DNA of 64,000 nt. Source: an uncultured Desulfospira sp. GTDB taxonomy: Bacteria; Desulfobacterota; Desulfobacteria; Desulfobacterales; Desulfobacteraceae. Both the position numbers and the translations under genes were made by a program. The stretch spans positions 4,960,001-5,024,000 of the forward strand of contig OY760175.1 in NCBI GenBank assembly GCA_963663165.1. The letters run 5' to 3'. Positions 1 to 64,000 of the stretch are shown here, piece by piece; position 1 is the first letter of the stretch, and every line of letters begins with the position of its first letter. Under the pieces are notes generated by a model that saw only the letters and a list, made by a program, of their open reading frames with translations, was not told the DNA's origin and did no database searches.

Positions 1-52
1 TTGCCAAGCAGATGTGTCAGGCGCTTTGTCAGCCCTTTGCCCACAACGTGAG

Positions 53-262
53 TTATTCGTCTTCAGGCATTACATCTTTTTTAACAACAATCCGGTTTGC
101 AGCAATCTCCCTAAGGACAGTTACCACATCCTCGTTTTTGGATGGAGGAACAAGAAAATCGGCACCTTCCCTGACCTGACGCACCCGTTTTGCAGCCAGG
201 TGGACAAGGGTAAAGCGGTTATCGACATTTTTCAAACAGTCTTCAATAGTTACACGTGCCAC
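53..262 (-). CDS. rpoZ: RNA polymerase subunit omega
   Basis: VARVTIEDCL..NRFTLVHLAAKRVRQ..LREIA signature; GTG start at 262 after a GGAAAGGA RBS. Confidence 0.95.
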   Translation of the reverse strand: MARVTIEDCLKNVDNRFTLVHLAAKRVRQVREGADFLVPPSKNEDVVTVLREIAANRIVVKKDVMPEDE

Positions 263-391
263 AATAGATTCCTTTCCATATAACCCCCATGTCCTAGCGG
301 ACACAACGAAGCATGAAACACTTGCAAATTTTGAAAAAAGGTCATAGCTATCAATTTTTTTTTCGACCAAGAAAAATATAAGGAGATAGCT

Positions 392-1651
392 ATGACCAAG
401 GGATCAAAAAATAGCACATTAATCCAAATTGTTCACCCAATTTGTTGTGGTTTGGATGTTCACAAAGACAAAATTTCAGCCTGTTTAATCACTGTTGATG
501 GTAATGGGAAAGAACAGCATAAGATTCGAGAATTTTCATCATTTACTCAAGATTTGCAAAAAATGAAAATGTGGTTGATTGAAAACAGCTGTCCTGTAGT
601 GGCAATGGAAAGTACCGGGGTATATTGGCATCCGGTTTATAACACCATTGAAGGTACGATGGAGGTTGTTTTGGTGAATGCCAGGCATATTAAAAATGTT
701 CCAGGCAGAAAAACAGACATCTGTGACAGTAAATGGCTTGCAGGACTGCTTCGTCATGGGTTGGTAAAAGGTAGTTTTATTCCCCCTGAACATGTTCGTG
801 AATGGCGTGAGTTAAGCCGATTACGAAAAACATATACAGAATCTCTGGCTGATTATAAGCGACGTGTTCATAAATTATTTATCACGGCAAATATTAAAAT
901 TGATTCTGTTGTTTCTGATTTGTTCGGGCTTACCGGTTTGAATCTCATTGATTTGTTATGCAAAAACGGTGAAGTGACTTTGGAAAAGGTCCAGGAATGC
1001 ACAAAAGGAGGGCTTAAAAAGAAAATTCCTGAATTATATTTAAGCCTCCATGGATATTTTAAAGATCATCATCGATTCCAACTGATTGGCATGATGGAGG
1101 CCATTGAGATGTTTCAAAAACAGATTGAACAAATTGATGATAGATTGGAATTACTTACCCTCGACTATGAAAATTTACTGAAAAGGTTAGATGAAGTTCC
1201 CGGGATCGATAAAAAGTCAGCGCAATCCATTCTTGGAGAAGTCGGGGTCACATTGAATGAGTTTGAAAGCATGTCTGCTTTTGTTGCATGGGCCGGATTG
1301 TGCCCGGGAAACAATGAAAGCGCGGGTAAAAGGAAAAGCGGCCGGAACGCGGTTCGAAATCATCCATTCAAAACGATTTTAGTGCAGGCTGCATGGGCTG
1401 CAATTAAAAAGAAGGGCTCGTACTACAAGGCCAAATATTATAAGCTGAAGTCAAGGCGGGGTGCCAGAAAAGCGATTGTTGCCATAGCCCACAGGATAGC
1501 AAAAGCTATTTACAGCATCATCAAAAACGGGGACATTTATAAAGACCTTGGCGAGGACTATTTAAGCAAACCCAATAAGCAAAGAATGTTGAAGAATTTG
1601 GCAAGAAAGGCGGATGAATTAGGAATGAAACTTGTACCGTGTGAAAGCTGA
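392..1651 (+). CDS. IS110-family transposase/recombinase
   Basis: DEDD RuvC-like motifs GLDVHK, MESTGVYW, RKTDICDS; C-terminal GLCPGNNESAGK with the conserved Ser; AGGAG RBS. Confidence 0.97.
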   Translation: MTKGSKNSTLIQIVHPICCGLDVHKDKISACLITVDGNGKEQHKIREFSSFTQDLQKMKMWLIENSCPVVAMESTGVYWHPVYNTIEGTMEVVLVNARHIKNVPGRKTDICDSKWLAGLLRHGLVKGSFIPPEHVREWRELSRLRKTYTESLADYKRRVHKLFITANIKIDSVVSDLFGLTGLNLIDLLCKNGEVTLEKVQECTKGGLKKKIPELYLSLHGYFKDHHRFQLIGMMEAIEMFQKQIEQIDDRLELLTLDYENLLKRLDEVPGIDKKSAQSILGEVGVTLNEFESMSAFVAWAGLCPGNNESAGKRKSGRNAVRNHPFKTILVQAAWAAIKKKGSYYKAKYYKLKSRRGARKAIVAIAHRIAKAIYSIIKNGDIYKDLGEDYLSKPNKQRMLKNLARKADELGMKLVPCES

Positions 1652-1842
1652 ATAACTTAGCAACATGTTTTGTACCGATATTGTTTAGAGGCGTACAACA
1701 GATAAATTGATTATTGACTCAGTAATAAAAAGTCGGATGTTGAAATGAAGCCTTAGAGCGCGAATATAACATGACTGGTCGGTTTTTTGCACAACGAACT
1801 GTTAGTCCCCACCAGGGGAACTACGTATATAAAACTTATTTA

Positions 1843-3720
1843 GTGCCTGACCGGAAACCCCGATTTTGAAATTTTCAGGGGGTCGATGTTTGACAAAACC
1901 TTAAATCTTTGTTGTTCCTGTCATCACAAACCGGGAGAAATGCTTCCATCTCTGCCGGTTTTCGGCAACTTTCTCCTTTTCCGGACGCAACTGTAGTGTT
2001 TGCCGTGTTTTTTTTAAGCAATGGCCTGTTTTAAGCTGCTTTGCGCTGTTCAGACCCTTGCAGCTTTTTTAATCCCTTTTGTTGTATGTGATGCCCGATG
2101 ATCTGGAGATTTCTTGCCAAAACCGACAGGCTCACATACCTCTTAAACCCTTGAATGCCATGATCCGGGCATCTGTCAAGACCATGATTTTCCAGTCCGT
2201 TTATGGCAGATTCCACCGCTGAATGTTTTCTTTTAAAACGAATGAAATCTTCCGCTGTTTCTTCTTCATATTCCGCCTTGTTGCATCTGCCTTTTTTCGG
2301 AAGCACCAAAATATCCAATCTGCCCTTCAGGTCATTTTTGTTGCCTGGAGAGTAAAACCCTTTATCAAAACTGCATCCTTTGAGATCAGAAAATTTGCTT
2401 TGTGCCAATGTTACCATCGCAACGGCGACTTTATCATCGGTTTCTTTCTCCATCACCCGGTGGTGCAGGATAAAGCCATATTGGTCCTCCAGGATACATA
2501 CCCGCAAGCCCAATTCCTGGGGAACACCGGCCTTGCCTTTTGAAATCCACTCCGTGTGGGGTTCGAAAATCGAAAAAATCTTGTCTTCATGGGGGATCTT
2601 TTCATCCTGTAACACCCGGCGTTTGATCAAATCAATTTGCCAAAGTGCGTAGTTGATATATGTTTGTAATTCTTCAGCTCGGGCTGCACATATAATATCG
2701 GATGCCGGTATCATTTCCACGGTCAATCGCGCCTTTTGAATATATTTTTCAGCAAGCTTGATATATGCTGTATGGGCATCCATAATTTGCTGGACTCTTT
2801 TGGCCTTTTTCTTTTCATCCTTTGATGTGGAATGTTTCAAACGCTGGACTATTCGATAAAGCTTTTTAAATGCTTTAATATTATACGCTGATTGCCGCCA
2901 CATACTCGTTCCAATGTCCTGGCTGATAATAGCGGCAATTTGAATCATTTTTCGGACTGCATCAAAAAGCAGGTTGATATCTGTGGGATAATGAACATTG
3001 GTTTCTACAACGAATGAATCACACCGCCCAATCAAGGCTCCATCGTCCGAAGTTTTTTTTTCATCAGAAGTTTATGGCCTTCTTGCACAACCAGAGTGTT
3101 GATTTTGTCAAGAATATCTGGGGTCATAAGCCTGACATTATCTTTCAGGGTCTGAAGGGGGTAGGCGATATCATTGTCCATCATGCCATGCCCCAGCATC
3201 TGCCTTATTGTTTTGTGGTTGTTCACCATTTCCTGGAGTTTATCATAATCCCAATTGCAATTGAGCCGAATGACGCCCATTACAAGGATCTTCCACAGGT
3301 CCATACCGGGACGTCCATTTTTAGAATCGGTACTTTCTGGGATCATGTCCGTGAGGATATCAAAAACTTTTTGTCGAAGACTCTGGTCGCAATAGATATG
3401 TTGGAGTCCCAAAAGAAGTTTGGGGATTTCATCCCTGGCTCTCATATCAATTTTAATTTGATCGATAGGGGTCTGCCCGAATGTCATCTGTAGTTCAAAA
3501 ATTTTACGCAAAACGACCTCGAAGTTCTGATGGAATGTTGAAGTTTGAATTACTATTGGCTTGTCTCACAAAACATAAATCCTATATAATTTTATAGGGT
3601 TAGATTAACATAGTAATTAGTAAAAAGCAACAAGTAATTCATATCACAACAGAAACTTCAAACGAATTTCAGCCCAGATACCCCTGGAAAATATGATGGT
3701 TCCAATTTCCGGTCAGGCAC
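1843..3720 (-). mobile_element. ISNCY/ISDol1-like (IS5-related DDE) insertion sequence
   Basis: Perfect 15-bp TIRs GTGCCTGACCGGAAA (1843-1857) / TTTCCGGTCAGGCAC (3706-3720); 6-bp target duplication TATTTA (1837-1842, 3721-3726). Confidence 0.92.
2031..3511 (-). CDS. DDE transposase in two frames (3032-3511 and 2031-3035) joined by a -1 shift at an A9 run
   Basis: GRPGMDLWKIL, DSFVVETNVHYPTD, SFDKGF and HSAVESAINGLE motifs; T9 at 3053-3061. Confidence 0.88.
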
Positions 3721-4009
3721 TATTTAAGTAAACTGACCACTACTGATGATTTAAGAAACTATCTTCTGTGCTTGAGATATTAACCAAACGGGAAATATTA
3801 TCGATTGGATATTAAAAAATTGTAACGCTAATCAAAATGTTTTGGGGCAAACCCATAAACCAACGGAATTCTATTCCCTTTTTACGGGGTAGTGTTTCAT
3901 ATAAACGGTCATGGACCATCTTTGGGTTCATTGCAGGATACGAGCCTGATGGGGCATCCTGTCAATGGTTCTTCATTATTTTATGTTTGTAAAACAGAAT
4001 GTTAATGGA

Positions 4010-4397
4010 TCAAAGAATATCGACAATCTCGTAAATTCGTTTCCCGCCAGGGGCCTGGATGACAGCCTCATCACCCGGCACTTTTCCAATCAGGGCCGCA
4101 CCCAGAGGAGAGGTCACAGAAATTTTTCCCTTTTTAATATCAGCCTCATCTTCTCCAACGATCATGTACTCAAGTTCTTCTTCAGAATCCAGATTTTCGA
4201 CAACAACGCGACTTGCAAACCTTACCACATCCTTGGGTACGGATTTCGGATCAATGACTTTGGCATTACCGATCTTATAAGAAAGCTCTCCGATCCGCCC
4301 CTCAATAAAAGACTGACGCTCTTTGGCAGCATGGTACTCTGCATTCTCGGATAAATCGCCATGGGCCCTTGCCACCTCTATGGCCTTGATAATCTCA
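4010..4397 (-). pseudogene. greA: Transcription elongation factor GreA, 5'-truncated
   Basis: EIIKAIEVARAHGDLSENAEYHAAKERQ and ISVTSPLGAALIGK; roughly the first 25-30 aa are missing and replaced by IS91-like sequence. Confidence 0.85.
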
Positions 4398-4704
4398 AAC
4401 TGATAACACAATCCCGACAATTATGCAAAATAAGATGTCTTCAAAAGAAGCAAGGCAGAATTGGGCCAGGTTAATCCAAAAAATTTATGAAGTTGATCCT
4501 TTGGTTTGCCCAAAATGTCAGGGTCAAATGAAACTGATTTCTTTTGTGGAAAATCTCGATGTTATAGAAAAAATTCTGCGTCACCTGGGCTTATGGGATA
4601 TTCACAACCATGATCCACCGCAGGCGGTTATTTCTGAGCCCATTCCTGAGTTGGTTTATGACTTTTCAGACTCTCAAATTCCGGCGGTTGAGTATTGGAA
4701 TTGA
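4396..4704 (+). pseudogene. IS91-family transposase C-terminal fragment
   Basis: Zinc-finger-containing tail only; catalytic region absent. Confidence 0.8.
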
Positions 4705-4952
4705 TTTTCACTGTACGCGGGGTTTCTGGTGAGGTGCGCTTAAAATCAGCTTAAATTTTGGAATTTTCATATTTGCTTTGGAAATTTCTGATACAGACTG
4801 TTCTTTTACCTCTGTCCTGCGACATCCCTTTTTTCGGCGAATGCCCCCGCCGGGCCACAGGCACAACATGTTGTGCCTGTGGCCCGGCGGGGGCATATTT
4901 CAAGCTTCCAATATTTTTCTATACTTCTTGAGTCAATAAGCAAGTTCTTATC
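4396..4952 (+). mobile_element. IS91-family remnant (transposase C-terminus plus oriIS-like end)
   Basis: WARLIQKIYEVDPLVCPKCQGQMKLISF..KILRHLGLW; terminal AAGCAAGTTCTTATC (4938-4952) resembles IS91/ISCR ori ends and coincides with the break in the neighbouring gene. Confidence 0.75.
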
Positions 4953-6367
4953 TGTAAATAGCTTGATCGGCTGGAACCGGGATAATAGGTCCCTGCCGCC
5001 ACCCAGATCTCGTCCCCGGAAAGGGAATAGGTTAAAGCGGTTTGGAGATCCGTCAAAGCATTCTTCCAGCTTGTTCCGACCTCCTTTCCGGTGAAATCAA
5101 CGTCCACATAGATCGTCCCGGCCGACGGCATATCATTTTCATCCGCGGGGTCTGTTCCATGCACCATCTCGACCATCTCGTCATAACCGTCGCCGTCCGA
5201 GTCGGTGTCATCCGGATCAGTGCCGTAAAAAATCTCTTCCGCGTAATCTGACAGCCCGTCTTCGTCCGAGTCCAGGAACTCGTCCGCGCCCATGTCAACG
5301 GTGCCGTTCAACCGATTCTCACCGTCAATATCTTCCGCGATGCCGGAAGCCGCTGAGTTTCTGCCTTTGTTGATGCAGGGTGACCAGCCAAGCAGGTGAA
5401 TGCCGTCACTGTCAAACCTCGGATCGGCATTGATATTACCGCCGTTGTCCGTTCCCAAACCACGGATGCCGCCTTCGACATCACAACAGGAAAATTGGGG
5501 GGTGGAAGAAGATGAACTATTATAAACCTCTTTTCCCGATGTTGCAGTATCTCCCCACAGGATGCAATTGGTTAGGATCGGCGAAGAAGACCCGTTATAG
5601 ATCCCGCCGCCAGACCCATAGCTGCCGGCTCTGTTTCCGCTGAACGTACAATTGGTAAGGATCGGCGAAGAAGACCTGTTGACCATCCCGCCGCCATGCA
5701 TAACGCTGGCTCTATTCCCGATGAATGTGCAGCCTGTGAGGGTCGGCGAAGAGTCGTCGTTGACCATCCCGCCGCCATATTGGTAGGCATTATTACTGAT
5801 AAAGGTGCAGCCTGTTAGAGTCGGCGAAGAATGGTCGTTGAACATCCCACCGCCTTGGGTGTAGGCGTAATTTCCGCTGAAAGTGCAATACGATATTGTC
5901 GGTGAGGATCTTATGTTATACATCCCGCCGCCATATGCGTTCGAATGTCCCTTTTTAATGGTAAACCCGGAAAGCACGGCTGTGGCGGTCAGGGAGAGGG
6001 AAGATGGATGGTAAAAGACATGATAGCACTTATTCGCACCGGAAAGAATGGTTTCGTTGGCGTCAATATCCCGCTGGGAACGTGCGGTTTCACTCCCGTC
6101 AAACCCCCCGTAAATACCAACGCCGTTTTTCATCTGAAAACAACTTGACGTGCTTGTGCCCGGATAATAGGTCCCTTCCGCCACCCAGATCTCGTCCCCG
6201 GAGGATGAAGCCGCCAGGGCAGCCTGAAGATCGGTATAGGCATCTGTCCAGCTTGATCCGTCATTCGCTCCGGAAGTGGCATCCGCATCCACATAAATGG
6301 TCACAGCATGTGCAGTTGTTCCAAGAAAGAAAATTCCCATCACCAGGAAAAAAAATATTTTCCGCAT
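4919..6367 (-). pseudogene. Secreted right-handed beta-helix (choice-of-anchor Q / Pmp-like) protein, 3'-truncated at 4953
   Basis: Signal peptide; GGGM-N-SSPTLT-CTF repeats; SPCINKG..VDMGADE; DSDGDG repeats; a second copy of the N-terminal module (GDEIWVAAGTYYPG) breaks at the IS91 end. Confidence 0.8.
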
Positions 6368-6439
6368 ACGATCAACGCCCCCATATTCAATTTTATGGTT
6401 AACCGCCCAATGTCAAAGTCAATGATTTTCCCATACGCA

Positions 6440-6656
6440 TAACACATGAAATTACCCCCTGTCGTCCGGGATCATGCTTTTTTTGCCTGCCGGAAAAACC
6501 CAAAAAACGGGCAAAAAAAGTGGCAAAAATGCACAATTTCGGACGTCTGAAAAACTTAAAAATTATGTGTTAAATATTAATGTTATGAAGATATAGAAGA
6601 GATATTGAGTGGATTTACAATTCCCTTCACTTGGGATATAAATTTTTAAAAAAAAC
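6440..6656. promoter_or_regulatory. Duplicated upstream region, copy 1
   Basis: Aligns along its length with 10401-10620, e.g. identical AAATGCACAATTTCGGACGTCTGAAAAACTTAAAAATTAT. Confidence 0.85.
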
Positions 6657-6673
6657 GGGTAGGCAGAATCTGT

Positions 6674-6931
6674 AAATTCGGGGACAGTAAATTCGGGGAC
6701 ACGAAACAAAATTAAAATTGATGGCGTCGTAAAAAGTCTCCACCTACTGCGTTATGGTGCCTGACCAGATGCTCGACATACTACATGTATGCCTTCACAC
6801 CTGGCCAGACCCCATGCCTTGTAGGTGAAGATTTTTACTTAGCCATCGGTTGGACTTTTTACGAGTTCATCAAAATTGGCTTGTAAATATTTTAGTATCG
6901 TGTCCCCCGAATTTCCGTGTCCCCCGAATTT
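6674..6931. repeat. Inverted pairs of AAATTCGGGG(G)ACA REP-like repeats
   Basis: Copies at 6674-6686 and 6689-6701; inverted copies at 6901-6914 and 6918-6931. Confidence 0.8.
6718..6873. mobile_element. 156-bp MITE-like palindromic element
   Basis: TIRs TTGATGGCGTCGTAAAAAGTC / GACTTTTTACGAGTTCATCAA (18/21 match) with an internal imperfect hairpin. Confidence 0.75.
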
Positions 6932-7022
6932 CCGATATTTGAGAAACAAATAGATTAGACCTTAACAGATTCAGATCAAAAACGTTTGTCGTTCATTTTT
7001 TCTGATATTTGAGAAGGAAATG

Positions 7023-7076
7023 TTTAATCCGGGGACATACACAATTATCTTAAATTGTGTATATCCCCGGATTAAA
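7023..7076. repeat. GGGGACA-type REP hairpin
   Basis: 24-bp near-perfect inverted repeat. Confidence 0.75.
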
Positions 7077-7096
7077 AGAATTTGTTCTATTAAATT

Positions 7097-7170
7097 TACG
7101 GAAACCGGAGACCGGAAACCGGAGGACGGAAAGGAAGACAACCATTTTCCGGTCTCCGGTCTCCGGTCTC
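7097..7170. repeat. Inverted heptamer tracts (CCGGAGA/CCGGAAA vs TCTCCGG)
   Basis: Seen directly; would form a hairpin downstream of the 896-aa gene. Confidence 0.7.
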
Positions 7171-7192
7171 CTTTCTTCCGAATTGACGGCAA

Positions 7193-9883
7193 TCATGACT
7201 TTCCAGTTTTATGGTTGGTTTTAAACCGGCGCGCCCGGCATATTACGATCGTAAATATCAGCACAAGCCACACCTGTTTCAGACCCGGGTGATTTCCGGC
7301 TTGAAGGGTGTGGATAAAACAGCCGCCGCCTCCGCCGCCTCCGCCGCCCCCGCCGGAGCTGTCACTGTCGTCCCCAAAGGCAAAGGTCACGGGATCCACA
7401 ATTACACCGTTGGCCACACCGTCCGCATCCCCGTCGCCGCCGTCGGTGAGTTCCAGGGTGATGCAGGAGACATCGCCATTCTCATCCGTGGTTACCGATT
7501 CCCAGCCTGCAGTAAATTGGGTCCATCCGTTTACCTCATCATATTTGTAGATGATCAGGTCCTGGTCGTCGCTGTCCGGGGTCAGGGCCGGTGAAAAGTA
7601 CAATTGCACCTGGGTGGTTGCCCCGGCCTCGGGCACGGCAAGCTTAATGGTGAAAACGGCTGTGGCAGGTTCCATGGGGCAGGGCTCGTCCATATCCTCT
7701 TCAAACATGCGGCCAAAGTTCTCAAGGGTTGCGCCGTCGTCGGCCAGACGCAGTCCGGCCTGAACGGCGGTTTCATCTTCAGCGGTGATATCAAGCCAGT
7801 TTACACTATCCAGAAAGCCGTCTTCGCTTTCAACAATGATGCCTGGATCACCGGAAAGTTCCTGGTCGTCAGGCAGGCCATTGCCATTAGCATCGTCGCT
7901 GTTTACTGCAGCAGTGGTAAAATTAAACGGGGTGGACCAGCTCCATGGCATCCCGTTGTCATCCATAAAGCGGGCTCTCCAATAGTATGTCGTCCCGCCT
8001 TCAAGTATCAGTTCAGGCACCAGAAGATTTAAAAGAAAGGTTTCGGAGGTGATATCCATAACAAGGGATGTAAAATCCAGGTCATCACTGATCTGCCACC
8101 GGGTTGAGCCGTGCAGCGCCAGGATTGCGCTTTCACCATAATCAGCCTCAAGCGCCATGGGCAGTGCCAATTGCGATGACTGGTTTTCCGGAACCGTCAG
8201 CACGGCAATTCCCGGTCCCTGGGTAAAGGTGACAGGGTCACCGCCAAAGTCAACTTCATCACCATCCCCAACGCCGTCGCCGTCGGTGTCGGCATCATTG
8301 GGGTCGGTTCCGTTGTCAATCTCTTCGGTGTTGGTCAGGCCGTCATCATCGATATCCGTATCATAGGTCAGGCTGAGCCGGCTGGCGGCGGTGTTGTCAT
8401 TTCCCACAAGGTCCTGGACAGAGCCCGGGGTTACATCCACAGTGACTTCGCCGTCGGCTGCGGGGATGATGTTCACGGTCCAGACCTGTCCCGTGGTTGT
8501 TTCGTTAAAATCCGCGGCCGTGCCGTTTCCCACCACAAGGTCGTCAACGGTAAACCCTGTCACCTGTTCGCTGAAGGTCACGGTCACCGGGATCGGGGAT
8601 TCGCCTGTGGGATCTGCTGCCGTGGTGGAAAGCGTCACGAAAGGCAAGGTGCCGTCATAGGTCCTGGTGAGCTGATCGGCTTGGGTGTTGCCGTTTTCCG
8701 CATCATCCGTTACAGCGTCGGCATTGAGATCCACGGTGACTTCACCGTCGGCTGCGGGGATGATGTTCACGGTCCAGACCTGACCTGTGGTTGTTTCGGT
8801 AAAATCTGCGGCCGTGCAGTTTCCCACCACAAGGTCGTCAACGGTAAACCCTGTCACCTGTTCGCTGAAGGTCACGGTCACCGGGATCGGGGATTCGCCT
8901 GTGGGATCTGCTGCCGTGGTGGAAAGCGTCACGAAAGGCAAGGTGCCGTCATAGGTCCTGGTGAGCTGATCGGCTTGGGTGTTGCCGTTTTCCGCATCAT
9001 CCGTTACAGCGTCGGCATTGAGATCCACGGTGACTTCACCATCGGCTGCGGGGATGATGTTCACGGTCCAGACCTGTCCTGTGGTTGTTTCGGTAAAGTC
9101 CGCGGCCGTGCCGTTCCCCACCACAAGGTCGTCAACGGTAAACCCTGTCACCTGTTCGCTGAAGGTCACCGTCACCGGGATCGGGGATTCTCCTGTGGGA
9201 TCTGCTGCCGTGGTGGAAAGTGCAACGGAAAGCAAGGTGCTGTCATAGGTCCTGCTGAGCTGATCAGCTTGGGTGTTGCCGTAGCCCGCTAAATCCTTTA
9301 CAGCATCGGCATTTAGATCCACGGTGACTTCACCGTCGGCTGCGGGGATGATGTTCACGGTCCAGACTAGTCCCGTGGTTGTTTCGTTAAAATCCGCGGC
9401 TGTGCCGTTTCCAACCACAAGGTCGTCAACGGTAAACCCTGTCACATGTTTGCTGAAGGTCACCGTCACCGGGATCGGGGATTCTCCTGTGGGATCTGCT
9501 GCCGTGGTGGAAAGTGCAACGGAAGGCAAGGTGGTGTCATCGGGCGTGCTGGACCTCATACAACTAAAATACGTTTCTCTTATTGCCCGCTTACAAGTAA
9601 TGTCGCTGCTTATTCCGTCCCATCTTTCAAATAGGTCCTCGCACCTCTTCTGAGAAGGCATTGTAGCTGCATAGGTGAAAGCATCACAAATTGTCTCGGA
9701 GTGCTCGCAGGCATCCAAATAATCTGAACACTCAAATGCAAAAACCGTTGCGGGTATCATAGTGATCATGGCCAACAGCAATGGGATCGCCACCCATTTA
9801 GCCCGTTTCGCCTTATGATGAGCCATCGCCCGGACACCGGGGAACCGGGATGTAAACGTGACAAACTTAAAAAACCTGATCAT
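7193..9883 (-). CDS. Large surface protein: Cys-rich N-terminal domain, 4 Ig-like repeats, choice-of-anchor U-like domain, Gly-rich CFI-type C-terminal anchor
   Basis: PIPVTVTFSEQVTGFTVDDLVVGNG-type repeat x4; LELTDGGDGDADGVANGVIVDP; GGGGGGCFI followed by a TM helix and basic tail; true start probably a downstream Met. Confidence 0.85.
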   Translation of the reverse strand: MIRFFKFVTFTSRFPGVRAMAHHKAKRAKWVAIPLLLAMITMIPATVFAFECSDYLDACEHSETICDAFTYAATMPSQKRCEDLFERWDGISSDITCKRAIRETYFSCMRSSTPDDTTLPSVALSTTAADPTGESPIPVTVTFSKHVTGFTVDDLVVGNGTAADFNETTTGLVWTVNIIPAADGEVTVDLNADAVKDLAGYGNTQADQLSRTYDSTLLSVALSTTAADPTGESPIPVTVTFSEQVTGFTVDDLVVGNGTAADFTETTTGQVWTVNIIPAADGEVTVDLNADAVTDDAENGNTQADQLTRTYDGTLPFVTLSTTAADPTGESPIPVTVTFSEQVTGFTVDDLVVGNCTAADFTETTTGQVWTVNIIPAADGEVTVDLNADAVTDDAENGNTQADQLTRTYDGTLPFVTLSTTAADPTGESPIPVTVTFSEQVTGFTVDDLVVGNGTAADFNETTTGQVWTVNIIPAADGEVTVDVTPGSVQDLVGNDNTAASRLSLTYDTDIDDDGLTNTEEIDNGTDPNDADTDGDGVGDGDEVDFGGDPVTFTQGPGIAVLTVPENQSSQLALPMALEADYGESAILALHGSTRWQISDDLDFTSLVMDITSETFLLNLLVPELILEGGTTYYWRARFMDDNGMPWSWSTPFNFTTAAVNSDDANGNGLPDDQELSGDPGIIVESEDGFLDSVNWLDITAEDETAVQAGLRLADDGATLENFGRMFEEDMDEPCPMEPATAVFTIKLAVPEAGATTQVQLYFSPALTPDSDDQDLIIYKYDEVNGWTQFTAGWESVTTDENGDVSCITLELTDGGDGDADGVANGVIVDPVTFAFGDDSDSSGGGGGGGGGGGCFIHTLQAGNHPGLKQVWLVLIFTIVICRARRFKTNHKTGKS
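8360..9535 (-). repeat. Four tandem 294-bp coding repeats
   Basis: TCATAGGTC recurs at 8361, 8655, 8949, 9243. Confidence 0.92.
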
Positions 9884-9942
9884 GACTTACTCCTCTATCC
9901 TGAGTTAAGGTCTCACTGTTTCGTCAAATTATTTCGAAATCC

Positions 9943-9986
9943 GGGGACACCTTACTTATTTATTCCCAATTCAGTAAGGTGTCCCC
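9943..9986. repeat. GGGGACA-type REP hairpin
   Basis: Perfect 14-bp inverted repeat GGGGACACCTTACT / AGTAAGGTGTCCCC. Confidence 0.8.
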
Positions 9987-10352
9987 GTTTTGTGCATAAC
10001 CCAAAAAACCGGCATATGCCAATTCAGTACTACTGATATTGATATTGGAAATGGTGTACCCCTGGCCATTGTAAGTGCCGGTAAAACTGGTGTCGGCATT
10101 GCCAATGGGCGTGAACTCACGGCCAATCATATCAATATCGGCTGTCTGGATAAAATAATACCCTCGATCCCAATACGAAGAATCCGCAGAAAGGCCGACA
10201 AGGTCATCCGCAGAACTGATCTGAAAAGGATTGCTTTGTGACCCATCCCCTTTGGCAAAGGTGTAGTCGGAGGCGTCAGCCGGTGAAATTGTGGCACAGA
10301 AGAACAGCATGCCGGCCAGGATTATACGGGATACTTTACGCTTGAATTGCAT
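9960..10352 (-). pseudogene. Truncated GLUG/M26-like secreted beta-helix protein
   Basis: Signal peptide, GDGSQSNPFQISSADDL, QTADIDM, FTPIG..FTGTYNGQGYTISN; the frame runs into the REP hairpin. Confidence 0.75.
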
Positions 10353-10400
10353 GCGGGATTTTTCCTTCCAAGGTCAACTTTAATGGGTTTTACATGCGAA

Positions 10401-10620
10401 TAACACATGAAAACCTGCCCTGTCGTCCGGGATCATGTTTTTTTTGCATGTGGGAAAAGACCAAAAAACGGGCAAAAAAAGTGACAGAAATGCACAATTT
10501 CGGACGTCTGAAAAACTTAAAAATTATCTGTTAAATAATTATGTTATGAAGATATGGATGAAATATTGAGTGAATTTACAATTGCCTTGGATTCAGGTAT
10601 AAATTTTTTTGAAAAAAAAC
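10401..10620. promoter_or_regulatory. Duplicated upstream region, copy 2 (divergent promoter region)
   Basis: Homologous to 6440-6656; lies between the GLUG-like gene and the AraC regulator. Confidence 0.85.
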
Positions 10621-10648
10621 AGACAGACAGGATCTGGACTTGATACTG

Positions 10649-13600
10649 ATGGAATTTTTTGGGCGGAAAACTGAAATTGAAAAACTGGGCCGGGCCTTTT
10701 CAAGGATCCGGAAGGGTGAAGGACGCATGGCCCTTGTCACCGGTCCACCGGGGGTGGGAAAAAGCGCCCTGGTGCATCGGTTTGCCCTGGATGCCGAGGC
10801 TGCCGGCGGGCTGTACGCCTTTGGCAAGGCAGATCTTAACCGCTTGGCCACCCCCTTTGGTGCGGTGGGACCGGCCCTGGACATGATCGTTAAAAAAATG
10901 ATTGCCGAATCATCGGAACAGGCGGCAGACCTGGCCCGTCAGGTTCAGGATCGAATGGGGGACGATATGGGTCGGGTTCTGGCCCTTACGCCGAGCCTCT
11001 CCTTTGTGCTGCCGGACACGGAAAAGCCCCGGGGGGACGGTTCCGGCCTTTCGGCAAGCAGTCTGATCTACACGCTTCTGGAACTTTTCACCCGCCAAAG
11101 CCGGGGCCTGGTTCTTTTTCTGGACGATATCCAGTGGTTGGATACCGCCGCCATGAAGCTGCTCACCCATCTGACTGTGGCGCCTCCGATTCCAGGCCTT
11201 CTCACCGTGCTGGGAGTCCGGGGGGTAAAATACAGCACCGCACCCGGAATGGCGGATCTGGAAAAAGGCGTCCGGGAGACGGACGGCACTCTTTTTCTGC
11301 CCCTTAAGGGCCTGTCCGGGCGGGATGTTGCAGCCTTTCTGAAACATCGTCTGGAGACCGGGCAGAAGATGGCGGATCTGGCGGCACTGTGTCTGGAAAA
11401 GACCCACGGAAATCCCCTCTACCTGAATCGGTTTATTGAGGATCTTCTGGCTTCCGGGGATCTTTCCCGCCATGTTGATGGGTGGCAATGGGCGACGGAC
11501 AAAATCCGCTCCCGGGGGTTTTCCGAAAATGTCATTGATCTTATTGTCTCCCGCATCCGCAATATCCCTGAAAATTGTCTGACTCTTTTGAAATACGGCG
11601 CCCTGATCCAGGGAGATCTCAATATGGAGGAACTGGCCTCAATTACGGGGCTTACAGCCGAAGAGGTCTCTTTGCTTCTACTATCGCCTCTCAAGTCCAA
11701 TCTTCTGGAAATGAAGAAAGATCTCTGCGGCTTTACCCATGATCGGGTTCGCGAGGCCGTATGGGGCATCATCGAAAAGGCGGAAGCAAAGGAGATTCAT
11801 TTCAGGCTGACTGTTCATTATATGGCGGCGGTTCGTAAGGGGGCGGACCGACAGCGGCTTTTTTCCATGCTGCACCATTTTGAACGCTGCTCCGGCATGG
11901 GGTTCTCCCCGGAAGAGACCGGTGAAATGGCCCGGTATTACCTGGCGGCCGGCCGGCAAGCCCTTCGTCAAGCCACCTACGACCAGGCCCTTACATGGTA
12001 TCTGGCGGGAATGGCGCTTCTTGGGGAGCCAGTCCTGGGCGATGATACCGCTGTGGCCTGGCAGATGTGCCGCTACGGCGCTGAATGCGCCTATCTCACC
12101 GGAGCGTTTGACACGGCGGACCGGCTGTTCCGTGAGGCCGGAGCCTATGCGCCTGACCCCGATGCCCGGTTCGAAATGGAGATGGTGAGGTTCGCCTCCT
12201 TCCAGGCCCGGGATCACCACGAAACGGTTCTGTCCTTGGGGCGGCAGATCCTTAGGCAACTGGGCCACCCCCTGCCGGAGCGAATCTCTGGTCTGAAACT
12301 GGTATGGATGATTCTTAGGCTGTGGCGGCGTCTGGCGGTTGGGAAACAGGGCGCATCCTTGACGCCGGCAGAGGACGGCCGGCCGGATGCCCGGGTCCTC
12401 AAGGTGCTCCTTCCCCTGGGTCCGTCCGCCATCTACCTCAACCGGAAAGATCTTTTTCTCTTCAGTGTTGCCCGGGGTTTTGAAATCAGCCTCCAGTGGG
12501 GGGATAGCAAAGAGAGCCCAATGTTCTATCTCTCCTTTGGTCTGGTCTTGAACCGCATGACCGGCTCCATCGCCCGTGGCCGCGGTTTCGCCCGCCGGCT
12601 GGCCGCCACGGCCCGGGAAATCCGGGCCAGGTATCCTGACGAGAACCTTCGGGCAAAGGAGATGTATATAGCGGCCTCCTTTCTGGAGCACTGCTACCGC
12701 CCCATGCCCCGGCTCCTTGCCAACTATGAAGAGGGAATGCGGATGTGCCGCAAACAGGGGGACCATGTCTATTACGCCTATTACGCCATCACCCTCTTGC
12801 ACTGCCGCCTTTTGGCCGGTGCCGCCCTGAAGTCCGTGCTTTCCGAGGCCAAAGAGATTTTATCGATGCTTCGTCGAATGAAAAACGCCTCCGGCATCCA
12901 GGTAGTATCGCTGCTGGTTCAAATGATCGACGGACTCTGCACGGGGACGCAAGCGCCTTTTGACCCCGGAGTCGCGCAGGAAAACGCCCCCCCTGGTATC
13001 GGTGAAGACCCGCGCCTCACCACGAACCGTACCTATTTGCTGTGGCATCGGATTTGTTTCGCCTTTTTTTCCGGCCGGACGGATCTGGCCCATCCCATCA
13101 TCCCGGAGACGTCGAAACAGTGGGATGGCTATCTGATCTATAACTACATCCGCTTTATAGCGGCGTTAATTGAAATCGATGCGGGGAAAAGCCGAAAGCG
13201 GGCCCGAAAAGGACTTAAGATAGTCCTGCGCTATGCCAGGGAAAATCCCTCCTTCTACCGGGGGCGCTGCCTGCTGGCTAAGGGAGAGTTTGCAAGGGTA
13301 TGGGGAAGACCGTCCCGAGCCCTGGGGTTTTACCTGCAGGCCGAAGCGATTTTCGAAACAGAACCTGACGGCTTTTTTGAAAAGGGATATCTGAAGGAGA
13401 AAGCGGCGCTGGTATACACCCTTTTGGGGGACGACGAGGCCGCCCGAAAAGTCAGAGCCCAGGCCATCGCCTGTTTCCGAAAATGGGGACTAGGGCGGCG
13501 GGAGGGCCTGTTTGAGGCGGCGGAACCGGAACTTGCCTCTGAAGCGGAAGAAAGATCCCATGGGGCTTGTGAAACGGCTGGGGGCGTCGGCAAAGAGCAG

Positions 13601-14377
13601 GCAGCGCTTTTTGCCATTTCCGAGAAGACCCGTGCGGCCGAGGTCCATGCCGTGGTTCGGGATGCCGCCTGCTGGAAATCCCTGATGGTTGTGGAAAAGG
13701 GACGGCTTCACCGGCCGGCCACAGTTCTCCCTCTTCCGGACAGGATGCTGACCTTCGCTGTCACCACCGGCCAGGTGGTGACGGCTACCAAAAAAGACGC
13801 CGCAGAGCAGTTTTTCGATACAGCCTTTGTTTTTGAACGCAGGCCCGAGGCCCTGGTGGTGCTGCCGGCCGGAGACCGGGCAGCAGTGCTCATCGTCGAT
13901 CCGGGCAGGGAGGCTGACACGGCGGCGCTCGAACGTCTGGCCTTACCTGTGAGCGATTGGCTGGCCCTGAACATTCCGAACCCGGCATCGGCAGACGAAG
14001 GACAGGTCGACGAGGCTCACAGACTCATGACCATCTGTCGGATGCTTCAGGCCTATATGGCGAGAAAACGGGTCTATCGCAACCCGAAGCTCGATCTGAA
14101 ACAGCTTGCCGATGAGTTGAACATACACCGGCGCACCATTACCAGCGCCCTCAACGTATGCCTGAACCAGAACCTCAATACCTTTATCAACAGCTACCGC
14201 ATCGAAGAGATCAAAGAGCAGATGATGCTGCCCGAAAACAAAAACAAGACGATTATAGAGATAGCCTTTGCCGCCGGATTTAACTCCAAGTCAACCTTCA
14301 ACCAAACATTCCGGCGTCAGACGGGGATGACCCCGTCTGAATACCGGGCGGTACAATACACGTCGTGGCACGCTTGA
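10649..14377 (+). CDS. STAND-type AAA ATPase fused to a C-terminal AraC HTH regulator domain
   Basis: FFGRKTE, Walker A GPPGVGKS, Walker B LVLFLDDIQWLD, GNPLY, FTHDRVRE; C-terminal FINSYRIEE..IAFAAGFNSKSTFNQTFRRQTGMTPSEYR. Confidence 0.9.
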   Translation: MEFFGRKTEIEKLGRAFSRIRKGEGRMALVTGPPGVGKSALVHRFALDAEAAGGLYAFGKADLNRLATPFGAVGPALDMIVKKMIAESSEQAADLARQVQDRMGDDMGRVLALTPSLSFVLPDTEKPRGDGSGLSASSLIYTLLELFTRQSRGLVLFLDDIQWLDTAAMKLLTHLTVAPPIPGLLTVLGVRGVKYSTAPGMADLEKGVRETDGTLFLPLKGLSGRDVAAFLKHRLETGQKMADLAALCLEKTHGNPLYLNRFIEDLLASGDLSRHVDGWQWATDKIRSRGFSENVIDLIVSRIRNIPENCLTLLKYGALIQGDLNMEELASITGLTAEEVSLLLLSPLKSNLLEMKKDLCGFTHDRVREAVWGIIEKAEAKEIHFRLTVHYMAAVRKGADRQRLFSMLHHFERCSGMGFSPEETGEMARYYLAAGRQALRQATYDQALTWYLAGMALLGEPVLGDDTAVAWQMCRYGAECAYLTGAFDTADRLFREAGAYAPDPDARFEMEMVRFASFQARDHHETVLSLGRQILRQLGHPLPERISGLKLVWMILRLWRRLAVGKQGASLTPAEDGRPDARVLKVLLPLGPSAIYLNRKDLFLFSVARGFEISLQWGDSKESPMFYLSFGLVLNRMTGSIARGRGFARRLAATAREIRARYPDENLRAKEMYIAASFLEHCYRPMPRLLANYEEGMRMCRKQGDHVYYAYYAITLLHCRLLAGAALKSVLSEAKEILSMLRRMKNASGIQVVSLLVQMIDGLCTGTQAPFDPGVAQENAPPGIGEDPRLTTNRTYLLWHRICFAFFSGRTDLAHPIIPETSKQWDGYLIYNYIRFIAALIEIDAGKSRKRARKGLKIVLRYARENPSFYRGRCLLAKGEFARVWGRPSRALGFYLQAEAIFETEPDGFFEKGYLKEKAALVYTLLGDDEAARKVRAQAIACFRKWGLGRREGLFEAAEPELASEAEERSHGACETAGGVGKEQAALFAISEKTRAAEVHAVVRDAACWKSLMVVEKGRLHRPATVLPLPDRMLTFAVTTGQVVTATKKDAAEQFFDTAFVFERRPEALVVLPAGDRAAVLIVDPGREADTAALERLALPVSDWLALNIPNPASADEGQVDEAHRLMTICRMLQAYMARKRVYRNPKLDLKQLADELNIHRRTITSALNVCLNQNLNTFINSYRIEEIKEQMMLPENKNKTIIEIAFAAGFNSKSTFNQTFRRQTGMTPSEYRAVQYTSWHA

Positions 14378-14492
14378 ACAGTCGCCCCTTGTAGTCTGGG
14401 CTATCTCAAAGATGGTTTTATATTCCATAGTTCATTTTTTGAAGTGCTAACATGAAAATTACCGGTTTATCCGGTGCATTTTGGGGTTAGAA

Positions 14493-14582
14493 TTAAGTAT
14501 CCTCGGAATTAAGCCCGCAGAGCACAAAAAAGAGCGCCAGCGCAGCCCACATCATTATCGTAAATAAGGTTTGTCGTTTCAT
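14493..14582 (-). CDS. Putative 29-aa hydrophobic peptide MKRQTLFTIMMWAALALFFVLCGLNSEDT
   Basis: Manual translation; basic N-terminus plus one hydrophobic helix; GGAG about 15 nt upstream. Confidence 0.35.
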   Translation of the reverse strand: MKRQTLFTIMMWAALALFFVLCGLNSEDT

Positions 14583-14950
14583 AATATAACAAGTTATTCT
14601 CCGGTTGTCCGCATATCATTCAAAAAACTGATATCTATCCGCATATCACTAGGAATCAACGGATAACCGGGTTGATTATCATCTTAGTGTTTACCTAAAC
14701 TGCATATCAGTATGGCGGTATCATGTAAAGATTATTCAGGGCAAAATATTTTGTAAATAGATTTGCCAGAAGTTAGCCAGCCTTATATCAGTCATTTTTT
14801 TTGAAATGCTAAAGTTGTCGTGCGGTATCCGTTCAAACAAGCAATACCAAGGAGAGCACTTGGTATTTAAGGACTCCCAAGAAAATTTTGGAGCGGCGTG
14901 GGCTACTTTAAAAATTAAACCGGGCACAGGCTTGGGCACTCAAATCAAAA

Positions 14951-14981
14951 AAGCACTTACAGTTTTTTTCTGTAAGTGCTT
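14951..14981 (-). terminator. Hairpin downstream of tRNA-Val
   Basis: Perfect 12-bp stem AAGCACTTACAG / CTGTAAGTGCTT followed by a T-run on the minus strand. Confidence 0.7.
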
Positions 14982-14989
14982 GAATTTGC

Positions 14990-15064
14990 TGGTGGGCGGT
15001 ACTGGGTTTGAACCAGCGACTTCTACCGTGTGAAGGTAGCACTCTCCCGCTGAGTTAACCGCCC
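14990..15064 (-). tRNA. tRNA-Val(CAC)
   Basis: GGGCGGT acceptor stem, anticodon arm CTACC-TTCACAC-GGTAG, GGTTCAAACC T-arm, encoded CCA. Confidence 0.97.
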
Positions 15065-15133
15065 GGGGCTGCCGGTATGTCCGGCATTGATTATGTGTGT
15101 TTTATTAGAATGTCTGGCCTGGAATGTCAATAA

Positions 15134-15688
15134 TCATTTTTCAGTAAATGATCTTTCAAACAGTTCTGATAATGCCTGTTTGGCATTGTCGGTCAGGTTC
15201 CGGGTGCCGGTTCCGGCAAATGTTTTGTGGGAGATCACCGGGGTGACCATCTTCCAGGAGTTGTCAATCCAGGAAAACCAGGCTTTCCGGTCCTGCTCAT
15301 AAACAAACAGGGGGCGGTTGAACAACTTGCCAAGTTCCACTCCCCAGCCGGTTCCCCCCTTAACCGTATTGTCCGGCAGGATCCATCCGACCACAAAAAT
15401 TTGGTACCCGTTATTGATCATGTGAAATATGGACTGGATGACCTTTCGAATTTTATCGGCCTTTGCAAAGGACCGGCCCATGCGGGTAGAAACAATATCC
15501 ATACTGATATCACCTTTCTTCAGCTCTTCCGGGGACAGGACCCACACCCCGGAATCTCTATGAAGATTGTGCCCTTCAAAGGAAAAGTTGACTTCTTTGA
15601 CGCCATATTGTTCGGCAAGCTTGCCGAACTCTTCTTCGGCACCCCTGTGCCCCCCGCTGTATAATGTATACTGTGATGCTTGAATCAT
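15134..15688 (-). CDS. Conserved hypothetical protein, possibly SLOG-superfamily
   Basis: LYSGGHRGAE and VKGGTGWGVE motifs; AGGAG RBS. Confidence 0.7.
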   Translation of the reverse strand: MIQASQYTLYSGGHRGAEEEFGKLAEQYGVKEVNFSFEGHNLHRDSGVWVLSPEELKKGDISMDIVSTRMGRSFAKADKIRKVIQSIFHMINNGYQIFVVGWILPDNTVKGGTGWGVELGKLFNRPLFVYEQDRKAWFSWIDNSWKMVTPVISHKTFAGTGTRNLTDNAKQALSELFERSFTEK

Positions 15689-15841
15689 TTATTTATCTCC
15701 TGATAACTGCTTTTAAGGTTATTGGAATGGATTTGTTTTATCCTGATGGTATAGATTAACTGAATTATATTATATGAACTGTCGGAAATAATCAATAATG
15801 CCGGTCAGATATTAAGAAATAATTAAGGGAATCCCCGATCC

Positions 15842-15870
15842 TTGACAAAGCCTGGCCCCCCCTTTAATAT
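15842..15870 (+). promoter_or_regulatory. Sigma70-type promoter
   Basis: TTGACA-N17-TAATAT upstream of the HD-GYP gene. Confidence 0.55.
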
Positions 15871-16017
15871 AACTGATTTTAATTGAGGGGCAGTAACGCA
15901 AGCCGTCTTGCCCCTGAAAAAACCAGATGTATTTCAGGGGGATGCGGTAACCTTTCTTGGGCCCCTGAAGCGGCGGCCTGCCGTATTGATTAATAGAGAC
16001 TACCCTTCGGAGGCACC

Positions 16018-18498
16018 ATGCCTTTTGGAAAAAAACGCCTGCCGTTTTACGTCGGCATCACCACGTTGGTGGTCGCTGTTATCCTCTTCCTAAGCGGGCT
16101 TTTCGTATGGATTGTAAATCGTGAAAGCAAGGTGGCGGCCCTTCAGATGGCCGAACACCTTTTTACCGCCATTAATGCCAAAAATTTAAGGCTTTATGAA
16201 GATTCTCTCAAATGTGTGGCCGGCCTGACCGGCACCGCCGTCCGGATGCCCGGGATGGCCGTCCGCCCGTCCCTTGACGGGATGTCCCACCCGGGAATGG
16301 CCGTGATGTTTGAGATATTAACGTTTCACGAGTTTCTTTTCAGCGTTTACTGCGGTTATGATGACGGCAGTTTTATCCAGCTGATTGCCGTCAGGGATCA
16401 GGAAAAGCTGCGGCAAATATACGGGGCGCCCCAGGGCGCCTGGTTTGTATTAAGGACCGTTGCCCCAAACGAATTCAAAACCATGGAAGAGTGCTGGCAG
16501 TTTTTAAACCAGGACCACCAACTGATCAAGATCTCAAATGACCTGGACCCGGGATATGATCCCAGGAGGCGTCCCTGGTATACCCGGGCGCAACAGAAAT
16601 CCGCTTCATTTTTTACAAAACCCTATGTGTTCAGCTCCTCTAAACTTCCCGGGGTGACCTGTTCGGAAGCATTGTCAGGCGGCGGCGGGGTGTTCGGGGT
16701 TGATGTCACCCTTGAGCGGTTTGCCATGTCCTTAAAACAGCAAAAGGTTTCTGACCATGCCGTTCTTTTTGTCTTTGACCATGACGGCACCATTATTCTG
16801 AACCCCAAAGAAAACCCGGTCAAGCTGGGGACAGACAACCAGCTCACCTTTCTTAAGGCATCGGAATTCAGGGATCCCCGGATCCACCGGGTGGTCAACA
16901 ATTTCCTTGAGAATTCAGATATCAAAACCACCCCTGTCCGGGAAATAGTCATCAACAAAATTCCTTATCTGGTCCGCTTTAACCGGGTTCTATCCCAGTT
17001 GAATATTGACCAGCTCATTGCGGTGGCGGCACCGGTTTCTGATTTTACCGGGCACATCACCCGGATGCAGAATCATATTGTTGTTTTTGCCGCATTAATG
17101 CTGCTGGTGATGATTCCTCTGTCGTTTTTTATTGCCAGGACCATTTCGTCCTCTCTCATGCGCCTTGAAGTTGAATCCCGGAAGATCCAGGAGTCGGATT
17201 TCAGCGGTACGGATTCTTTTGATTCAGGGATCAAGGAGATTCATTCACTGATCACGGCCTTTTTTATGATGAAAAAGACCATCAGCCGCCTGCTGGCCCA
17301 GCAGCGCAATCTGTTTGACAATTTTGTCAAACTCATTGCCGGGGCCATTGACGCCAAGTCCGCCTACACCGGCGGCCATTGCGCCAGGGTTCCGGTAATC
17401 GCCATGATGCTGGCCGAGGCCGCCTGTAAATGCGATAAAGGCCCCTTTGCCGAATTTGCCATGGACAGCGCGGATGAACGCTGGGAGTTTGAGGTGGCGG
17501 CCTGGCTTCATGACTGCGGCAAAGTCACCACCCCGGAGCATGTGGTGGACAAGGCCACCAAGCTTGAGACCATTTACAACCGGATCCATGAAATCCGCAT
17601 GCGCTTTGAGGTCCTGTTAAGGGACGCCCGGATCGAGTATTATCAGAAACGCCTGGATAGAGAAGGTGATCCGGATGAGCTTGAGGCCCGGTTGAAGAAA
17701 GCGTACCGGGATATTACAGATGATTTTACCTTTGTTGCCGAGTGCAATACGGGCGAAGAATTTATGGCCGATGAAAAAATTGAACGGCTCAAGCGCATTG
17801 CCGGCCGGACCTGGATGCGGCATCTTGATGACCGCATCGGTATTTCGGAAACTGAAACCGCCCTTAAATGCCGGACACCCGCCCCTGTCCTGCCGGTGGA
17901 GGAGCATGTCCTGGCCGACAAGGATGAACATCAGATCCCCAGGCAGGAAAATGACCCGTTCAAAGACACCCCCCATGGGTTCAATATGCCGGTGCCGGAA
18001 TTGTTATATAACCAGGGAGAGCTGTATAACTTAAGCATCCGGAAAGGAACCCTGTCCGCAGAGGACCGGTTTAAAATACAGGACCATATCGTTCAGACCA
18101 TCAACATGCTCGGGAAGCTTGAATTTCCCGATTATCTGGCCAATGTGCCCGAATATGCCGGCGCCCACCATGAAACCATGATCGGGACCGGTTACCCCAA
18201 AGGGCAGAAAAAAGAGAACATGTCCATTCCGGCAAGGATCATGGCCATTGCTGATATTTTCGAGGCCCTGACTGCGGCAGACCGGCCCTACAAACAAGCC
18301 AAATCGCTGGGGGAGGCCCTCAGGATCATGAGCTTTATGCGCAACGACCAGGACATTGATCCGGCCCTGTTTGACCTGTTTTTGACCAGCGGTGTATACA
18401 AGGTCTACGCAAGCCGGTATCTTAAGCCCGACCAGCTTGATGTGGTGGATATTCGAACATACCTGTCTTCGGCTCAGAAAAATAGAAACCAATCATGA
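16018..18498 (+). CDS. Membrane HD-GYP phosphodiesterase with Cache sensor and HAMP
   Basis: Two TM helices; YDPRRRPWY; IDAKSAYTGGHC, LHDCGK, HHE..GTGYP, ADIFEALTA.DRPYK. Confidence 0.93.
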   Translation: MPFGKKRLPFYVGITTLVVAVILFLSGLFVWIVNRESKVAALQMAEHLFTAINAKNLRLYEDSLKCVAGLTGTAVRMPGMAVRPSLDGMSHPGMAVMFEILTFHEFLFSVYCGYDDGSFIQLIAVRDQEKLRQIYGAPQGAWFVLRTVAPNEFKTMEECWQFLNQDHQLIKISNDLDPGYDPRRRPWYTRAQQKSASFFTKPYVFSSSKLPGVTCSEALSGGGGVFGVDVTLERFAMSLKQQKVSDHAVLFVFDHDGTIILNPKENPVKLGTDNQLTFLKASEFRDPRIHRVVNNFLENSDIKTTPVREIVINKIPYLVRFNRVLSQLNIDQLIAVAAPVSDFTGHITRMQNHIVVFAALMLLVMIPLSFFIARTISSSLMRLEVESRKIQESDFSGTDSFDSGIKEIHSLITAFFMMKKTISRLLAQQRNLFDNFVKLIAGAIDAKSAYTGGHCARVPVIAMMLAEAACKCDKGPFAEFAMDSADERWEFEVAAWLHDCGKVTTPEHVVDKATKLETIYNRIHEIRMRFEVLLRDARIEYYQKRLDREGDPDELEARLKKAYRDITDDFTFVAECNTGEEFMADEKIERLKRIAGRTWMRHLDDRIGISETETALKCRTPAPVLPVEEHVLADKDEHQIPRQENDPFKDTPHGFNMPVPELLYNQGELYNLSIRKGTLSAEDRFKIQDHIVQTINMLGKLEFPDYLANVPEYAGAHHETMIGTGYPKGQKKENMSIPARIMAIADIFEALTAADRPYKQAKSLGEALRIMSFMRNDQDIDPALFDLFLTSGVYKVYASRYLKPDQLDVVDIRTYLSSAQKNRNQS

Positions 18499-18510
18499 AA
18501 GGGTATAGTT

Positions 18511-18828
18511 GTGGCCAAAATAATCAAAAGAAACTGGACGGTATGTCTGTTGGTTTTTTTAATGGCGGGCATAACCATGGGAAGCGGTTCTTGCGCCAGG
18601 GATAACACCGCACCTGTGAAAGAAACCAAGGCCCTGTCCGTGGAAGGCGGTGCCCCGGAGCAGGAAGCCATTGTCTGCAAAGCCCCCAGGCCTGAGATGT
18701 GTACCAGGGAATACCGGCCGGTCTGCGGACTCTTTGCCGACGGCACCTTTAAAACCTTTGGCAACGCCTGCACGGCATGCAGCAACGAAAACGTTGTCCG
18801 GTATATCCCGGGACCGTGCCCCAAGTAA
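18511..18828 (+). CDS. Small exported protein with Kazal-like domain
   Basis: CTREYRPVCG..TFGNACTAC..GPC; N-terminal signal/lipobox-like segment. Confidence 0.8.
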   Translation: MAKIIKRNWTVCLLVFLMAGITMGSGSCARDNTAPVKETKALSVEGGAPEQEAIVCKAPRPEMCTREYRPVCGLFADGTFKTFGNACTACSNENVVRYIPGPCPK

Positions 18829-18956
18829 CCCATATTTCGGGGGCCGGCAAAGGAGCCGTTTCAAGGGACGCTTATACAGCGGAAGGGCTAAACGCCGGGG
18901 ACCCGGTGTCGGGAAAATTGCGGCAAAGGACGGGATCGAGGCTGCCAGCCCCTGTT

Positions 18957-19110
18957 TTATCTTATGGACAATGATTTCCGGTATTCCGAGGGCCGGATTC
19001 CGTACTTTTTGAGAAAAAAAGCGGCAAAATGGCTTGAGCTGCAGAATCCGGACTCATACGCAATCCATGTCAGGTCATCGGGCTTTTCTTCAAGCAGCCG
19101 GACAGGGCCT
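18957..19110 (-). pseudogene. AraC HTH fragment
   Basis: LTWIAYESGFCSSSHFAAFFLKKYGIRPSEYRK; no credible N-terminal domain. Confidence 0.65.
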
Positions 19111-19304
19111 GGATGCTGAATTTCGTTAAAAGCATGCGGATGCAGACATAACAGGCCGGGGACAGGTGGCCAGTTCTTTGGGGTTTTTTTAAGGGGCAGG
19201 GTTAGGAGCAAATCTGAGTATCGACTGATTTGCGGTTACCTTGGCGGGAGGTGACGTGAATCTTGATTTTAAAAAGGTTCTAAGCTATCTTTGAGATTTA
19301 AACT

Positions 19305-19484
19305 AACGGCCACGGGCCGATTGGATTGTTAATCCGGTTCGGCCCACAACAAAGCATGAAAGAATTACAGCAGCTTGCAGATTTTTTCATATAAACGGCC
19401 ACGGGCCGCTTTGGTTATCCAACCAAGAGCCGCCCACAACAAATATTGAAAGTCTTCTCAGGACGTTAGTGAGGCTTTCATATA
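19305..19484 (+). repeat. Alternating A-B-A-B hairpin array
   Basis: A 19305-19350 and 19394-19440; B 19351-19393 and 19441-19484; AAC at the junctions. Confidence 0.9.
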
Positions 19485-19508
19485 AAAAAATAGTCAGGAC
19501 TTGGCCGA

Positions 19509-22373
19509 ATGCATCCTTTAAAAGATATGCCCATCCGGTTTAAACTTTTTCTTGTATATGCCATTGTCACGGTCGCCATTTTAGCCGCCGGTCTTACCTT
19601 GTATTACTATACCGTCAAACATTATCTTGAAGAACAGATCCGTTCTGAACTGATCAAATCCAACCAGACCATTTCAAGCATTATAGAAACGGCTGCCAAG
19701 GTTTCCATTAAAAATTATCTCAGGGCCATTGCAGAAAAAAACCTTGATATTGTCGATCACCTTTATTCCCATGATTATCGTTTGGGGCTATTGTCCGAAC
19801 AGGAGGCAAAAAACAAGGCCGGAGAAATTCTGCTGAACCAGAAAATCGGAGAGACCGGCTATATTTATTGCATCAACAGCCAGGGAACCGTCGTGTTACA
19901 CCCAAATCAGGAAGTCATGGGACAAAATTATGCAAAGCGTGATTTTATTGCGCAGCAGATTCGGAATAAAACCGGTTATCTTGAGTATATCTGGGAAAAT
20001 CCCGGAGAAACGGGTGTGCGGCCAAAAGCCTTGGGTATGGCTTACTTTGAGCCCTGGGACTGGATTATTTCAGTTTCGTCGTACAGATCGGAGTTCTCAA
20101 GCCTGGTCTCCAATAATGATTTTCGCCAGCAAATCCTGAACATGAAATCAAACAAAGGGGAATATTCCTTTGTGATGGATTCAAAAGGAAACAGTATCGT
20201 CCATCCCGAACTTGCGAACAATCTGATGGAATATGCCGCATCCTGTGGCACCAATATTATTGAAACCATAATCCGGGAAAAAAGCGGTATCATAAACTAC
20301 CAGTGGAAAAATCCTCGGGAAACGGTATTTAAAGATAAAATTGTAGCCTATGAGTTTATACCGGATTTTGACTGGTTTATTGCATCCTGTGTGTGTAAAG
20401 AAGATGCGTTTGCGCCTCTCAAAAAGCTAAGGTCTATTTTTTATATTATTCTGGTGGCCGCCATTTTTATCATGGCCGGTGCGTCCCTGGTGGTAAGCCG
20501 GACCATTACCAATCCGTTAACCCGGATAGTTGAACGTTTCGATGCCGGCCAGGAAAATTCCCTGAAAATTATTCCGGTAACCCAAAGTCTGAAAAATGAA
20601 ATCGGCCTGCTGGAAAACAGCTATAACCAGTTTGTCCACCGATTAAATTCATACCGTCAAAGCCTGCAGGCGGAAAACAAAATTCGCAAAAAAGCAGAAA
20701 CCCAGCTGCTTTTATTTGAAACCGTATTTGAGCATGCCCATGACGGAATTTCCATCACCTCTCCTGAAGGGGAGATCCTGGCTGTAAATCAGGCGTTTAC
20801 GGATATCACCGGCTACACTCAAAAAGAGGTGATTGGACAGAATCCCAGGATACTCAAATCAGAACATCATGATTCACGGTTTTACCGAGAGATGTGGCAG
20901 TCTATCATTCACAAAGGGTGTTGGTCAGGTGAAATCTGGAATCGGAGAAAGAACGGCGAAGCCTTTCCTGAATTCCTCAGTATCAGTGCCGTTAAGGATG
21001 AACATAACCATACGAAGAATTATGTCGCGGTATTTCATGATATTTCAGAAATGAAAACCAAGGAGAAACAGATTGAACACATGGCCTACCATGATCCTTT
21101 GACCGGGCTGCCCAATCGAATTCTTCTTAAAGACCGGCTTGAACACACCATTGCCGGGGCTATGCGGAAAAACGAGATGATCCAGTTGCTGTTTATTGAT
21201 ATTGATAACTTCAAACTGGTCAACGACAGTGCCGGTCATGCCAAAGGGGATGAGTTGCTCAAAGAAGCGGCAGCAAGAATGCTGTCGGTTACCCGGGCCG
21301 GGGATACGGTGGCAAGGCTGGGGGGAGATGAATTTATCATTATGGTCACCGGTATCAATGATATGATGGAGATCATCAAGCTGGTAGAGCGGCTCCAGTC
21401 GGAATTTCATAAACCCTTTGTCATTGATGAGATTTTTTACCATCTTACCTGCAGCATCGGCATTTCCGTATTCCCCAACGATGGCAGCGACAGCGAAACA
21501 CTGCTCCGCCATGCGGATTTAGCCATGTACCATTCAAAGGGGACGGGGAAAAATAAATTCTTTTTGTTCGAACCTGAAATGGCCAGAAAGATTGCCCAGC
21601 GTATCGAAATGGAAATGGATATGCGCAGGGCCCTGGAAAATGACGAGTTCCAGGCCTATTTTCAACCCCAGGTCAACAACAGGAGCCTGAAGCCGGTGGG
21701 TATGGAGGCGTTGATTCGCTGGGTTAAAAAAGACGGCACCGTTGTTTCTCCCGGATTGTTTATTCCCCTGGCCGAAGAATCCGGTTTAATTGTACCCATT
21801 GGAAAACGGATTTTTGAAAAAGCCGTTGCCCAGATCTGTCAAATCCGTGAACAAACGGGTTATGATTTGATTGTCGCCGTCAATGTTTCTGTCCGCCAGT
21901 TTGATGAAGACGGATTTGTTCGCATGGTTGAAGAGACAATCCATAACGCCGGACTTCCGGCAGACCGCCTGAAGATTGAAATCACAGAATCTTTGCTGAT
22001 GAAAAATATTGAAAAGACAATGGCCAGACTGAAAAATCTGGCGGCCGTTGGGGTGACTACGGCTATCGATGATTTTGGAACAGGATACTCTTCTCTGGCC
22101 TATCTTAAAAGTATGCCCATCTCCATTCTGAAAATCGACAAGTCTTTTATCGACGACGTGGATAAAGATCTTGACGCACATGCACTGGTGGAAACCATTG
22201 TGTTAATGGCCAATAAGCTGAGCATGACCATTGTTGCCGAAGGTGTGGAAACCCAGGCCCAGCTTGAGAAGCTCAACATGCTCGGGGAGATGGAAATCCA
22301 AGGCTATCTATTTGCCAGACCCATGCCCATGGAAGAGACGATCGACTGGCTGGAACATAGCCGTCCAGTATAG
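19509..22373 (+). CDS. Cache-PAS-GGDEF-EAL diguanylate cyclase/phosphodiesterase
   Basis: RLGGDEF, MEALIRW, IDDFGTGYSSL; PAS GQNPRILKS; two TM helices. Confidence 0.95.
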   Translation: MHPLKDMPIRFKLFLVYAIVTVAILAAGLTLYYYTVKHYLEEQIRSELIKSNQTISSIIETAAKVSIKNYLRAIAEKNLDIVDHLYSHDYRLGLLSEQEAKNKAGEILLNQKIGETGYIYCINSQGTVVLHPNQEVMGQNYAKRDFIAQQIRNKTGYLEYIWENPGETGVRPKALGMAYFEPWDWIISVSSYRSEFSSLVSNNDFRQQILNMKSNKGEYSFVMDSKGNSIVHPELANNLMEYAASCGTNIIETIIREKSGIINYQWKNPRETVFKDKIVAYEFIPDFDWFIASCVCKEDAFAPLKKLRSIFYIILVAAIFIMAGASLVVSRTITNPLTRIVERFDAGQENSLKIIPVTQSLKNEIGLLENSYNQFVHRLNSYRQSLQAENKIRKKAETQLLLFETVFEHAHDGISITSPEGEILAVNQAFTDITGYTQKEVIGQNPRILKSEHHDSRFYREMWQSIIHKGCWSGEIWNRRKNGEAFPEFLSISAVKDEHNHTKNYVAVFHDISEMKTKEKQIEHMAYHDPLTGLPNRILLKDRLEHTIAGAMRKNEMIQLLFIDIDNFKLVNDSAGHAKGDELLKEAAARMLSVTRAGDTVARLGGDEFIIMVTGINDMMEIIKLVERLQSEFHKPFVIDEIFYHLTCSIGISVFPNDGSDSETLLRHADLAMYHSKGTGKNKFFLFEPEMARKIAQRIEMEMDMRRALENDEFQAYFQPQVNNRSLKPVGMEALIRWVKKDGTVVSPGLFIPLAEESGLIVPIGKRIFEKAVAQICQIREQTGYDLIVAVNVSVRQFDEDGFVRMVEETIHNAGLPADRLKIEITESLLMKNIEKTMARLKNLAAVGVTTAIDDFGTGYSSLAYLKSMPISILKIDKSFIDDVDKDLDAHALVETIVLMANKLSMTIVAEGVETQAQLEKLNMLGEMEIQGYLFARPMPMEETIDWLEHSRPV

Positions 22374-22689
22374 AGTTATTACAAACAGTTGTCCCTCTTT
22401 AAGAACCAAGACAATTTTTCCCCTTTGCTGCCGGGCGCAGGCCAATGGTAAACATGGTTTTTCCGTACCCTCATTTTGGGAGCGGTATGTAATTTAAAGG
22501 CGTCAAAATAAGTCTATCCCTGTCATCTTTTGTGTTCAATAAATTGAATTTACAAAACATCTTGACTTAAAATGGCTTTGAATATACTTGAACTTACAGG
22601 GGAGGACGACAATCGATAGGCGAGTCTGCCGGAACGTGCGCCGCCCCTTTAGGGACGGTGCTTTCCTACTTTCAAGAAAGGAGAATCCA

Positions 22690-25410
22690 ATGATCAGCAA
22701 AACCCTCATCGTAAACGGGATCAAGCGAACCGTTTTTGTCAATGACGACGATATGCTGTCTTCGGTACTGCGAAACAGCCTTTATCTGACCGGTGTCAAG
22801 GTCGGATGTTCAGAGGGCCAGTGCGGAGCCTGCAGCGTTATCCTGAATTCTAAACTCATCCGGTCCTGTATCACAAAGATGAAACGGGTACCCGACTATT
22901 CTGAAATTACCACCGTGGAAGGCATTGGGACCCCGGAAAAACTGCACCCCATCCAGGCGGCCTGGATGGCCCATGGCGGTGCCCAGTGCGGTTTTTGTAC
23001 CCCGGGCTTTATTGTTTCCACCAAGGTATTGCTCGATACCACCCCCAATCCCACCCGGGAAGATGTCCGGGAGTGGTTCCAGAAATATAAAAATGCCTGC
23101 CGGTGTACCGGTTACAAACAGCTGGTAGACTCGGTCATGGATGCCGCCAAGGTCATCAACGGCCAGATGTCCATGGATGACCTGATGTTCAAGATTCCCG
23201 ATGACGGCCGGATCTGGGGAACCAAATACCCCCGTCCCTCGGCCGTGGCCAAGGTCACGGGCACCTGTGATTTTGGTGCGGACTTGGGCATTAAAATGCC
23301 CGAAGGCACCCTGCGGCTGGCACTGGTACAGGCCACGATCTCCCATGCCAATATCAAAGGCATCGACGTTTCCGAAGCCGAAGCCATGCCCGGTGTTTAC
23401 AAGGTGGTCACCCACAAGGACATTCCCGGCAAGAACCGGATCTCAGGGCTCATTACCTTCCCGACCAATAAGGGCGACGGCTGGGACAGGCCCATCCTCT
23501 GTGATGAAAAGGTCTTCCAGTTCGGTGATGCCATTGCCATAGTCTGCGCCGACACGGAAAAGAACGCCAAGGCCGCAGCCGAAAAGGTAAAGGTAGACTT
23601 AGAACCGCTGCCCGAATACATGAGCGCGCCGGTGGCCATGGCCGAGGACGCCATTGAGATCCACCCGGGCACCCCCAATGTTTACTATATCCAGAACCTG
23701 AAAAAAGGCGGGGAGACCGCCCCCATCTTTGACAGTGCCGATGTGGTGGCTGAAGATGATTTTTACGTGAGCCGCCAGCCCCACATGCCCATTGAACCGG
23801 ATGTGGGATTTGCCTATCCCGGTGAGGACGGCACCCTGGTGATTCACTCCAAATCCATCGGGATCCATCTTCACCTGGCCATGATTGCACCGGGGATCGG
23901 TATTGAGCCGGAAAAACTCACCCTGGTCCAGAATCCCGCCGGCGGCACATTCGGCTATAAATTTTCCCCCACCATGGAAGCCTTGGTGGGCGTGGCCGCC
24001 CTTGTCACGGGCAAACCCGTGTTCCTGAACTACACCTGGTTTCAGCAGCAGACTTATACGGGCAAACGCTCTCCGTTCTTTACCAATGTCCGGATGGCGG
24101 CATCCAAGGACGGCGACATCAAGGCCCTGGAAGCGGACTGGAGCGTGGACCACGGACCTTACTCCGAATTCGGCGATCTTCTGACCCTGCGCGGTGCCCA
24201 GTTTGTCGGTGCCGGTTATGATATCCCCAATATCCGGGGAGAAGGCCGGACGGTCTGTACCAACCATGCCTGGGGCTCTGCCTTCCGCGGGTATGGGGCC
24301 CCTGAAATCGAGTTCCCGTCAGAATGCCTCGTGGATATCCTGGCGGAAAAGCTGGGCATGGACCCCTTTGACCTGCGGTACAAAAATGTTTACAGAAAAG
24401 GGGCCACTACCCCCACGGGCCAGACGCCTGATTCCTGGAGCCTGCCCGAGATGCTGGACCTGATCAAACCCAAATACGAGACGGCCAAAAAGGCGGCTGC
24501 CGGCAAGTCCACGGATGCTGAAAAATGCGGTGTGGGCCTCTCCATTGGTGTCTACGGCTGCGGCCTGGACGGCCCGGACGGTTCCGAGGCCCGGGTTCAG
24601 CTCAATGAGGACAACAGTATCACCCTTTTTAATTCATGGGAAGACCATGGCCAGGGTGCGGACATGGGGTCTCTGGGAACGGCCCATGAAGCCCTTCGTC
24701 CCATGGGAATTGCCCCGGACCAGATCAAGCTGGTCATGAACAATACCGCCATCACCCCCAACTCCGGCCCGGCCGGCGGTTCAAGGTCCCAGGTGGTGAC
24801 GGGGCAGGCCGTGAAAGCGGCCTGTGAACTGCTTATGGGCGCCATGAGAAAGGGTGACGGCACTTACCGCACCTATGAAGAGATGAAGGCTGAAAACATT
24901 CCTGTGGAATACAACGGCAAATGGACCGCCCCTGCCAAAGAGTGCGACGAAAACGGCCAGGGCAGCCCCTTTTCCGTTTATATGTATGGGGTATTCATGG
25001 CCGAAACTTCAGTGGATACGGCCACAGGCAAGGCCAAAGTCACCAAGATGACCGCGGTGGCTGATGTGGGCAAGATTAACAACCGTCTGGTGGTTGACGG
25101 CCAGATGTACGGCGGCCTGGCCCAGGGCATCGGGCTTGCCCTGACCGAGGACTACGAAGACATTAAAAAGCATTCCAATATGCGCGGCGCCGGATTCCCC
25201 TATATCAAGGATATCCCTGACGACATTGAATTGCACTATGTTGAGTCCCCCAGAGAACACGGCCCTTTTGGTGCGGCCGGTGTGGGCGAACTGCCCCTGA
25301 CCGCCCCTCATGCCGCGGTGATCAACAGTATCTACAATGCCTGCGGTGTCCGGGTCAAGAACCTGCCGGCGACACCGGATAAGGTGTTGGCTGGGCTTAA
25401 AGCCCTTTAA
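22690..25410 (+). CDS. mop: Molybdopterin-dependent aldehyde oxidoreductase (Mop type)
   Basis: 2Fe-2S motifs GCSEGQCGAC, QCGFC, CRCTGY; GGTFG, AFRGYG, GVGELP; 906 aa from ATG 22690 with AAGGAG RBS. Confidence 0.95.
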   Translation: MISKTLIVNGIKRTVFVNDDDMLSSVLRNSLYLTGVKVGCSEGQCGACSVILNSKLIRSCITKMKRVPDYSEITTVEGIGTPEKLHPIQAAWMAHGGAQCGFCTPGFIVSTKVLLDTTPNPTREDVREWFQKYKNACRCTGYKQLVDSVMDAAKVINGQMSMDDLMFKIPDDGRIWGTKYPRPSAVAKVTGTCDFGADLGIKMPEGTLRLALVQATISHANIKGIDVSEAEAMPGVYKVVTHKDIPGKNRISGLITFPTNKGDGWDRPILCDEKVFQFGDAIAIVCADTEKNAKAAAEKVKVDLEPLPEYMSAPVAMAEDAIEIHPGTPNVYYIQNLKKGGETAPIFDSADVVAEDDFYVSRQPHMPIEPDVGFAYPGEDGTLVIHSKSIGIHLHLAMIAPGIGIEPEKLTLVQNPAGGTFGYKFSPTMEALVGVAALVTGKPVFLNYTWFQQQTYTGKRSPFFTNVRMAASKDGDIKALEADWSVDHGPYSEFGDLLTLRGAQFVGAGYDIPNIRGEGRTVCTNHAWGSAFRGYGAPEIEFPSECLVDILAEKLGMDPFDLRYKNVYRKGATTPTGQTPDSWSLPEMLDLIKPKYETAKKAAAGKSTDAEKCGVGLSIGVYGCGLDGPDGSEARVQLNEDNSITLFNSWEDHGQGADMGSLGTAHEALRPMGIAPDQIKLVMNNTAITPNSGPAGGSRSQVVTGQAVKAACELLMGAMRKGDGTYRTYEEMKAENIPVEYNGKWTAPAKECDENGQGSPFSVYMYGVFMAETSVDTATGKAKVTKMTAVADVGKINNRLVVDGQMYGGLAQGIGLALTEDYEDIKKHSNMRGAGFPYIKDIPDDIELHYVESPREHGPFGAAGVGELPLTAPHAAVINSIYNACGVRVKNLPATPDKVLAGLKAL

Positions 25411-25413
25411 TGG

Positions 25414-25538
25414 GTGTTTGAACGAAAACTCACCCATCTGCTGCGTTGCAGGAAAAGCTGCAATCCTCACAACCCCATGGTTGCTCCGGTTGCAACTTTT
25501 CCCGCGCCTTGCATCTGGGCAACTTTTCGTCCAAACAC
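25414..25538 (+). repeat. 125-bp palindromic MITE-like element, copy 1
   Basis: TIRs GTGTTTGAACGAAAA / TTTTCGTCCAAACAC; homologous copies at 31925 and 59714. Confidence 0.85.
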
Positions 25539-25622
25539 GGGCTTTCGTTGGGATACTTTAACAGGCCGTTTGCAGGATAACCCCTTTCTGTGGACGGCCT
25601 GCTTCCTTTTGGGGGGAATCTT

Positions 25623-28190
25623 ATGGAAAAAGAGACGTTGGTCCAGTTTGAACAGCGGTGCATCCAGGAGGAACCGCCCTTTTGCACGGCTGCCTGCCCC
25701 TTTCATGTGGATGTAAAGTCCTTTTTGCAGCACATGGCCGGCAAATCTTTTGACAATGCATTTAAGGTATTGGAAAAGACCCTTCCCTTGCCTGAGGTGC
25801 TTTCCCGGATCTGCGACCATCCCTGCCAGTTGGCATGTGTCCGAAAGCCTGTTGACGAGCCCCTTGCCGTCGGCAGCCTTGAGCGGGCCTGTGCTGCCTT
25901 AAGAAGCCGGCAGAAAAAATATTTTAAGGCCCCGGCCAAGGGAAAGGCCGTGGGGATCTGGGGCTCCGGGGCGTCCAGCCTTGTGGCGGCCTGGGATTTG
26001 AGCCTGAAAGGGTATGCCGTATCCGTGTTTGAGCAGGAAAGCCTTCCTGGCGGCCACCTGAACCGGATAGACCCTTTGGTCCTGCCCCGGGCGGTGTTTG
26101 ACAAGGAGATGGACCGCCTTAAGGGATTTGGCGTCTCTTTTTTCCCGGATACGGATTTTTCAACCTTTAAGGAACGGACCGCCGATTTTCCGGCCCTGTT
26201 CATCGGCATGGATGCCCATGGGGGGCCTGAGCCTTCATCCATCCCGGAAGATGTGGATTCCTTTTCATTGAGGCAGGGTGAATCCAGATATTTCTACGGC
26301 GGATTTTCCAATGACGGCCGGCATGCCGATGGGGTTCAAAACCCGGTGATGCTGGCCTTTCAGGGCAGAAAGGCGGCCACGTCCATTGACCGGATTCTAT
26401 CCGGGGTCTCCCTTGAGGCCGGAAGGCACAAAGAGGGGGTGTTCACCACCCGGTTGGATACAGACCTTGCCAGGATCACACCAATGCCCGGGACCGGGTT
26501 TGAAAAGGCCGTGGCCGGAGAGGCACCGGACCCTGACCTTGCCGCAGCCGAAGCGGCCCGGTGCCACCAGTGTGACTGTTCTCGCTGCATCCGGGCCTGT
26601 AACAGTTTTATAGCGTCCTTTGGGGGATTTCCCGGCCGGTATGCCAGAGAAATCTACAACAACCTGTCCATTGTCATGGGAGAGCGCAAGGCCAACCTGA
26701 TGATCAACTCCTGCACCCTTTGCGATCTGTGCACCACGGTCTGCCCCAATGATTTTTCCATGGCCGACCTGTGTTTGCAGGCCAGACAGCAGATGCTTGA
26801 AGACAAGCGCATGCCGGTTTCGGCCCATGCCTTTGCTTTAGAGGAGATGGACCACGCCATGGGAGAAGAGTGCTTTTTTGCAGGCCACGCCCAAGGCCTG
26901 GACCATTCGGATGTTCTGTTTTTTCCCGGGTGCCAGCTGGTGGGGTCTGCCCCGGTTCAGGCGGCCCGGGCCTGGAACTGGCTTAAAGGGGAAAACAAGG
27001 CCACCGGTATTGTTACGGGATGCTGCGGGGCACCGGCCTTCTGGGCCGGCAGAACCGACCTTTTTGAGACGGCTGTCCTGGGGTTTAAAAAACTATGGGA
27101 AAACTTTGGCTATCCGGATGTGGTGACGGCCTGTAGCGCCTGTACCCGGATGCTGGAAAAGGCCGTGCCCAAAGAGCGGATCAAAAGCCTGTACCGGGTC
27201 ATGGCCAACGCCTGCGCCGAGCCCGAAAAAAAATGGGATCACCTGACCGTGGCCGTGGCAGACCCCTGTACCAGCCGGGATGATGCGGATACCATGGAAG
27301 CGGTCAGAGCCCTTGTCGCCCGTGCCGGTGGCAGTATCAATGAACTGGCAGCATCAGGGGAACTCACTGAATGCTGCGGGTTTGGGGGGCTGACCTTTAA
27401 TGCCAACCCCAAACTTGCCAAAACCATCATTAAACAGCGGGCCGGACAAACAGACACGGATTATCTGGCCTATTGCGCCATGTGCCGGGACCGCCTGGCG
27501 GGGACCGGCAAAAGGACTTTCCACATCCTGGACCTTTTCTGGCCCGAGGGTCTGCCCCCTGCCGGCAATAATGAAAACCCGCCGGATCCGGGTGTCCGCC
27601 CGGACCCCGGATTTTCCAGGCGGCGGATGAACCGGGTGCTGTTCAAAGCAGGCCTTGGGGCCGATCCCCTTTTGGACCCGTCCCGGGACCCGGCAGCCGG
27701 TGTGGCCACCCCCTCGGGAAAAAAGGTGGTCGTGCCGCCCGATGTACTTGAGCATATGGAGGACCAGTTCATCCTGCTTTCAGATGTTGTCGGGGTTCTG
27801 GACCATTTTGAAACCCAGTCGCCCCCGTTTTTCACCCATGGGGAAAGGGGCAGCCGCATCGTCTCTTTCCGGCCCGGCCCGGTCTGTTTCTGGGTGGAAT
27901 TTAACACCAATGAAGATGAATACCGGGTCCGGGATGCCTGGGCCCATCGCATGAGTGTTGTGGTATCGGCCTCATTTATTGAGGGCAAACCGTCCCAAGA
28001 TCATGATCCCCAAGTCCGGTGCGGCAAATGCAGCAAACCCCTGACATTTTATAAGAACCATGTGGAATACTTAGGCTCCCGGTTTGATGTGGACCTGCCC
28101 CAGTGTCCGGACTGCGGCACGCTGTTTATCAGTGCCCATTTATGCCGGACCCGGATGGCGGAAGTGGAACATATCCTTGAAGACAAATAG
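25623..28190 (+). CDS. Pyridine nucleotide-disulfide oxidoreductase/dicluster Fe-S protein with a fused DVU_1557-like C-terminal domain
   Basis: PPFCTAACP, RICDHPC, CHQCDCSRCIRAC, CTLCDLCTTVCP, CCG motifs; tail CGKC..CPDCG..RMAEVEHILEDK. Confidence 0.85.
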   Translation: MEKETLVQFEQRCIQEEPPFCTAACPFHVDVKSFLQHMAGKSFDNAFKVLEKTLPLPEVLSRICDHPCQLACVRKPVDEPLAVGSLERACAALRSRQKKYFKAPAKGKAVGIWGSGASSLVAAWDLSLKGYAVSVFEQESLPGGHLNRIDPLVLPRAVFDKEMDRLKGFGVSFFPDTDFSTFKERTADFPALFIGMDAHGGPEPSSIPEDVDSFSLRQGESRYFYGGFSNDGRHADGVQNPVMLAFQGRKAATSIDRILSGVSLEAGRHKEGVFTTRLDTDLARITPMPGTGFEKAVAGEAPDPDLAAAEAARCHQCDCSRCIRACNSFIASFGGFPGRYAREIYNNLSIVMGERKANLMINSCTLCDLCTTVCPNDFSMADLCLQARQQMLEDKRMPVSAHAFALEEMDHAMGEECFFAGHAQGLDHSDVLFFPGCQLVGSAPVQAARAWNWLKGENKATGIVTGCCGAPAFWAGRTDLFETAVLGFKKLWENFGYPDVVTACSACTRMLEKAVPKERIKSLYRVMANACAEPEKKWDHLTVAVADPCTSRDDADTMEAVRALVARAGGSINELAASGELTECCGFGGLTFNANPKLAKTIIKQRAGQTDTDYLAYCAMCRDRLAGTGKRTFHILDLFWPEGLPPAGNNENPPDPGVRPDPGFSRRRMNRVLFKAGLGADPLLDPSRDPAAGVATPSGKKVVVPPDVLEHMEDQFILLSDVVGVLDHFETQSPPFFTHGERGSRIVSFRPGPVCFWVEFNTNEDEYRVRDAWAHRMSVVVSASFIEGKPSQDHDPQVRCGKCSKPLTFYKNHVEYLGSRFDVDLPQCPDCGTLFISAHLCRTRMAEVEHILEDK

Positions 28191-28845
28191 GCCCGGCGGC
28201 CTTGAACTGACCCGCAGGTCCCTGGCAGCCTGCCAATTGCCCAAAGGCGGCCTGGTCCTGGATGCCGGGTGCGGATTCGGGGCCACGATAAGATATTTAA
28301 GACAGGCGGCAGGCCTTGCCGCCGTTGGGGTGGATGCCTGCCCGGACCGTTTGGCAGAGGGGAAAAAAGATGGCGCTTTTCCGGCGGCAGCCGCCGCACT
28401 TGAGGCATTGCCCTTTGGCCCGGCCGTGTTTGATGCCATTTTTTGTGAGTGTGTGCTCTCCCTTGTGCCGGATAAGGCGTTGTGCCTTACCCATTTTTTT
28501 GAATTGCTCAAGCCCGGGGGGCGGCTTTTGGTCACCGACCTGGTGCTGCCCGGCCATATGGCTCCGGGCGGGGCAGGCCCGTTTGTGACCTGCCTGGACG
28601 GGGCGCTGACCCTTCATGCCCTGGCCGGTGCAATGGAAAGGGCCGGGTTTAAAGTGATCTGCACCCAGGACCATACCCGGCTGTTAACACAGATGGCCTG
28701 TGAAATGGTGTTTGAACACGGCAGCCTTGCGGCCTTCTGGCAAAGCCTGACCGGCGATGTCATCAACAGCGGCCTTGCCAGGCTTTGCCGCAAAGGGAAC
28801 CTCAAACCCGAGTACTGGATGCTCATGGCTAAAAAAACGGAGTGA
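28177..28845 (+). CDS. SAM-dependent methyltransferase (DVU_1556 family)
   Basis: RPGGLELT, VLDAGCGFG, CECVLS, LKPGG; start codon uncertain (TTG 28177 chosen). Confidence 0.85.
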   Translation: MKTNRPGGLELTRRSLAACQLPKGGLVLDAGCGFGATIRYLRQAAGLAAVGVDACPDRLAEGKKDGAFPAAAAALEALPFGPAVFDAIFCECVLSLVPDKALCLTHFFELLKPGGRLLVTDLVLPGHMAPGGAGPFVTCLDGALTLHALAGAMERAGFKVICTQDHTRLLTQMACEMVFEHGSLAAFWQSLTGDVINSGLARLCRKGNLKPEYWMLMAKKTE

Positions 28846-29264
28846 TGATGGATAACCTGGAAATATTAAGATTAAAGTCTGAAGGGCTCTGCTGCAGCCA
28901 GATCATGGTCCGGCTGGTCCTGGACATGATGGACAGGGAAAATCAGGACCTGGTGAATTTCTCCCGGGGACTTTGCCTGGGGTATGGTTCGCCTGCCGGG
29001 GCCTGCGGCATCCTGACCGCCGGGATCTGTATCCTGGCCATGTACATGGCCGGGGACAATGAAAAATTCAAAAGCGTCCGGGAAACGTTTACAGGGGATT
29101 TTACGGCCCTGGCCGGCGGAACCCTGGTGTGCAAAGAGATCACCGGCTCCTTTTACCCGCAAATGAATCCGGAAAAGTGCGGCAGCCTGCTGGCCCTAAC
29201 CCATGACCGGCTGGTGGAGATCCTTATGGAAAACGGCATTGATCCGGCAGACCCGGATGTGTAA
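28842..29264 (+). CDS. C-GCAxxG-C-C family protein (DVU_1555 family)
   Basis: GLCCSQI, GLCLG, CGILTAG, conserved Cys spacing. Confidence 0.85.
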   Translation: MMMDNLEILRLKSEGLCCSQIMVRLVLDMMDRENQDLVNFSRGLCLGYGSPAGACGILTAGICILAMYMAGDNEKFKSVRETFTGDFTALAGGTLVCKEITGSFYPQMNPEKCGSLLALTHDRLVEILMENGIDPADPDV

Positions 29265-29266
29265 CC

Positions 29267-30613
29267 ATGTCCCCGGATCTGTCCTACCATACAAAAAGCC
29301 TTTGCCCCCAGTGCCTTAAACTGCTTGAGGCCCGGCACGTGGCCCATGGCAGCACCGTATACATGGAAAAAACCTGCCCGGACCATGGCCTGTTCCGGGC
29401 AAAGATCTGGGAAGGCCTTGACCTTTACCATAAGTGGCACCGTCCCAAGATCCCCATTGAAAAACGGTTTTCCATGACGCCGGTCCAACAGGGCTGCCCC
29501 TTTGACTGCGGCCTTTGCCCGGACCACCGCCAGCACACCTGCACGGCGGTTCTGGACATTACGGCCCAATGCAACCTTGCCTGCCCGTTTTGCTTTGCCG
29601 ATGCCGGTAAACAACACGCCGGCCCGGACCAGGGCCTGGGAGAGATACAAAAATTATTGGAACAGGTCATGGCCGTAAGTCCCACCTGCAACCTTCAGCT
29701 GTCCGGGGGGGAGCCGTCCCTGCGCGGGGATCTGCCCGATATTGTGGCGGCGGCGGTCTCCTTGGGCTTTGCCTTTGTCCAGCTCAACACCAACGGGATT
29801 GCGGCAGGGCTTAACCCTGAGCTTGCCCTGTCCATGGCCAGGGCCGGCCTTTCCTCGGTATTCCTTCAGTTTGACGGGGTTTCAGACCCGGTCTATGAAC
29901 GGCTTCGGGGGCGGCCGCTGTTTAAGATCAAGCAGGCCGCTATCCGCCATTTCGGGGAAAACGGCATTGGCGTGGTCCTGGTGCCCACCCTGGTGCCCGG
30001 GGTCAATGACCATGAAATCGGCAAAATTCTTGAATTTGCCCTGGACCATGCCCCGGCTGTCCGGGGGGTGCATTTCCAGCCGGTCAGTTTTTTTGGCCGC
30101 CATGGAAGCGCCCCTGAAGACCGGGACCGGATCACCATCCCTGAAATTCTAGAATCCATCCAGGCCCAGACCAGGGCAAGGTTTAAGGCAGGGGATTTTA
30201 CACCGCCCTCCTGCGAACATAGCTTGTGTGCATTCTCGGGCAAGTTTTTGCGTGGCCATGACGGCAGTGTCCGGCCCCTGACTCTTTTTGATGCGGCCTG
30301 CTGCACCCCGGTGCGGGCTGAGCAGGGGGCTCAAAAGGCCAAGGCAACCGTGGTGCGCCACTGGCAGGTCCCGGCCAGGGAATGCGCCTGTGCCTCGGGC
30401 CGGGAAGACGGACTGGACCGGTTTATCCGAAAGGCAGAGCAGGGCATGTTCACCGTATCGGGCATGGCGTTTCAGGATGTGTGGAACCTGGACATTGAAC
30501 GGCTCAAGGGGTGCTGTATCCATGCCGTGTCCCCTGACGGGCGGCTGATTCCCTTTTGTGCCTATAACCTGACATCGGCAGGCGGCAAAGGACTTTACAG
30601 ACACCATGGCTGA
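29267..30613 (+). CDS. trsS: Radical SAM protein, TrsS family
   Basis: TKSLCPQC, CPFDCGLC, CNLACPFC, LSGGEP, GCCIH..IPFCAYN. Confidence 0.85.
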   Translation: MSPDLSYHTKSLCPQCLKLLEARHVAHGSTVYMEKTCPDHGLFRAKIWEGLDLYHKWHRPKIPIEKRFSMTPVQQGCPFDCGLCPDHRQHTCTAVLDITAQCNLACPFCFADAGKQHAGPDQGLGEIQKLLEQVMAVSPTCNLQLSGGEPSLRGDLPDIVAAAVSLGFAFVQLNTNGIAAGLNPELALSMARAGLSSVFLQFDGVSDPVYERLRGRPLFKIKQAAIRHFGENGIGVVLVPTLVPGVNDHEIGKILEFALDHAPAVRGVHFQPVSFFGRHGSAPEDRDRITIPEILESIQAQTRARFKAGDFTPPSCEHSLCAFSGKFLRGHDGSVRPLTLFDAACCTPVRAEQGAQKAKATVVRHWQVPARECACASGREDGLDRFIRKAEQGMFTVSGMAFQDVWNLDIERLKGCCIHAVSPDGRLIPFCAYNLTSAGGKGLYRHHG

Positions 30614-31973
30614 CGGCCTTTCCTTCATAGACCCGTGGGTGTGCCAATGCATGGGCAGTAACACGGACCCTTTAAATCCGGACCAACTGGAAGCATACCA
30701 GGCGGCAGCGGTTAAGCGGACCCTTGACCTGGCCCGGGAAAAGAGCCGGTTTTACCGGGAACATCTGCCCCAGGGGGCAGTGGCTGATTTCCGGACCCTG
30801 GCGGATCTAAAAAACCTGCCGTTTACGACACCGTCAGATCTGGCAGGGCAGGCCCCGCAGTTTGCCTGCGTTTCCCAGGCTGAGGTGGACCGGTTTTTCA
30901 CTCTGGAAACCTCGGGAACCACCGGCGTTTCCAAACGACTCTGTTTTACCCGAGAAGAACTTTTAATGACCCGGGACTATTTTGGGGCCATTCTCTCACA
31001 GGTTCTGTCACCCGGCGCGGCCTGCCTGATCTTTTTTCCCTGCAGGGCCCCCTTGTCGGCCGGGGATCTGATCCGTAGTGCCGCAGAGGATGCCGGCGGG
31101 ATGGCCGTGGTTCACGGACCGGTTTTGGATTTGCACCTGGCGGCCGCTGCCGTACGGGCCACTGATCCCGGTGTGATCATCGGGCTGCCCGGGCAGATGC
31201 TGGCTTTGGGTGAATTTATGGCTTTAACGGAACAATGCGTGCCCCGGGTGCCTTATTTTATTTTAACCGGTGACCATGTCAGCCCTGTGGTGGCCCGGCG
31301 GATTCAAACCCTGTTCAACAGCCGGGCAATGTCCCAGTACGGGCTGACCGAGACCGGGTTTGGTGCGGCCGTACAATGCCCCTTTGGCCAGGGCCTTCAT
31401 ATCCGGTTTCCCCATCTGGTGGTTGAGATTGTTGATCCGATAACCGGCCAGCCCCTTGGGGCCGGAGAACCCGGGGAGGTGGTGGTGACCACCCTGGGAC
31501 GTAGGGCCATGCCCCTGATCCGGTACCGGTCCGGGGATTTGTCCCGGTGGCTTGATCCGCCTTGCGCCTGCGGCAGCCCGTTTCCCCGGCTTGACCGGGT
31601 AAAAAGCCGGTTTGCTGAAGGCATCCGCCTTGACGCCAATGCGGTCCTCTCCATGGCAGACCTGGATGATGCCCTGTTTGCCCTGCCCGGTGTGGTGGAT
31701 TTTACTGCCTCCAGGAAGGGGCATGATCCCCAGGTGCTTGATCTGGAGGTGACGGCGCTGGATCAGACCCTGTCCTTCCATGCGGTAAAAGAGGCGGTAG
31801 AACAGATTGCCGGGGTAAAGGCCGCTGTGGATTCAGGCCGGATCTGTTGGGGGCACATTGAAATCCATGGCTTTGACCGATTCAGTTTAAGCCGGGGCAA
31901 GCGAATGATGATAACCAAGAACCCGTGTTTGGGCGAAAAGTTACCCAGATGCAAGGCGCAGAAAAATTTGTAA
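30606..31973 (+). CDS. PaaK-like AMP-dependent CoA ligase (DVU_1553 family)
   Basis: TSGTTGVSKR, YGLTETG, MPLIRYRSGD. Confidence 0.88.
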   Translation: MADGLSFIDPWVCQCMGSNTDPLNPDQLEAYQAAAVKRTLDLAREKSRFYREHLPQGAVADFRTLADLKNLPFTTPSDLAGQAPQFACVSQAEVDRFFTLETSGTTGVSKRLCFTREELLMTRDYFGAILSQVLSPGAACLIFFPCRAPLSAGDLIRSAAEDAGGMAVVHGPVLDLHLAAAAVRATDPGVIIGLPGQMLALGEFMALTEQCVPRVPYFILTGDHVSPVVARRIQTLFNSRAMSQYGLTETGFGAAVQCPFGQGLHIRFPHLVVEIVDPITGQPLGAGEPGEVVVTTLGRRAMPLIRYRSGDLSRWLDPPCACGSPFPRLDRVKSRFAEGIRLDANAVLSMADLDDALFALPGVVDFTASRKGHDPQVLDLEVTALDQTLSFHAVKEAVEQIAGVKAAVDSGRICWGHIEIHGFDRFSLSRGKRMMITKNPCLGEKLPRCKAQKNL

Positions 31974-32049
31974 CCGGGGCAACCTTTCGGTTGTGAGGCT
32001 TGCAAATTTTTCTGCAACACAGCAGATGGGTGCCTTTTCGTTCAAACAC
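31925..32049 (-). repeat. 125-bp palindromic MITE-like element, copy 2 (inverted)
   Basis: Reverse-complement homologue of 25414-25538. Confidence 0.85.
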
Positions 32050-32071
32050 TAAATATAAAAAGAGGTGATGC

Positions 32072-33112
32072 ATGAAATATTATGAAAAGAACAAGGCCGC
32101 ATCCGTACCGGTTCAGGAAGCCGTGGGAAAAGTCCTGCTTCACGATATCACGCGAATTGTACCGGATCTGTTTAAGGGCCCCGAGTTTAAAAAAGGGCAT
32201 GTCATCACCCCGGCAGATGTCAAGATTTTGCTGGATATGGGCAAGGAACATATCTATGTTACAGGACTTGAAAACGAAGTCCATGAGGATGAGGCCGCCC
32301 TTTGCATTGCCCGGGCCGCTGTGGGACCCCATATCCGGCTCAGTGAGCCCCGGGAGGGCAAGGTGGGGCTCACGTCTCAGATTCTTGGTCTGCTCAGGGT
32401 TAATGTGGAGGCCCTGTTTGAGCTGAACCGGATCCAGGATGTGATCTTTGCCACCCTGCACAACCGGCGGACCGTACAGCCGGGAGAGGAACTGGCCGGC
32501 ACCCGGGTGGTGCCCCTGACCGTGCCCAAAGACCATCTTGAAACCGCCGAAGCGGTGTGCCGCAAATATTATCCCATTATTGAGGTGGCCCCCTTTAGAA
32601 CCTGTGATGTGGGGGTGGTGGTCACCGGGTCCGAGGTGTTTCACCAGCGCATACGGGACGGGTTCGGCCCGGTGGTGACGGAAAAATTTAAGGGCCTGGG
32701 ATCCCGGATTCTGGGAAAAAAGGTGGTGTCCGATGATATGGAGATGACCGTTACCGCCATCCGGGACCTGCTGGACAAAGGGGCTGATTTTATAGCCGTG
32801 ACCGGCGGAATGTCCGTGGATCCGGACGACCTGACACCGGCGGCCATCCGGGCCGCCGGCGGCCGTGTGGTCACCTACGGCGCCCCGGTGCTGCCCGGTG
32901 CCATGTTTATGCTGGCCTATATCGGTGATGTCCCGGTGGTGGGGCTGCCCGGCTGTGTCATGTATTGCCGGGCCTCTATCTTTGATCTGGTGGTGCCCCC
33001 GATTCTGGCCGGTGAAACCATAGACCGGGATGATATTGTCCGAATGGGCCACGGCGGCTTCTGCGCCAATTGCCGGGAATGCCGGTTCCCGGCCTGCAGT
33101 TTCGGCAAGTAG
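32072..33112 (+). CDS. MoeA-like molybdopterin-binding protein
   Basis: LHDITRIV, VTGSEV, TGGMSVDPDDLTP, GLPGC, C-terminal CxxCxxCxxPxC. Confidence 0.9.
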   Translation: MKYYEKNKAASVPVQEAVGKVLLHDITRIVPDLFKGPEFKKGHVITPADVKILLDMGKEHIYVTGLENEVHEDEAALCIARAAVGPHIRLSEPREGKVGLTSQILGLLRVNVEALFELNRIQDVIFATLHNRRTVQPGEELAGTRVVPLTVPKDHLETAEAVCRKYYPIIEVAPFRTCDVGVVVTGSEVFHQRIRDGFGPVVTEKFKGLGSRILGKKVVSDDMEMTVTAIRDLLDKGADFIAVTGGMSVDPDDLTPAAIRAAGGRVVTYGAPVLPGAMFMLAYIGDVPVVGLPGCVMYCRASIFDLVVPPILAGETIDRDDIVRMGHGGFCANCRECRFPACSFGK

Positions 33113-33121
33113 GGAGAAATC

Positions 33122-34186
33122 ATGGGAAATTTATTATATAAGGAAGTAAAAACCGCATTGTCAAAAGACCGGCCCTTTGCCCTGGCCATGATTGTCAGCC
33201 ACAAGGGGTCCACCCCGAGGACATCGGGCTCCTGGATGCTGGTATGGCCGGATAAAACCATTGCCGGCACCATTGGTGGCGGGCTGGTGGAAGCCCGGGT
33301 CATGGATGCCTGTGTGGGCATGATGGATAAAGGGCGGTCCGTGATGGAGGACTTTCACCTGGACCAGGAGGCCAAAGCCGGCATGGACATGATCTGCGGC
33401 GGCAGCATGAGCGTTTGGCTGCGCAGTTTTGTGCCGCCGTTTTCAAAAGACCTTTTGGACGGATTTGAAACCATTGCAGGAATAGAGGACAAAGGAGACA
33501 GCGCCCTGGTCATCACCCGGATATCCGGCGGCACAGCCCAGGTGCCGGTGGTGCTTGAAAACGGCAGCACCGATGCCAATGCCCATCTTTTGCCCAAAGA
33601 CCTGCTGGACGATGCCGCAGACCAGGTCTTTTCCGGGCCTGGCATTTGGCGCATGGTGTACGGGCTGGACCAGTATATGGTTCAGAGGTTGATGCCCAAA
33701 GAAACCCTTTATATCTGTGGGGCCGGCCATGTGGGATTTCAGCTGGGCCGGGTGGCCCATATCACTGATTTTTCCACGGTGGTGGTCGATGACCGGCCCG
33801 AGTTTGCAGACCCCTCGCGGTTTCCCCATGCCCGCAAGGTCAAGGTGGTGCCGGAATTCATTTCTGTCTTTAATGGATTTCATGTGGATGAGAACAGCTA
33901 TATTGTTATCCTTACCCGGGGGCATCTCCATGACCAGATTGTTCTGGAACAGGCCCTTGCCACCCGGGCCGCCTATATCGGGATGATCGGATCACGCAAA
34001 AAAAGGGAACAGATCTACGGCAATCTCATGGAAAAGGGGATATCCAAACAGGCGCTGGATTCGGTTTACTCCCCCATCGGCACGGACATTAAAGCACAAA
34101 CCCCGGCTGAAATAGCCATCAGCATCATGGGGGAACTGATCTGTGTCAGAGCAGAGAACAGACAAGGCAAAGGGGAGAGCCGGTGA
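33122..34186 (+). CDS. XdhC-family molybdoenzyme maturation factor
   Basis: GSTPR, GTIGGG, MICGG, GAGHVG, YIGMIGSRKK, TPAEIAISI. Confidence 0.93.
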   Translation: MGNLLYKEVKTALSKDRPFALAMIVSHKGSTPRTSGSWMLVWPDKTIAGTIGGGLVEARVMDACVGMMDKGRSVMEDFHLDQEAKAGMDMICGGSMSVWLRSFVPPFSKDLLDGFETIAGIEDKGDSALVITRISGGTAQVPVVLENGSTDANAHLLPKDLLDDAADQVFSGPGIWRMVYGLDQYMVQRLMPKETLYICGAGHVGFQLGRVAHITDFSTVVVDDRPEFADPSRFPHARKVKVVPEFISVFNGFHVDENSYIVILTRGHLHDQIVLEQALATRAAYIGMIGSRKKREQIYGNLMEKGISKQALDSVYSPIGTDIKAQTPAEIAISIMGELICVRAENRQGKGESR

Positions 34187-35298
34187 CAGGCAAAGAAGGG
34201 ACCGGCATATCGGCCCTTATTCTGGCCGCCGGATTTTCCTCGCGCATGGCACCGGCGTTTAAACCCCTGCTGCCCCTGAATGGACGCCCCATGGTCTGTG
34301 CCGTGACCGACCTTTTTTACGGGGCCGGTATCCGTGATATCGTGGTGGTAACCGGCCATAACCATGGGCCGGTGGAATCAGCGGTGAAAAACAGTCCGGC
34401 CCGGGTGGTATTGAACCCGGATTATAGCTTGGGCATGTTTTCCTCCATCCGCACCGGGGTTAAGGCCATAGACCGGGAATCCCCGGGTTTTTTCCTGCTG
34501 CCCGTGGATATCCCGGCCCTGCGGTCGTCAACCCTGGCGCAGATAAAACAGGCCTTCCTGAAAAACCCTGAACAGCCGGTAATCCCCTGTTTCAACGGTA
34601 AAACCGGGCACCCCCCTTTGATCCCGGCTTCAGCCATAGCTTCCATTGAGCAGGCAGGGCCGGACAAAAGCCTTCGGGATATTCTCTTTGCCAAGGATTT
34701 TACCCGTCTTGCCCTTCATGACCGGGGCATTCTCATGGATGTGGACACCCCCACGGGGTACGAGGCGGTGAAAGCAAAATTTGAGAGAAAACAGATCCCG
34801 GACCGGGAGGAGTGCCTGTCCATGATTGAGGCTGAACTAAGGGGGGAGGAGGGCATCAAGGCCCATCTGCTTTTGGTGGAAAAGACAGCCATGGCCCTTT
34901 GCAACGCCCTGGTTCCGGCCCTGCCCGGCCTGAATCCGGATTTGGTCCGGGCCGGGGCCCTGCTCCACGATATCAAACGCAAATCCCCCCGTCATGACCG
35001 GGCCGGCGAGGAATTTCTGCTCGGGTTGGGATTTATTGAACCGGCCGCCATTGTCGGCGAACACATGACCCTTGAAAATCCAGGGGAAGATTTAGGGGAA
35101 AAGGAAATTGTCTATTTTGCGGACAAAGTGTGCGCCGGGACCTGCCTGGACCTGGATTATGAAGCAAGGTTCCAGAAAAAGGCCCGGGATTACCCCCAGG
35201 CCAAGGAAAGGATAACACAGCGACTTGAAACTGCTCGGTACATACATGCCCGGATCAGCGCCGTTACCGGCCGATCTGTCAAGGAAATTCTCAGCTGA
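34183..35298 (+). CDS. MocA-like nucleotidyltransferase fused to an HD domain (DVU_1551 family)
   Basis: LILAAGFSSRM, LPVDIP, GHPP, DVDTP; LLHDIK, VYFADK. Confidence 0.9.
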   Translation: MTGKEGTGISALILAAGFSSRMAPAFKPLLPLNGRPMVCAVTDLFYGAGIRDIVVVTGHNHGPVESAVKNSPARVVLNPDYSLGMFSSIRTGVKAIDRESPGFFLLPVDIPALRSSTLAQIKQAFLKNPEQPVIPCFNGKTGHPPLIPASAIASIEQAGPDKSLRDILFAKDFTRLALHDRGILMDVDTPTGYEAVKAKFERKQIPDREECLSMIEAELRGEEGIKAHLLLVEKTAMALCNALVPALPGLNPDLVRAGALLHDIKRKSPRHDRAGEEFLLGLGFIEPAAIVGEHMTLENPGEDLGEKEIVYFADKVCAGTCLDLDYEARFQKKARDYPQAKERITQRLETARYIHARISAVTGRSVKEILS

Positions 35299-35875
35299 AA
35301 CGCCCCTTGTCTGCCTGATGCGCCACGGCCGGATCCTGGATTCAGGCGATAAGCGGTTTGTCGGCCAAACCGATCTGCCCCTCAATACCGAGGGCAGGCG
35401 CCAGGCAGCGGCCTGGCAGGATATGTTCCATCAGATTCAGTTTGAGAAAATTTATGTGTCAGGGCTCCTGCGGACCCGGCAGACCGCCGAACTGTGCTGC
35501 CCGGGAAAACCTGTGACACCGGATCCGCGCCTCAATGAAATAGACCTGGGGGACTGGGAGAACTTAAGCTTTGACCAGGTAAAAGCCCAATTTCCAGATG
35601 ATTTTGAACAGCGGGGCCGGGATATTTACCATTTTCGCACACCCGGCGGTGAAAGTTTCAGGGACCTCAAAGAACGGGTGGCCCCGTTCTTTGAATCCCT
35701 GTTTTCCACAGCCGGCCCCGGGTCCGGCCCCACCCTGGTGGTCGCCCACAGCGGGGTGATCCGTGTGATGGCCTGTTTGTGGGGAAAAAAATCCTTTGAC
35801 CGCCTGCTGGACCTGTCCCCCCAATACGGACAGGTCTTTGTATTTACGTCTTGCAGCCCTCGCGGGGTTTGTTAA
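35246..35875 (+). CDS. Histidine phosphatase family protein
   Basis: RHG motif, LNEIDLGDWE, PGGES, VAHSG; start uncertain. Confidence 0.85.
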   Translation: MPGSAPLPADLSRKFSAETPLVCLMRHGRILDSGDKRFVGQTDLPLNTEGRRQAAAWQDMFHQIQFEKIYVSGLLRTRQTAELCCPGKPVTPDPRLNEIDLGDWENLSFDQVKAQFPDDFEQRGRDIYHFRTPGGESFRDLKERVAPFFESLFSTAGPGSGPTLVVAHSGVIRVMACLWGKKSFDRLLDLSPQYGQVFVFTSCSPRGVC

Positions 35876-35953
35876 AGGCCGTGAACCTGGGTTGTTCGCG
35901 GCCGGCTGACGGTCCGGGCAGTTCTCTTTTAATGCATGGGGGCCAGGCTAATT

Positions 35954-36442
35954 TTATTCATTAATCCGTTTGCCAATAATGGACAAACTGTATTCTTTCC
36001 CATCCATTTCAGCCACATTTGGAAGTTTTCCCCATTCTTCAAACCCAAAGGACTTGAAAAGCTTAAGGCTTGGAATATTGTGTGAAAAGATAAAACAAAC
36101 CACATTTTTTATCAAAAGCTTTTCCGTTTTTTCTAAAGATTGCGCTAACAGTAACCGGCCCAGGCCTTTTTTTCTGTATTCCGGAGAAATATAAATACTG
36201 ATTTCAGCCGTATGCTTATAGGCCGGCCGGCCATAGAATGATTGAAAGCTTACCCAGCCAACGACTTTGCCGTTTTCTTCATGAACCAATAGAGGCCTTT
36301 TTTGAGGGGTATGTTGTTTAAACCATTCTAATCTTGATTCGACAGATACTTCTGCGGTGTCTGCGGTTGATTGCCTTGTCGATATAGTCGTGTTGTATAT
36401 GGCGACGATATCTTTCAAATCTTTCTCTGAAGCATTTCTCAT
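35954..36442 (-). CDS. GNAT N-acetyltransferase (phosphinothricin acetyltransferase-like)
   Basis: IVAIYN, FYGRPAY, EISIYI..RKKGLG, NIPSLKLFKSFGF. Confidence 0.9.
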   Translation of the reverse strand: MRNASEKDLKDIVAIYNTTISTRQSTADTAEVSVESRLEWFKQHTPQKRPLLVHEENGKVVGWVSFQSFYGRPAYKHTAEISIYISPEYRKKGLGRLLLAQSLEKTEKLLIKNVVCFIFSHNIPSLKLFKSFGFEEWGKLPNVAEMDGKEYSLSIIGKRINE

Positions 36443-36626
36443 GTTATCTTTTTAATCGTTCTGTTTTTATTTTGTAACTATTCAGCGAATGCTGAAAAAG
36501 GATCAAAAACCAGGGCCCGTAACTGTTCATCAGTGCTTCATTTTTTAGTGTCTGGCTGGACAACCAAAGACGGTTCGGTTTCTGCCTTTAACAAATCAAT
36601 TTTACAGGAGGTTAACCGGTTCCGGG

Positions 36627-37319
36627 TTATGGCCGGTAAACGGTCGGATCAGGTATGCCCGCTTCATTAAATCCTTTTTTCCGGTGCAGGCAGGCGTCGC
36701 ACCGCCCGCAGGACCGGCCTTTCGAATCCGGATCATAACAGGAAATGGTCAAACCGTAGTCCACGCCTAAGGCATGGCCGGTCCTGATGATTTCGGATTT
36801 GGACATGCGGATTAAGGGGGTGTTGATTTTCAGGAAAACTTCGCCGGTGACCCCGGTTTTGGTGGCCAGGTTGGCCATGGTTTCAAAGGCCTTGATAAAT
36901 TCAGGGCGGCAGTCCGGATACCCGGAATAATCAACCGCCGTGACCCCGATAAAAATGGAGCACGCCTTGAGAACCTCTGCCCAGGCCATGGCATAGGAAA
37001 GAAAAATGGTGTTCCGGGCCGGGACATAGGTGACGGGGATTTCATCTGCCGTAAGCTGGTCCACCCGGTCGTGTTTGGGCACTGAAATATCATCGGTAAG
37101 GGCGGATGCCCCGAACTGCCGCAGGTCAATGTCAATAATTTTATGGTCTCTGGCGCCCAGGAACCGGGCCACTTTTCTGGCGGATTCAAGCTCCACCTGA
37201 TGGCGCTGCCCGTACCGAAAGCTTAAACTGTAAATCTCATTTCCCTCATCCTTTGCCAGGGCCATGGCCGTGGTGGAGTCAATCCCGCCACTGGAAAGAA
37301 CGACAGCTTTATTTTTCAT
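36627..37319 (-). CDS. queC: 7-cyano-7-deazaguanine synthase
   Basis: SGGIDS, YVPARN, YPDCR, CGRCDAC. Confidence 0.97.
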
Positions 37320-37377
37320 GGTTATAATATTCCTTATAAAAGCTATTAGCTGTTAGCCATTAGCTAACTGCTTTTCG

Positions 37378-38028
37378 TTATACCCCGCGTTGGTTTGGGT
37401 CCCATATAACCTTATGCTGCTGAATGGAAAGCCGGGCATTTAAACGGTCCTCCAGAATCCAGGCCGCAAGGTCCTGAAAAGCCACCCTGTCCCATACCGG
37501 TGACAGATGGATTTTATCTGCCGGCCTGTTTTGCAGGCGGGCCTGGATCATCTGTCTGGCAAACTCGTAATCTTCCCTGGAACCGATAACAAATTTTATT
37601 TCATCGTGGCGGGTCAGACGGGTCAGATTTTCGGTCAGAAAAGAGCCCTGTTCCCCCGAAGACGGGCACTTGACATCCAGAATGCGGATACACCGATGAT
37701 CAACGTCTTGAATGTCCCGGCTGCCGTTGGTTTCCAGCAGAACCTGATAGCCTTCTTCCAACAGGGTTTCAATCAGTTCCGGGGTCTGGGCCTGGATCAG
37801 GGGCTCGCCCCCGGTAATTTCTACCAGCGGACAGCCAAACGTGCGGACCTTTTCCCGGATGGTTTCAAGGGACATGGGCTTTGATTCTGACTCGTTTTTG
37901 GAATAGCGGGTGTCGCACCAGGCACAGTCCAGGTTGCAGCCGGACAGCCGGACAAATACGCAGGGCAGACCGGCAAAGGTGGATTCCCCCTGGAGGCTGT
38001 AAAAAATTTCACAGATGTTCAGGGCCAA
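37378..38028 (-). CDS. queE: 7-carboxy-7-deazaguanine synthase
   Basis: EIFYSLQGE, GCNLDCAWCDT, ITGGEP, QQHK. Confidence 0.95.
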   Translation of the reverse strand: MALNICEIFYSLQGESTFAGLPCVFVRLSGCNLDCAWCDTRYSKNESESKPMSLETIREKVRTFGCPLVEITGGEPLIQAQTPELIETLLEEGYQVLLETNGSRDIQDVDHRCIRILDVKCPSSGEQGSFLTENLTRLTRHDEIKFVIGSREDYEFARQMIQARLQNRPADKIHLSPVWDRVAFQDLAAWILEDRLNARLSIQQHKVIWDPNQRGV

Positions 38029-38409
38029 TCAAATCTCCCGAAAGGTTGAGCCGCATCCCGGGCTTTCAATCACCGTGACTTGTATGATTTTAATATGCTC
38101 AGTGTTTAAGCGCCTGGAAAGTTCACTGTACAGGAATTTTGACAGGTTCTCGGAGGTGGGGTTGACATTGGAGAATTCCACCACTTCATTAAGATTCGTG
38201 TGGTCCAGCTTGCTTAATACATCTTTGAGCACCCGTTTGACATCCCTGAAATCAATGCCGATGCCCAGTTTGTTAAGACGGGTACACTGGAGCTTGGCCT
38301 CCACGGTCCAGTTATGGCCGTGGAGGTTGGAGCAGTTCCCGTCATATCCCTTTAATGCGTGGGCTGCCGCAAAATGGTCGGTTACAAAAACTTCATAGAC
38401 GCCTGGCAT
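38029..38409 (-). CDS. queD: 6-carboxytetrahydropterin synthase
   Basis: FAAAH, CSNLHGHNW, LDHTNLN, PTSEN; start at MPGVYEV. Confidence 0.95.
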   Translation of the reverse strand: MPGVYEVFVTDHFAAAHALKGYDGNCSNLHGHNWTVEAKLQCTRLNKLGIGIDFRDVKRVLKDVLSKLDHTNLNEVVEFSNVNPTSENLSKFLYSELSRRLNTEHIKIIQVTVIESPGCGSTFREI

Positions 38410-38588
38410 GGTCGATCCCCTTGATTTAGATTTTTTTGGGCCGGATATCACAAATGTATCATAAATTTGGTTTAGAATCCAAAAAGTCAAGGGACGGGCA
38501 GCTCAGAAACGTATTTATAATCCGACATTATATTTGGATGTTGCTGGTAAATTTTATAATGTAGAATCCTTACCGTCTTGCCCCTGCA

Positions 38589-38904
38589 CCTCGCTATCGC
38601 TATCGATCGGGTCATGAGGTCGATTTTGATTTCGAGTTGCACGTCCGGACTGGAGGAATGTTTTAGACCAAGAGCTTTTTGTGGACCAGGTAGACATGGT
38701 GGACAAAGTGGACCCGCTAAAGGATTGAATGCACAATGTCCACACTGTTCACCAAGTCCACACTGTCCACAATTTGAATTGTTCCTGTGAAAACCATTTT
38801 CTTTCCGGTCCCGATAGCCCCGGTAGGGTGGACATAAGCGCAGCGTTGCCCACCATTGCCGGCTGGACCCATATTCAATTCCGATCCCGATAGCGATAGT
38901 GAGC
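38589..38904. repeat. Mosaic of short repeats including a GTAG-type REP
   Basis: TCGCTA/TAGCGA hexamers; 9-bp-spaced GTGGAC vs GTCCAC tracts (38682-38770); GTAGGGTGGACATAAGCGCAGCGTTGCCCACC (38823-38854). Confidence 0.75.
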
Positions 38905-38956
38905 GGTACCCCTGTTTGAACCGGCATTCGAAAAATTCAACTATTTTGAAGCTCCA

Positions 38957-39472
38957 TTATTCCTTTGGGAACCAGTCCGGAACGTGCAGGTCCTTTGCGA
39001 TCAGATAGTGGGGGGAGTAGGGTTTAATGTCGATTACCGGGCTTCCGTCAACCGCCTCCAGTCCTTTAACGTTAAGGACATTTCCTTTTATTTCTATCAG
39101 TTGGATGGCCGAGACCAGAACCGGGTTGGGCCGGGCCGGGCTGCATGTGGCAAAGATCCCCTGTTTGGGGATCTCTTTATTGCCCATGGGATGGACATGC
39201 TGTAATTTTCTTTTGTCCGGGTCGATCAAATGGGGCCAGTACAACACCAGAATATGGGAAAATGCCTCAAGTCCCTGGAGCAGGGGCGTCCAGGCATCAA
39301 ATATGTGAATTTCACTTAAGGTGTTCTGGATGCGCTCGTGTTCTTGCATCATGCTTTCAGCAGAAATTTCTGATGAGAGCCCGTCTTTTTGCGCTTTCAG
39401 GACAGGGGTTTTAATGGGGCTGCTTACTTTTCCCACCGGTTCCAGGGTCATGTCAGGCCAGGTTGCTTCCAT
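38957..39472 (-). CDS. trmO: tRNA m6t6A37 methyltransferase TrmO/TsaA family
   Basis: GIFATCSPARPNP, GLEAVDGSPVIDIKPY. Confidence 0.88.
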   Translation of the reverse strand: MEATWPDMTLEPVGKVSSPIKTPVLKAQKDGLSSEISAESMMQEHERIQNTLSEIHIFDAWTPLLQGLEAFSHILVLYWPHLIDPDKRKLQHVHPMGNKEIPKQGIFATCSPARPNPVLVSAIQLIEIKGNVLNVKGLEAVDGSPVIDIKPYSPHYLIAKDLHVPDWFPKE

Positions 39473-39692
39473 GGTGTCTCCTTAATTTAGCTGTTAGCTT
39501 TTAGCTGTTAGCCATTAGCCTTTGGTTTCACCTGCTAACAGTTAACAGCTGATATATAAAATAAATTCCCCTGCCGGTGTCAAGAAAATTTCAAAAGGAA
39601 GTTAAAGTGTGGTAAACAAACAAACTTGAAGGTATAGTAGGCCCGATAAAACCAATGGGGAAAACCATATTAAATAAGCAGGTTTAAAACAT

Positions 39693-40643
39693 ATGCACAA
39701 GATATTCATAGACGGACAGGAAGGGACCACGGGACTTGAAATCAGGGACCGGCTGCAAGACCGGGCAGACATTGAACTTGTAGAGATCCCCCATGACCGG
39801 CGCAAGGATATGGATTTAAAAAAACAGATCATCAACGCCTGTGACCTTGTTATTCTCTGCCTGCCCGATGATGCGGCAAGACAGTCTGTGGCCCTGGCCC
39901 AAGAGGGCACGACCCGGTTTATAGACGCTTCAACCGCCTTCAGGACCAGCAAAGACTGGGTATACGGCCTGCCTGAAATGGCCGAAGGCCAGCGCCAAAA
40001 GATCAAAGATGCCCCCTATGTGTCCAACCCGGGATGTTACCCCACCGGGTTTATCCTGCCGGTCAGGCCCCTGGTGGCGCTTAACATTATGCCCAAAGAT
40101 TATCCGGCAACGGTTTATGCCTTAAGCGGCTACAGCGGCGGCGGAAAAAAGCTGATCAATGCACATGAAACCTGCCCTCTCGAGCAGATGGACCAGATTG
40201 CGGCAAGGCCTTATGCGTTTAACCTTCAGCACAAGCATATTCCCGAGATGCAGACCTATACGGGGCTGTCCAATGCCCCGATTTTTTCTCCCCATGTGGG
40301 CAACTATTACCGGGGCATGCTGGTCAATGTCCCGGTGTTTCCAAGGCTGCTGAAGGGTCATCCAGGACCGGAAAGCATCCGGGATATATTGGCTAAATTC
40401 TATGAAACAGAGCCTTTTGTAAAGGTCATGGAAGGGCCGACCGAGCAATACCTGGACAAGGGGTTTTTGTCACCCCTTGGGTGCAACCAGACCAACCGGG
40501 TGGAGATTTTTGTTTCCGGCCACGGGGAACAGGTCCTTTTGACGGCCCGCCTGGACAACCTGGGCAAGGGGGCGTCCGGGGCAGCGGTCCAGAACCTGAA
40601 CATCATGCTCGGGGCTGATGAAACCCTGGGGCTGTCCGACTGA
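39693..40643 (+). CDS. argC: N-acetyl-gamma-glutamyl-phosphate reductase (type 2)
   Basis: IFIDGQEGTTG, NPGCYPT, SGYSGGGK, LDNLGKGASG. Confidence 0.96.
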   Translation: MHKIFIDGQEGTTGLEIRDRLQDRADIELVEIPHDRRKDMDLKKQIINACDLVILCLPDDAARQSVALAQEGTTRFIDASTAFRTSKDWVYGLPEMAEGQRQKIKDAPYVSNPGCYPTGFILPVRPLVALNIMPKDYPATVYALSGYSGGGKKLINAHETCPLEQMDQIAARPYAFNLQHKHIPEMQTYTGLSNAPIFSPHVGNYYRGMLVNVPVFPRLLKGHPGPESIRDILAKFYETEPFVKVMEGPTEQYLDKGFLSPLGCNQTNRVEIFVSGHGEQVLLTARLDNLGKGASGAAVQNLNIMLGADETLGLSD

Positions 40644-40784
40644 GCTGCCGGGTTTTTCCATAAAATACTGCCGCTAACCTGGATCTAATCAGGGGCTAAT
40701 TGCCTGCTAACGAAAACCAGGTAAACCTTAACGGATCTGCATGCCGGATCGGCATATTATGGGAACATACCGGAGAAATACCAA

Positions 40785-41063
40785 ATGAAATGGACACCTT
40801 GTGTGATGATTCTGCTCTTTTTAGCCACCGGCTGCACCATGCGGCCGACCTCTTCTGACGGGCTGTTCGTCACTTTTAAGCACGGAAAGGCCCTGTTCCG
40901 TGTGGCCAAGGCCAAGGCCGAAGAAGAGTGTGAATCTTTGGGCAAGATGGCCAGACATGACCGGACCGACTGCACCCAGGATGCCTGCACCAGTACGTTC
41001 ATGTGTGTGGGCAACAGCAACACGATCGAAGCCAAAGAAAATAGCGAAACAGAGCAGAAGTAG
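40785..41063 (+). CDS. Putative small lipoprotein
   Basis: Lipobox LATGC; GGAG RBS. Confidence 0.65.
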   Translation: MKWTPCVMILLFLATGCTMRPTSSDGLFVTFKHGKALFRVAKAKAEEECESLGKMARHDRTDCTQDACTSTFMCVGNSNTIEAKENSETEQK

Positions 41064-41107
41064 ATCAATGGGCTGAAGGTGGATAGGCCCACAAACGGGA
41101 AATTACT

Positions 41108-41698
41108 TCAGCCTAAATTCCGGTTGATAATGATGCCATGGGACCGGCCAAAATCCATGATCTGTTCGGGTTTAAAGCCGCCGGCCAGGTATACCTGACT
41201 GAAGGCGGGAACCGACAGCATGTAAAGAATATAGGAAAGGTGGCCCGAATAGCCGGTGCTGTCTATCTGCTGAAGTGCTTTGATGGCCTGCTGGCCGATG
41301 TCCATGATGTTTTTGTCCACGGCCGGAGGCGTTTCCATGCTGCAGATCCGGGCCGAGTAAATTCTGCGGCAGGAAAAGGGGCGGTATTCATAAATCATAC
41401 AGGCCTTGTTCTTCATTAGGAACGGGCAGGGAACGATTTTATTCTCTTCTCTTAATTTGATCTCTTTTCTAAAGGCTTTGGTCAGGGTTTTCTGCCGGGA
41501 TTTGGGCATTTTTTCCATGGCCTGCCGGATGTTCATCCCTTCTAAAGTGGTGATATCAATGCGGCCGGCAGATTCGCAGCAAAAGCTGCATCCGGGTTTG
41601 CAGACCTGAAGTTTTTTTAATTCTTTGGCAGACGCCTCAAATCCGGCATATATCTGTTCCAGGCCACCTATTTTTTCATCTATCGGATTTTTTAACAT
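41108..41698 (-). CDS. YkgJ-family cysteine cluster protein
   Basis: CKPGCSFCC, CPFL, CMIYEYRPFSCR. Confidence 0.88.
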   Translation of the reverse strand: MLKNPIDEKIGGLEQIYAGFEASAKELKKLQVCKPGCSFCCESAGRIDITTLEGMNIRQAMEKMPKSRQKTLTKAFRKEIKLREENKIVPCPFLMKNKACMIYEYRPFSCRRIYSARICSMETPPAVDKNIMDIGQQAIKALQQIDSTGYSGHLSYILYMLSVPAFSQVYLAGGFKPEQIMDFGRSHGIIINRNLG

Positions 41699-41782
41699 TC
41701 AATCTCTCTTTTTTCCGGCTACCAACAATTCCCGGGCTGTCCCTTGAAAATCTACACCAAAATCCTTATATTACGTTGTTTG

Positions 41783-41987
41783 CATATAACGGTCACGGAC
41801 CGTCTTTGGTTATCCAACCAAGCATTGGTCCACAACAAAAAATGAAAGTTTTTTTAGAACTTTTGGTAAAACTTTCATATAACGGCCACGGGCCGCCTTG
41901 GTTATCCAACCAAGAACTGCCCACAACAAATATTGAAAGCACTCAACAGGTTGCTGAGTCTTTCATATAAAACGGCCCCGGGCCGCC
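41783..41987 (+). repeat. Alternating A-B-A-B-A' hairpin array
   Basis: A 41788-41836 and 41881-41927; B 41837-41880 and 41928-41970; partial A from 41971. Confidence 0.9.
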
Positions 41988-42029
41988 CAAAACGATAAAG
42001 CTAATGGCCAAACGCCAAAGGACAATAAC

Positions 42030-42272
42030 ATGCCGATTTATGAATATAAATGCAAAAATTGCGGCAAGGATTTTGAAACCCTTGTCATGGGAAGCTTAAA
42101 ACCCGAATGCCCTGAATGCAGCAGCCAGGATCTCATGCGCCTGATGTCAAAATGCGGGTTTGTTTCCAAATCCACCGGCCCCGGGGGGCAAACCACCCAG
42201 AAAACAAGCGCGTCATCCTCGTCCTGTGCCGGATGTTCATCTACAAACTGCTCATCCTGCGGCATGGGGTAA
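42030..42272 (+). CDS. FmdB-family zinc ribbon protein
   Basis: MPIYEYKCKNCG..CPECSS. Confidence 0.92.
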   Translation: MPIYEYKCKNCGKDFETLVMGSLKPECPECSSQDLMRLMSKCGFVSKSTGPGGQTTQKTSASSSSCAGCSSTNCSSCGMG

Positions 42273-42276
42273 CGGC

Positions 42277-43212
42277 ATGAAACAACATCTTCGCATCGGA
42301 ACCCGGGGCAGCCAGCTGGCCCTGTGGCAGGCCGGGTATGTAAAAGAGCGGATCGAAACATCTTTCCCTGAAACTAAGGTTGAGATCGTCATCATCAAGA
42401 CCACGGGAGACCGGATCACGGACCGGCCCCTGGCCATGGTGGGCGGAAAAGGCCTGTTTGTTAAGGAAATTGAGGCCCAGCTGTTAGACAAGAGCATTGA
42501 CCTGGCCGTTCACAGCATGAAGGACATGCCCGGGGACCTGCCCGAGGGACTTATCATCGGGGCGGTTCCGGAACGGGAAAATCCTTTTGATGTATTGATC
42601 TGCCGGGACAATAAAGACCTTTCAGATTATGCGCCCGGGGCCATTATCGGCACATCGAGCTTAAGACGGGCCTCCCAGCTCAAACATGTCCGGCCCGATC
42701 TTTCCATCAAATCCATCCGGGGCAACCTGGATACCCGGATCAAAAAACTAGCGTCCGGCGAATATGATGCCATTGTCCTGGCGGCGGCCGGATTAAAGCG
42801 CCTGGGCCAGGCGTCAGAAATTACCCAGTACCTTACGGAAAGCATCATGGTGCCGGCGGTGGGCCAGGGGGCCCTGTGCATTGAAACCCGTGAGGATGAT
42901 CCGGATACGGCGGCCATTGTCAGAAAGCTGGATCATGCCCCCACCCGGATCTGTGTCACGGGGGAACGCTCCTTTCTCAAACAGATTGAGGGGTCCTGCC
43001 ATATTCCGGTGGCCTGTTTTGGAAAAATGACAGACGATTCACAGGTTCAGCTGACCGCCGTGGTGGCTTCAGAAGACGGCAGCTGCCTGGTCAGAGAAGA
43101 GATTTTCTGTTCTGAACAGGAAGTTGGCGCATACGGGAAAAAACTGGCCGAACAGGTACTGGCCAAAGGCGGCAGACAGATACTGGAGACATTGAATTCA
43201 AATGACGGATAA
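42277..43212 (+). CDS. hemC: Hydroxymethylbilane synthase
   Basis: IGTRGSQLALWQ, GKGLFVKE, AVHSMKD, GTSSLRR, EGSC. Confidence 0.97.
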   Translation: MKQHLRIGTRGSQLALWQAGYVKERIETSFPETKVEIVIIKTTGDRITDRPLAMVGGKGLFVKEIEAQLLDKSIDLAVHSMKDMPGDLPEGLIIGAVPERENPFDVLICRDNKDLSDYAPGAIIGTSSLRRASQLKHVRPDLSIKSIRGNLDTRIKKLASGEYDAIVLAAAGLKRLGQASEITQYLTESIMVPAVGQGALCIETREDDPDTAAIVRKLDHAPTRICVTGERSFLKQIEGSCHIPVACFGKMTDDSQVQLTAVVASEDGSCLVREEIFCSEQEVGAYGKKLAEQVLAKGGRQILETLNSNDG

Positions 43213-44740
43213 AACAGGCAAGGTTTATCTTATCGGGGCCGGCCCGGGAGACCCCGGGCTTTTGACCATCAAGGCAAAAGAGTGCATTGAACAGGCGGAT
43301 GTGGTGGTCTACGATTACCTGGCTTCCCCTTTTTTACTGGAATATGCGGCCAAAGACGCTGAAGTTATTTATGTGGGAAAAAAGGGGGGAGACCATACCT
43401 TAACCCAGGATAAAATTAACCAGCTGCTGGTGGACAAAGCCGCAAAAGGGCTCACCGTGGCCAGGCTCAAAGGCGGTGACCCCTTTGTGTTCGGCAGAGG
43501 GGGCGAAGAGGCCCAGGAGCTGTTGTCCTGCGGTGTTGCCTACGAGGTGGTGCCGGGGGTAACCTCCGCCATTGCCGCGCCGGCCTATGCTGGTATTCCC
43601 GTAACCCACAGGGATCATACCTCTTTTGTCTCTTTTATCACAGGCCACGAAGATCCCACCAAAAAGACCTCGTCCATGCAGTGGGATGTGTTTGCCAGAT
43701 CCAATGCCACCCTGGTGTTTTTAATGGGGGTGAAGAATCTGGCCAATATTGTTGGCAAACTCATGGAACACGGCAAAGAACCGGATACCCCCGTGGCCCT
43801 GGTCCGATGGGGAACCACTTCCCGGCAGCAGACCGTGACCGGCACCCTTGAAACCATTGTTGATGAAGTCAAAAAAGCCAGGCTCAAATCTCCGGCCATT
43901 ATTGTGGTGGGCCATGTGGTGTCCTTGCGCAAAGAGCTTGCCTGGTTTGACAAAAGGCCCTTGTTTGGCCAAAAAATTGTCATCACCCGGGCCAGGGCCC
44001 AGGCCTCGGGTCTGGTATCCCGGCTGACCCAATTAGGGGCCCAGTGCATTGAAATTCCCACCATTAAAATTGTCCCGCCCCCGGACCTGTCCCCCCTTAA
44101 AAAAGCCATTGAAAACATTAAGGCGTATGACTGGCTGGTCCTGACCAGCGTCAACGGGGTGAAATCTTTCTTTGATACCCTGTTTGCCGTGGGAAAGGAT
44201 GTCAGGGCTTTAGGCCATCTCAAATTTGCCTGCATCGGTCCGGTGACCAAGGAACGGCTTGCCGATTTCGGCATCATCAGCGATATCCTGCCCGAGACTT
44301 ACCGGGCTGAGTCTGTGATTGAGGCATTTTCCAAAACCCGGATCCAGGGACAGAAAGTCCTGCTGCCAAGGGCCATGAAGGCCCGGACCATCCTGCCCGA
44401 AAAACTCACCGGCATGGGGGCTTTGGTGGATGAAGTGGCTGCCTATGAAACCGTACTGGATGACAGTGAAAAACAAACCCTTCTGGACCTGCTTGAAAAT
44501 CACAACATTGATGCCGTTACCTTTACCAGTTCTTCCACGGTATCCAACTTCATGACCCTGCTTGAAACGGAAAACGGACCTAATCTTATGAAAGACGTGA
44601 CCATTGCCAGCATCGGCCCCATTACATCGGATACCATCAGATCCTTTGGCCTTGAACCTGCCATTGAAGCAGACCCCTATACCATTGACGGCCTGGTAGA
44701 CAGCCTTCTATCCCATAATGCCATGGGAGAAGCGTCATGA
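43202..44740 (+). CDS. cobA: Uroporphyrinogen-III C-methyltransferase / synthase fusion (CobA-HemD)
   Basis: GAGPGDPGLLT, RLKGGDPFVFGRGGEE; C-terminal HemD motifs LTSVNGV, FTSSSTV. Confidence 0.95.
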   Translation: MTDKTGKVYLIGAGPGDPGLLTIKAKECIEQADVVVYDYLASPFLLEYAAKDAEVIYVGKKGGDHTLTQDKINQLLVDKAAKGLTVARLKGGDPFVFGRGGEEAQELLSCGVAYEVVPGVTSAIAAPAYAGIPVTHRDHTSFVSFITGHEDPTKKTSSMQWDVFARSNATLVFLMGVKNLANIVGKLMEHGKEPDTPVALVRWGTTSRQQTVTGTLETIVDEVKKARLKSPAIIVVGHVVSLRKELAWFDKRPLFGQKIVITRARAQASGLVSRLTQLGAQCIEIPTIKIVPPPDLSPLKKAIENIKAYDWLVLTSVNGVKSFFDTLFAVGKDVRALGHLKFACIGPVTKERLADFGIISDILPETYRAESVIEAFSKTRIQGQKVLLPRAMKARTILPEKLTGMGALVDEVAAYETVLDDSEKQTLLDLLENHNIDAVTFTSSSTVSNFMTLLETENGPNLMKDVTIASIGPITSDTIRSFGLEPAIEADPYTIDGLVDSLLSHNAMGEAS

Positions 44741-45720
44741 TTTCCGGCGGCCGAAAGATCAATTACCTGCGGATATCGGTGACTGACCGGTGCAATTTCA
44801 GGTGCATGTACTGCGTTCCCAGCCAGAATTTCAACGTGATTACCCATGACCGGATTGCCCGGTATGAAGAAATTTTAAGAATCACCCGCCTGGCCTGTAA
44901 ACTTGGAATCACCAAGGTGAGGATCACCGGCGGGGAGCCCTTTGTCAGAAAAGGGATCATGTCTTTTCTCGAGGAAATCTGCGCCATTGAGCAGATTCAG
45001 GATGTGGCCGTCACCACCAACGGATCCCAGCTCAATGAAAACCGGCTGCGGGATTTGATGGATATGGGGATTAAACGGATAAATTTCAGCCTGGATACCC
45101 TGGAACCGGAAAAGTTCAAGCGGATCACCGGCCGGGACCGGTTTGATAAGGTATGGGAGGCCATCCAGACAGCCCATGAGATCGGAATGTCTCCTGTCAA
45201 AATCAATGTGGTGGCCCTGAGAGGGATTAATGACAATGAAATTCAGGACCTTGCCGGGCTGACCTTAAAATACCCTTTTCATGTCCGGTTTATTGAGTAC
45301 ATGCCCATTGGCGATTCAGAAGTTGAAAAACAGCAGCAGATTTTAACCCACGAGATTAAAGAACGGGTTGAGGCCGCCCACGGCAGCCTTACCCCTGTTT
45401 CAAAGCTGGCCAATGACGGGCCGGCCAAAAAATACCGGTTGCCGGATGCCCCCGGTGTGGTGGGCTTTATCACCCCCATCAGCTCCCATTTTTGCAGCGA
45501 ATGCAACCGGCTTCGGTTGACCTCACGGGGAACCTTAAGGCCCTGCCTGCTCAGGGATTATGAAGAGGATATTTTAGGGCCTGTCCGGGCCGGTGCCACC
45601 GATGAACAGCTTGAAGAAATCATCCGGACTGCAGTCAGAAAAAAGCCCATGAGCCATCACCTTGAAGATTCCAGTCCCGAGGAGATGCCCCACAGCATTA
45701 TGGCGTCCATTGGCGGATAG
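44737..45720 (+). CDS. moaA: GTP 3',8-cyclase
   Basis: YLRISVTDRCNFRCMYC, FCSECNRLRLT, C-terminal IGG. Confidence 0.97.
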   Translation: MISGGRKINYLRISVTDRCNFRCMYCVPSQNFNVITHDRIARYEEILRITRLACKLGITKVRITGGEPFVRKGIMSFLEEICAIEQIQDVAVTTNGSQLNENRLRDLMDMGIKRINFSLDTLEPEKFKRITGRDRFDKVWEAIQTAHEIGMSPVKINVVALRGINDNEIQDLAGLTLKYPFHVRFIEYMPIGDSEVEKQQQILTHEIKERVEAAHGSLTPVSKLANDGPAKKYRLPDAPGVVGFITPISSHFCSECNRLRLTSRGTLRPCLLRDYEEDILGPVRAGATDEQLEEIIRTAVRKKPMSHHLEDSSPEEMPHSIMASIGG

Positions 45721-45891
45721 CTGTTTCATATGTAACTGTCCAGCAGTGCCCTTATTTTTTACAGGCGATTGCTCTGTATATATTTTCAGCCCTTCCGCCT
45801 TATGGTATAACGGCCATAATTGGTCCGGGAGCTGGCTTGAAGGTTAAGTCCCCGGCAATAAGCGCAGTAAACAAACCATTTAGGAGAAAGC

Positions 45892-46467
45892 ATGAAACAG
45901 TTTATCATCTCTTTGATTTTGGCCACGGCGGTTCTTTGTTTGGTCGGGCCTGCCCCGGCCGGTGCCGACAGCTATTCTTACACCCTTTCTGTGTTTAAAG
46001 ACTCCCCGGCGGTTCAGCCGTTTTTTAAAAGTGCCTACGGGTATGCGCTTTTTCCTACCATTGGAAAAGGCGGGTTGGTTGTGGGGGCGGCCTATGGTGA
46101 AGGACGGGTCTATAAAGGGGGAACCGCTGTGGGAAAGGTTGTTTTGTCCAAGGTCACTGTGGGGCTTCAATTGGGTGGACAGGCCTTTTCAGAAATTATT
46201 TTTTTCCAGGATAAACGGGCCTATGACGAGTTTACCACGGGCAGCTTTGAGTTTGATGCGTCTGCGTCAGCTGTGGCCATCACGGCGGCAGCCCAGGCCA
46301 AAGCCGGAACAGACGGCACAACGGCCGGTGCTTCTGCAGGCCCTGCCACAGGGGTCCAGGCCGAGACCAATTATCTAAAGGGCATGGCCGTGTTTATCCA
46401 TACCAAAGCCGGCCTCATGGCTGAGATGGCCGTGGGCGGCCAGAAATTTGAGTTTACACCATTCTAA
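45892..46467 (+). CDS. YSC84/SYLF-domain lipid-binding exported protein
   Basis: FPTIGKGGLVVGAAYGEG, GLQLGGQ, GGQKF. Confidence 0.88.
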   Translation: MKQFIISLILATAVLCLVGPAPAGADSYSYTLSVFKDSPAVQPFFKSAYGYALFPTIGKGGLVVGAAYGEGRVYKGGTAVGKVVLSKVTVGLQLGGQAFSEIIFFQDKRAYDEFTTGSFEFDASASAVAITAAAQAKAGTDGTTAGASAGPATGVQAETNYLKGMAVFIHTKAGLMAEMAVGGQKFEFTPF

Positions 46468-46535
46468 AGGCTTTTAGGCTGAAGGTGGTTAGGCTGAAGG
46501 GATCACAATAGTCTTATTTACCTTCAGCCTTCAGT

Positions 46536-47252
46536 CTATTCACCTAAATAGGCTTCCCTGATTTTGGGATTCGACATCAGGGCTTTGGCATCATCTTCCA
46601 GGGTGATCTCCCCGGTTTCCATGACATACCCCCGGCTAGAGGATTGAAGTGCTAAGTTGGCATTCTGCTCCACCAGCAAAATGGTGGTGCCGTCCTCTTT
46701 GTTGATGTTTTCAATAATGTCAAAAATCTGTTGAATGATAATAGGGGCCAGGCCTAAGGAGGGCTCATCCAAAAGCAGCACCTTGGGCTTGGTCACCAAT
46801 GCCCTGGCAATGGCCAGCATCTGCTGTTCCCCGCCGGACAGGGTCCCGCCTTCCTGTTTGCGCCGTTCCCCTAAGATGGGAAACAGGTCATAGGCATGTT
46901 TGATGTCTTTGGCAATCCCGTCTTTGTCATTTCTATGGAACCCGCCCAGGATCAGGTTCTCTTCAACCGAGAGGCGCGGAAAAATCCGGCGCCCTTCAGG
47001 GACCTGGCAAAGCCCCATGGTGGGCAGCTTTTCAGGGGCCACTTTGTTGATGGCCTTGCCTTGGTAAAATACTTCGCCCTTTGTGGCACTGATAATGCCG
47101 CAGATGGTCATGAGGGTGGTGGATTTACCGGCACCGTTGGCCCCGATAATGGAGACGATCTCTCCGGGCATGACCTTTAAGGAAATGCCTTTTAAGGCCT
47201 TAATGGATCCGTAACCGGAGTGGACATCCGTTAATTCGAGAATGGGCTGCAT
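46536..47252 (-). CDS. livF: Branched-chain amino acid ABC transporter ATPase
   Basis: GANGAGKS, VPEGRRIF, LSGGEQQM. Confidence 0.93.
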   Translation of the reverse strand: MQPILELTDVHSGYGSIKALKGISLKVMPGEIVSIIGANGAGKSTTLMTICGIISATKGEVFYQGKAINKVAPEKLPTMGLCQVPEGRRIFPRLSVEENLILGGFHRNDKDGIAKDIKHAYDLFPILGERRKQEGGTLSGGEQQMLAIARALVTKPKVLLLDEPSLGLAPIIIQQIFDIIENINKEDGTTILLVEQNANLALQSSSRGYVMETGEITLEDDAKALMSNPKIREAYLGE

Positions 47253-47258
47253 TTTAGG

Positions 47259-48485
47259 TTATCCCTCCTTTTCCTCGGACCTTGTTCCCATGCGTTTGGC
47301 CGGAATCAGGCCGGCCGGTCTGAACAGCATCATAATGATCATGGTGGCGCCAAACACCAGCATCCGGTAAGCTTCAAACTGGCGGAAGGCTTCGGGCAGG
47401 GCAATAAGGGCGGCCACCCCCAGGATAATCCCCGGTATGGAGCCCATGCCCCCTAAAACAACCATGCAAAGCACCATGGCCGATTCCAGAAAGGTAAAAC
47501 TTTCCGGGCTGACAAACTTCATCCGGGCGGCAAAAAAGGCCCCGGCAAAACCGGCAAACACGGCCCCCATGCCATAGGCCATCAGCTTATAAATAAAGGT
47601 GTTCACGCCCATCAGCTCGGCAGCGGTCTCATCCTCCCGGATGGACTCCCAGGCCCGTCCCACCCGAGACATGTTGAGCCGGTGGACCCCAATGGCGGTC
47701 AGGACGGCCAACCCTAAGGCAAAATAGTAAAACATCTGAAGTTTTTTGACCCACATGGTCTCAAAGGAGATCCCGTTTTCAAACACAATTTTGAACCAGC
47801 CGATCCGGTCAAGGCCCAAGATGCCGTTGGGGCCGTTGGTCAGTTCCATCCAGTTGTTGAGGATCAGCCGGATGATTTCCCCAAACCCCAGGGTCACAAT
47901 GGCCAGATAGTCCCCGCGCATTCTTAAGGTGGGATACCCCACAATACAGCCGGCAATGCAGGCAAACAGGGCGGAAAAGGGCAGGCAGACCCAGAAGGCC
48001 AGGCCGTAGACCGTGTTGAGCAGGGCATAGGTATAGGCCCCGACCCCGTAAAAGGCAATGTATCCCAGGTCCAGCATCCCGGCCAGCCCCACCACCACAT
48101 TAAGGCCAAGTCCCAGACAGATATATAGAAGGACATTAATGGCCACATCCGTACCGTATCTTCCGGCAAACTGGGGGTAAATACAGGCGATCACCAGGAT
48201 TAACACCATCCAGACCCAGAAGGGCATGCCCGATGCTTTTGCTTTGGTCTGGCCGACAGCCCTGGACAATGGATTGGCAATAAAGTCCAGGTTTCCGCTG
48301 GTTTTCATTACATAGATCAGAAGACAGACAAAGGAGCCGGCCAGCATATAACTCCAGACCGTCAGTGTTTTCTGGAAGGTCAGGGTGCCGTCAGGATGGA
48401 TGCCCATCATGGGCCAGATCAGGCCCAGCAGCCAGAGCATGCCGATAACATATGGTTTCCAGATTTTTTTAAACTCTTGTATCAT
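47259..48485 (-). CDS. livM: Branched-chain amino acid ABC permease
   Basis: LRMRGDYLAIVTLGFGEI, VLGGMGS. Confidence 0.93.
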   Translation of the reverse strand: MIQEFKKIWKPYVIGMLWLLGLIWPMMGIHPDGTLTFQKTLTVWSYMLAGSFVCLLIYVMKTSGNLDFIANPLSRAVGQTKAKASGMPFWVWMVLILVIACIYPQFAGRYGTDVAINVLLYICLGLGLNVVVGLAGMLDLGYIAFYGVGAYTYALLNTVYGLAFWVCLPFSALFACIAGCIVGYPTLRMRGDYLAIVTLGFGEIIRLILNNWMELTNGPNGILGLDRIGWFKIVFENGISFETMWVKKLQMFYYFALGLAVLTAIGVHRLNMSRVGRAWESIREDETAAELMGVNTFIYKLMAYGMGAVFAGFAGAFFAARMKFVSPESFTFLESAMVLCMVVLGGMGSIPGIILGVAALIALPEAFRQFEAYRMLVFGATMIIMMLFRPAGLIPAKRMGTRSEEKEG

Positions 48486-49380
48486 CTATATTCTCGCCCA
48501 TAATTCCGGTTGGTTTAAAATAAAGCACGCCGATGAGGATGATAAATGCAAACACATCCTTGTATTCGCCGGAGAGATAACCGGCACCGAAGATTTCCAC
48601 CATGCCGATGATCAGACCGCCGAGCATGGCACCGGTAATGTTTCCGATTCCGCCCAGAACGGCAGCGGCAAAGGCCTTGATGCCTGGAACAAACCCCATG
48701 TCGTATTTGACCGAGCCGTAATAAAGGCCGTACATGATGCCGGCAGCAGCGGCAAGGCCCGCGCCAATGGCAAAGGTTAAGGAAATAATCCGGTTGGAGG
48801 CAATGGCGACCAGAGCCGACATGGTCTTGTCCTGGGCCGTGGCCCGCATGGCCATGCCGATTTTGGTTTTAAATACCAGAATGTTAAGCCCCACCAGAAG
48901 GCAGGCCGTTAGAGAAACGATCATGATCTGAAGGTATGAAATGGAAATCATGCCAAAATCAAACCGCCCCTGGAACAGTTCACTGGGATAGACCGCATCA
49001 TAGACCCCCCGGGTCAGCATCATGCCGTTGGACAGAAAAATGGACATGCCCAGAGCCGACAAAAGTGCTGCCAGCCGGGATTCTTTTCTTAACGGCTTGT
49101 AGGCTATTTTTTCCACCCCGATGGCCAGGTAGGCGCAGTAAGCCATGGAAAGGACAAAGGCACCGGTCAGGCAGAGTACCGGGTGGGTTTCCATGGCCCC
49201 GATGCCGGCAAAGTAGGCTAAGACAACGGCGCCGATATAGCCGCCTGCGGCAAAAAATTCACCATGGGCAAAATTGATGAGCTGAATGACGCCGTAAACC
49301 ATGGTGTACCCTAAGGCAATCAGTGCGTACATACCACCGAGGGTTAACCCGTTAATCAACTGCTGAATGAAGTATTCCAT
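48469..49380 (-). CDS. livH: Branched-chain amino acid ABC permease
   Basis: YALIALGYTMVYG..INFAHGE, KAFAAAVLGGIG. Confidence 0.93.
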   Translation of the reverse strand: MEYFIQQLINGLTLGGMYALIALGYTMVYGVIQLINFAHGEFFAAGGYIGAVVLAYFAGIGAMETHPVLCLTGAFVLSMAYCAYLAIGVEKIAYKPLRKESRLAALLSALGMSIFLSNGMMLTRGVYDAVYPSELFQGRFDFGMISISYLQIMIVSLTACLLVGLNILVFKTKIGMAMRATAQDKTMSALVAIASNRIISLTFAIGAGLAAAAGIMYGLYYGSVKYDMGFVPGIKAFAAAVLGGIGNITGAMLGGLIIGMVEIFGAGYLSGEYKDVFAFIILIGVLYFKPTGIMGENIDDTRV

Positions 49381-49551
49381 TATTTTCTTTTTATTATATT
49401 GTAGGCGATTAGCTGTTAGCGCTTAGCGGCTGCGGCCCTTTAAAGGGTGGCTGCTGAGGGCTAACAGCTAATGGCGTTTCATGTTAAAAGGCGTGTAACG
49501 AAAATGCGGTTGATGCAATGGTTTGGCATCAACCGCATTGGATTTGACCGT

Positions 49552-50688
49552 TTATTTGATCAGGCCGTTGACCGGTTCCCAATAAGGGACAAATTTATCG
49601 CCCACTACTTTAAACGCAATGTAGGAAGAACCGGAATCTCCGTTTTCTTTAAACTTGACGTGCTTGGAAACGCCCTGGAAATCCAGCTTCATAAGTTCGG
49701 CCTTAACTTTGGCCGCGTCCGTTGTTCCGGCTGCTTTGATGGCCTTGAGCAGTGCAGTTGCCGCATCATAGGCATAGGTGGCATAGGCGGCAATTTTACC
49801 GTATTTGGGCACATACCGTTTTTCAAAGGCTTTGTATTCAGGGGTGGAGGGATCGGTATACCCGTAGGTCAGGAAAACGCCTTCAGATGCTTCTTTGGCC
49901 ACTTCCATGTACCGGGGCTGGAACACGGCATCCTGGGTCACGATCTGAGAGGTCATGCCCAGACGTTTGGCCTGGAGGGTCATCATGGCCGCAGGGGAAA
50001 ACCCTTGAAGAGACATGTAGAAGATGTCGGCATTTTTCTGTTTGGCCATGGTCAGGACAGCGGAAAAGTCTTTGTCGCCCTGGTTGACATGTTCATGGGC
50101 CACAATTTCCATGCCCATTTCTTTGGCGGCCTTTTCAACGCCGTCGGCCAGGCCCTGGGAATAGGTGGTTTTATCGTCAACAATAAAAACGGTTTTGGCC
50201 TTAAGCTGTTCTTTGAGGAATTTGGCTGCGGCGGGGGCCTGGTCGTCATCACGGCCGCACATGCGGAACATGTAGGGAAGGCCGCGGTCGGTTACCTTTT
50301 CATTGGTGGAGGCCGGGGTGATCATGATGATGTCTTCTTCATCCAGGGTTTCCGAGGCCGGGATGGTGGATGAGGAGCAGTACGCGCCGATAACACCGGA
50401 AACTTCTTCGTTGATCAGCTTGTTGGCTGCCGCAACCGCCTGCCTAGGGTCGCATGCCGTATCCTGGGGGACCAGCTGAATTTTATCGTATCCGGGGATG
50501 CCGCCCTGTTCTTCAAATACTTCAATGGCCGTCATAACCCCGTTTTTAATATCGGTCCCGTCAGATGCATAGGGACCTGTCAGGGGGCTCATGGAGCCGA
50601 TTTTCAAGGTTTTGGCATAAACCGACCCAAACAGAAAGGGAACCAGTATCAGTCCCATCACCATAGCTGAAACAACTCTTTTTTTCAT
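49552..50688 (-). CDS. Branched-chain amino acid ABC substrate-binding protein (LivJ/LivK family)
   Basis: Signal peptide, PLTGPYA, DTACDP, GAYCSS. Confidence 0.92.
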   Translation of the reverse strand: MKKRVVSAMVMGLILVPFLFGSVYAKTLKIGSMSPLTGPYASDGTDIKNGVMTAIEVFEEQGGIPGYDKIQLVPQDTACDPRQAVAAANKLINEEVSGVIGAYCSSSTIPASETLDEEDIIMITPASTNEKVTDRGLPYMFRMCGRDDDQAPAAAKFLKEQLKAKTVFIVDDKTTYSQGLADGVEKAAKEMGMEIVAHEHVNQGDKDFSAVLTMAKQKNADIFYMSLQGFSPAAMMTLQAKRLGMTSQIVTQDAVFQPRYMEVAKEASEGVFLTYGYTDPSTPEYKAFEKRYVPKYGKIAAYATYAYDAATALLKAIKAAGTTDAAKVKAELMKLDFQGVSKHVKFKENGDSGSSYIAFKVVGDKFVPYWEPVNGLIK

Positions 50689-50706
50689 CTTTTCCTCCTA
50701 AGTTAA

Positions 50707-51474
50707 TTATTGGTTGGCCGGCTGACCGAGGTAAGCTTCAATTACCTTGGGGTTGCTCTGGATTTCCTGGGAATCCCCCTCGGCTATTTTTACCCCATGA
50801 TCAACACAGACAATATGATCACACACCCCCATGACCACTTTCATGTCATGCTCCACTAGCAATACATCAATCCCCAGGTCTTTTATTCTCATAATATCAC
50901 GCATCAGCTCGGAAGATTCAGACGGGTTCATGCCGGCAGCAGGCTCATCTAACAGCAGCACCTTAGGTTCCGAGGCAATGGCCCGGGCAATCTCCAGGCG
51001 TCGCTGAAGCCCGTAGGGCAGGCTGGATGCCACGGCATCGGCAAAGGCGTCCACGCCCATGAAGGACAGGGCCTCCATGGCCTTTTCCTTGATCCGGGCC
51101 TCCTCCCGCTTCTGGGACGGGGTCCGGAAAATGGAACCCACAATCCCTTTTGAAGTCCGGCAGTGCCGGGCCACCATAGCGTTTTCCACGGCGGTCATGG
51201 CGGAAAACAGCCGGATGTTCTGAAAGGTTCTGGCAATGCCTTTTTCAAAGATCACATAAGGGCGTTTGCCCAGGATGCTTTTCCCGTCAAATACCACATC
51301 CCCTTTGGATGCCTGGTAAACCCCTGTCAGGACGTTAAAAACCGTAGTCTTTCCTGCGCCATTGGGCCCAATCAGTCCGACCACCCGGCCGTTTCCGATG
51401 GTAAAGCTCAAATCCGAAAGGGCCAGCAGTCCGCCAAATCTTACGCTGATGTTTTTCAGTTCTAATGTTGCCAT
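50707..51474 (-). CDS. livG: Branched-chain amino acid ABC transporter ATPase
   Basis: GPNGAGKT, ARTFQNIRLF, LPYGLQRRLEIARA. Confidence 0.93.
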   Translation of the reverse strand: MATLELKNISVRFGGLLALSDLSFTIGNGRVVGLIGPNGAGKTTVFNVLTGVYQASKGDVVFDGKSILGKRPYVIFEKGIARTFQNIRLFSAMTAVENAMVARHCRTSKGIVGSIFRTPSQKREEARIKEKAMEALSFMGVDAFADAVASSLPYGLQRRLEIARAIASEPKVLLLDEPAAGMNPSESSELMRDIMRIKDLGIDVLLVEHDMKVVMGVCDHIVCVDHGVKIAEGDSQEIQSNPKVIEAYLGQPANQ

Positions 51475-51821
51475 AAAAGAATTTTAATCCGTAACTTTTG
51501 CACCTGGAATCGTCGCCGCTTTCCTAATTGCGTTGCGGCCGTCAGCCGTCAAAATATTGTTCCAAATGTCTTCAGAAAACGCTCTTAAAGAGCCCCATAG
51601 CTTGATCTTAAGCTATCCCTGTAGCCCATCTGCTTTTCATTGTCAATAACAAACCCGGGCGGTTTTATCCCCAAATCACTGGAAAACCGGGTGGCACCGG
51701 GTCAAAAAAATTATAATGGTCCAACCATCTGCACCCGCTTTGCGTAAATATCCGTTTCCTTTTTTGGTTAAATTATAGAGAACGGATGATGTCGGATTCC
51801 TCCGGACATGATCAACATATC

Positions 51822-51837
51822 AGCAAACCCAGTGCCA
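51822..51837 (-). promoter_or_regulatory. Sigma54 promoter of the liv operon
   Basis: Minus strand TGGCAC-TGGGT-TTGCT with exact -24/-12 spacing. Confidence 0.75.
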
Positions 51838-52206
51838 GGCAAAATAGTTTTTTTAAATTTTAATATAAAGCTTTGAATTTTAAGTGAGTTAATTTAAACC
51901 GGAATTTTGGTGAAAAAATACCACAGGAATGAAGGAAATATAAACAAACAAAAATGTAAAATTAAATTTGTCGGATAAAGACATTTTTGAAATAAAAAAT
52001 TCGTGTGATACATGATCGGCATTGCTGGGCACTGAAAAGAAGGCGTGAAAAATAATTTTGATCACGTTTTTGTGTTTTTAGCGTGGGTCTTGCCGTGAAC
52101 GGCTGGTGTTTTAGCGTGTTGCGGCATAAGTGTAGCGAAAGTTAAATTTTTGCTTTACATTTGCATTGACATTGAATTATTCTGGGACAAAACAGGAGAT
52201 TTGAAT

Positions 52207-52842
52207 ATGCAGCCCCGGTTAACCCCCAAGCAGGAGACCGTGCTGGCCTATCTGAAGCAGGCCATTAAAAAAAACGGCACCACCCCCAGCCTTAGAAGTG
52301 CCGCCGCAGACCTTTCCATCAGCCACGCGGCCGTGGCCCAGATCCTCAAGACCCTGGAAGACAAGGGGCATATCCGGCGGGAGGGCCGGTATTCCAGGTC
52401 CATCCATATCCTTGCCCGGGCCGGAAGCCTGGATGCGGTTCACCGGCACAAGCAGATTCCCATCATCGGCCATATCACCGCCGGGCTGCCCATGTATGCC
52501 CAGCAGGAATGGGAGGGCAGTCTCCTGGTGGATGACGCCGTATATCCGGGGCCGGACCTGTTTGCCTTGAAAATCCATGGGTCATCCATGAAAAACGCCG
52601 GGATACTGGATCAGGATATCGCAGTCTGCCGTCCCCGGCAGTACGCCCGGGACCGGGAGATTGTTGTGGCCCTGATCCGCAATGAAGAGGCCACGGTAAA
52701 GCGATTTTTCCTCCATGGAGAAACCATTGAGCTGCGGCCGGAAAATCCGGATTTCCAGCCCCGGTTTTACGATTTTGACGAAATTTTGATACAGGGAAAG
52801 GTAATCGGTATTATCCGGCCGCCCCAGGGAATGGTGCCATGA
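52207..52842 (+). CDS. lexA: LexA repressor
   Basis: LTPKQ, PSLR, cleavage site TAGLP, catalytic GSSM and ATVKR. Confidence 0.93.
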   Translation: MQPRLTPKQETVLAYLKQAIKKNGTTPSLRSAAADLSISHAAVAQILKTLEDKGHIRREGRYSRSIHILARAGSLDAVHRHKQIPIIGHITAGLPMYAQQEWEGSLLVDDAVYPGPDLFALKIHGSSMKNAGILDQDIAVCRPRQYARDREIVVALIRNEEATVKRFFLHGETIELRPENPDFQPRFYDFDEILIQGKVIGIIRPPQGMVP

Positions 52843-53669
52843 GTTTTGAAAGAGACCTTAACACCAGCTGCGAACTTCTGGTGGGAACCAGCGGGTATTC
52901 CTACTCTGAATGGGTGGATGCCGGGTTTTATCCTGCCGGGACCCATTCGGCTGACATGCTTTCCCGGTATGCCGCGGTATTTAAGGTAACCGAGCTTAAC
53001 TTCACCTGGTACCAGATGCCCAAGGCCCCGGCCATGGAACGTATGGCTGCCCGGGTGGCGGAAGGATTCCAATTCGCTGTTAAACTGACCCGGACCCTGA
53101 CCCATGAAATCCGTCAGGATCAGTGGCAGGGCCAGGCCAGGGAATTCTGCCAGGGGATAGAACCGTTAAAAGAGGCGGGAATGCTGTTGTGCGTTCTGAT
53201 TCAGTTTCCGCCGTATTTTAAGCGAACTGTTGATTCCCGCCGGTACCTGGCCCTCCTTCTGGATGAATTGGCCAGAACCGCTGACGTGTCCCTGGCTGTG
53301 GAATTCCGCCACCATTCCTGGGTCAATGACCGGGTATTTGTCGAATTTGAACGGCGCAGGATATCCCTGGTTACCGTGGATGAGCCGGACCTGCCCTATT
53401 TGTTTCCCCGGCTTGCCGTGGTCACCAGCCCGGATTTGTTTTACGTGCGTTTTCACGGCAGAAATCGCAACGGGTGGGGATCGGGCAGCATGCAGCAGCA
53501 GTTCGACTACCATTATTCAGAACCGGAGCTGGCAGAGTGGGCCGCTTTTGTTCAACAAAACATGGCGCCGGCAGCCCGTCAGGGGGTTTTATTTTTCAAC
53601 AACCACGTGCGGGGGCAGGCCCCGGCCAATGCACAAACGTTAAATAAGCTTTTAGCCGTTAGCGATTAG
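52839..53669 (+). CDS. DUF72 (YecE-like) protein
   Basis: VGTSGYSYSEW, ELNFTWY, QFPP, VEFRH, YVRFHGRN, FFNNH. Confidence 0.92.
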   Translation: MSFERDLNTSCELLVGTSGYSYSEWVDAGFYPAGTHSADMLSRYAAVFKVTELNFTWYQMPKAPAMERMAARVAEGFQFAVKLTRTLTHEIRQDQWQGQAREFCQGIEPLKEAGMLLCVLIQFPPYFKRTVDSRRYLALLLDELARTADVSLAVEFRHHSWVNDRVFVEFERRRISLVTVDEPDLPYLFPRLAVVTSPDLFYVRFHGRNRNGWGSGSMQQQFDYHYSEPELAEWAAFVQQNMAPAARQGVLFFNNHVRGQAPANAQTLNKLLAVSD

Positions 53670-53714
53670 CCATTAGCTTGGGGTGTCCTGCTAACAGCTT
53701 TCGCGAGAACCATC

Positions 53715-54914
53715 ATGGAACGGTCCATCATCCACCTGAACATTGCCGATTTTGCCGCAGCCGTAGAAACCCGGATGTCCCCGGGGCTTACCGGCTTCCC
53801 CCTGATCATCGCCCCTGCCGGAACGGCCCGGGCCGTTGTGTTTGACATGAACAACAAGGCTTTTGAGGAAGGGGTCAGAAAAGGCATGCCCCTGGTCCGG
53901 GCCTGCCGCCTGGTTTCCGGGGCTAAAGTCCTGCCGCCCCGGTTCAACCGGTATGGACAGGTCATGAGACAGATTGCCGGCAAGGCCCTGGCCTACACCC
54001 CTAAAGTGGAGCCGGGCCGGGAGGACGGCCACATTTTCCTGGATGTCACTGGCACCTCCAGGCTTTTCGGCCCGGCCGTGGATGTGGCCTTTCGCCTGAA
54101 AAAAACCGTTAAAAAAGACCTGGGCCTGGATCCTATCTGGTCCCTGGCCACCAGCAAGACCGTGGCCAAGGTGGCCACCCGCCTGGTCAAGCCCGTTGGG
54201 GAATACATTGTGGGGGCCGGAGAGGAGGAGGGGTTTTTATCCCCATTGCCTCTTTGTCTGATTCCCGGGCTTAAGCAGGATGAGCTTTCCCTCCTTAAAT
54301 CCTTTAATTTGTCAACGGTTGACGGGCTTAAGGGGCTAAGCCTGTCACAGCTGGAGGTTCCGTTCCCCGGCAGATCACGGATGGTTCATGACCTGCTTCG
54401 GGGCGTAGATCCCGCCCCGGTATTGCCGGATCAAATGGGGGCCGGAAACCGGGTCCGGGCCGGCCGGGAATTTGCCCGGGATACCAATGACCAGGAGGTG
54501 ATTAAGGCTGGTCTTTACGCTTTGGTAGAAGAGATCTGCATATCCCTTCGGCAGCAGGGACTGGTGATAAAATCCTTTCGCATTGTCCTGTCCCATTCCG
54601 ACGGAATTCAATGTTCCGCCAAAGGGAAGCTGACCCCGTGGGGGGATGCCGAGTCCGCCGTATTCAAGGCCTGCACCCGGATTCTGGCCCGGGCATGGAC
54701 CCGGCGGGTAAGGGTCCGCCATATGGAACTGATCTGTGAAAAGGCGATTTCCCCGGCCTTGCAGGGAGACCTGTTCGGTGAGCTGCCGGGCAAAAAACAG
54801 CTGGAACGGCAGGCCCGGCTGGCCCAAACCCTGGATAAAATCCGGGACAAATTCGGCCCTGGCGCTGTGAGGCCGGGGTTGGCGCTGGCGGGGGATGACG
54901 GCACCCCACGATGA
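53715..54914 (+). CDS. Y-family polymerase-like protein, probably catalytically inactive (ImuB-like)
   Basis: HLNIADFAAAVE in place of HxDMDAFYASVE; no SxDE motif; clamp-binding-like QGDLF. Confidence 0.85.
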   Translation: MERSIIHLNIADFAAAVETRMSPGLTGFPLIIAPAGTARAVVFDMNNKAFEEGVRKGMPLVRACRLVSGAKVLPPRFNRYGQVMRQIAGKALAYTPKVEPGREDGHIFLDVTGTSRLFGPAVDVAFRLKKTVKKDLGLDPIWSLATSKTVAKVATRLVKPVGEYIVGAGEEEGFLSPLPLCLIPGLKQDELSLLKSFNLSTVDGLKGLSLSQLEVPFPGRSRMVHDLLRGVDPAPVLPDQMGAGNRVRAGREFARDTNDQEVIKAGLYALVEEICISLRQQGLVIKSFRIVLSHSDGIQCSAKGKLTPWGDAESAVFKACTRILARAWTRRVRVRHMELICEKAISPALQGDLFGELPGKKQLERQARLAQTLDKIRDKFGPGAVRPGLALAGDDGTPR

Positions 54915-57900
54915 TCCCCCTGAGCCTGAGATCCCATTATTCCCTCATGTGGGGAGTTCCGTCGATCAAGGAACTGTGCCGGCATGGGGCCGCCCTGGGG
55001 TATCGCCGCATGGCCCTGACCGATACGGATAACCTTTACGGCATGTGGGATTTTATTGCGGAATGCCGGTATAACGGTATTTCGCCCATTATCGGGGCTG
55101 AGGTCACGGACCCGGTTGAATCCCACAGGGCGGTCTGCCTGGTTAAAAACAGCCAGGGCTTTACCGGGCTGTGCCAGTTGCTGACCCGGCGCCACAGGGA
55201 TGAATCCTTTAATTTAAAACAACGCCTTCCCGAATTTTCCCAGGGGTTGCTGGTGCTGACCAAATCCCCGGAGCTGTTACGGTTCTTTCACAGTCATGAA
55301 GTGGATCTGGCCGCCTTTATGCCCCGGTGTCCGTCCGCCGGCCACCGGGACCTGATGGGGCTTTCCCGTAAACTTGGGCTGCCCGTGACGGCCGGGCCGG
55401 GCAGTTTTTTTCTCCACCCTGGAGATGCGGCGCTGCATGCCATGCGCCGGGCCATCGACCGGAATACCTGTGTAAGCCGCCTTGCCCCAGGCCAGGTCGC
55501 GCCGGACAATGCCTTTTGGGGTCCTGCCGGGCTTTATGAACAGCGGTTCTCGGCATTCCCACAGGTCCTGGAAACCAGCCGAAAGCTTGCGGAAAAGCTG
55601 GAATTTGAAGGGCCTGATTTTGGCATTGTCATGCCCCCGTGGCCCAAAGAGACCTGCCCGGCCCATGAGGTCCTGCGAAGAAAAACCCTGGAAGGGGCTG
55701 CCAAACGATATAAAACCCCGCTTGAGCCCCGGGTTGTCCAAAGGATCGACCATGAGCTGAACATTATCCAGCAGAAAAATTTTTGCTCCTATTTTTTAAC
55801 GGTCCAGGACATTGTGTCCGGGGCCTCCCGGATCTGCGGCCGGGGGTCCGGGGCAGCATCTCTTGTGGCCTACTGCCTGGGGATCACCAATGTCTGTCCC
55901 TTGAAACACGATCTGTACTTTGAACGGTTTCTTAACCCGGATCGAAAAGATCCGCCGGATATTGACGTTGATTTCGCCTGGGATGAACGGGACGACCTTC
56001 TGGAGCAGGTTCTGAACCGGTTTAAAGGGCACAGCGCCATGGTGTCAAGCCATATTCTGTTCCAGCCCCGGATGGCGGTCCGGGAGGTTGCCCGGGTTTT
56101 CGGCCTGCCTGACCGGGAAATTTCAAAAGTTTCCAAACGGATGCCCTGGTTCTGGAATCAGGATATGGTAGGCCTGGATCTGCTGGAATTTATTAAAAAA
56201 GATCCTAAATTTAAATTTACGGATTTTCCTGAACCCTGGCCAGAGATCATGGCCCATGCAAGGGCCCTTGTGGGAAGCCCCCGGCATTTGTCTGTCCATC
56301 CCGGCGGTGTGGTGATCACGCCTTCTCCCATTGACCATTATGTGCCCATTGAAACCGCGCCCAAGGGCATTGCCCTGATGCAGTGGGACAAGGACGGGGC
56401 GGAAACCGCCGGCTTAGTCAAGATCGATCTTCTGGGCAACCGGAGCTTAGGCGTGATCCGGGATGCGGTGGAAAGCATCCGGGTATCTGCCGGAAAATTT
56501 GACGATTTTGAGCAGATAGACCCGGAAGATGATCCCAAAACCCAGGAAACCGTGGCTGACGGCCGAACCATGGGCTGTTTTTATATCGAAAGCCCGGCCA
56601 CCCGCCTGCTCCAGAAAAAATCAAAGGTCGGGGATTTTAACCATGTGGTCATTCATTCCTCGATTATCCGGCCGGCGGCCAACGACTATATCAAGCTTTA
56701 CCTTGAGCGGCTCCACACCGGGGTTTGGGACCCTATCCACCCTCTGATCGGGGATCTTTTAGACGAGACTTTCGGCATCATGGTTTATCAGGAGGACGTT
56801 TCGAGGGTGGCGGTCCGCATGGCCGGGTTTGGCCATGCCAAAGCAGACGGTCTGCGCAAGATCATGTCCAAAAAGGACAAGACCCGGGAGCTGGCCGATT
56901 TTTACCGGCAGTTTGAGCTGGGCGCGGCCCGAAAAGGGGCCGGTCTCAAGGATATTCAGACGGTCTGGAACATGATTGTAAGTTTTTCCGGTTATTCCTT
57001 TTGCAAGCCCCATTCCGCCTCCTATGCAAGGGTTTCTTTTCAGGCGGCCTATTTGAAAACCCATTACCCGGCCCCGTTCATGGCCGCTGTTATCAGCAAT
57101 CAGGGCGGGTTTTATTCCACCTTTGCCTATGTGTCCGAGGCCCGTCGGGCAGGACTGGCCATTCTGGGGCCGGACGTCCAGGAAAGCAAAATCCGGTGGG
57201 AAGGAAAAGGCCGGAACCTGAGGGTGGGGCTGATGGCGGTAAAGGGGCTTGGCCGGGAGACCATGAACCGGATTATAACGGAGCGGGATAAAAGCGCTTT
57301 CACAGACCTGGAGGATTTCTTAAGCCGGGTTGGGCCCCGGAAAGATGAGATAACGGCCCTGATTCACAGCGGCTGCCTGGACCGGTTTGGCATGGAAAAG
57401 GGCCGGGGAGCGCTGTTATGGGCATCGGCCTGCCGGGCCAGGCCGGGTAAAACAAAACAGGTTAGGCCCTTTGAGCCCTCTTTGTTTGATGTTGCGGCAA
57501 TGGCGCCGGATCCGCCTGAACTTCCGCCGGACAACCCCATGGACCGGTTCAGGCAGGAATTCGGGGTGCTGGGGTTTTTATGCGCCTGTCATCCCATGGT
57601 TCTTTACAGGGAAGTTATTGAAAAGGAAAATTCAATTAAAGCTGACCAGCTGCCCGCCTGTGTGGGTCGGCAGGTGGTGTTTGCCGGATGGCTGATTTCC
57701 GGTAAGACCGTTCAGACCAAACAGGGGGAGCCCATGAAATTTCTTACCTTTGAAGATGAAACCGGCCTGGTTGAAACCGTGTTTTTTCCCCAACCCTATG
57801 TCCGGTTCTGCCACATGCTGACCTATGGCCGCCCGTATTTTCTCAAGGGAAAGGTCGAATCCGACTGGGGAGCCGTGACCCTGACCGTTTCTGTGACCTG

Positions 57901-57940
57901 GCCGGTTCCCGCCGGCAGGGATAAAAATTCAAAAATGTAG
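54911..57940 (+). CDS. dnaE2: Error-prone DNA polymerase III alpha subunit
   Basis: PHP domain, GRGSGAAS, PPDIDVDF, HLSVHPGG, YSFCKPH; 1009 aa ending after the OB fold; cassette context. Confidence 0.88.
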   Translation: MIPLSLRSHYSLMWGVPSIKELCRHGAALGYRRMALTDTDNLYGMWDFIAECRYNGISPIIGAEVTDPVESHRAVCLVKNSQGFTGLCQLLTRRHRDESFNLKQRLPEFSQGLLVLTKSPELLRFFHSHEVDLAAFMPRCPSAGHRDLMGLSRKLGLPVTAGPGSFFLHPGDAALHAMRRAIDRNTCVSRLAPGQVAPDNAFWGPAGLYEQRFSAFPQVLETSRKLAEKLEFEGPDFGIVMPPWPKETCPAHEVLRRKTLEGAAKRYKTPLEPRVVQRIDHELNIIQQKNFCSYFLTVQDIVSGASRICGRGSGAASLVAYCLGITNVCPLKHDLYFERFLNPDRKDPPDIDVDFAWDERDDLLEQVLNRFKGHSAMVSSHILFQPRMAVREVARVFGLPDREISKVSKRMPWFWNQDMVGLDLLEFIKKDPKFKFTDFPEPWPEIMAHARALVGSPRHLSVHPGGVVITPSPIDHYVPIETAPKGIALMQWDKDGAETAGLVKIDLLGNRSLGVIRDAVESIRVSAGKFDDFEQIDPEDDPKTQETVADGRTMGCFYIESPATRLLQKKSKVGDFNHVVIHSSIIRPAANDYIKLYLERLHTGVWDPIHPLIGDLLDETFGIMVYQEDVSRVAVRMAGFGHAKADGLRKIMSKKDKTRELADFYRQFELGAARKGAGLKDIQTVWNMIVSFSGYSFCKPHSASYARVSFQAAYLKTHYPAPFMAAVISNQGGFYSTFAYVSEARRAGLAILGPDVQESKIRWEGKGRNLRVGLMAVKGLGRETMNRIITERDKSAFTDLEDFLSRVGPRKDEITALIHSGCLDRFGMEKGRGALLWASACRARPGKTKQVRPFEPSLFDVAAMAPDPPELPPDNPMDRFRQEFGVLGFLCACHPMVLYREVIEKENSIKADQLPACVGRQVVFAGWLISGKTVQTKQGEPMKFLTFEDETGLVETVFFPQPYVRFCHMLTYGRPYFLKGKVESDWGAVTLTVSVTWPVPAGRDKNSKM

Positions 57941-58218
57941 ATTCCATGCCAACCCCAAAATCCGTTTGGGGCAGGCGAAATTATGGTATTGGCCGGGCAT
58001 TATGGCTATGGTGCAGGGGAAGGTCTGGAAATTTCACCATGGAGAATAAAAAAATATATTTTATTACAAAAACGTATTGGCAGTTCCGGTAGAAATGCAC
58101 ATTTTTGAAATTAAATTCACGAATTTTTGCTCATTCGATGGATTTAAGAATGGGGGTGCAAATTGAAAAATTGTATTTTCAAATGGTTAGGATGTTATAG
58201 GCCATATTTTGATGTTCA

Positions 58219-58234
58219 TGGCACATCATTTGCT
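58219..58234 (+). promoter_or_regulatory. Sigma54 promoter of amtB
   Basis: TGGCAC-ATCAT-TTGCT with exact -24/-12 spacing. Confidence 0.8.
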
Positions 58235-58417
58235 AGTTCTTGACAAAGGTATGTTCCACGAAAAAACAAAATTGGAAGGTGTCCGTACGCTGATTTTAGT
58301 TTGCCTGGGATAAGATGGCCGGGGTTTGGCAGCCGGCAGTTCCGGGCAGGTTTTAGGCAAATTATCTGAACACGGGCAGTTTTCACAAACCAGGAGACAA
58401 GAGTGAGGAAAAAAAGC

Positions 58418-59713
58418 ATGAAACTGAAACAGAGCCTGATGACCCTTGTAGTTTTACTGTTCAACGCAGTACCCCTTTTTGCAGCCGATGCCGCCCTGGA
58501 TTCCGGGGATACGGCCTGGGTGACCATTTCAACGGCCCTGGTCATGATGATGACCCCTGCAGGGCTCGCCCTTTTTTACGGCGGCATGTCCCGGTACAAA
58601 AACGTTTTGAATACCATGGCCATGACCCTGGTAGCTTACTGCCTGGCATCCGTGGTCTGGGTGGGATGGGGATACTCCCTGGCATTCGGCGAAAGTGAAA
58701 CCCTGCTCATCGGCAATTTAAAGCATTTCATGCTCGGCGGCATAACTACCGCTTCCCTTTCCGGAACCATCCCGACCTTAATCTTTGTCCTGTTCCAGAT
58801 GACCTTTGCCTGTATTTCCGTGGCCATTATCCTGGGGGCGGCCGTTGACCGGATGAAATTTTCTTCCTGGATCATCTTCTCTGTCCTTTGGATAACCTTT
58901 GTCTACGCGCCGGTATGCAACTGGGTCTGGGGCGGTGGGTGGATGCACAAAATGGGCGCACTGGATTTTGCCGGCGGAAATGTGGTGCATATTAATGCCG
59001 GGGTTTCCGGCCTGGTCCTGGCCCTGACCCTGGGCAAACGCAAAGGGTATGGCAAAGAGGCCATGATCCCTTCGAGTGTGACCTTTACAGCCCTTGGCGC
59101 CGCCCTGCTCTGGTTTGGGTGGTTCGGTTTTAACGCCGGGTCCGAACTGGCTGCGGACGGTGTGGCGGCTTCAGCGTTTATGGTTACCAATACAGCTGCC
59201 TCTGCTGCAGGCCTTGCCTGGCTTTTTATTGAATGGAGCATCAGCAAAAAACCCACCCTGCTGGGGCTTGCTTCAGGCGCCATTGCAGGGCTTGTGGGCA
59301 TTACACCGGCCGCCGGGTTTGTCACGCTTGGCGGGGCCCTGGTTATCGGGATTGTGGCTGGTGGTGTGGGATATTATGGTGTGGCCGTCCTCAAGCACAA
59401 ACTGGGATATGACGATTCCCTGGATGCATTTGGTATCCACGGCCTGTGCGGTATCTGGGGTGCCCTGGCCACGGGGCTTTTTGCCTCCCCGTCGGTTACC
59501 GAAGGTGCCGCAGGTCTTTTTTACGGCAATCCCGGACAGGTCTGGACCCAGTTGGTTTCCATCGTTGCCACCATTGCCTTCAGTGCCATTGCCACCCTCA
59601 TTGTCGTGTCTATTACCCGGATTCTCACCGGCGGCTTAAGGGTTGAAAAAGAAGACGAGCTCAGGGGTCTTGATAATGCCCTGCATGGGGAACGGGCCTT
59701 TGAAATTGAATAG
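58418..59713 (+). CDS. amtB: Ammonium transporter
   Basis: GLALFYGG, FQMTFA, DFAGGNVVH, WFGWFGFNAGS, DDSLDAFGIHG. Confidence 0.97.
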   Translation: MKLKQSLMTLVVLLFNAVPLFAADAALDSGDTAWVTISTALVMMMTPAGLALFYGGMSRYKNVLNTMAMTLVAYCLASVVWVGWGYSLAFGESETLLIGNLKHFMLGGITTASLSGTIPTLIFVLFQMTFACISVAIILGAAVDRMKFSSWIIFSVLWITFVYAPVCNWVWGGGWMHKMGALDFAGGNVVHINAGVSGLVLALTLGKRKGYGKEAMIPSSVTFTALGAALLWFGWFGFNAGSELAADGVAASAFMVTNTAASAAGLAWLFIEWSISKKPTLLGLASGAIAGLVGITPAAGFVTLGGALVIGIVAGGVGYYGVAVLKHKLGYDDSLDAFGIHGLCGIWGALATGLFASPSVTEGAAGLFYGNPGQVWTQLVSIVATIAFSAIATLIVVSITRILTGGLRVEKEDELRGLDNALHGERAFEIE

Positions 59714-59788
59714 TTGTTTGAACGAACAGTTGCCCGCCTGCTGTGCTGCAGAAAAATTTGCATATAGGGCAGCTGTTCGTCCCAACAC
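59714..59788 (+). repeat. Internally deleted copy of the 125-bp element
   Basis: TGTTTGAACGAACA..CTGTTCGTCCCAACAC ends. Confidence 0.7.
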
Positions 59789-59899
59789 CGGTTTTGGTCA
59801 GGGCAGTAAATTTTATAAGAAACTGGAGACAAGAAACAAGAGACAAGAGGGCGAAGCACCTGCGGTGCCCAATTTATAGTCTACCGTTGCTGGTATCTT

Positions 59900-59963
59900 C
59901 AGTTTCATTATTCGTTGTGGACGGTGCTTGGTTGGATAATCCAAGCCGTCCGTGACGGTTATA
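59900..59963 (-). repeat. Unit A plus left end of unit B, minus strand
   Basis: 59914-59963 is the exact reverse complement of 60739-60788. Confidence 0.9.
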
Positions 59964-59981
59964 AGAAATCTGACCGAACAT

Positions 59982-60043
59982 AAAAAAAGGGGGCTGCAAG
60001 GGTCTCCGGAGAAAATCCGGATGTTCTGCAGCCCCCTTTTTTT
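59982..60043. terminator. Bidirectional terminator-like hairpin
   Basis: A7-GGGGGCTGCA..TGCAGCCCCC-T7 between convergent amtB and EF-hand genes. Confidence 0.75.
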
Positions 60044-60072
60044 CATGATTTGGGGGGAATAAAAATCTGGGA

Positions 60073-60708
60073 TTAAACCACGAGGCTGGAAAAAATGCTG
60101 TCGCCGGATGAATCCGCATCCCCTGCCAGAAGGCTCAAGAAATTGGCGTTGGCTTTTTCATAAGCGCTGATGGCAAAGGATGTAATCGAAGTCAAATCAT
60201 CTTCTTCCTCATCATCTTCTTCCGCCATGCCGCCGGGAGGCGGTCCACCGGCTGCTGCGCCGCCTTCAGGGGCCGAGGCCAGGTACGCTTCAAGTTCATC
60301 TTCACTGATGAAGCCGTCCCCGTCGCTGTCCGCCGTTGCAAACATCTCTTCGGTCAGGGGTGTTTCTTCGATGGACAGAAGGCCGTCCCCATCCTCATCA
60401 TCGGATTCCATAATGGAGGCCGCGTCCATTGCCGGAGGGGCCTGGCCAGGGCCTGCCGCCATGTAGGCTTCAAGTTCTTCCCGGGTCAGATAGCCGTCAC
60501 TGTCGCTGTCTGCCGTGTTGAACATGTCCTGGGACAGCGCGGTCTCTTCAAGGGTTAAAACCCCGTCGCTGTCGGCATCGTCCTGGGCAATGAGTTCTGC
60601 CGCGCTTTGGATCTGTTCGTAGTCCTGTGAAACCGAACTGGACTGGAGCATTCCCGAAGCGCTGGTCAGGCTGTACAAAATGGACTGTCCTACGCTGTTA
60701 ACATTCAT
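60073..60708 (-). CDS. Acidic EF-hand calcium-binding protein
   Basis: Four loops: DADSDGVLTLEE, DSDSDGYLTREE, DEDGDGLLSIEE, DSDGDGFISEDE. Confidence 0.88.
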   Translation of the reverse strand: MNVNSVGQSILYSLTSASGMLQSSSVSQDYEQIQSAAELIAQDDADSDGVLTLEETALSQDMFNTADSDSDGYLTREELEAYMAAGPGQAPPAMDAASIMESDDEDGDGLLSIEETPLTEEMFATADSDGDGFISEDELEAYLASAPEGGAAAGGPPPGGMAEEDDEEEDDLTSITSFAISAYEKANANFLSLLAGDADSSGDSIFSSLVV

Positions 60709-60738
60709 TGTGATCTCCTCTTGTCAATTTTGGTTCCG

Positions 60739-60886
60739 TATAACCGTCACGGACGGCTTGGATTATCCAACCAAGCACCGTCCACAACAAATATTGAAAG
60801 TCTTCTCAGGACGTTAGTGAGACTTTCATATAAACCGTCACGGACGGCTTGAATTATCCAACCAAGAACCGTCCACAACAAAAGCA
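60739..60886 (+). repeat. Alternating A-B-A hairpin array
   Basis: A 60742-60788 and 60833-60879; B 60789-60832 nearly identical to 19441-19484. Confidence 0.9.
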
Positions 60887-61286
60887 GTTGTACATATATA
60901 GCCTGAAGCAATAATAATGCCGATTTTATGGAAAGTATCCGGCAGCCGGTAAAAATCCCATGGGATTGCTCTATATTCCCGGGGGGAGAAGTTGGATGGA
61001 ATTTTTTTAAGAAACTTGATTACCCAAGATGGTGCAGCTGCCTGACGGTCCGGCATCCGCAAAAAGGCCAGTTTGAAGAAAAACAATCATATGGGACTAA
61101 ATTATTAAAAAAATGTCCCAAAGGTCTCAAAGCCCTTGCAAATAATCCCCAACCCGGCAGTTTCTGCTCAATGGAACCCGGAAAAATAATCCGGGTCAGG
61201 TCTGCGGCCATGCAATGGTATCTGAAAATGGCCATCAAGTTGATGGCCGCTTTAGAGATGTCGGCCTAAAGTGGCGGCCTGGAATG

Positions 61287-63560
61287 TTAAATTTTATCCA
61301 GGATTTCCCTGGCCTGGTCAGCGCCATTGAAGTCGGGTTGAAGTTCCAGGGCCTTTTTCAGGTATTTTTCAGCGTTTGTATAGTCCCATTTTTCGTTGTA
61401 CGCCAGGCCCAGATGAAAATTGAAAATGGGATTGCCGGGCTCTTTTTCAACGCAGTTTTTAAATTCCTCAATGGCGGAATCATAGACTTTGCGTTTGTAG
61501 TAGACCCATCCCAAGGTGTCCATGATGGCCGGCACTTCCCCGCCAAGTTCCCTGGCTTTGCTGGCAAGCTCTAACGCCACATTCATCTCTCTCTCCTGTT
61601 CAGCGTATAAAAAGGCAAGGTTGTTCATGGCCGGGATATAGTCCGGATTCAGCTCCAGGGCTTTTTTATAATGGGTTTCAGCCAGGTCGAATTTTTGCTG
61701 CTGTTCATAAAGGGTGGCCAGGTGGCTGTGAGGGGCGCCCTGGTCCGGTCTGTTTTCAATCAGTTGCTGGTAAAGCTTAATCTCCTGCTCTGTTTTGTTT
61801 TCTGAGTGGAGAATTTTGGCCATGGACAAGTAGGGCGAAATAAACTGGGGGTTCTTTTCTATTGAAGCCTGAAACATTTCCTTTGCCTGTTGAAGCCGGT
61901 CTGACTGGACCAGCAGATTGCCTTTCAAGTCCAGGACAATAGAGGTTGCAATGGGGTTTTCTGCTACCGCCTTGATCTGGATATCACATTTTTCAAGGGC
62001 GGGTTCAAGCTCCTTTTGGATGACATGAAGCCGGACAATATTGGTAAAGACATCCATCAGATAGGGGTTTATGGCAAGGGCCTTGTCATAGGCGGCCAGA
62101 GCCGCCTGGGGGTCATTCTGGGCCGCCTTGATATTGCCGAGCCTGAAATATGCAGCTGGCGCATTGGGGTCATCCTGGATTAAATCCTGATAAATGGATT
62201 CGGCCTGGTCAAACTCCTTTTGGGCACTGAGAATATTGCCCTTGAGCAGCAGGGCTTTGTAGTCTTTGGGCTTTAAGGCCAAAGCTTTTTCAATTTGGGT
62301 TAGGGCCAGGAAATAATCTTTGTTTTTAAAATAGGTGTCTGCCATGGCCAGTCTTGCCGGAAAATGGCGGGGGTTTTCTTCAAGGGCCTTGGACAGGTAA
62401 GTCATTGCCTGGTCACTTTCCCCTTTTTCAAGGAGCAGGGACCCGATGAAAAAATTATAGACATCAGAGTCGGGTTCGTCTTTTAAGAGGGACTGAAAAA
62501 TCCTTAAGGCCTCATCGTTCTTCTTCTGGGCCACCAGTATTTTCCCTTTTACGGTTTTGGCCTGGGGGAAATCGGGCCGGTCAGCCAGAACTTCGTCCAC
62601 GATGGTTTCGGCCTTGTCCAGATTTTTCTGGAGAAAATAGAAATCCGCATAGGCGGTTTTCAGCCCGGCATGGTCCGGTTCGATTTTTAAGGCTTCTTTA
62701 ATATATTTTTCGGCCTTGTCCGGCTGTTCAAGGGTGTTGTAAAATCTTGCGATCAGCATGTACGGCAATGGATTGTCCGGAGCAAGCTCAATGGCTTTTA
62801 AAAACTCTTTTTCAGCGGCTTCGGTTTCTTTGAGGCCGGAGAAAAAAGTGGCCAGCATGATTCTGGAATTTAGGTCCTCAGGTTTTTGCAGGACAAGATT
62901 TTCCAGTACGTTCCGGGCTTCAACGATGTCTTTACGGGACAGATAATATTTAAACAGGGTTTTGTAGGTGTTGATGTCATCGGGATCGGTCTCAAGGGCC
63001 TTTTTTAAAATTTCTTCGGCTTTTTCGTTCTTTTCCTGAGCCAGATAAAGCTGGGACAGGACCAGCATGGCTTTGGTCTGTTTGGGATCTAATTTAAGGA
63101 TGTTATCATAAACCGCCTCAACCGTTTCAAGGTCTTCCTTGTTGCTGCTTAACAGCCCTGCCTGAAGGTACAGGGCCTTGATGTTGTCCGGTTCTTTTTC
63201 CAGGATTTGGTCCAGCCTTTTCTGGCACTCGATTCTGCTTTTGGCCAAAAGGTAAAACGACGCCACCTGCAGCTTGGTGTCAAGGTTGTCCGGCTCCAAT
63301 TGTTCAAGTCTTAGCAATGCGGAAAACGCCTCTTTGGGCTTTTGCTGTTTTAAATAGGTTTGGGACAGAAGGCGGACTGCTTCCACAGACTTCGGGGTCA
63401 GTTGAATGGCGTTTTTCAACTGGATCTCGGCCTTTGCGAAATCTTCCTGGTCAAAATAACTTTTTCCTTCCTGAATAAATTTATCCGCTTTCTGTTGGTC
63501 TGAAGAACACCCGGCAACGACAAAAAGGACAACGGCAATCAAAAGGCAAAAACGTTTCAT
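61287..63560 (-). CDS. TPR-repeat lipoprotein (PrsT-like)
   Basis: Lipobox VAGC; many TPRs; NNLAFLYAE..MDTLGWVYY tail. Confidence 0.88.
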   Translation of the reverse strand: MKRFCLLIAVVLFVVAGCSSDQQKADKFIQEGKSYFDQEDFAKAEIQLKNAIQLTPKSVEAVRLLSQTYLKQQKPKEAFSALLRLEQLEPDNLDTKLQVASFYLLAKSRIECQKRLDQILEKEPDNIKALYLQAGLLSSNKEDLETVEAVYDNILKLDPKQTKAMLVLSQLYLAQEKNEKAEEILKKALETDPDDINTYKTLFKYYLSRKDIVEARNVLENLVLQKPEDLNSRIMLATFFSGLKETEAAEKEFLKAIELAPDNPLPYMLIARFYNTLEQPDKAEKYIKEALKIEPDHAGLKTAYADFYFLQKNLDKAETIVDEVLADRPDFPQAKTVKGKILVAQKKNDEALRIFQSLLKDEPDSDVYNFFIGSLLLEKGESDQAMTYLSKALEENPRHFPARLAMADTYFKNKDYFLALTQIEKALALKPKDYKALLLKGNILSAQKEFDQAESIYQDLIQDDPNAPAAYFRLGNIKAAQNDPQAALAAYDKALAINPYLMDVFTNIVRLHVIQKELEPALEKCDIQIKAVAENPIATSIVLDLKGNLLVQSDRLQQAKEMFQASIEKNPQFISPYLSMAKILHSENKTEQEIKLYQQLIENRPDQGAPHSHLATLYEQQQKFDLAETHYKKALELNPDYIPAMNNLAFLYAEQEREMNVALELASKARELGGEVPAIMDTLGWVYYKRKVYDSAIEEFKNCVEKEPGNPIFNFHLGLAYNEKWDYTNAEKYLKKALELQPDFNGADQAREILDKI

Positions 63561-63946
63561 TGGAAAATTCCCCGTATTCTGGATATCTTTGGCTCTCATC
63601 CATCCAGGATTAAAAAAAGAACCGGTTATTTGGGTCCCGTCCCATTGGTTAAATTGCTAAAAAAATTTAAAGTTAGTATATGGCCTATTCCAGGGTTTGA
63701 ATCAAGGTTTTTCCACCACCAATCCGGGTATCGGCCTTCATCTGGCCGGTGCCGGGCATTAAAAGCGGTTGTTTTTTTTTACAGCAGGCCTTTGATACCC
63801 CTATGGGTTTTTTATTATGGGGTCTTGTTTTGATTAATCTCGTCAGATGGGATATGAAGATAATAAGTAAAATAAAGTATAGTCCAGCTAACCGCTAAAG
63901 GCTAATAGCTAACGGATAACCGTTAAAAAATAACAAAGGAGTTCTA

Positions 63947-64000
63947 ATGACGGATCATCAATGTTCAGGGTGTTCGGGAGCGGTTCCGGACCGGCCCCTT
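63947..64000 (+). CDS. Start of a CDS running off the window (MTDHQCSGCSG..)
   Basis: AAGGAG RBS followed by ATG; open to the window edge. Confidence 0.55.
   Translation, partial: MTDHQCSGCSGAVPDRPL

What the first reader, a model, noticed from the sequence alone, without database searches (positions are those of the whole stretch)
19305..19484. Alternating A/B hairpin arrays that read as concatenated IS1111 recombination junctions
Seen: three intergenic arrays (19305-19484, 41783-41987, 60739-60886), plus partial copies at 59900-59963 and about 36530-36580, alternate two ~45-bp hairpins that always join through AAC. Unit A is AAC-(G/C)G(C/T)CACGG..CCAC-AAC and unit B is AAA..TGAAAG..TTTCAT-AT(A). 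The full IS at 308-3903 sits exactly where a B unit would: GGACAC-AAC-GAAGC-ATGAAACACT...AGTGTTTCAT-ATA-AAC-GGTCATGGACC. B at 19351 begins AAAGCATGAAA, one base different from the IS left end. Established: IS110/IS1111 enzymes recombine a target and a donor through a short core, guided by a bridge/seek RNA. Inference: B is a non-autonomous mini-IS1111, and the empty target equals the right end of A + AAC + the left end of A, i.e. the circle junction of A. Both units would then be symmetric substrates, giving a REP/BIME-like repeat system spread by an RNA-guided recombinase. I know of no description of this, but could not search.
Basis: partly seen in the sequence, partly recalled or inferred. 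Interest (0 to 1): 0.88.

Follow-up and report, generated by a model that had tools for sequence, protein, structure and literature searches.

The report
Miniature IS110 elements piled in tandem
The alternating hairpins are head-to-tail copies of one 93-base gene-less miniature of an RNA-guided (IS110-type) jumping gene, which stack up because the element's guide RNA aims at the sequence found at the right end of every copy.

Summary
The arrays are real, but A and B are two halves of one ~93-bp unit, not two elements. nhmmer finds 310 units at 240 loci: 179 single, 52 double, 9 triple.

I lined up eight insertions that have empty paralogous sites. All eight empty sites lack A and B together. 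The unit enters after T-AA.

The IS110-family IS has three full copies and one fragment. Its left and right ends are collinear with those of AB, and its own A-type hairpin (window 284-307) belongs to the IS.

Its 3' non-coding region encodes a structured RNA with 11 of 14 base pairs covarying. One RNA segment, S0, matches the three bases left of the element in 32 of 32 parsed IS insertions from 16 genomes, across five target classes.

In this genome S0 reads ATATAAC, which is the element's own right end. That explains head-to-tail stacking.

157 of 202 AB left junctions fall into four classes that match S0 variants seen in the family.

The B-as-mini-IS and A-as-target model does not. Mobilisation in trans is inferred.

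The closest published case I found is MITEPpu9.

The parts
280..283 (+). ATAA on the target side of the left joint of the IS (TAT-AA class; the preceding bases read TTTCCAT, like a decayed element right end)
   Evidence: S0 match
284..307 (+). A-type hairpin of the IS left end (CCCCCATGTCC-TAGC-GGACACAAC); it is part of the IS
   Evidence: It is identical in 4 of 4 copies or fragments and absent elsewhere at <=4 substitutions. It co-diverges with the IS in G005. It is collinear with A of AB.
308..322 (+). GAAGC followed by the left subterminal inverted repeat ATGAAACACT
392..1651 (+). IS110-family transposase gene, 419 aa
   Evidence: PF01548 3.1e-23 and PF02371 6.8e-16; NF033542 'IS110 family RNA-guided transposase' at 237.9 bits against a cut-off of 140
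1763..1770 (+). S0, the left-target guide segment AATATAAC of the non-coding RNA
   Evidence: It covaries with the left flank in 32 of 32 parsed insertions.
1778..1784 (+). 5' arm of RNA stem P1
   Evidence: 5 of 7 pairs change on both sides
1789..1799 (+). S1, the near-invariant GCACAACGAAC in the guide loop; role unknown
   Evidence: By my reading of the rows, its variable base agrees with the left end in only 4 of 12 loci.
1803..1823 (+). RNA hairpin P2 inside the guide loop
   Evidence: 6 of 7 pairs change on both sides
1826..1835 (+). S2, TATATAAAAC, which matches the element's right end plus the A run (candidate left-donor guide)
   Evidence: One co-change with the right end is seen in L059 (CACATAAAA in both).
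1843..3720 (-). A second, unrelated IS nested in the non-coding region. It separates S2 from the 3' arm of P1, so this copy's guide RNA is broken.
   Evidence: 9 other full copies and 2 partial copies in the genome; no Pfam match
3731..3737 (+). 3' arm of RNA stem P1, displaced by the nested IS
3891..3904 (+). Right subterminal inverted repeat AGTGTTTCAT followed by AT-AA (right joint)
3905..3925 (+). Decayed left part of an A hairpin in the right flank of this IS copy only
19307..19392 (+). AB unit 1 of array 1 (variant A and variant B), entered at ACT-AA
19396..19483 (+). AB unit 2 of array 1, joined to unit 1 through TAT-AAA-C
41790..41880 (+). AB unit 1 of array 2, left joint TAT-AA-C
41883..41968 (+). 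AB unit 2 of array 2
41973..41990 (+). Truncated A after a TAT-AAAA joint
59815..59958 (-). A-C unit: an A hairpin followed by the ~100-bp C element in B's place
60744..60831 (+). AB unit of array 3, left joint TAT-AA-C
60835..60879 (+). A-only unit after a TAT-AAA joint

Best explanation
A and B are the left-end hairpin and the paired subterminal repeats of one ~93-bp non-coding miniature ('AB') of an IS110-family insertion sequence.

The full element is 1.73 kb. In order it carries: an A-type hairpin, CACAAC, 5 nt, the repeat ATGAAACA.., the transposase gene, a 365-nt non-coding region, the repeat ..TGTTTCAT, and AT-AA.

The non-coding region encodes a structured guide RNA. Its segment S0 specifies 3-5 bases plus AA on the left side of the target. 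Its segment S2 matches the element's own right end.

In this genome S0 reads (A)ATAT-AA-C. That is the same sequence as an element's right end followed by the first base of the next unit. New copies therefore land directly behind existing ones, or at other TATAA sites, and head-to-tail arrays result.

Shown here:
- AB inserts as a single unit.
- AB inserts into a small number of target classes.
- The ends of AB and the IS are collinear.
- The RNA structure is supported by covariation.
- S0 covaries with the target.

Inferred:
- The transposase and RNA move AB in trans.
- Movement goes through a circular intermediate.
- The ACT-AA and AAT-AA insertions were made by guide variants no longer present in this genome.
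For: 1. One unit. There are 310 nhmmer hits, of which 232 are near full length. 16 arrays had flank matches elsewhere. I lined up the 8 with a clean empty paralogue. In 8 of 8 the empty site lacks both hairpins and keeps N-T-AA. Two of these (a129, a130) are independent insertions at the same point of repeat D.

2. Arrays arise by separate insertions. Adjacent units are 0.812 identical on average, against 0.824 for random pairs. None of the 45 adjacent pairs reaches 0.97.

3. Shared ends. The left ends of four ISs, four AB/AC units and a G013 mini element align as AAC, nnnCAYG, stem, (optional inner hairpin), stem, CACAAC, nAAnn, WTGAAA. All end in TTTCWTATAA.

4. The A-type hairpin belongs to the IS.
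- It is attached to the IS in 4 of 4 occurrences here.
- In G005 the 5 IS copies sit behind 5 different B right ends and carry the same hairpin. It has diverged only in the diverged copy.

5. Guide RNA.
- RNAalifold on 23 sequences predicts stems P1 and P2.
- 98.4% of cells are paired and 11 of 14 pairs change on both sides. 0 of 500 shuffles reach this, and slid controls give at most 51% paired.

6. Guide and target.
- The three bases before AA in S0 equal the three bases left of the IS in 32 of 32 parsed insertions: TAT 19, AAT 6, ACT 5, TAG 1, ACC 1.
- The 5 G005 copies also agree; I read these by eye.

7. AB uses the same classes. Among 202 AB left junctions, TAT-AA-C occurs 56 times, ACT-AA-C 44, AAT-AA-C 43 and ATA-AA-C 14. 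The background frequencies are 0.9%, 0.25% and 1.2% for the first three; no background was computed for ATA. These bases are present in the empty sites, so they come from the target.

8. Three inverted AB units sit in B loops exactly at CACTAA^C.

9. No column of AB predicts the target class (maximum 0.197 bit). This fits a guide supplied in trans.
Against: - Only the TAT-type IS is present here (3 copies), yet 87 of 202 AB junctions are ACT or AAT class.
- The same-genus genome G001 has at least 58 AB matches but no PF01548 match (96% complete). G013 also has mini elements and no PF01548 match.
- AB's first bases (CGGCC or CCGTC) and its repeat (ATGAAAGTCT) differ from the IS (CCCCC, ATGAAACACT). 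AB is therefore not a simple deletion of the resident IS.
- No circular junction, transcript end or movement was observed.
- I found no right-target guide. Right flanks share only a leading A.
- S1's variable base agrees with the left end in only 4 of 12 loci (my reading), so its role is unexplained.
- The left extension beyond the inverted repeat is about 29 nt, against 7 nt in described IS1111 elements (PMC11187229, Introduction).
- The 32 insertions are not 32 independent events. They amount to five guide classes.
Confidence: 0.72

Rival explanations
1. B is a mini-IS that inserts between A ends through an AAC core. A is a separate, symmetric substrate, and the circle junction of A is B's target.
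For: - The canonical IS1111 geometry (7 nt left and 3 nt right beyond the inverted repeats; PMC11187229, Introduction) would place the IS ends at about AACGAAGC.. and ..ATA. That is the A/B joint.
- RNA segment S1 (CACAACGAA) equals that joint in G000.
- Both joint types share YAYAAC.
Against: - 8 of 8 empty sites lack A and B together.
- The A-A joint occurs 0+1 times.
- The right flanks of 2 of 3 IS copies here and 3 of 5 in G005 are not A.
- S0 covaries with the bases left of the A-type hairpin in 32 of 32 insertions.
- S1's variable base agrees with the joint in only 4 of 12 loci (my reading).
Confidence: 0.05
2. AB is a REP/BIME-like or IS200/IS605-like palindrome element moved as single-stranded DNA by a Y1 transposase. 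It inserts 3' of TAA. The IS110 element only shares its landing site or has captured its ends.
For: - The genome has 14 Y1_Tnp matches.
- Two of them score 72.7 and 78.6 bits on the REP-associated tyrosine transposase model, against a cut-off of 80.
- AB has a hairpin near each end, a fixed orientation and a short target 5' of the left end. Its right end repeats the target. From my own knowledge, these are features of IS200/IS605.
- G001 and G013 keep AB-like elements without any IS110 transposase.
Against: - No Y1 gene is flanked by AB. The nearest AB hits lie 679, 1025 and 1535 bp away on one side only, and about 1 of 14 within 1 kb is expected by chance.
- The target classes of AB equal the S0 guide variants of the IS family. 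A Y1 model does not predict this.
- The IS carries the same left and right ends.
Confidence: 0.12
3. AB is an independent host-maintained structural repeat (a terminator or mRNA-stability element) that spreads by duplication and gene conversion. The IS merely targets it, as ISPa11, ISPpu9 and IS621 target REPs.
For: - IS110 and IS1111 members that target REPs are documented (PMC11187229 Introduction; PMC12288879 abstract).
- In G005, 5 of 5 IS copies sit directly behind a B right end.
- AB copies are up to 99% identical between G000 and G001, while a neighbouring gene stretch matched at 88%.
Against: - Precise filled/empty pairs at unrelated repeats show insertion, not local duplication.
- Adjacent units are no more alike than random pairs.
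- The IS's own left end contains an A-type hairpin that is absent elsewhere in the genome.
Confidence: 0.08

Closest known systems
MITEPpu9 (ssr9 module) of ISPpu9, IS110 family, Pseudomonas putida KT2440 (PMC12288879; I read the abstract, section 13 and Discussion passages)
   Same: It is a short gene-less module flanked by near-copies of the IS end boxes. It forms its own circles when the transposase is present, and some copies lie in tandem. The authors call it MITE-like.
   Different: - It has 8 copies, against 310 hits here.
- It carries an sRNA gene, and its target is a host REP.
- Here the unit is just the two ends, and it lands behind its own right end.
- Here the flanks record several guide classes.
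IS1111-type elements with a downstream seekRNA (ISEc11, ISPa11, ISKpn4; PMC11187229; I read the abstract and sections 4, 6, 9, 10, 13)
   Same: - A non-coding region downstream of tnp.
- Subterminal inverted repeats.
- A short RNA carrying segments that match the target.
- Natural retargeting between relatives (ISEc11 and ISXne4).
- Mini-IS cargo that can be moved with about 50-bp ends.
   Different: - The transposase is 419 aa, against 330-350 aa.
- The left extension is about 29 nt and contains a hairpin, against 7 nt.
- The inverted repeat is 10 bp, against 11-13 bp.
- The target is only about 6-8 nt and resembles the element's own end.
IS621 bridge RNA system (PMC13626964; I read the abstract and the Main section)
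   Same: - A DEDD/RuvC domain plus a Tnp domain.
- An RNA with stem-enclosed loops that hold guides for the left target and left donor.
- A short core repeated at both joints.
   Different: - In IS621 the RNA is upstream of tnp and the core is CT.
- Here the RNA is downstream and the shared core is AA.
- I could not identify the right-side guides.
REP/BIME with RAYT, and REPINs (recalled; seen here only in the reference list shown)
   Same: Hundreds of intergenic hairpin units, single or in short mosaics.
   Different: - No association with a Y1 gene was found.
- Units are in direct rather than inverted orientation.
- The ends are shared with an IS110-family element.

Membership tests
IS110 family (the full element) | Transposase with a DEDD RuvC-like domain and the C-terminal Tnp domain | tested here: met
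   PF01548 and PF02371 are both above their cut-offs. NF033542 scores 237.9 bits against 140.
IS110 family (the full element) | Non-coding RNA with stem-enclosed guide loops that match the target and the element's ends | tested here: met
   P1 and P2 covary. S0 equals the left flank in 32 of 32 insertions. S2 equals the right end. No Rfam family matched. Right-side guides were not found.
IS110 family (the full element) | Site- and orientation-specific insertion with only a short core repeated | tested here: met
   All joints are N-T-AA | C.. and ..TAT-AA | A. In AB empty sites the AA is present once.
IS110 family (the full element) | Circular intermediate with abutted ends | not testable with these tools
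   This needs outward PCR or raw reads.
IS1111 subgroup | Subterminal inverted repeats of 11-13 bp with extensions of 7 nt (left) and 3 nt (right) | tested here: not met
   The repeat is 10 bp. The left extension is 29 nt (284-312) and the right is 2-4 nt. The criteria are from PMC11187229.
IS1111 subgroup | Long non-coding region downstream of tnp | tested here: met
   There are 365 nt between the stop codon and the right repeat.
IS1111 subgroup | Transposase of 330-350 aa clustering with IS1111 | tested here: inconclusive
   The length is 419 aa. No tree was built.
MITE / non-autonomous derivative (AB) | Short, non-coding, many copies, and ends shared with an autonomous element | tested here: met
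   Units are 93 bp with 310 hits. The ends are collinear with the IS.
MITE / non-autonomous derivative (AB) | Terminal inverted repeats and a target-site duplication | tested here: not met
   The ends are CGGCC.. and ..TTTCATAT, with no terminal inverted repeat. Only the AA core is repeated. AB is therefore 'MITE-like', as MITEPpu9 is.
MITE / non-autonomous derivative (AB) | Mobilised in trans by the partner transposase | not testable with these tools
   This is inferred from the shared ends and shared target classes.
REP/BIME-RAYT | A Y1 transposase gene flanked by the repeats | tested here: not met
   0 of 14 Y1 matches are flanked on both sides.

The most novel reading that the evidence does not exclude
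A REP/BIME-like repeat population of hundreds of copies, spanning several genera, is produced by an RNA-guided IS110-family recombinase. Its target guide has drifted onto the element's own right end, so copies concatenate. The flanks of the miniatures are a fossil record of successive natural reprogramming of the guide (TAT, AAT, ACT, ATA in this genome; also TAG and ACC in relatives). This includes guide variants whose parent IS has since been lost from the genome. A bolder corollary is that the A hairpin is a structural part of donor recognition, which would explain the conserved CACAAC in both the DNA end and the RNA loop.
Probability: 0.55. Interest if true: 0.75.

Novelty: new variant of a known kind. 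Interest (0 to 1): 0.62.

Why it matters
- It would show that RNA-guided IS110 recombinases can populate a genome with hundreds of miniature copies, not only with a handful of full elements. Some REP-like arrays may therefore have this origin.
- The data give a natural series of target-guide variants with matching insertion sites: five classes among the ISs and four among the miniatures. This is a ready-made data set on guide length and tolerance, about 3-5 nt plus AA.
- The minimal mobile substrate would be about 90 bp, made of two end modules. That is useful for work on donor requirements of bridge/seek-RNA recombinases.

Tried and rejected
- Rfam scan of the intact IS at E<=10: only chance-level matches and no bridge or seek RNA family.
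- k-mer search for guides in the non-coding region. It pointed first to S1 (CACAACGAA). S1's variable base then agreed with the left end in only 4 of 12 loci (my reading), so I did not count S1 as a guide.
- Search for a right-target guide. Right flanks within a genome share only a leading A. The variable RNA stretches did not track them, so no assignment was made.
- Orthologous empty sites in same-genus genomes. In G001 the DNA match to the left flank of array 1 (88% identity) stops about 650 bp before the array. G002 matched only the gene flanks at 70-75%. No usable orthologous empty site was obtained, so I used paralogous empty sites instead.
- Of 16 arrays with flank matches elsewhere, 8 were not lined up. 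They had gaps of 36 bp or more, matched other filled copies, or were nested or rearranged cases. One of them (3746702) looks like an AB at a D site that later lost B through a deletion between two ATGAA repeats.
- Test of whether AB carries its own target guide: no column is informative (maximum 0.197 bit).
- Test of whether repeat D is the partner of the Y1 genes: the nearest D copy is more than 4 kb from any Y1 match.
- RNA evidence. Metatranscriptome contigs (4 runs, 3 studies) hold relatives of the IS that are 85-95% alike. Short contigs over the guide block have higher word depth than the tnp contig in one run. Contigs cannot show strand, ends or level, and DNA carry-over is possible, so I do not count this as evidence of expression.
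- My regular expression for B subtypes failed, so no association between B subtype and target class was obtained.

Full report
OBSERVATION

Each half folds into a hairpin. As single-stranded DNA, three window units and one reverse strand have z-scores of -3.6 to -5.0, and 0 of 200 shuffles fold as well.

The repeat is genome-wide. The A loop core ATCCAACCAAG occurs 211 times, and almost every A is followed by a B. A 93-position nhmmer model built from 88 strict matches finds 310 hits at E<=1e-3. Of these, 232 are near full length. The hits lie at 240 loci: 179 single, 52 double and 9 triple.

The 'alternation' is therefore the tandem repetition of one two-hairpin unit.

The one near 36530 is not an AB unit. 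It holds half of another repeat, D.

UNIT OF INSERTION

Sixteen arrays have flanks that recur elsewhere in the genome. I lined up the eight that have a clean empty paralogue.

- In all eight the empty site lacks both A and B (or A and C) and reads ..N-T-AA-N...
- The filled site reads ..T-AA | C(G/C)G.. on the left and ..TTTCWTAT-AA(A)(A) | .. on the right.
- Two of them (a129, a130) are independent insertions at the same point of repeat D. One is a single AB; the other is an A-C plus an AB.

Partial units that are not A-C number 18. Most are truncations, nested insertions or two palindromised A forms.

Adjacent units in arrays are no more alike than random pairs: mean identity 0.812 against 0.824. 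None of 45 adjacent pairs reaches 0.97. Arrays therefore grow by separate insertions, not by local duplication. Internal joints are TAT-AA-C (41), TAT-AAA-C (14) and TAT-AAAA-C (3).

THE IS

The transposase is 419 aa with PF01548 and PF02371. It scores 237.9 bits on NCBIfam's 'IS110 family RNA-guided transposase'. The genome has three identical copies, one end fragment and one distant relative.

That sequence, allowing up to 4 substitutions, occurs nowhere else in the genome. The right flanks differ: an A left end in the window copy, and unrelated sequence in the other two.

In genome G005 a 65%-identical IS has five copies. Each sits directly behind a different B right end (..GAGACTTTCATATAA). 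Each carries the same A-type hairpin, which has diverged only in the diverged copy. Only two of the five are followed by an A.

The left ends of four ISs, three AB units, one A-C unit and a G013 mini element are collinear: AAC, nnnCAYG, stem, (optional 21-nt inner hairpin), stem, CACAAC, nAAnn, WTGAAA. All end in TTTCWTATAA.

The IS is therefore about window 284-3904. AB has the architecture of the whole IS with everything between the subterminal repeats removed.

The window copy also carries a second IS nested at about 1843-3720.

GUIDE RNA

The 365-nt region after tnp contains a block that is conserved in 33 of 161 genomes of the family, from 11 of 19 genera.

On 23 distinct sequences RNAalifold predicts two stems. 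P1 encloses a loop, and P2 is a hairpin inside that loop. Counting pairs gives 98.4% paired cells and 11 of 14 pairs with changes on both sides. 0 of 500 shuffles reach this, and slid controls give at most 51% paired.

Just 5' of P1 lies a segment I call S0, of the form xxxx-AA-C followed by ATGAC. The three bases before AA in S0 are identical to the three bases left of the IS in 32 of 32 insertions where both could be parsed. I examined 54 loci; 22 had no parsed left joint. Five of those 22, in G005, agree when read by eye.

The classes are TAT (19 insertions, 7 genomes), AAT (6, 3 genomes), ACT (5, 4 genomes), TAG (1) and ACC (1). This amounts to a handful of independent guide changes, not 32 events, but every one is matched.

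The 3' side of the loop holds S2, C/TATATAAAAC. It equals the right end plus the A run. In the one IS whose right end reads CACATAA, S2 reads CACATAAAA.

I read S0 as the left-target guide and S2 as the left-donor guide. Right-side guides were not identified. The near-invariant GCACAAC in the loop (S1) is unexplained.

In the window copy the nested IS separates S2 (1826-1835) from the 3' arm of P1 (3731-3737). That copy's RNA is therefore broken.

LINK TO AB

Of 202 array left edges, 56 read TAT-AA-C, 44 ACT-AA-C, 43 AAT-AA-C and 14 ATA-AA-C. The genome background for the first three is 0.9%, 0.25% and 1.2%.

These are the S0 classes seen among the ISs of the family; ATA-AA-C corresponds to the G005 form. 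The empty sites show that these bases belong to the target.

Three inverted AB units sit in B loops exactly at CACTAA^C.

No AB column predicts the class (maximum 0.197 bit), so the guide is not carried by AB.

In this genome S0 (ATATAAC) equals the right end plus the first base of a unit. That explains insertion directly behind existing copies.

AGAINST, AND OPEN POINTS

- Only the TAT-type IS is present here.
- G001 (same genus) has at least 58 AB matches, up to 99% identical to the window's units, while a neighbouring gene stretch matched at 88%. It has no PF01548 match.
- A sample of 21 G001 arrays gave TAT 12, AAT 3, ATA 3 and other 3.
- AB's first bases and repeat differ from those of the resident IS.
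- Movement, circles and transcripts were not observed.
- RNA-library contigs of relatives cover the block, but they cannot show expression.

RIVAL EXPLANATIONS

A Y1/RAYT origin is the main rival. There are 14 Y1 matches, two of them just under the REP-transposase cut-off. None is flanked by AB, and this model does not predict the guide classes.

KNOWN WORK

Searches of the held library found one IS110-family MITE-like element: MITEPpu9 of ISPpu9, with 8 copies, some in tandem (PMC12288879). They also found REP-targeting IS110 and IS1111 members (PMC11187229). I found no description of a high-copy, array-forming miniature of this family, nor of guide classes recorded in miniature flanks. Subscription journals and ISfinder were not searchable.

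I reached and tested it with my own calls.

VERDICT

- The specific B-in-A model is wrong.
- This is a new variant of a known kind.

Noticed in passing
window 1843-3720 (minus strand ORFs 2031-3035 and 3032-3511): The nested IS has 9 other full copies and 2 partial copies in the genome at 99.7-100% identity. Its two overlapping ORFs (334 and 159 aa) match no Pfam family at E<=0.001. It is flanked by a 6-bp repeat, TATTTA.
   Followed up: partly
genome C1, e.g. 315862-316107; half copy at window 36515-36545: Repeat D is about 150 bp and partly palindromic, with 117 blastn hits. It carries a preferred AB landing site, CTGACTAA^ACAAATATGAAG, which is used at least three times (a129, a130, 6163641).
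   Followed up: partly
window 59815-59900 (minus strand) and 38 other places: The C element (39 copies) contains a 7-nt tandem (TCTTGTC/TCTTGTT) whose copy number varies, giving parsed stretches of 118, 125 or 132 bp including 12-nt flanks on each side. It also has a GC-rich hairpin. About half of the copies follow a short A form without the inner hairpin.
   Followed up: no
genome-wide AB left joints: The TAA of the target closes an open frame of at least 100 codons in 28 of 168 arrays, against 3.7% of random TAA. Some units therefore sit exactly on a gene's stop codon, which the insertion preserves.
   Followed up: partly
G001 loci L011-L016, L060-L079: The same-genus genome holds many AB units, up to 99% identical to this genome's, although a neighbouring gene stretch matched at 88%. 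It has no IS110-family transposase match. This points to recent spread, transfer or homogenisation.
   Followed up: partly
L001 321-383 (window 337-399): The 5' leader of tnp can pair GGTCATAGCTATC with GATAGCTATGACC, which would cover the ribosome-binding site and start codon. G005 has an analogous pairing with different letters. This may control translation.
   Followed up: no
window 4401-4757, and genome 4958990-4959346 just before the window: Two copies of a ~357-bp repeat bracket the IS region. They are the empty paralogues of the AB insertion at 4619940.
   Followed up: no
genome 6163641-6163719 and 6365666-6365704: There are two 'palindromised' A units whose right half is the exact inverse of the left half. 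They end in GTTAT and have no B.
   Followed up: no
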